A DNA stretch of 24,000 bases from an uncultured Erysipelotrichaceae bacterium (GTDB lineage: Bacteria > Bacillota_I > Bacilli_A > Erysipelotrichales > Erysipelotrichaceae). The stretch is taken from positions 346,595 to 370,594 of the forward strand of contig CAZGLV010000001.1 in NCBI GenBank assembly GCA_964526155.1, in the 5' to 3' direction. The notes below the pieces were generated by a model. The model ran no database searches and was not told where the DNA came from. It saw only the letters and a program-made list of their open reading frames with translations. The position numbers were made by a program, and so were the translations under genes. Shown in pieces: positions 1 through 24,000 of this stretch (positions are counted from its first letter, which is position 1; each line of letters begins with the position of its first letter).

Positions 1-1
1 A

Positions 2-925
2 TCCAATCGATTGACGATGTTCGAGATCGATATGCTGATCGCATCGGCGTACTTCGCCGAAAACAAGGTCGATATCGCGCTGTATGAAGTCGGGTTAGGC
101 GGTCGACTCGACGCAACCAACTTGATTACCCCGATGGTATCCTTGATCACCAACATCGGGATGGACCACATGGAATATTTAGGCGACACATTAAGCGCGA
201 TCGCCGGTGAGAAAGCAGGGATCATCAAACCCGGCGTTCCCTTGATTACGGGGGAAACCAAACAAGAATGCGTCGATGTATTCCGTGAAGTCTGTCAAAA
301 CAACCATAGTAGGATGTACTTTACCCAATCCGCGAAGTTACTCTTGAGTGAGCCGGATGCGGTGACCTTTACGTACCGAGGATTTACGATCCGTCTCAAA
401 GGTCCGGCGCTCTATCAAATCCAAAACGCCTCATTGGCGATCGAAGCGCTCTTACTGCTGCGGGAAACCGAAAAATACGTGATTTCCGATACGGATATCA
501 CGGAAGGTTTGAATAAAGCCGTGTGGAAAGGCCGATTTGAAGTCGTCCATCGCAACCCCACGATCGTTTTGGACGGAGCGCATAACGAACACGGAGTCCA
601 AGCCATCTTATCAAGCATCCAATCTCTTCCGAAACCTCTCATCGCTGTCTTTACCGCGTTACGTGATAAAAAAGCCAAAGGAATGATCGAGAATCTCTTG
701 ACGGTTTGTGATAAAATCATCGTAACCGAATTCGCGTTCTATCGCGGTGCGAAAGCGGAAGAATTGGCTTCCGGCTTACCGGTTGAAATCATCACCGATC
801 CGATGGAAGCGTTACGTTACGGTTATGGACTTGCAACGTCCGGAAGTTTACTGATTACGGGTTCGCTCTATTTCATTTCAGACGTTCGGAAAACTTATTT
901 GCCTCAACTTCTAGAAAGGGAGTGA
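2..925 (+). CDS. folC: Folylpolyglutamate synthase / dihydrofolate synthase, 5'-truncated by the window edge
   Basis: The frame is open from base 2, so the ORF-track Met at 11 is internal. The motifs 'ALYEVGLGGRLDATN', 'NIGMDHMEYLGDTL..IAGEKAGIIKPGVP', 'VLDGAHNEHG' and 'LITGSLYF' are typical of the FolC/Mur-ligase central and C-terminal domains. Confidence 0.88.
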   Translation, partial: SNRLTMFEIDMLIASAYFAENKVDIALYEVGLGGRLDATNLITPMVSLITNIGMDHMEYLGDTLSAIAGEKAGIIKPGVPLITGETKQECVDVFREVCQNNHSRMYFTQSAKLLLSEPDAVTFTYRGFTIRLKGPALYQIQNASLAIEALLLLRETEKYVISDTDITEGLNKAVWKGRFEVVHRNPTIVLDGAHNEHGVQAILSSIQSLPKPLIAVFTALRDKKAKGMIENLLTVCDKIIVTEFAFYRGAKAEELASGLPVEIITDPMEALRYGYGLATSGSLLITGSLYFISDVRKTYLPQLLERE

Positions 926-929
926 TTCC

Positions 930-1751
930 ATGGGTGTCTATGTTCAAATCGCCGCTGTCTTAGCTTTGGTTGTCATCGGATATTTAACGTTCCGATTCAA
1001 TCCGCTCAAACTCGAGATCCGCTCGATCACCTTTACCGCCTTTATGGTGATGCTTTCCGTCGTGCTCTCGCTGCTTTCGATCATGATTCCGCTTTTCGGT
1101 TACCCCAGTTTGAAAATCGGACTCTCGCAACTTCCGTTGATGATCACCGGGATTTTCCTGGGACCATCCTGGGCTTTTGTGGCCGGGCTGATCGAAGATG
1201 TGTTGGAAGTGGTGATCGCACCGGCCGGAGCGCCATTCTTCGGGTTTACTCTCAATAAAGTATTGATTGCGATGATCCCGGCCTTGTGGATGCTTCTGCC
1301 GAAGTCGAAGATCAAGTCATTTAAGTACCTTCCTCACCTTATGCTTGGAATCATCTATCTGACCGCGATGGCGTTTGTGGTTTCGATCGACGAAGTGAAG
1401 GTCGGCAAAGACATACTTCAAGGAACGACCTCAACCAAGATCGGAATCTTCATCTTGAGTACGTTGATGGTCGGATTTATGGTAATCATGTTGAACATTA
1501 TCGCCAAATATTTCGCGGATCGAAACTACAGCTTCGCGCTGACGGACTGGGCGATCAGTATCCTCTGGGTCGAATTGATCGTCAACCTGATCTTGACGCC
1601 GTTCTGGTTGCAAGTCATGTACGGCATCCCGTTTTGGTTAAATGTCGCGCCACGTTTGGTAAAAGGCACGGTCATGATCCAAGTCAACATCGTCCTGGGA
1701 TTCATCTTGGTAAATATCGTCGACAAACTTATGCAAGGAACGCGGAAATAA
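930..1751 (+). CDS. Folate-family ECF transporter S-component-like membrane protein (FolT-like, unusually long at 273 aa)
   Basis: The start lies 4 nt after the folC stop, with 'GGGAG' just upstream. The protein is polytopic and hydrophobic. The core 'LKIGLSQLPLMITGIFLGPSWAFVAGLIEDVL..APAGAPFFGFTLNKVLIAMIPAL' follows the FolT pattern (R/K-I-S-F..P..L.G.LFGP......G...D.....G..FPGFTL). Tight coupling to folC supports a folate link. Confidence 0.55.
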   Translation: MGVYVQIAAVLALVVIGYLTFRFNPLKLEIRSITFTAFMVMLSVVLSLLSIMIPLFGYPSLKIGLSQLPLMITGIFLGPSWAFVAGLIEDVLEVVIAPAGAPFFGFTLNKVLIAMIPALWMLLPKSKIKSFKYLPHLMLGIIYLTAMAFVVSIDEVKVGKDILQGTTSTKIGIFILSTLMVGFMVIMLNIIAKYFADRNYSFALTDWAISILWVELIVNLILTPFWLQVMYGIPFWLNVAPRLVKGTVMIQVNIVLGFILVNIVDKLMQGTRK

Positions 1752-1769
1752 AATCCGCGTTTTTCTTTT
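1739..1769 (+). terminator. Rho-independent terminator after the folC/folT-like pair
   Basis: Stem 'aacgcgga' (1739-1746) pairs with 'tccgcgtt' (1754-1761) around a 7-nt loop and runs into a T-tract. The hairpin overlaps the stop codon at 1749-1751. Confidence 0.6.
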
Positions 1770-1842
1770 GTGTTAATTGTGCGTCAAAATTCGGAAAAAT
1801 TCGCCTCAACCCTGGCACTGACGATGGTTGAACCCGCGAAAA

Positions 1843-1853
1843 TGGAGTATAAT
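1843..1853 (+). promoter_or_regulatory. Putative -10 region 'TGGAGTATAAT' for the glg operon
   Basis: A consensus TATAAT sits at 1848-1853, about 29 nt upstream of the glgC ATG. No convincing -35 lies at 16-18 nt (the TTGAAC at 1828 is only 14 nt away). The same 11-mer recurs upstream of lemA. Confidence 0.35.
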
Positions 1854-1881
1854 AAAAACAGAAAAGCAAAGGGGAAATAAT

Positions 1882-3012
1882 ATGCGCCAACATCAGATGG
1901 TGGCCATGATCCTAGCCGGCGGGCGCGGGTCACGGTTGCTTGAGCTTACCAATAAAGTTGCCAAGCCCGCGGTTTATTTCGGAGGGAAGTACCGTATCGT
2001 CGATTTTCCGTTAAGCAATTGTGCCAACTCGGGGATCGACATCGTCGGTGTGTTGACACAATATGAATCGGTTTTATTGAACTCGTATGTCGCCCAAGAT
2101 TCCAGATGGGGACTGGACGCCAAGGACTCGGGAATTTATGTATTGCCACCGCGCGAAAAGAGCGAAGGGTTCGGACTTTATCGCGGGACGGCGGATGCCA
2201 TTACGCAAAACATCGATTTCCTTGACCAATACGACCCGGAATATGTCTTGGTTCTTTCGGGGGACCATATTTATAAAATGGATTATGCGAAAATGCTGGC
2301 CTTCCATAAGGCACGGTTGGCCGATGTGACGATCGCCGTTCTGGAAGTTCCGTTAAAAGAGGCTTCACGTTTTGGGATCATGAATACCGACGAGACCGAT
2401 CGCGTTCTCGAATTCGAAGAAAAACCGAAACATCCGAAGAGCAACTTAGCGTCCATGGGCGTTTATATTTTCAACTGGAAGTATCTACGCAAAACGTTGG
2501 TGGATGATATGAAGAATGATGCTTCGCATCATGACTTCGGTAAAGACATCATCCCCGGCGGCTTGAAAGCCGACAAACGGATGTTCGCGTATCGCTTCAA
2601 AGGATATTGGAAGGACGTCGGGACGATCGACAGTCTTTGGGAAGCCAACATGGACTTGATTTATCGTGGCACCGAACTCGATTTGGCGGATCCAAGCTGG
2701 AAGATCTATAGTGAAGATCAGCACATGCCATCGCAATTTATCGGGAGAAACGGGACCGTCAAGAATGCCTATATCAACCAAGGTTGCGTCATTGACGGAC
2801 ATGTGGAGAATTCCGTACTCTTTACAGGGGTGGTTGTTGAAGAAGGCGCAAAGGTAATCGACGCGGTATTGATGCCGGGGGTCGTCGTTCGTCAGAACGC
2901 GGTCGTCCAACGCGTCATCGTCGCGGACGATGTCGTGATCGACGAGAATGTCAACGTAGGCAAAGCGGGTGACGGGGAGATCGAATTGATCCATCGTCAT
3001 GTCCATAATTAA
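1882..3012 (+). CDS. glgC: Glucose-1-phosphate adenylyltransferase, catalytic subunit
   Basis: The start was trimmed to ATG 1882, which has RBS 'AAAGGGGAA' 6-7 nt upstream; the ORF-track start at 1828 is a TTG with no RBS. Motifs '[45 protein letters not shown]', 'GTADAI' and '[10 protein letters not shown]', plus the C-terminal left-handed beta-helix repeats, identify the family. Confidence 0.95.
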
Positions 3013-3024
3013 GGGGGCGACACC

Positions 3025-4140
3025 ATGTGCAACGCATTAGGAATCATCAACTACGATGACGCATCCGCATATGTCGCGGGGCTACAGGATTTCCGTCCGA
3101 TGCCGTCGTTGTCGTTTCTAGGCCGTTATCGGCTGATTGACTTCGTCTTATCCAATATGACCAATTCGGGCATCAAACATGTCCAAGTCTATGTTAAATC
3201 CAAACCGCGTTCGGTCTTTGAACATTTGGGGACCGGCCGTCAGTACGGCATCAATTCTAAGCGTGGGAAGTTGCATCTTTTAAATGGGGAAGAACCGATT
3301 TATTCGGAAATCTACAACCATGACATCACCGCGTTCACGCAAAACATGCAATTCATCGAAGAAGCGAACTATCCATATGTCGTCATCGCACCGAGTTTTA
3401 TGGTCACCAAGATCGATTACAACGACGTGGTCAACGCCCATCTTGAATCGGGAGCCGACATCACGGTCGTCTACAAGACGATCGACAACGCGAAAGAAGC
3501 GTTTATCGGGATCAATACGTTAACCTTGGATCGTGATAAACGGATTCTGAAATTCGAAAAAAATCAAGGGAAATACAAAAATCGCCATGTATCGTTGCGG
3601 ACCTATGTCATGCGCAAGAGTCTGTTCATCGACTTGATCCGTTTGGCACAGAAAACCAGTTCGATGTATTCGCTCTCCGATATCATCGCTGACAACATCA
3701 ACACCTTAAACATCATCGGATATAGCCACCGTGGCTATGTCGCTTGCATCAACAATATCGATCAATATTTCAAAGCGAATATGGAGCTGATTTGTCGGGA
3801 GAAGGCTGCGGAGCTTTTCGATCCGAAATGGCCGTTCAACACACGTACCAACGATTCTTGCCCGACACAATACTCGCCGTTAGCGGATGTTAAGTTTTCG
3901 ACCATCGCCAACGGATGCTTCATCGAAGGGGAGATCCACAACTCCGTCTTGGGACGTGGCGTCGTGGTCAAACCCGGTGCGGTCATCGAAAACAGTATCA
4001 TCCTACCCGGTGCTTTCATCGGTGAAAACGCACGCTTGAACTACTGTATCGTCGACAAGCATGCGAAAATCATGCATATGAAAGAATTGATCGGGACTCC
4101 CGAACAGTTGATCTACGTCAAACGTCGGGACACCCTGTGA
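3025..4140 (+). CDS. glgD: Glucose-1-phosphate adenylyltransferase, regulatory GlgD subunit
   Basis: RBS 'AAGGGGG' lies 7 nt upstream. 'LSFLGRYRLIDFVLSNMTNSGI' is a GlgC paralogue sequence lacking the GGxGxRL catalytic loop. The position between glgC and glgA is as in Bacillus-type glg operons. Confidence 0.9.
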   Translation: MCNALGIINYDDASAYVAGLQDFRPMPSLSFLGRYRLIDFVLSNMTNSGIKHVQVYVKSKPRSVFEHLGTGRQYGINSKRGKLHLLNGEEPIYSEIYNHDITAFTQNMQFIEEANYPYVVIAPSFMVTKIDYNDVVNAHLESGADITVVYKTIDNAKEAFIGINTLTLDRDKRILKFEKNQGKYKNRHVSLRTYVMRKSLFIDLIRLAQKTSSMYSLSDIIADNINTLNIIGYSHRGYVACINNIDQYFKANMELICREKAAELFDPKWPFNTRTNDSCPTQYSPLADVKFSTIANGCFIEGEIHNSVLGRGVVVKPGAVIENSIILPGAFIGENARLNYCIVDKHAKIMHMKELIGTPEQLIYVKRRDTL

Positions 4141-4147
4141 GGATCCT

Positions 4148-5584
4148 ATGAAAAAGATTCTGTTTGTGGCGGCGGAAGGATTGCCTTTCGTCAAAACCGG
4201 AGGTTTGGCGGATGTGGTGGGGAGCCTTCCCCAACAACTCGCCGAACTGGACTTCGAAGTTTCGGTCATTTTGCCTCTTTACCTGAAAACCGCCCGTACC
4301 CAACACCATACGTTGACGAAAGTCGCGACGTACCCCGTCAAGGTGGGTGTGTTGGATACGGTGGCAACCTTATATACCAAAAAGATCGGTGAAGTCACCT
4401 ATTATTTAGTTGAACATGCCGGGTATTTCGAACGTGACGGATACTATGGGTATCCGGATGACGGGGAGCGTTTCGCGTTCTTCCAACATGCCGTTCTGCG
4501 TGCGATCGAAGAGAAACATATCGAAACCGATGTGCTCCATTGTCATGACTGGCATACCGGATTCATCGCGTTACTTGCGCGTACTCTCTATTTACACCGT
4601 ATTCCGCAAGCATTGACCCTCTATACCATTCATAACTTGGCGTTCCAAGGGAACTTCCCCTTCGGAATCCTCAGCTCACTCTTCGGTCTATCCGATTCGA
4701 TGTATCATGACGGAACCTTGCGTTTCCATGAAGGGATGATTTCCTTCATGAAAGCCGGGATCTTGTTCTCGGATGTCGTCACGACCGTTTCCGATACCTA
4801 CGCTATGGAAATCCTGACGCCGGATTTCGGCGAACACATGGAAGATGTCCTACGCATGCGTAAACGCGATCTTTACGGGATCGTCAACGGAATCGACGTG
4901 CAAGCGTGGAATCCTGAAACGGATACCGCTTTGGCCAAGACGTACGATCTTCGAGGTGTCGAAAAGGGCAAGGCCGCCAATAAAAAAGCGATCCAAGCCG
5001 AACTCGGATTACGTCAAGATCCCGATGTGTTGCTTGTGGCGATGGTCAGCCGCCTCACCCCTCAGAAGGGTGTGCAATTGTTGATGGACACCATGCATGA
5101 AATCATGGGTTGGGATATGCAACTGGTCATTCTTGGTACCGGGGACAATTGGACGGAAAACGAACTTCGTCAAATCGAATACCGTTATCCGCATCGCGCC
5201 GTATTCTATTGCGGATACCATGAAGAGTTGGCGCATCGCATTTATGCCGGGGCGGATCTGTTATTGATGCCGTCGGCCTTCGAACCGTGCGGAATCTCGC
5301 AATTGATCGCCATGCGATACGGAACCTTGCCGTTGGTTCGCGAAACGGGCGGACTGAAAGATACGGTCGAACCCTACAACGAATTCACCTCGAAGGGTAC
5401 CGGATTCACATTCGGTCACTTCAATCGGGAAGATTTCAAACACATTCTCAAGTATGCCTTGGATACGTACTATCGTAATCCTGAAAACTGGAAGAAGTTG
5501 GTGAAGCAAGCCATGCGTAAAGACGTCAGCTGGAACAAGTCGGCACGTGAATACGCGAAACTGATCGAACGAAAAAGCCGTTAA
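4148..5584 (+). CDS. glgA: Glycogen (starch) synthase, ADP-glucose type
   Basis: The N-terminus 'MKKILFVAAEGLPFVKTGGLADVVGSLP' carries the KTGGL motif. 'HCHDWHTG', 'PSAFEPCGISQLIAMRYGTLPLVRETGGLKDTV' and the RBS 'GAGGA' support the call. Confidence 0.96.
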   Translation: MKKILFVAAEGLPFVKTGGLADVVGSLPQQLAELDFEVSVILPLYLKTARTQHHTLTKVATYPVKVGVLDTVATLYTKKIGEVTYYLVEHAGYFERDGYYGYPDDGERFAFFQHAVLRAIEEKHIETDVLHCHDWHTGFIALLARTLYLHRIPQALTLYTIHNLAFQGNFPFGILSSLFGLSDSMYHDGTLRFHEGMISFMKAGILFSDVVTTVSDTYAMEILTPDFGEHMEDVLRMRKRDLYGIVNGIDVQAWNPETDTALAKTYDLRGVEKGKAANKKAIQAELGLRQDPDVLLVAMVSRLTPQKGVQLLMDTMHEIMGWDMQLVILGTGDNWTENELRQIEYRYPHRAVFYCGYHEELAHRIYAGADLLLMPSAFEPCGISQLIAMRYGTLPLVRETGGLKDTVEPYNEFTSKGTGFTFGHFNREDFKHILKYALDTYYRNPENWKKLVKQAMRKDVSWNKSAREYAKLIERKSR

Positions 5585-5610
5585 AGAGCGTAGCGATACG
5601 CTCTTTTCTC
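5585..5610 (+). terminator. Rho-independent terminator after glgA
   Basis: Perfect 8-bp stem 'agagcgta' / 'tacgctct' with loop 'gcga', followed by 'tttctc'. It lies immediately after the glgA stop codon. Confidence 0.7.
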
Positions 5611-5666
5611 TGGTGACAATTGTAATGAAGATAATGTGAAACCATTAACAAAACCATACAAAAGCA

Positions 5667-5695
5667 TTGTTTCAATAAGTCGAAAATGCTATAAT
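5667..5695 (+). promoter_or_regulatory. Sigma-A type promoter of pgk-tpiA-eno (TTGTTT-17-TATAAT with extended TG)
   Basis: -35 'ttgttt' is at 5667-5672, followed by a 17-nt spacer and the extended -10 'TGcTATAAT' at 5687-5695. The element sits 28 nt upstream of the pgk ATG and its AAGGAGG RBS. Confidence 0.55.
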
Positions 5696-5722
5696 CTGAA
5701 TGACTACAAGGAGGATGTAGAT

Positions 5723-6919
5723 ATGGCAAAACTGACAGTACGCGACCTTTCGGTAAAAGGCAAACGCGTCATCGTTCGTGTCGATTTCAATGTTCCGATC
5801 AAAGAAGGCAAAATCAAAGACGACAATCGTATCGTCCAAGCCTTGCCGACCATCAACTATCTGGTTGAACAGGGAGCACGGATCATTCTCATGTCGCACT
5901 TGGGTAAAGTGGATCACAAGGATCCCGAACAAACTGCGGCTGACAAAGCCAAAAACAACATGGCGCCGGTCGCCGCCCGTTTAGGCGAATTGGTTAAGAC
6001 CAAAGTATCGTTTGTCCCCGAAACCAAAGGCGCGGCGCTGGAAGCGGCGGTTGCGGAATTGAAAGACGGGGAAATCGTCGTTGTTCAGAATACGCGTTAT
6101 GAAAAAGGCGAAAGCAAGAACGATCCGGAACTCAGCAAATACTGGGCTTCGTTAGCGGATCTGTTTGTGACGGATGCCTTCGGTTCGGTTCACAGAGCCC
6201 ATTCTTCGACCGTCGGGATCGCGGAGATCCTGCCTTCGGCCTTGGGATTCTTAGTCGAAAAAGAAGTCGATATGCTTGGCAAAGCCGTGTATGAGCCGGT
6301 TCGTCCGTTCGTGGCGATTTTAGGCGGTGCGAAAGTATCCGACAAAATCGCAGTCATCGAAAACCTTCTGACCATCGCCGACAAAGTCTTGATCGGCGGC
6401 GGGATGGCCTATACCTTCCTCAAAGCGGAAGGCAAGGAAATCGGGAAGTCGCTTGTCGAAGAAGATCGTATCGAAATGGCGAAGGATTTCTTGGCACGTT
6501 CACACGGAAAACTTATTTTACCGGTAGACCACGTCGCCGCTAGTGCGTTTGCGGAAGATGCGGATACCAAAATCGTCGACAACGACCATATCCCAACCGA
6601 TTACATGGGCTTGGATATCGGACCGGAATCGATCGCTCTTTTCAAGAAAGAACTCTTAGGCGCAAAAACCGTGGTCTGGAACGGACCGATGGGCGTCTTC
6701 GAAATGAAGCCGTTCGCCAAGGGAACCCTTGAGATCTGCACCGCGATTTCCGAGTTACCGGGCGCGATGACAGTCATCGGCGGCGGGGATTCGGCCGCGG
6801 CCGCGATCCAACTAGGATTCAAAGATAAATTCTCCCACATTTCAACCGGCGGCGGCGCCTCGCTTGAATTCATGGAAGGCAAAGAACTGCCTGGAATCGC
6901 CGTCATCAAGGAGAAATAG
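5723..6919 (+). CDS. pgk: Phosphoglycerate kinase
   Basis: The start was trimmed to ATG 5723, which has RBS 'AAGGAGGA' upstream. Motifs '[12 protein letters not shown]', 'DDNRI', 'ILMSHLGKV', '[11 protein letters not shown]' and '[11 protein letters not shown]...GGGDSAAA...[10 protein letters not shown]' identify the enzyme. Confidence 0.97.
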
Positions 6920-6921
6920 AA

Positions 6922-7668
6922 ATGCGTAAACCGATTATTGTTGGTAACTGGAAGATGAATAAGACGATCGCCGAAGCGAAGAGTTTCGTCGAAGCGATCG
7001 AACCGTTATTGCATGACGATGCGGATTTCGGAGTCGGCGCCCCGTTTTTGGCGCTAGAGAAATCCGTCGCGGCTGCGAAGAATCTGATCGTCGCGGCGCA
7101 AAACGTACACTTTGAAGACAGCGGAGCGTTCACCGGTGAGGTCAGCGTGCCGATGTTGAAGGAAATCGGATTGAAGTGGTGCATCATCGGACATTCCGAA
7201 CGTCGCACCTATTTCGGCGAAACCGACGAAACCGTAAATAAAAAAGCATTGAAATTGGTTGCGAACGGGATTACCCCGATCATCTGTGTCGGTGAAACCT
7301 TGGCGCAGTTTGAAAACGGCGAAACGGAATCCGTCGTCCGCACACAGACCGCCGCAGCCTTGGCCGGTTTGGCCGGGGAAGATGTTGCGAAGTTAGTCAT
7401 CGCGTATGAACCCGTTTGGGCCATCGGCACCGGGAAGAACGCAACCAAGGAAATCGCCCAGAACACCTGTGCGATCGTCCGTGACGAAGTGAAGAAGAAC
7501 TTCGGACCGGAAGTTTCCGAAAAAGTACGTATCCAATACGGCGGATCGGTCAAACCCGACAATATCCGTGAATACATGGCGGAAGCCGATATCGACGGAG
7601 CCCTCATCGGAGGCGCTTCCTTGAAAGTCGATTCGTTTAAAGCTATCATCGACGCTCTGAAAGCGTAA
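6922..7668 (+). CDS. tpiA: Triosephosphate isomerase
   Basis: Motifs 'IIVGNWKMNK', 'CIIGHSERR', 'VIAYEPVWAIGTGK' and 'IQYGGSV' identify the enzyme. RBS AAGGAG is present and the start is 2 nt after the pgk stop. Confidence 0.97.
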   Translation: MRKPIIVGNWKMNKTIAEAKSFVEAIEPLLHDDADFGVGAPFLALEKSVAAAKNLIVAAQNVHFEDSGAFTGEVSVPMLKEIGLKWCIIGHSERRTYFGETDETVNKKALKLVANGITPIICVGETLAQFENGETESVVRTQTAAALAGLAGEDVAKLVIAYEPVWAIGTGKNATKEIAQNTCAIVRDEVKKNFGPEVSEKVRIQYGGSVKPDNIREYMAEADIDGALIGGASLKVDSFKAIIDALKA

Positions 7669-8979
<1,311 letters not shown>

Positions 8980-8985
8980 GTTCAC

Positions 8986-9021
8986 AAAGACGCTCCCTCA
9001 CAATGAAGGAGCGTCTTTTTT
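8986..9021 (+). terminator. Rho-independent terminator after eno
   Basis: An 11-bp stem 'aaagacgctcc' (8986-8996) pairs with 'ggagcgtcttt' (9008-9018), followed by a T-run to 9021. Confidence 0.8.
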
Positions 9022-9095
9022 ATGTTTAGATTTCAATAACCTTTTAGTCGCTTATGCCAATAAAATCGCATGCACGTTCAACAGCTTGTTGTTTT

Positions 9096-9124
9096 TTGAT
9101 TGCGTATCTGATAAAATGTATAAG
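9096..9124 (+). promoter_or_regulatory. Putative promoter of secG(-rnr-smpB): TTGATT-17-TATAAG with upstream TG
   Basis: -35 'ttgatt' is at 9096-9101, followed by a 17-nt spacer and 'TGtATAAG' with the -10 at 9119-9124. It lies 22 nt before the secG ATG. Confidence 0.45.
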
Positions 9125-9145
9125 CAAACTGAAAGGAGGATTCCG

Positions 9146-9367
9146 ATGCTTGATATCGTACTGATGGTGGTCGCCGTCCTACTGATTCTATTATCACTTC
9201 TACAGAGCGGCAAGTCCGACGGCATAAGCAGCGCTTTCTCCGGAAGCGGCGGGTTGAACCTGTTCGCCAACGTGAAAGAACGGGGTCCGGAAAAGACGAT
9301 TTCCCGGTTGACCTTGGTGCTGGGCATTTCGTTCTTTGTCCTAGTGATTTTAGTAAGAATCGTATAA
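9146..9367 (+). CDS. secG: Preprotein translocase subunit SecG
   Basis: The start was trimmed to ATG 9146 (RBS 'AAAGGAGGA'), because the ORF-track start at 8933 lies inside eno and its terminator. The 73-aa product has two TM segments flanking 'QSGKSDGISSAFSGSGG', which is SecG-typical. Confidence 0.85.
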   Translation: MLDIVLMVVAVLLILLSLLQSGKSDGISSAFSGSGGLNLFANVKERGPEKTISRLTLVLGISFFVLVILVRIV

Positions 9368-9417
9368 AAACGGCCGCTCAGGCCTTTTTTATTATAAAAT
9401 GAAGAGGGAGGATACTT

Positions 9418-11610
9418 ATGGACCTCAAACAACGAATATTGGATCGATTCGAACAAAACGGACAGACACTCTATCTGCTCGAACAATGGATCACAATGCT
9501 GGATCTCAAGGAAACAAGCGATATCGAACGCTTTTTTCAGGCGATCCGCGAGTTGGAAGAAGACGGTGAAATCACCAGCACACGTCAAAACAAAATCATA
9601 CGCACCAGCGACGCCGGATGGAAAACAGGTGTCATCAGTATCAATGCGAAAGGATTCGGTTTCGTGGATTTGGAGGAAGGATCCATCTACATCCATTCAT
9701 CCAATCTGAAAGATGCGATGCATCATGACACGGTCTTGGTGAAACCCAAGACATACAATGACGGAAGCAGCGAAGGCATCGTCGTCAAAGTACTCCAACG
9801 GGCGGTACCGCAAGTGGTCGTGGAGGCGGTACGTGACGCGTCTGGAATCAACTTCATCATCAACGATCCTCGTATCCGTCAAGGCGTCAAGTTTTTCGAT
9901 AGCGATCTTAGCCATATCACCGAAGGTGCGATCTTGGTCGCTCAGATCGTCGAGTATGGCGATCCCTTGATCGTAAAACTACTGAAAACACTGGGCTATA
10001 AGAATGAACCTGGCATGGATGTCTTGACCGTATTGGCCGAGTACAACGTCGAACCGGACTTTCCGAAAGAAGTCATGGACCAAGTCGCCAAGATTCCCAT
10101 GGAAGTGCAGGCGAAAGAGCTTGAGAAGCGCGTCGATTTTACCGATCGCGTGGTTGTGACGATCGACGGGGAAGATGCGAAAGACTTAGATGACGCGATC
10201 AGTTTAGCCAGAGTCGGCGACAAGTATAGCTTGCAAGTCCACATCGCGGATGTTAGCCACTATGTGACCGCATACTCGCCTTTAGACAAAGAAGCCGAAC
10301 ACCGAACGACATCCGTCTATGTTGTCGACCGTGTCGTCCCGATGTTACCTCATGCCTTATCAAATGGCATTTGTTCGTTGCATCCCGATGTTATACGGTT
10401 AACGCTTACCTGCGACATGTTAGTCGCCAAAGACGGTAGTGTCGAGTCTTATGAGATCGTACCTTCCTACATCCGATCGAAACATCGGATGACCTATACA
10501 AACGTCAATAAGATTCTAAAAGGTGACATGGAAGTCACCGAAAGATATAAGGAAGTCAAAGATCTGTTCTTCTTGATGAAGGAAGCCGCGGACCTAATTC
10601 GAAGTCGCCGTGAAGGCTTGGGTTCGATCAACTTCGAGACGATCGAATCGAAATTCAAAGTCGATGAAAAAGGAAAAGTACTGGCGATCGGGCCTCGCTT
10701 TCAAGATGAAGCCGAGTTGATCATCGAAGACTTCATGGTCTTGGCCAACGAAACCGTCGCCCGACATATGAAATGGTTAGATATCCCGGCGCTTTATCGT
10801 GTGCATGAGATTCCGGAAAAAGCGAAAATGCAGGAGTTCTCGAAAGTTCTCAATCCCTTTGGGGAACGACTTCGCGGCGATCTCAGTAACATCCAACCGA
10901 TCGTACTTCAACGTCTGTTGACGAAGTTTGAGAACAAGCCGGAGTTCCATGTCATTTCGACGGTTTTATTGAGAAGCATGCAGAAAGCGAAATACGACCC
11001 TCAATGCATCGGACACTTCGGATTAGCCCTTAAGGAATACTTACACTTCACCTCGCCGATACGACGTTATCCGGACTTGATCGTGCATCGTATGTTGCGA
11101 AAGTACCATTTCAACTTACCGGATGAGAACGCACGGATCGAAGATGAAAAATTGATGCAAACCTATGCGCTTGAGACCTCGGCCGGTGAACGTAATGCCG
11201 TCGAAGCCGAACGCGAAGTCGAGAACATGAAGAAAGCCGAGTTCATGATGGATCATATCGGAGAAACCCACATGGGAATCATCAGCGGTGTGACGCGATT
11301 CGGATTCTTCGTAGCGTTGGAGAATACCGTCGAAGGATTGGTCCATATCCAAACGTTAACGGATGACTACTATGAATTCGATGCCCGCGGTTATAGTCTA
11401 CGCGGTACCCGGACGCATCGTATGTTTGTGTTAGGCCAAAAGGTGAAAATCAAAGTCACCGGGGCAAGCAAAGAAAAGAAGACGGTGGATTTCCAATTGG
11501 CCGAAGAAGTGAAACACAAATCGACGGCACCGGTAGGGACAATGCATAAATCCACGCCAACCGCACACAAAGGGGGATCGGGACGTGGCCGTAAAAACCG
11601 TATCCGTTAA
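9418..11610 (+). CDS. rnr: Ribonuclease R (3'-5' exoribonuclease, RNB family)
   Basis: The RNB catalytic region is present: 'TIDGEDAKDLDDAIS', 'VHIADVSHYV', 'TSVYVVDRVVPMLP' and 'HFGLALKEYLHFTSPIRRYPDLIVHR'. There is a C-terminal S1 domain ('GIISGVTRFGFFVALENTVEGLVHI') and a basic tail. RBS is GGGAGGA. Confidence 0.95.
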   Translation: MDLKQRILDRFEQNGQTLYLLEQWITMLDLKETSDIERFFQAIRELEEDGEITSTRQNKIIRTSDAGWKTGVISINAKGFGFVDLEEGSIYIHSSNLKDAMHHDTVLVKPKTYNDGSSEGIVVKVLQRAVPQVVVEAVRDASGINFIINDPRIRQGVKFFDSDLSHITEGAILVAQIVEYGDPLIVKLLKTLGYKNEPGMDVLTVLAEYNVEPDFPKEVMDQVAKIPMEVQAKELEKRVDFTDRVVVTIDGEDAKDLDDAISLARVGDKYSLQVHIADVSHYVTAYSPLDKEAEHRTTSVYVVDRVVPMLPHALSNGICSLHPDVIRLTLTCDMLVAKDGSVESYEIVPSYIRSKHRMTYTNVNKILKGDMEVTERYKEVKDLFFLMKEAADLIRSRREGLGSINFETIESKFKVDEKGKVLAIGPRFQDEAELIIEDFMVLANETVARHMKWLDIPALYRVHEIPEKAKMQEFSKVLNPFGERLRGDLSNIQPIVLQRLLTKFENKPEFHVISTVLLRSMQKAKYDPQCIGHFGLALKEYLHFTSPIRRYPDLIVHRMLRKYHFNLPDENARIEDEKLMQTYALETSAGERNAVEAEREVENMKKAEFMMDHIGETHMGIISGVTRFGFFVALENTVEGLVHIQTLTDDYYEFDARGYSLRGTRTHRMFVLGQKVKIKVTGASKEKKTVDFQLAEEVKHKSTAPVGTMHKSTPTAHKGGSGRGRKNRIR

Positions 11611-12037
11611 TCGGAAAGCGACCCATGATTATTTTATCGTCGAACGATTCGAAGCCGGGATGGTTCTTCTCGGAACCGAAATCAAGTCGATCCGCAAAGG
11701 ATCCGTCCAATTCAAAGATGCATACATCGAATTCAAAAACGGCGAAGCCTTTATCCGCGAAATGTATATCGCGCAATATGAATTCGGGAATCGATTCAAT
11801 CATGAAGAAACTCGCGATCGAAAGTTGTTGATGCATAAGGCTGAAATCGCAAAGTTACAGAAGAAAGTCAAACTTAAAGGCTTTACCGTCATTCCGCTTC
11901 AGATGTATTTGAAAGACGGACGTGCAAAACTGGAAATCGCCTTGGCTGAAGGGAAAGATCTGCACGATAAACGTGAAGCATCGAAAGAACGCGACGCCAA
12001 ACGCGAGATCGACAAAATCATGAAGGATAAACGTTAA
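11585..12037 (+). CDS. smpB: SsrA-binding protein SmpB
   Basis: The GTG start has RBS 'AGGGGGA' 7 nt upstream and overlaps the rnr 3' end by 26 nt. Motifs 'NRKATHDYFIVERFEAGMVLLGTEIKSIR', 'RDRKLLMHKAEI' and 'GFTVIPLQMYLKDGRAKLEIALAEGK' identify the family. Confidence 0.93.
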   Translation: MAVKTVSVNRKATHDYFIVERFEAGMVLLGTEIKSIRKGSVQFKDAYIEFKNGEAFIREMYIAQYEFGNRFNHEETRDRKLLMHKAEIAKLQKKVKLKGFTVIPLQMYLKDGRAKLEIALAEGKDLHDKREASKERDAKREIDKIMKDKR

Positions 12038-12066
12038 AAAAGGATCGGAACTTCCGATCCTTTCGT
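12038..12066. terminator. Bidirectional terminator between smpB (+) and the DUF2207 gene (-)
   Basis: Stem 'aggatcgg' (12041-12048) pairs with 'ccgatcct' (12054-12061). An A-run lies on the left and a T-rich 'tttcgttt' on the right. It sits between two convergent stop codons. Confidence 0.7.
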
Positions 12067-12070
12067 TTGA

Positions 12071-13957
12071 TTACCAGTGACCGCCACCGCCGCCGCCGAA
12101 GCCGCCGCCGCTAAAGCCACCCCCGCCGCCACCGCCGAAGCTTCCGCCACCGCTGCCACGCGGGGTCGATGTCATCGTTCGATTCATCGAACCTAAAGTG
12201 TGGTTAAGATTATGCATGAATAAGTAAGAGTTCATCGAATGCGGGCCGACATACCATGAAGGTTGCTCCATCGCGATCGATTCGAACTTCTTTGACCAAA
12301 CATCCGATACATTTAACACGTAAGCATACGGTAAGACTTTATAGAAGTATTCCGGATCTTCTCTAACAAGCATCTCGAGTTTATCTTTTTCCGCGACACG
12401 AATGAAATTTCTTAGTCCGAGAATCCGCCCGAGATACTCCGTTCCAAGTTTCGTGCGCTTATCCATCACACTAACCAAGAGGATATTCAAGGCCATCAAA
12501 CCCAATAAGACAATCAGACTCAAGAGATCACGTCCGGCATAGAGGAAATAGCCGAGCATAAACATACTTGTGATAAATCCCAAGAAGACAATCGGAATCG
12601 CAAATCCGATCTTGCCGCCGATGCGCAACGAGATCCACTTCTGTCGCGCGATCGAGAACAAGAGAGTGAACGCGGTTCCCATTAATAAGATAGGGATCGC
12701 CATTCCAAATGATAACCCAGCTTGATACGTTTTAACATACAAGATTGCTACGAAGAATAGGTACGGAGGAAGCATGGACAAGACTCCCAAAATGAACTTA
12801 GCGAACGTGGAGTCCTTACGATAAATGTTGCGTGATTTATTTCCCTGGAAATGACGCTGGATGTCTGCCTGGGCATGCTGGATGTGCTGATAGAATGTAT
12901 TTTCCAGTTGCTTGTTGGTGACTTCGTCACGCCCCATAAACAAAGCATTGAAGAGCGAACGTTCACTGCGGATCTCCGAATCGGGGATCGGCATCAGCTT
13001 TGTCAACGTAAACCCGCTCTTTCCGGTCTCCGTGATCGTTAAATAACCTTTCGCGGCCCATTCGATGATCAACGACAAAACATCCCGCGAATCAACGAAG
13101 CCATCGAAGATGAATCCGACTTGTGCGCTGCTTAAACCGGGGATCGGATTGAACTCGACCGTCTCGACCGGTTTCTCATCACGTCCATAACGGAAATACG
13201 CCAAGACGATTAGAACACTCATCAATAACATAAACAGGATTGCCGGCAGACTGTAATCGGCCGCCGGGATAAAATCGAAGTAACCTTCCGGTAAATCGGC
13301 TTTAATGGTCAACGCGCTTCCGTATGAGATTACTTGATCATACGATCCTGTCAATGTGTTCCCAGTGATCGTGGTATTCAGATCGAGTGGAGTTCCGCTT
13401 CCGCTAGCGCCGCCATAGAAATAGACTTCTTCCGGCCAACCTTTGGGCAACGTGATCGAAAAATCCACATGTTCGATCTTATCGCTCCAGTATTGTCCGA
13501 CCAAATTCATGTAGAAGGACTGAAAGCCATTGAGGTCCAAATCCCGCATCTGCATCGTATAGGTGTAATGGTAAGTTTTCAATCCGCTGACATATTGGTT
13601 CGCATCTCCGATTTGCAGGTAGACGTTCCCGTTCTCGGTATACTGGTCCGCCACCGGATCTCCGATGACTTTCACGTCGCGAATCGGAAAATGATAAGAA
13701 CGTTGATATTCTTGCCCATCGATCGTCCAAGTCATATTGTAATCTTCGGGGATGACCGCATAGATTCCGTGTTGGCTGGTGTTGAACATCACGTCCAGCT
13801 TCTGGTCGACCGCGATCTTACCGTTCTCATCCACGACCATTTCGATTCTAAAGTTCTGGATGACGACATCGTCGAGCGCATGCGTCGAAATCGTCGAAGC
13901 GTACATTCCGACCGTCATCAAAAGGAAAGAAAACAAAATCAAAATTAGCTTTCTCAT
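12071..13957 (-). CDS. DUF2207-family membrane protein with Gly-rich C-terminal tail
   Basis: RBS GGAGGGA is present. The protein has an N-terminal signal/anchor 'LILILFSFLLMTVGMYA', an extracytoplasmic domain of about 230 aa, several TM segments, and the tail 'GSGGGSFGGGGGGGFSGGGFGGGGGGHW'. That tail, plus pairing with an upstream lemA, is typical of DUF2207 proteins. Confidence 0.8.
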   Translation of the reverse strand: MRKLILILFSFLLMTVGMYASTISTHALDDVVIQNFRIEMVVDENGKIAVDQKLDVMFNTSQHGIYAVIPEDYNMTWTIDGQEYQRSYHFPIRDVKVIGDPVADQYTENGNVYLQIGDANQYVSGLKTYHYTYTMQMRDLDLNGFQSFYMNLVGQYWSDKIEHVDFSITLPKGWPEEVYFYGGASGSGTPLDLNTTITGNTLTGSYDQVISYGSALTIKADLPEGYFDFIPAADYSLPAILFMLLMSVLIVLAYFRYGRDEKPVETVEFNPIPGLSSAQVGFIFDGFVDSRDVLSLIIEWAAKGYLTITETGKSGFTLTKLMPIPDSEIRSERSLFNALFMGRDEVTNKQLENTFYQHIQHAQADIQRHFQGNKSRNIYRKDSTFAKFILGVLSMLPPYLFFVAILYVKTYQAGLSFGMAIPILLMGTAFTLLFSIARQKWISLRIGGKIGFAIPIVFLGFITSMFMLGYFLYAGRDLLSLIVLLGLMALNILLVSVMDKRTKLGTEYLGRILGLRNFIRVAEKDKLEMLVREDPEYFYKVLPYAYVLNVSDVWSKKFESIAMEQPSWYVGPHSMNSYLFMHNLNHTLGSMNRTMTSTPRGSGGGSFGGGGGGGFSGGGFGGGGGGHW

Positions 13958-14000
13958 GATTCCCTCCTATAGGGGAAAGGGGAACATTGTTCCCCTTTTT

Positions 14001-14558
14001 TTAAAACTGGACCTTGACGTTCTGACGTTGCGCTTCATCCGTTACTTCAAACAACGGACGACGTTTGAATCCGAACATATTGGCGACGAAATTATTGGGG
14101 AAACGTTCCGTCGTCGTGTTGTATTCGCGAGTCGAACCATTATAGTACTTACGCGATTGAGCGATATCTTCTTCGACGACTTTCAGTTGTCCCTGCAGCT
14201 CCAAGAAATTGACGTTGGCTTTCAAATCCGGATACGCTTCCGCAATCGCAAACAATCGTCCCAACGCACCTTGGAAACTCGCTTCATTGGTCGCTTTCTC
14301 TTCCAATGTGCGTGATCCCTGCGCGGCGTTACGGGCGGCGATGACCTTCTCCAACGTCTCGCTTTCATGACGGGCGTAACCTTTGACGGTTTCGACCAAG
14401 TTCGGAATCAAGTCATACCGTTTTACCATGTAGACATCCATGGTAGAGAATGCTTCATCGACACGGTTACGTAGAGAAACAAGCGAGTTGTAAGCCGACA
14501 TGATCCAAAAACCGATGACCACGACTAGCCCGATCAGAATATAAGGGAGAAATTCCAT
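14001..14558 (-). CDS. lemA: LemA family protein (single N-terminal TM, cytoplasmic helical domain)
   Basis: The start was trimmed to the ATG at 14558, which has RBS 'GAGGAGG' 5 nt upstream. The TM segment 'FLPYILIGLVVVIGFWIMSAYN' is followed by 'LVSLRNRVDEAFSTMDVYMVKRYDLIPNLVETVKGYARHESETL' and 'YPDLKANVNFLELQGQL..VEEDIAQSRKYYN', which match LemA. Confidence 0.9.
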   Translation of the reverse strand: MEFLPYILIGLVVVIGFWIMSAYNSLVSLRNRVDEAFSTMDVYMVKRYDLIPNLVETVKGYARHESETLEKVIAARNAAQGSRTLEEKATNEASFQGALGRLFAIAEAYPDLKANVNFLELQGQLKVVEEDIAQSRKYYNGSTREYNTTTERFPNNFVANMFGFKRRPLFEVTDEAQRQNVKVQF

Positions 14559-14597
14559 AGAAACCTCCTCGTCACATTTTATGACGTGTATATTTTG

Positions 14598-14608
14598 ATT
14601 ATACTCCA
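14598..14608 (-). promoter_or_regulatory. Putative -10 region 'TGGAGTATAAT' of the lemA-DUF2207 operon
   Basis: The reverse complement reads 'ttttcacagacgctggcaTGGAGTATAATc'. TATAAT sits about 40 nt upstream of the lemA ATG, and a weak -35 (TTTTCA) lies at 17-nt spacing. Confidence 0.45.
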
Positions 14609-14723
14609 TGCCAGCGTCTGTGAAAAGGATGTCATGATTGGTTTCGCATCCGTTTTATTCGATTCGTTCGGGACTGTCCAAAAACAGAACGATTTATGCT
14701 ATCCTATGTCTAAGAGGTATCGC

Positions 14724-15698
14724 ATGAAAATCACACTCGGAACCTATACGAAACGAATCAGCCAAGGGATCTATACGATCGAGTTGGACCCGGATCAAAA
14801 AAGATTGCATGACTTGCGATTGGCCATTCAGGTATCGACGCCGACGTATCTTTCGGTCGAACAGGAAAAAACATTCTCGGTCGCATTCGATCAAAAAGGC
14901 GGCATCATTTTCTTTCGTGAGGGAAATGAAGTCGATCGGCATCTCGATGAAGCGGTCGCCCCGTGTTATGTCAGCCTACATCCCAATGGAAACACTCTCT
15001 TCACCGCGAACTACCATGGCGGGAATGTGGATATCTACGTGATCGAAAAGAATAAAATCCAACACTTCCAGCGTTTCCAATATCCGCTTGGATCCCATGC
15101 CCATAGTATTGATTATGTTTCATTGTTTGATGAAGTAATCGTATGCGATCTCGGATTGGATAAAGTCCATGCCTATGTCCAAAAAGAACAACGCTATGTT
15201 TTGAAGTATACTTATGAAGTGACACAAGGAAAAGGACCGCGCCACTTCGTCGTACATCCAAGGTTACCGATCCTGTATGTCTTGACGGAACTCAGCAGTG
15301 AAGTACTCGTTCTGCATCATGAAGAATCTGGACTCAGGTTGATCCAATCGATCGTGACGTTGCCGGAGGGAGAAGACGATATCAAGTGGGCTTCGGCAAT
15401 CCGAATATCCAAGGATGGTCGATTCCTCTATACGGGACAAAGAGGACACGATTCGATCAGCGTATTTAGAATCGACGAGAATGGAGAATTGAAACGGATC
15501 CAGACGATCCCATCATTTGGCAAGCATCCCCGCGACTTCGCTTTATCACCCGATCATCGTTTCTTAGTTTGCGCGAATTTGGATTCCGATAACCTGACAT
15601 TATATGAAAGAGACGGTGAAACCGGCTTGCTTACCTTGGTTCAAGAAGATGTGTATGCGCCGGAAGCCGTCTGCATCGTTTTCAATGATGATATTTGA
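14724..15698 (+). CDS. Lactonase, 7-bladed beta-propeller family (6-phosphogluconolactonase-like)
   Basis: The start was trimmed to ATG 14724 (RBS 'AAGAGG' 6 nt upstream). 'GKGPRHFVVHP', 'LYVLTELSSEV', 'ASAIRISKDGRFLYTGQRGHDSISVFRI', 'HPRDFALSPDHRFL' and 'NLTLYERDGETGLL' parallel E. coli Pgl (YbhE) blade motifs as I recall them. Confidence 0.82.
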   Translation: MKITLGTYTKRISQGIYTIELDPDQKRLHDLRLAIQVSTPTYLSVEQEKTFSVAFDQKGGIIFFREGNEVDRHLDEAVAPCYVSLHPNGNTLFTANYHGGNVDIYVIEKNKIQHFQRFQYPLGSHAHSIDYVSLFDEVIVCDLGLDKVHAYVQKEQRYVLKYTYEVTQGKGPRHFVVHPRLPILYVLTELSSEVLVLHHEESGLRLIQSIVTLPEGEDDIKWASAIRISKDGRFLYTGQRGHDSISVFRIDENGELKRIQTIPSFGKHPRDFALSPDHRFLVCANLDSDNLTLYERDGETGLLTLVQEDVYAPEAVCIVFNDDI

Positions 15699-15751
15699 TC
15701 CTCAAGATTCCCTCGCATTCCTCAGCCTACTTTATCTCAAAAAGAATGCCA

Positions 15752-15760
15752 TGGTATAAT
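15752..15760 (+). promoter_or_regulatory. Extended -10 element 'TGgTATAAT' upstream of the LacI-family gene
   Basis: TATAAT is at 15755-15760 with TG at 15752-15753, 25 nt before ATG 15786. The -35 is poor ('ttatct'). Confidence 0.4.
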
Positions 15761-15785
15761 TCTATAAAGAAGGGATGATCACTGG

Positions 15786-16766
15786 ATGGCAAACATCATC
15801 GACGTAGCAAAAAAAGCGGGAGTCGGCATCGCGACCGTTTCCAGGGTCGTCAATAACTCCGGTTATGTGAAAAAGGAAACCCGCGAGAAAGTGGAAAGTG
15901 TCATTCGCGAGATCGGCTTTGTTTCCAATGAGATCGCCCGCAGCATGGCGCTTCAAAAGAACAACTTGGTCGCGTTTCTTTTACCCAACAGTACGCATTT
16001 GTTTTTCGGAGAACTGATCGACGCGGTCGAAAAAGAATTGTATCGCAACGGATACATGCTGATGTTGTGTAACTCCAGCGAACAAATCGAAAAAGAGATT
16101 ACGTATATCGAAATGCTGAAGCGGAGTCGCGTGGATGCGTTGATCTTGTTGACGAACAACGATATCGAACCTTACTTGGAGAAGCGATTCCCGATTGTTT
16201 CGTTTGACCGCAGATTCGAAGGAGTTCCCTTCGTTGCGAGCGACAATTATAAAGGCGGCGTCATGGCTGCGCAGTACTTATTGAAAAAAGGATGTCGACA
16301 CTTCATGTTTATCGGCGATGACGCGCCAGGTGAATATTCGGTTTTCAACTCGGAAGTCGCGAAACGTAGAATCGGGTTTATCGAAGAGTTGAAACATCAC
16401 GGCATCGATAACATCATCAACATCGAATATCCTCTAGGCGATTACAAATCGATTCCCGAATCGATTTACCAAACGGTAATCGATCATCCCGAAGTCGACG
16501 GCATCTTCACCATCGACGATATCATCGCAGCCGAAGTCGTGCGACGAATGGAAAAAGTCGGTCGCAATGTTCCGAACGATGTCAAAATCATCGGGTTTGA
16601 CGGCGGACGCGAAACTTCGAATCTAGGGAAAGCGATCACTTCGATTTCACAGAGTCCGGAACGGATCGCGCAGGCGCTGGTCGAAAACGTATTACTGTTG
16701 ATTAACGGTGAAAAGGGCATAGATAAGATTGTTCCGATTGAGTTCATTCAAGGGGAAACGGCATAA
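15786..16766 (+). CDS. LacI family transcriptional regulator
   Basis: The N-terminal HTH 'MANIIDVAKKAGVGIATVSRVVNNSGYVKKETREKVESVIREIGFVSNEIARSM' is followed by a periplasmic-binding-protein-like sugar-binding fold ('VDALILLTNN', 'IIGFDG'). Confidence 0.9.
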   Translation: MANIIDVAKKAGVGIATVSRVVNNSGYVKKETREKVESVIREIGFVSNEIARSMALQKNNLVAFLLPNSTHLFFGELIDAVEKELYRNGYMLMLCNSSEQIEKEITYIEMLKRSRVDALILLTNNDIEPYLEKRFPIVSFDRRFEGVPFVASDNYKGGVMAAQYLLKKGCRHFMFIGDDAPGEYSVFNSEVAKRRIGFIEELKHHGIDNIINIEYPLGDYKSIPESIYQTVIDHPEVDGIFTIDDIIAAEVVRRMEKVGRNVPNDVKIIGFDGGRETSNLGKAITSISQSPERIAQALVENVLLLINGEKGIDKIVPIEFIQGETA

Positions 16767-16778
16767 CGCCGTTTTTTT
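16756..16778 (+). terminator. Rho-independent terminator after the LacI-family gene
   Basis: Stem 'aaacggc' / 'gccgttt' with loop 'ataac', overlapping the stop codon and followed by a T-run to 16778. Confidence 0.7.
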
Positions 16779-17108
16779 CACGGTGAAAGAAAAGTCAACG
16801 GCGAATCCAATCTTGGTATGCTTACGGTCCAAGGTTATTTTATGTTCTAAATGAAAACAATCACATCCTGTCCATATCGATCGAGCATCGGAAACACTAT
16901 GGTTATCATGCGCAGAGATTTCAATGACTATCGGAAAGGATCATACAGAAAAATTGTATTGTTCAGTTCAAACCCCGATCGAAAGGATAAGCTAACATTC
17001 CTCATTCACAAAGAGCGTTCCCCATTGAACTCCCTTTCTGTTAGTTTGTCAAACCATCGGGGTTAACTTCACATGGAATGTTCTTATTGTGTTTGTCAGA
17101 ATCAGAGT

Positions 17109-17141
17109 CATTGAAACATCGCATTTCAATTGGAGTATACT
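17109..17141 (+). promoter_or_regulatory. Putative promoter with overlapping inverted repeat for the 4-TM protein gene
   Basis: -35 'ttgaaa' is at 17111-17116 and 'TGGAGTATACT' at 17131-17141, giving a 19-nt spacer that is longer than optimal. A 7-bp inverted repeat 'attgaaa'(17110-17116) / 'tttcaat'(17124-17130) overlaps the -35. Confidence 0.35.
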
Positions 17142-17207
17142 TAAGTTAGGAGATATCAACCGAATTAAAACCGCTTTTAGAGGCAAACAACTCAAAAGGA
17201 GAGACCA

Positions 17208-17642
17208 ATGCGCACAATGAAAACCACCTCGCTATTGAAACCATTGATTCTAGTGACTTTGAGTGGACTTCTGTTGATCGCGTTCGCATTTGTACTATAT
17301 GTCTCGCTCTTTTTGCTTCAAGAATCCATTGGCAACGAAGCAAATAGATATGGATTTGTTTCCACATATCGTGCAAGTTACGGCATTATTTGGAGCGTTG
17401 TCGGTCTTATCGCTTATAAACTAAGACTACCGGATTGGTTGAAAGCCGGGTTTCTAACCGCTTCCATCGGAACCTTGTTGGTAACCTTCTCGGTCAACCA
17501 CTATCAATCCTTGTCTCAAATCATATTATTTGCGGGATCCGTAACTGCCATTGTTCTTTTCTTCTTAATCAAAACCAAACGGAAGTGGTATCACTTTTAC
17601 GCACTATCCCTCGCACTCCTTGCGGTACTTGCGTATATGTGA
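17208..17642 (+). CDS. Hypothetical small membrane protein (about 4 TM, 144 aa)
   Basis: RBS 'AAAGGAGAG' lies 5-6 nt upstream of the ATG. Four hydrophobic stretches are visible (for example 'LILVTLSGLLLIAFAFVLYVSLFLL' and 'IILFAGSVTAIVLFFLI'). No family was recognised. Confidence 0.6.
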   Translation: MRTMKTTSLLKPLILVTLSGLLLIAFAFVLYVSLFLLQESIGNEANRYGFVSTYRASYGIIWSVVGLIAYKLRLPDWLKAGFLTASIGTLLVTFSVNHYQSLSQIILFAGSVTAIVLFFLIKTKRKWYHFYALSLALLAVLAYM

Positions 17643-17713
17643 TGAATCAACAGCATTATCTGTGTATAAATCTTCCCATCTCGATATCCCTCACTTGAAG
17701 TATTTCGATTTCA

Positions 17714-17742
17714 TTGACAGTCCATCGCCGATATTCTATACT
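17714..17742 (+). promoter_or_regulatory. ssrA promoter: TTGACA-17-TATACT
   Basis: A consensus -35 'ttgaca' at 17714-17719 is followed by a 17-nt spacer and the -10 'tatact' at 17737-17742. The mature tmRNA 5' end (17757) is 15 nt downstream, consistent with a short processed leader. Confidence 0.75.
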
Positions 17743-17756
17743 ATGGACGCACACAT

Positions 17757-18104
17757 GGGGGTGTCATGGTTTCGACAGGTTGCTGTTGGATTCAGGCTGC
17801 AGTGGTGTGGCGACCTAATCGCCAAAAAACAAATAACTAACAACAATTACGCTTTCGCTGCTTAATTAGTCTAAACTAGACTTCAGCGTGTCTCCCCGGG
17901 TTCGTCCTTGGGCTTGGGCTAGACATCAGAAACGAGGAATACGGGATCCAGTCGTCCGTACGAAGATCCCCTACAATCCATTCGGGCACATCGAACCAAG
18001 TTCGTCCGTTCGCTAAGGTTCGATTATCAGAAGCGGAATAAACTGTAGATGCTTGAATGTGAAGCACAATTTGGACAGGGGTTCGACTCCCCTCACCTCC
18101 ACCA
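17757..18104 (+). ncRNA. ssrA: tmRNA (SsrA), standard one-piece form
   Basis: The 5' 'GGGGGUGUCAUGGUUUCGACAGG' and 3' 'GGACAGGGGUUCGACUCCCCUCACCUCCACCA' form a tRNA-Ala-like acceptor stem with a G3:U wobble and a T-arm (AGGGG-UUCGACU-CCCCU). The internal tag frame is 'UAAUC GCC AAA AAA CAA AUA ACU AAC AAC AAU UAC GCU UUC GCU GCU UAA' (17821-17865), giving AKKQITNNNYAFAA. The smpB gene is in the same window. Confidence 0.97.
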
Positions 18105-18119
18105 TAAATTTGGTGCACG

Positions 18120-18147
18120 AACCGATTCCCCATGATCGGTTTTTTTG
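18120..18147 (+). terminator. Rho-independent terminator of ssrA
   Basis: Stem 'aaccgat' (18120-18126) pairs with 'atcggtt' (18135-18141) around an 8-nt loop, followed by a T-run to 18146. Confidence 0.8.
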
Positions 18148-18206
18148 TTGCATAAAATATATATAATCAACAACGTTCAAAACCGAAATATATACATTTC
18201 AGAAAA

Positions 18207-18806
18207 CTATTTCTTTTTGTAAATCACATAAATACCAAATGTGATCAACAAACACGTTACAGCATAACTACCAAACATAAACAGGTATTGAGTGGCTTCA
18301 TTCTTGATAGAGATATATTGAAAGATAAACATTTCCATCCGTCGAAACAAAAGCATATAGGGCACAAATATGACTAACCATAAGTTGATGCCATAGAACA
18401 CAGAACGAATGAGTTTTTGTTCGGGTTTCGGGTGGTGGTTTATCAACAATTCAAATGTGACGACCCCAACAATCTGAACGATAAAACCAAGATATGCATA
18501 TTCCCAAACCGCGATCATGAAGACGAGTCCGATCAAAACGACGGCTGTCGAAATGATAATCAAGGATCGGGAACTGAATTGTCTTTTTACGGAGGGTTGA
18601 TCACTCTCAATCGTGTCTTTAAGCAGGTAATCCGTGGATACTTTAAAGTACTCGCTAATCTGGACGATTTTATCAGCTTCGGGTGTTGAAATCCCAAGCT
18701 CCCATTTTGATAATGCTTGTCGGGAAACGTTCAGTTGATCTGCCAAGTTTTCCTGCGTTAGGTTGTGTTCTTTTCGTAATGACTGAATCTTGTTCGCAAT
18801 GTTCAT
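18207..18806 (-). CDS. Membrane-anchored XRE-family (HTH_3) transcriptional regulator with 4 C-terminal TM segments
   Basis: The start was trimmed to the ATG at 18806, which has RBS 'AAGGAG' 7 nt upstream. The HTH is 'IQSLRKEHNLTQENLADQLNVSRQALSKWELGISTPEADKIVQISEYFKVSTDYLL'. Four hydrophobic helices follow (for example 'LIIISTAVVLIGLVFMIAVW' and 'YLFMFGSYAVTCLLITFGIYVIY'). Confidence 0.85.
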   Translation of the reverse strand: MNIANKIQSLRKEHNLTQENLADQLNVSRQALSKWELGISTPEADKIVQISEYFKVSTDYLLKDTIESDQPSVKRQFSSRSLIIISTAVVLIGLVFMIAVWEYAYLGFIVQIVGVVTFELLINHHPKPEQKLIRSVFYGINLWLVIFVPYMLLFRRMEMFIFQYISIKNEATQYLFMFGSYAVTCLLITFGIYVIYKKK

Positions 18807-18848
18807 ATACAGTCTCCTTAGTTTATGCATTAATCTTAGCTAACATCC

Positions 18849-18877
18849 ACTATACCATCTACCATGCATGGATTGAA
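18849..18877 (-). promoter_or_regulatory. Promoter of the XRE-TM gene (TTCAAT-17-TGgTATAGT) with a 10-bp palindrome in the spacer
   Basis: The minus strand reads 'gcTTCAATccatgcatggtagaTGgTATAGTgg'. The perfect palindrome 'ccatgcatgg' (18862-18871) lies between -35 and -10, which is a plausible autoregulatory operator. Confidence 0.5.
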
Positions 18878-19219
18878 AGCGCGCAACGGTTGGTTGCGAA
18901 TCAAAAGTCTGCAGATAATTGGGCAACTTGTGATGTTTCGTTTTAGTTGGCACATTGTACTGAAACCGCTGGTTAATGAAATGATTGAGTTGATGAAGTT
19001 CAAACATATATAATCTCAATAGAGCTAAAACCAACCCATCTCTCGTTATACTTCCACTTGCCTCCCAAACAAAATTAAAGAGACGGTCGCGGAAATAACG
19101 TTTACTCGCTCAGATTTCGGTGTAGATTCGTATGATGCCCATCGTTTAGAGCGTAAGTATAGAAAACAAAAAGCGAAGATGCTAAGATGCATCCATATAC
19201 TCACAAGGGGAGAAAAATC

Positions 19220-19999
19220 ATGGAAAACGAACTACGAAAACTAAAAAGATTTAATTTAATCATGGGATTTTTTCATTTCATTCAAGGGATCGCGATGCTA
19301 TTCTTGGCGACTACCGTCATTCAGAAAATCGCGGAATTCCAACCGGTCATCACGCAAAACTACCAACGATTTGATGAGGTAACACGCACGTTAGTTTTAG
19401 ATAAAAAGGAATTGTTTACGTTACCATTTGGGATTTTGGTTGCCAGTTTCCTACTCATCTCGGCGGTCGCTCACGGGTTGATTTACCTCAACAGTAAGAA
19501 ATACTTCGCGGATCTCAAACGTGGCGTCAATCAATTCCGTTGGTTCGAGTATGCGCTAAGTTCCTCGATCATGATCGTTTTGATCGCAACGTTATTCGGT
19601 ATTTATGACATCGCTTCGCTAACATTGATTTTCTTAGTCAATGCGGCGATGAACTTGTTTGGATTGGATATGGAACTCTTGAATGCGGGAAGCGAAAAGA
19701 AAAAAGTCAATTGGGGTCCGTTTATCTGGGGCTCCGTCGCCGGAATCGCACCGTGGATCGCAATCGTCCTCTATATGACCGGAACCGGAAACTTAGAAAA
19801 CGTTCCTTGGTTTGTCTGGGCGATCGTCGGAACTTACTTCGTCGCATTTAACACCTTCCCGATCAACATGATTCTTCAATACAAGAGAATCGGGAAATGG
19901 AAAAACTATCTCTATGGCGAACGTACGTACATCGTACTAAGTTTGGCCGCGAAATCGATCTTGGCATGGTTGGTACTCTTCGGGGCAATGCAACCGTAA
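19220..19999 (+). CDS. Heliorhodopsin (retinal-binding 7-TM protein, HeR family)
   Basis: The start was trimmed to ATG 19220 (RBS 'GGGGAG' 7 nt upstream), giving 259 aa. 'FRWFEYALSSSIMIVLIA' and 'GERTYIVLSLAAKSILAW' closely match the recalled 48C12 segments 'FRWVEYSLSSSVMIVLIA' and 'GERAYIVLSLVAKSALAW'. The Schiff-base Lys is K245 (AAA 19952-19954) and the counter-ion Glu is E110 (GAG 19547-19549). Conserved His residues sit at 'GFFHF' (H19) and 'SAVAHG' (H85). 'GIAPWIAIVLYM' and 'FLVNAAMNLFG' also match. Confidence 0.9.
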   Translation: MENELRKLKRFNLIMGFFHFIQGIAMLFLATTVIQKIAEFQPVITQNYQRFDEVTRTLVLDKKELFTLPFGILVASFLLISAVAHGLIYLNSKKYFADLKRGVNQFRWFEYALSSSIMIVLIATLFGIYDIASLTLIFLVNAAMNLFGLDMELLNAGSEKKKVNWGPFIWGSVAGIAPWIAIVLYMTGTGNLENVPWFVWAIVGTYFVAFNTFPINMILQYKRIGKWKNYLYGERTYIVLSLAAKSILAWLVLFGAMQP

Positions 20000-20030
20000 A
20001 CAAGACTGAAACTCTTATAATCATTAACTG

Positions 20031-20068
20031 AAACCGCTGTTTGATTTATCTCAAACAACGGTTTTTTT
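20031..20068 (+). terminator. Strong rho-independent terminator after the heliorhodopsin gene
   Basis: A 14-position stem 'aaaccgctgtttga' (20031-20044) pairs with 'tcaaacaacggttt' (20051-20064) with one C/A mismatch and loop 'tttatc', followed by a T-run to 20068. Confidence 0.85.
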
Positions 20069-20136
20069 GCTTATGAAAATACCCTCGGTCGTCTTCAAAT
20101 AGAGGGAACTTTTACCTATAGTATCCTTACTTTTAT

Positions 20137-20185
20137 ATATAGTTATCATAACCATATTGACTAATACCGATAACTATATTATTCT
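20137..20185 (+). promoter_or_regulatory. Putative promoter (TTGACT-17-TATTCT) of DUF1836-degV bracketed by an 11-bp perfect inverted repeat
   Basis: The inverted-repeat arms are 'atatagttatc' (20137-20147) and 'gataactatat' (20169-20179), with a 21-bp spacer that contains the -35 'ttgact' (20157-20162). The -10 'tattct' (20180-20185) ends 7 nt before ATG 20192. Confidence 0.4.
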
Positions 20186-20191
20186 TGATTC

Positions 20192-20710
20192 ATGGAAACA
20201 ACAAACCACAAAAAAACGAATCTTCTTCCGCGGTGGGAAGAACTTCCGGATCTTGATCTCTATATGGATCAAGTCCTAAGTTTGACAGATCGATATTTGG
20301 CGCCCTTGTCGGTAAAGCCGATCACGGCGTCGATGATCAACAATTACGTGAAACTGAAACTGATCCCCCCCACCAAAGGAAAACGCTACAGTCGAATACA
20401 TGTGGCCTTTATCTTCGCGATCGCGGTGCTAAAGGATGTATTTGAGATCGCGCAGATCCGTGACGGGATTTTAATCGAGACCAATGTACTCGGCTTAAAA
20501 AACGCCTATAACTTATTTACGATCGAGATTGAAAGCGCAATCCGACTTGTGGAAGCACAAAGCGGACAAAAAGAACCCATCGCGCTTATCGAAGGTGAAA
20601 TCAGCGACGCCAACAAAATCATGAAGTTCGCCGCGTTGAGTTTTGCGACACAGCGCCATGCGAAAGCGTTGATTCAATTCAACAAACAAGGAGAAACCAA
20701 GCATGAATGA
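20192..20710 (+). CDS. DUF1836 domain protein (putative DNA-binding partner of DegV)
   Basis: 'LPRWEELPDLDLYMDQVLSLTDRYL...ITASMINNYVKLKLIPPTKGKRYSRIHVAFIFAIAVLKDVF' matches the DUF1836 pattern. The gene overlaps the downstream degV start by 8 nt, the usual arrangement. No SD sequence lies upstream of the ATG. Confidence 0.78.
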   Translation: METTNHKKTNLLPRWEELPDLDLYMDQVLSLTDRYLAPLSVKPITASMINNYVKLKLIPPTKGKRYSRIHVAFIFAIAVLKDVFEIAQIRDGILIETNVLGLKNAYNLFTIEIESAIRLVEAQSGQKEPIALIEGEISDANKIMKFAALSFATQRHAKALIQFNKQGETKHE

Positions 20711-21554
20711 AAAAATAGCGATTCTTACGGATTCCGGGAGTGATGTGCCTGCGGATTGGGCAAAAGAATATGGAATCTTCGTACTACCGCTTCAAGTCAT
20801 CTATGAGAATCGTACGTATTCGGACGGGGTCGACATCGATGCCCAATCCGTTTACGATCGACTGCCTATCGAAGTTCCATCAACTTCACTTCCCAAAGGT
20901 GAAGTCGTCGACGAAATCCTTAACCGGATCAAAAGCGAAGGATATACGCACATCTTGGCGGTCGTCCTTTCTTCCGGGCTCTCCGGCACATGTAATTTCA
21001 TCCGACTGATGGCACAAGAAAGTACGATTCCGTTTCATGTGGTCGATACCAAAAACATCGGGATCGGAAGCGGACTCAGTGTCATGAAGGCGGCGCGTCT
21101 TGTTAGGGAAGGTATATCCTTTAGCGAACTGATCGAAAAAGTCGAAGCAAGCACGAAGAAAACCAAAGTCTTCTTCGTACTTTCGACCCTTGAATATCTG
21201 AAGAAAGGCGGACGCATCGGAAAAGTCACCGCCTTATTGGGGACAACGTTTGACCTCAAACCGATCATCACATGCAACGAAGACGGAATCTACACCACCG
21301 TCACGAAAACACGCGGAAGAAAAGCATCTTTACGCCGGCTTCAAGAGTTGGTCTATGATTTCGCTGATGGTGCTACCAATATCAGTATCGGATTCTCACA
21401 CGGAGATGCCTTTAGTGAAATCACCGCGCTCAAAGAAGATGTACTAAGCCATCTAACCAACGTGAAGCAAGTCTACTTCGGACAAGTTTCTCCGGCGCTC
21501 GGCGTCCATACCGGACCGGGGTTGATCGGAATCGGTATTTCAATCGACGATTAA
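20703..21554 (+). CDS. DegV family fatty-acid-binding protein (FakB-like)
   Basis: 'IAILTDSGSDVP', 'STSLPKGEVVDEI', 'ILAVVLSSGLSGT', 'LEYLKKGGRIGK' and 'GVHTGPGLIGIG' are canonical DegV motifs. RBS is AAGGAGA. Confidence 0.93.
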   Translation: MNEKIAILTDSGSDVPADWAKEYGIFVLPLQVIYENRTYSDGVDIDAQSVYDRLPIEVPSTSLPKGEVVDEILNRIKSEGYTHILAVVLSSGLSGTCNFIRLMAQESTIPFHVVDTKNIGIGSGLSVMKAARLVREGISFSELIEKVEASTKKTKVFFVLSTLEYLKKGGRIGKVTALLGTTFDLKPIITCNEDGIYTTVTKTRGRKASLRRLQELVYDFADGATNISIGFSHGDAFSEITALKEDVLSHLTNVKQVYFGQVSPALGVHTGPGLIGIGISIDD

Positions 21555-21556
21555 TA

Positions 21557-21596
21557 AAAACGCCGCAGACAATCAAGATTGTCCACGGCGTTTTTG
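21557..21596. terminator. Bidirectional terminator between degV (+) and the CxxC membrane protein gene (-)
   Basis: The outer stem 'aaaacgccg' (21557-21565) pairs with 'cggcgtttt' (21586-21594). The inner stem is 'gacaat' / 'attgtc' with a 4-nt loop. An A-run lies on the left and a T-run on the right. Confidence 0.7.
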
Positions 21597-21602
21597 TTTG
21601 GG

Positions 21603-22085
21603 TTATTGTGTCGAATATCGAACTTTACATTTACCTTTTTCGATTTCCCACAAGGTGATTCCGATTCCTAACAGAATCAGAACCAATGAGATAAACTTAT
21701 AGGGTAGGCCGGCCAAGGGAAGGGCAATCACAGAAAACGCAATGCCGAGATTGGCGAAGAATGCGATGACACAAGGCGTACAACCATAGGTCAAAATTCC
21801 GAAAAGTACGGAGATAAATCCTAGATTGGAACCGACGCTCTCTTTGCCTTTGAGGTTGGCCATGATCGTACTGAGATTCATCAATAACGCGGAAAGGAAA
21901 GACATCACAATGTTTAGCGAAATGTTAACGACGACCAAGACCGTTCCATAGGTCTTTGCCATTTGCGCATAACTCAGGTTGAATCCATCAACCATCGTGT
22001 AAATCAACAGAAAGAAAGCAAAGAAACCCAATCCCTGAAGTAGATATTTACGGTTCTGAAGTTGTTTTAAGGCGAGTTGGATCAT
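21603..22085 (-). CDS. Hypothetical polytopic membrane protein with intramembrane CxxC ('YGCTPCVIAFF')
   Basis: RBS 'GGAGG' lies just upstream of the ATG. Four to five hydrophobic helices are visible and the pair Cys-Thr-Pro-Cys sits inside the third. The C-terminus 'KGKCKVR' carries another Cys. No family was recognised. Confidence 0.6.
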   Translation of the reverse strand: MIQLALKQLQNRKYLLQGLGFFAFFLLIYTMVDGFNLSYAQMAKTYGTVLVVVNISLNIVMSFLSALLMNLSTIMANLKGKESVGSNLGFISVLFGILTYGCTPCVIAFFANLGIAFSVIALPLAGLPYKFISLVLILLGIGITLWEIEKGKCKVRYSTQ

Positions 22086-22327
22086 AAAACCTCCGTAATC
22101 ATTCCGCTATAATATACCACACTCAAGAAATCGATGGGTTTTCGATGACCAAACAATCTCGGTGATCGTACTAACACGAAAACAGAAAGGTAAGCTTATT
22201 GTAAGTAAATCATAATCAAAAGTCATCTATTAGGAAAGCAAGGTTGAACTCATAAAAATCCTGATGAATGACTATGATACAATAATGATAATCGCAGAAG
22301 AGGCGAAATCGAATCGGGGGAACTCGA

Positions 22328-23137
22328 ATGAATCAAACCACGCCGCAAAAACTAGACCGACTCATAGAGAAACTCTGTGAACTTGACGAAGTATCAGCCA
22401 TCGGAATCAGCGGAAAAGCGCCGCAAACATGGACCCCGGAAGAAGGGGACATCGATATTTTCATTTATTGCGATCCCATTCCGAAGGAAGAACGCCGGCA
22501 GATAATAACCAAAGAACTCGCGGATGTAATTCAAAACACGAGAATCGGTGTTTTTGAAGGTGGACATTGGGGGAAGGGTGACTTTGCGACTCTCGATGGT
22601 ATCGAAACGTGGATGATGTACTTCACGATCGAGGAAACCCAACGGAACATAGAAGATATTCTTTCCGGAAAATATCCGGATAAGTTGGATAACGAATACT
22701 ATCCGATCGCCCGATGTGCCATGTTTCGTGATCTTAGAATCCAATATGACAAGAATGGATTCCTGACGGGTCTGAAGAATCGGCTCGCGACCTATCCCGA
22801 TAAGCTTGCGCGAACAATGATCCGTTATCACTTGAAGGCACTTGAAGACACCGAAGATCTAATGCGCGCTGTGCAACGCAAAGATGTGTTGTTTTATCAC
22901 TTTGCCATGGAAATCGCACTCGATCACTTCCTTCAAGCGCTCTTTGCGATCAATCGTGTTTATTTCCCAAGTCGTAAACGTTCGATCGAGTGGATCCGGC
23001 GATTTCCACTGAAACCTCAAGATTGCGAAATACGATTAGCGAAGGTGATTCAACTTGGCGGGGATCCGGACTTTATGGAGGAATCTCACCGATCCTTTGC
23101 GGAACTTGTTGTTGAACTCTTCGGATTCGACGGGTAA
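22328..23137 (+). CDS. Pol-beta superfamily nucleotidyltransferase with C-terminal helical domain (DUF4037-like)
   Basis: 'VSAIGISGKAPQTWTPEEGDIDIFIYCD' carries the G-S ... D-x-D minimal nucleotidyltransferase signature. An alpha-helical C-terminal half of about 150 aa follows. RBS is 'GGGGGA'. Confidence 0.7.
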   Translation: MNQTTPQKLDRLIEKLCELDEVSAIGISGKAPQTWTPEEGDIDIFIYCDPIPKEERRQIITKELADVIQNTRIGVFEGGHWGKGDFATLDGIETWMMYFTIEETQRNIEDILSGKYPDKLDNEYYPIARCAMFRDLRIQYDKNGFLTGLKNRLATYPDKLARTMIRYHLKALEDTEDLMRAVQRKDVLFYHFAMEIALDHFLQALFAINRVYFPSRKRSIEWIRRFPLKPQDCEIRLAKVIQLGGDPDFMEESHRSFAELVVELFGFDG

Positions 23138-23205
23138 ACTTCGATCAGCGAAGGGAGATCATCCCACAAGGCAAACGTATTTTGACATAAATTTGGAGGG
23201 GAAAC

Positions 23206-23643
23206 ATGAAACTGTCGATTGAGAAGATCGGTCATGAATCGGAAGAAGAAATCATCATCAAGTGCCACGAGGTCAATGACGAGGTTTTGGAGTGGGTTAA
23301 CCGATTCAAGACAAAAACCGATGTGCTACTTGGATATAGCGGCGAGGGAATCTATCGGATTCAACCCAAAGATGTCTACTACTTCGAATCCGTCGACAAT
23401 AAAGTGTTTATCTATTGTAAGGATAAGGACTATGAGTCAAAACAAAAGCTGTATGAACTTGAAGAACTCTATGGCGGCAAGCGGTTTTTCCGAGCATCCA
23501 AATCGGTCATCCTCAATCTCACGAAGATATCCTGTGTCATCCCATCGATTAGCGGACGGTTTGAGGCAAAGTTGGAAAACGGCGAGACCGTAGTGATCTC
23601 AAGACAATATGTCCCGGTCGTGAAACAGATGTTAGGGATCTAG
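23206..23643 (+). CDS. LytTR-family DNA-binding protein (no receiver domain)
   Basis: 'IYRIQPKDVYYFESVDNKVFIYCKDKDYESKQKLYELEE...FFRASKSVILNLTKI...GRFEAKLENGETVVISRQYV' is a LytTR domain. A short N-terminal region of about 45 aa precedes it. RBS is GGAGGGG. Confidence 0.85.
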   Translation: MKLSIEKIGHESEEEIIIKCHEVNDEVLEWVNRFKTKTDVLLGYSGEGIYRIQPKDVYYFESVDNKVFIYCKDKDYESKQKLYELEELYGGKRFFRASKSVILNLTKISCVIPSISGRFEAKLENGETVVISRQYVPVVKQMLGI

Positions 23644-23652
23644 GGGGAAATC

Positions 23653-24000
23653 ATGATAACCAAAGAACGAGTGCTAAAACTCATTACGGACTACTTCATC
23701 ATATTCGGAATCCTGATGTTCGGGACCATCCTTTTTACCCCCGATACCAATATCAATAAACAATACATCCAACTGGCGATGACGTTCGCCTGGGTCGGAG
23801 ACTTACCGAGCCTTGTATTTTGGAGCCGTAAGGAATTAACTGAATCCCAACAACGTTTGCGTATGTTGCTTCACTTTGTCTTATTGGAAACCGCAGTCCT
23901 GCTTTTTGCGACCTACGCAAAGATCGTCAGCGGGTTTCCCGCTTATGTCGGTTTCGCTCTACAGATCGGTGTCATCTATTTGCTGGTTCGGTTGGTCGCT
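23653..24000 (+). CDS. Small membrane protein, DUF3021-like partner of the LytTR regulator (3'-truncated by the window edge)
   Basis: This ORF is not in the ORF track because it runs off the window. ATG 23653 has RBS 'GGGGGA' and lies 9 nt after the LytTR stop. My own translation 'MITKERVLKLITDYFIIFGILMFGTILF...LRMLLHFVLLETAVLLFATYA...FALQIGVIYLLVRLVA' stays open to base 24000 with several TM helices. Confidence 0.6.
   Translation, partial: MITKERVLKLITDYFIIFGILMFGTILFTPDTNINKQYIQLAMTFAWVGDLPSLVFWSRKELTESQQRLRMLLHFVLLETAVLLFATYAKIVSGFPAYVGFALQIGVIYLLVRLVA

Follow-up and report, generated by a model that had tools for sequence, protein, structure and literature searches.

A stand-alone heliorhodopsin gene in a lineage-variable region next to ssrA of an uncultured Erysipelotrichaceae bacterium

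The window analysed in this study, a stretch of 24,000 nucleotides (24 kb), contains an open reading frame of 259 codons plus a stop codon on the forward strand at positions 19220-19999. The start at 19220 was preferred over an in-frame ATG at 19187 because most homologues are also 259 amino acids long. Analysis of the encoded protein with profile HMMs, the check proposed in the first-pass annotation, revealed an end-to-end match to the Pfam heliorhodopsin (HeR) family PF18761 (309.7 bits against a threshold of 26.7, E 1.6e-92, profile positions 1-242 of 242) that is far beyond chance. The NCBIfam equivalog NF038020 'heliorhodopsin HeR' was likewise covered in full (287.7 bits against a cutoff of 100, profile positions 1-244 of 244), and this model alone would give the protein its name automatically. 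The matches found with phmmer in the PDB were heliorhodopsins only, with E values from 1e-46 to 1e-55 (TaHeR, 48C12). The earlier call of a 259-aa heliorhodopsin is borne out by the full-length match to both family profiles. The reading frame, the family profiles, the PDB matches, the predicted structure (AF2/Foldseek) and the dN/dS ratio identify 19220-19999 as a genuine, intact heliorhodopsin gene of an uncultured Erysipelotrichaceae bacterium.

Alignment of the protein with characterised heliorhodopsins and with 40 close homologues revealed the residues expected of the family. Lysine 245 (codon AAA, 19952-19954, forward strand) is predicted to form the retinal Schiff base in TM7; within the motif SLxAKSxLAW it is aligned to K241 of 48C12 and to the corresponding TaHeR lysine. 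Glutamic acid 110 (codon GAG, 19547-19549, forward strand), the predicted Schiff-base counter-ion in TM3, aligns with E107 of 48C12 and E108 of TaHeR; PDB entry 7clj, described as the TaHeR E108D mutant, differs from 6is6 at a single column of the query-aligned region, and this is the E110 column. Both residues are invariant in the 40 homologues. H19 and H85 align with the histidine pair H23 and H80 of 48C12 and are invariant in the clade. These four residues had been named from the sequence at the outset; all are present opposite their 48C12 equivalents, and the alignment suggested for K245 and E110 puts them on the Schiff-base and counter-ion positions of 48C12 and TaHeR. N104, R107, W108 and S241 were also mapped from 48C12, along with the fenestration motif F168/S172/G175/F210/N211/P214; the motif of the retinal pocket and fenestration is intact. 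All mapped residues are invariant in the 40 homologues except S172 and N211 (each at least 90%), and overall 121 of the 259 positions are invariant across these close relatives.

The AF2 model of the protein (pLDDT 84.5, pTM 0.81) has seven transmembrane helices and a beta-hairpin between TM1 and TM2, with strands at residues 43-52 and 57-67. Foldseek comparison of the model gave TM scores of 0.88/0.91 with TaHeR (6is6, rmsd 1.9 A) and 0.84-0.86 with 48C12, against ~0.5-0.64 with type-1 rhodopsins. Lysine and arginine number 15 in the N-terminus and loops 2, 4 and 6 against five in loops 1, 3, 5 and the C-terminus. By the positive-inside distribution of these loop charges, the N-terminus is predicted to be cytoplasmic and the C-terminus outside, which is the inverted topology of heliorhodopsins, a family of light sensors that bind retinal. 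The prediction of topology and structure that had been recommended for this protein therefore agrees with the solved heliorhodopsins in its seven-helix fold and points to an N-terminus inside.

A ribosome-binding site (AAGGGGAG, 19205-19212, forward strand) was read from the sequence 7 nt before the ATG and is conserved in the corresponding locus of a sister strain (L009). A candidate promoter at 19160-19188 on the same strand, which is our own and uncertain reading, would consist of TAGAAA, a 17-nt spacer and TGcTAAGAT (extended -10); one spacer base differs in the sister strain, and both hexamers and the TG are identical. The best consensus promoter of the scan (18985-19014, TTGAGT-18-TATAAT) matches the consensus more strongly, but its -10 is not conserved in the sister strain and it was rejected. 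RNA folding revealed an intrinsic terminator downstream of the gene (20030-20072, forward strand) with a 14-bp interrupted stem, a 6-nt loop and a T-run. The hairpin (~20030-20065, followed by the T-run) has a folding energy of -17.4 kcal/mol (z = -4.83) and 0 of 200 shuffled sequences were as stable; it escaped a simple pattern scan, probably owing to an unpaired position in the predicted stem. For a structured leader or riboswitch upstream of the gene, a permissive Rfam search gave nothing relevant and the fold of 19020-19225 had a z score of +0.4. The ribosome-binding site and the hairpin confirm what the first-pass annotation had claimed of a single gene with its own signals and a strong terminator. 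Judged from these signals, the heliorhodopsin gene is predicted to be transcribed alone, and this layout is supported by the sister strain, in which a 0.75-kb insert with another ORF separates it from the next gene.

The tmRNA gene (ssrA) lies at 17757-18104 on the forward strand (ARAGORN; Rfam RF00023 at 129.8 bits). Homology with two related loci (L096 and L097) stops at window position 18104/18105, where the tmRNA of these loci ends; downstream of it, L096 has YD-repeat and Fic genes and L097 has small ORFs. The 3' end of ssrA is the start of a strain- and lineage-variable stretch that holds the heliorhodopsin gene. The earlier remark that the gene lies next to ssrA is the more informative part of the first description, as synteny with related lineages breaks at this very point. 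No far border in the form of a directly repeated tmRNA 3' end was found in 16700-22400, where the sole tmRNA-derived repeat, 17 nt matching at 82% within the DUF1836 ORF, looks like chance, and Pfam analysis found no integrase or recombinase domain in the main non-overlapping window ORFs of at least 100 amino acids. A classical ssrA integrative island was set aside on these two grounds and the stretch is therefore termed a variable region only. It resembles tmRNA (ssrA)-associated islands in that the heliorhodopsin DNA starts at the tmRNA 3' end and varies between lineages; it differs from them in having neither integrase nor 3'-end repeat and in that the composition of the heliorhodopsin gene is not clearly foreign. 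The GC content is 0.38-0.43 over ~16800-20700 against 0.45-0.55 in the rest of the window, so the AT-richer pocket noticed earlier is real. It is carried mainly by intergenic DNA, an XRE-type gene (GC 0.388) and a 144-aa ORF; the heliorhodopsin gene itself (GC 0.437, GC3 0.558) is inside the range of the other window genes, housekeeping genes included.

Comparison of the heliorhodopsin gene with that of the sister strain revealed strong purifying selection, with five nonsynonymous and 45 synonymous differences and a dN/dS of 0.025, as low as for the neighbouring DegV gene. The block of homology with the sister strain ends at 20068, just past the terminator. A 19-nt repeat flanking the gene (18959-18977 and 20027-20045, 17 of 19 positions identical) was considered as a cassette border and dropped. 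Its exact 13-nt core is absent from the sister strain, where the upstream copy has two more differences, and the downstream copy is the terminator stem; the repeat is probably chance or terminator-like sequence. A search of metagenome contigs with DegV for an empty site gave only seven matches. In the short contig L089, DegV is joined to alaS-ireB-ruvX at a junction inside DUF1836, which may reflect either a chimera or a genuine rearrangement.

Among characterised heliorhodopsins, TfHeR of Trichococcus flocculiformis is the closest relative (74% identity over 257 aligned columns). Both proteins belong to the same Bacillota clade, have the same C-terminal ...LFGAMQP and conserve the Schiff-base lysine and the counter-ion glutamic acid; the TfHeR host belongs to Carnobacteriaceae whereas the present host is Erysipelotrichaceae-like. 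TfHeR is a retinal-binding protein without ion-pumping activity that absorbs at 542 nm at neutral pH and has a slow photocycle with slow O decay (PMC9769723). It helps a class II CPD photolyase, to which it binds by residues of its cytoplasmic loops, R162 and K227 being essential and E97 contributing to affinity, and is reported in an operon with the photolyase (PMC9769723). In the present protein R162 is replaced by S158, the loop segment of E97 is deleted and K227 corresponds to R223 (charge kept); TfHeR sits beside a photolyase, whereas the present gene is a single one and the 24 kb encode no photolyase. The best match among solved structures is TaHeR from a Thermoplasmatales archaeon (6is6, 7u55, 7clj; 45% identity, phmmer E 1.8e-55), which shares with the present protein a methionine where 48C12 has Q213 (M217 here). 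TaHeR is archaeal, and relative to it the TM1-TM2 segment is longer by seven residues and the TM5-TM6 loop by three. The founding heliorhodopsin 48C12 (6su3, 6uh3) has the same fold, and its H23/H80/E107/S237/K241 correspond to H19/H85/E110/S241/K245. However, the two proteins are only 42% identical with 16 gap positions, and E149, Q213 and A210 of 48C12 are N155, M217 and P214 here. The earlier impression of long stretches nearly identical to 48C12 does not hold, as close similarity is limited to the TM3 and TM7 motifs. The actinobacterial pairs AbHeR-glutamine synthetase and OcHeR-ABC transporter (PMC9529153, PMC11109279) follow the same proposed logic of a non-pumping heliorhodopsin that modulates a bound partner in response to light, but there the partner is in the same operon, whereas no glutamine synthetase or multidrug ABC gene adjoins the present gene.

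Pfam scans of the main ORFs of the 24-kb window found no carotenoid or retinal genes (crt/blh), in agreement with the first-pass annotation. A full retinal pathway is present in only one of 381 HeR-only genomes (bioRxiv 10.1101/2021.02.01.429150), and the missing retinal genes are thus the published norm for such genomes. The same main ORFs contain no photolyase, glutamine synthetase or multidrug-type ABC transporter by Pfam, the single transporter component in the 24 kb being an ECF S subunit at 930-1751, and none of the ten recurrent heliorhodopsin neighbour classes of PMC11109279 adjoins the gene. The divergent neighbour on the reverse strand (18207-18830) encodes an XRE-type HTH domain (Pfam HTH_3, E 6e-16) and a hydrophobic, presumably membrane-spanning C-terminal half; it is treated as context only, and its membership in a heliorhodopsin system is putative. 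Clustering of 541 neighbour ORFs from 84 related heliorhodopsin loci revealed no conserved partner, as every family is limited to 11 of the 84 loci or fewer and the clusters reflect host lineage. In two of the 84 loci the gene has a tightly coupled neighbour on the same strand upstream, and in seven downstream; in this clade it stands alone as a rule. DegV is the +2 neighbour of the heliorhodopsin gene here, and some ten further loci, mostly from Izemoplasmatales, have a Dak2-FakA_M-DegV fusion at about -3. A link with DegV or fatty-acid kinase was rejected, as this amounts to two or three independent lineages only. DegV genes are multi-copy in many Bacillota genomes.

Homologues of the protein number 4,555 at E <= 1e-10. 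Relatives with 67-84% identity are found throughout Bacillota (Erysipelotrichaceae, Clostridia, Lactobacillales) as well as in MAGs of Izemoplasmatales and Acholeplasmataceae, and identity in the clade as a whole spans 67-98%. Nearly all of these relatives are single genes without a neighbour in common. The MAG chromosome OW818635.1 has a 98% identical heliorhodopsin, and cultivable carriers of the clade include Proteiniclasticum ruminis DSM 24773, Enterococcus aquimarinus DSM 17690 and Trichococcus. Heliorhodopsin identity is 77-81% against 48-49% for RNase R in the same genome pairs. The distribution of the clade suggests horizontal single-gene spread among Bacillota. Judged by isolate names, many carriers come from anoxic and probably dark habitats such as digesters, groundwater and sediments; such habitats fit poorly with a purely light-driven role.

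We consider it probable that the gene encodes a functional heliorhodopsin that serves as a retinal-scavenging, non-pumping light sensor acting on a partner encoded elsewhere. By analogy with the family and TfHeR, the apoprotein would take up all-trans-retinal from its surroundings; scavenging is proposed in view of the near absence of full retinal pathways from HeR-only genomes. The pigment would absorb green light at ~540-550 nm with no ion pumping, and during a second-long photocycle its positively charged cytoplasmic loops would bind and modulate the partner protein. As no partner is encoded adjacent to the gene, the output most likely runs through a protein whose gene lies elsewhere. Chromophore binding, colour, photocycle and partner are all predictions transferred by homology.

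Several other readings were weighed against this sensor. In one of them, green light absorbed by the protein would boost a class II CPD photolyase docked on the cytoplasmic loops and encoded elsewhere, as for TfHeR. The 74% identity to TfHeR (PMC9769723), the conservative retention of K227 as R223 and the occurrence of a DNA photolyase as the divergent -1 neighbour in six of the 84 clade loci speak for such a helper. It is nevertheless unlikely here, given that the window has no photolyase, that the essential R162 is S158 and the E97-bearing loop segment is deleted, and that photolyase-linked heliorhodopsins have arginine or lysine at 162 in six of seven cases and the deletion in none of the seven. 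A two-gene switch from light to transcription, with an intramembrane signal passed from the heliorhodopsin to a tethered repressor encoded by the divergent XRE-type gene (18207-18830), appears quite improbable. The candidacy of this regulator as transducer is weakened by the sister strain, in which codon 16 of its gene is an in-frame stop, the stretch up to residue ~89 offers no start codon and no later start could translate the HTH domain, and by its dN/dS of 0.19 against 0.025 for the heliorhodopsin. The two genes are, it is true, adjacent and divergent with a common 389-nt control region, and in the sister strain they are inherited as one 1.87-kb block with indels at both flanks; XRE regulators are, however, very common passengers in variable regions, and tblastn of the XRE protein against other heliorhodopsin loci found, beyond the sister strain, a single match limited to the HTH domain (L027, 45% over 71 residues).

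A role in energy or ion handling, either as a two-chromophore harvester with an exogenous xanthophyll antenna or as a proton transporter like viral V2HeR3, is similarly doubtful. The original reports on 48C12 and TaHeR reportedly found no ion pumping. Proton transport is described for some viral heliorhodopsins (PMC12873467), whereas TfHeR, at 74% identity, has no ion-pumping activity (PMC9769723). The motif of the proposed carotenoid site is present (aromatic pair F168/F210, small S172/P214, G175 and N211), but the antenna model is based on docking and on sequence motifs described in a preprint (bioRxiv 10.1101/2025.11.27.691015), and an antenna by itself defines no output. The position of the gene in a lineage-variable stretch 3' of ssrA, with neighbours gained and lost between strains, would suit a decaying or functionless passenger of an ssrA-linked island. 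The reading frame is, however, intact and full length with all catalytic residues, and the dN/dS against the sister strain, the thousands of homologues and the many invariant positions make such a passenger extremely improbable; the selection signal effectively refutes it already. Rather unlikely, too, is the idea that this unusually conserved clade is dispersed as a one-gene cassette that enters variable regions, the ssrA flank among them, in carriers that are largely anaerobic, often from dark habitats by sample names, and would lack retinal synthesis. The conserved function would then perhaps not be classical sunlight sensing but reporting the arrival of exogenous retinoid or carotenoid, or brief contact with light and oxygen at an oxic boundary, via a partner common to all hosts and therefore never linked to the heliorhodopsin gene.

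Returning to the sensor reading and to the gene itself, the first-pass annotation was right in describing a stand-alone heliorhodopsin, as the HMMs, key residues, fold, predicted N-in topology, ribosome-binding site and terminator, and the lack of crt/blh nearby all agree with it. Its estimate of significance was overstated: identity to 48C12 is 42%, NF038020 would name the protein automatically, TfHeR is 74% identical, the single-gene layout is usual and the lack of retinal genes is normal. The gene is an ordinary addition to the family and not a discovery, because the family is large and already named and an experimentally studied member is 74% identical. On its own it changes little, being one more well-behaved member in a family of thousands. 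Its modest value is that of a clean test case, as the gene is a single one, is strongly selected and comes from an Erysipelotrichaceae lineage for which a complete MAG chromosome exists (OW818635.1). It is close to TfHeR, which has already been expressed and purified, yet is without photolyase linkage and without two of the three binding residues, and comparison of the two proteins could reveal which loop residues decide the choice of partner. The occurrence of such genes alone, with no conserved neighbour and with heliorhodopsin identity far above that of RNase R, bears on the role of heliorhodopsins in hosts unable to make retinal.

Profile searches supported the heliorhodopsin (HeR) interpretation of the 259-codon ORF plus stop at 19220-19999 (+), and the first-pass observation was confirmed. 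The Pfam Heliorhodopsin model PF18761 matched the product along its full length (model 1-242 of 242, E 1.6e-92), and the NCBI equivalog NF038020 'heliorhodopsin HeR' scored 287.7 bits (cutoff 100); hence the standard NCBI pipeline would name this protein without human input. Heliorhodopsins were the only matches in a phmmer search of all PDB sequences: the Thermoplasmatales archaeon protein TaHeR (6is6; E 1.8e-55; BLASTP identity 45%), Chromera Cv06 (9vfc; E 1.6e-49) and the founding protein 48C12 (6su3; E 8e-47; BLASTP identity 42%). With 42% identity to 48C12, the long 'near-identical' stretches claimed in the first-pass annotation were overstated. The window HeR is a further member of the known heliorhodopsin family and not a new kind.

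Alignment with 48C12 revealed the correspondence of H23, H80, N101, R104, W105 and S237 to H19, H85, N104, R107, W108 and S241 in the window HeR, of the counter-ion E107 to E110 (GAG, 19547-19549 (+)) and of the Schiff-base lysine K241 to K245 (AAA, 19952-19954 (+)). The lysine, counter-ion and histidine pair proposed earlier were thus correctly placed, as were the two codons. Q213 of 48C12 is replaced by M217, a methionine as in TaHeR. The change in the TaHeR E108D mutant chain (7clj) relative to wild type falls exactly in the E110-aligned column, which fixes the counter-ion position independently. The window HeR also has the motif that a 2025 preprint (bioRxiv 10.1101/2025.11.27.691015) assigned to a lateral fenestration or 'carotenoid site' (aromatic 162/206, small 166/210, G169, N207), as F168/F210, S172/P214, G175 and N211.

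An AlphaFold2 model built on an alignment of 40 homologues (mean pLDDT 84.5, pTM 0.81) contains seven long helices and a beta-hairpin (43-67) between TM1 and TM2. Foldseek comparison of this model with the PDB placed TaHeR at the top (TM 0.88/0.91, rmsd 1.9 A), followed by 48C12 (TM 0.84-0.86), with type-1 rhodopsins far lower (TM ~0.5-0.64). The side of the N-terminus (N-tail and loops 2, 4 and 6) carries 15 Lys+Arg against 5 on the opposite side, and a cytoplasmic N-terminus, the family-defining topology expected beforehand, is therefore predicted.

An RBS, AAGGGGAG, lies at 19205-19212 (+), 7 nt before the HeR ATG. The terminator reported 3' of the gene was recovered as a hairpin at ~20030-20065 followed by a T-run (-17.4 kcal/mol, z = -4.8, none of 200 shuffles as stable); it is absent from the list of a simple pattern scan for terminators, probably because of an unpaired position in the predicted stem. 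Neither a riboswitch nor a structured leader was detected upstream of HeR. Of two candidate promoters, the best consensus match (18985-19014) is not preserved in the sister-strain locus L009, and the weaker one, with an extended -10 (19160-19188), is preserved.

L009, on the complete MAG chromosome OW818635.1, carries the same region at ~88-90% nucleotide identity. Comparison of the two strains gave a dN/dS of 0.025 for HeR (5 nonsynonymous and 45 synonymous differences), 0.029 for DegV, 0.06 for DUF1836 and 0.19 for both the XRE regulator and a 144-aa ORF. Among 40 relatives at 77-82% identity, 121 of the 259 HeR positions are invariant. Judged by these substitution patterns, the HeR gene is clearly functional. 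Metagenome contigs from ENA and Logan carry the identical protein in the same gene neighbourhood.

A total of 4,555 database proteins matched the window HeR at E <= 1e-10, and a locus scan with one genome per species yielded 162 confirmed HeR loci. The best 80 of these are 67-98% identical to the window HeR, and their carriers include Erysipelotrichaceae, Izemoplasmatales, Acholeplasmataceae, Proteiniclasticum, Fusibacter, Anaerobium, Enterococcus aquimarinus, Halolactibacillus, Pelagirhabdus, Peloplasma and others. In the two genomes with both proteins comparable, OW818668.1 (loci L008/L020, protein P0239) and HGW-Firmicutes-10 (locus L012, protein P0179), HeR is 77-81% identical to that of the window, whereas RNase R is only 48-49% identical. 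This contrast is consistent with horizontal spread of HeR among Bacillota, with unusually tight constraint, or with both.

HeR neighbourhoods are unrelated from lineage to lineage. Clustering of 541 neighbouring ORFs found no neighbour family shared by more than 11 of 84 HeR loci, and a same-strand neighbour at a gap below 60 nt occurs upstream in two and downstream in seven of them. A stand-alone layout is therefore the norm; the description of the window gene as stand-alone was borne out, but not as something striking. In six of the 84 loci (L052, L058, L060, L066, L070, L078) the divergent -1 gene, on the minus strand, is a DNA photolyase (PF00875), the hosts being Acholeplasmataceae, Erysipelothrix, Peloplasma, Izemoplasmatales and a Staphylococcaceae MAG. 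This adjacency echoes the published pair of photolyase and the Trichococcus flocculiformis HeR (TfHeR). A tocopherol-cyclase-like gene (PF14249) occupies +1 in L052, L058 and L066, and also in L033. Separate lineages repeatedly have fatty-acid-kinase components near HeR, as a DegV/FakB-like gene at +2 in the window (20703-21554) and as a Dak2-FakA_M-DegV fusion at about -3 in about ten loci, mostly Izemoplasmatales (L018, L065, L070, L075, L077, L082, L085-L088). This recurrence may be coincidence, since many Bacillota genomes hold several DegV copies.

Gene order in the window is folC, ECF S component, glgCDA, pgk-tpi-eno, secG, rnr, smpB, DUF2207, LemA, lactonase, LacI, the 144-aa ORF (no family match), ssrA, an XRE-HTH protein (-), HeR, DUF1836, DegV, a 160-aa ORF without assignment, DUF4037 and a LytTR protein. 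RNase R has its best named relatives in Erysipelotrichaceae MAGs (78%), with Holdemania and Anaerorhabdus next at 49%, which places the uncultured host within Erysipelotrichaceae or Erysipelotrichales. Pfam scans of its main ORFs revealed no carotenoid, blh, photolyase or glutamine synthetase gene in the 24 kb, in agreement with the first-pass statement on crt/blh.

The tmRNA gene (ssrA) reported near HeR was found at 17757-18104 (+). The two next-closest lineages, represented by loci L096 (RNase R 78% identical) and L097 (63%), keep the order folC to LemA to tmRNA, with full-length tmRNAs (Rfam RF00023, 122-130 bits) at 17279-17625 and 17636-17983, respectively, 79-92% identical to that of the window by blastn. 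ARAGORN gave no tmRNA in either locus, both being false negatives. Nucleotide homology with the window ends at 18104/18105, the final tmRNA base. Beyond it, L096 (17626-22163) carries a YD-repeat (RHS-like) protein, a 273-aa ORF without assignment and a Fic protein, and L097 (17984-22187) a series of small unannotated ORFs; HeR, the XRE gene, DUF1836 and DegV are absent from both within ~4.5 kb 3' of the tmRNA, and LacI and the 144-aa ORF are also missing from L096. In L009 the XRE-HeR pair forms a shared 1.87-kb block (window 18206-20068) with indels at both borders: an additional 1-kb ORF immediately 3' of ssrA and a 0.75-kb insert with a 152-aa membrane ORF immediately 3' of the HeR terminator. 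L009 also holds a 6.3-kb sugar-utilisation cluster between LacI and the 144-aa ORF (L009 571-6888; window 16831-17072). In this family the 3' flank of ssrA is a gene-turnover hot spot. With no integrase among the main ORFs of the window and no direct repeat of the tmRNA 3' end in 16700-22400, it is termed a variable region and not a demonstrable integrative island.

The AT-richer pocket around HeR is real as a regional GC dip (0.38-0.43), arising chiefly from the XRE gene and from the DNA between genes; at GC3 0.558, HeR itself looks native in base composition. A 19-nt direct repeat brackets HeR (18959-18977 and 20027-20045, 17 of 19 identical), the second copy being the 5' arm of the HeR terminator. 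Its exact 13-nt core is not in L009, and the repeat is probably due to chance, though it may be what is left of a second terminator.

Several side observations concern the same region. The L009 sugar cluster, assigned by eye, encodes a solute-binding protein and two ABC permeases, together with a beta-phosphoglucomutase-like protein and a large phosphorylase-like enzyme; just ~240 bp occupy this site in the window, and LacI (15786-16766) is left as an orphan regulator. An 85-aa ORF runs antisense across the tmRNA (window 17876-18133 (-); L009 7695-7952 (-)), and gene calling places a ~81-aa gene at the corresponding site of L096; the ORF is almost certainly an artefact of annotating a structured RNA. 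In the 2.3-kb metagenome contig L089, positions 1-1137 are joined to window-equivalent 20612-21810, the junction lying inside the 3' end of DUF1836 and linking DegV (97% identical to L009) to alaS-C-terminus/ireB/ruvX-like ORFs (by eye); the join reflects a chimeric assembly or else a real rearrangement in a related strain, one that removes the ssrA-HeR stretch.

Computation thus revealed an intact, selected, monocistronic HeR that retains every chromophore-site residue and is predicted to have its N-terminus inside. By analogy with the family and TfHeR, the protein would scavenge all-trans-retinal and bind it at K245 in a protonated Schiff base, with E110 as the counter-ion, and would absorb green light without pumping ions. 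At neutral pH TfHeR absorbs at 542 nm; its counter-ion has a pKa of 4.3, and no ion pumping was observed (PMC9769723). A full retinal pathway was reported in one of 381 HeR-only genomes (bioRxiv 10.1101/2021.02.01.429150), and efficient capture of exogenous retinal by HeRs is attributed there to Shihoya et al. 2019; missing crt/blh genes are therefore expected and not puzzling.

A long-lived photointermediate may then allow basic cytoplasmic loops (predicted loops hold KK 93-94, KR 100-101, KKK 160-162, KR 222-223 and K226) to modulate a partner protein whose gene lies elsewhere. The sole local candidate partner is the divergent XRE protein (18207-18830 (-)), whose C-terminal half is hydrophobic. 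However, its L009 orthologue (8986-9609 (-)) has an in-frame stop at codon 16 and no ATG, GTG or TTG until ~residue 89, so that the HTH domain is untranslatable, the gene being either a pseudogene or affected by a sequencing error in the MAG chromosome; furthermore, the L009 orthologue aside, the XRE protein stands beside no other HeR except for one HTH-only match. A photolyase partner is suggested by TfHeR, the closest characterised relative, which was recovered among the homologues at 74% identity and verified from the published cloning primers (start MKEITTEK..., end ...MQP). TfHeR binds a class II CPD photolyase (Kd 21.7 uM) via R162 and K227, E97 adding affinity, and repair activity is ~3-fold higher with TfHeR (PMC9769723). 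In the window HeR, however, R162 and K227 are replaced by S158 and R223, and the three-residue segment holding E97 is missing. Among the seven photolyase-linked HeRs (TfHeR counted), six have R or K at position 162 and none has the loop deletion. A photolyase partner is therefore possible for the window HeR, though not favoured.

This natural contrast between the window HeR and TfHeR at partner-binding residues is of modest interest, as is the abrupt loss of synteny where the tmRNA gene ends. Of similarly modest interest is the apparent single-gene spread, together with the extreme conservation, of HeR among largely anaerobic Bacillota.
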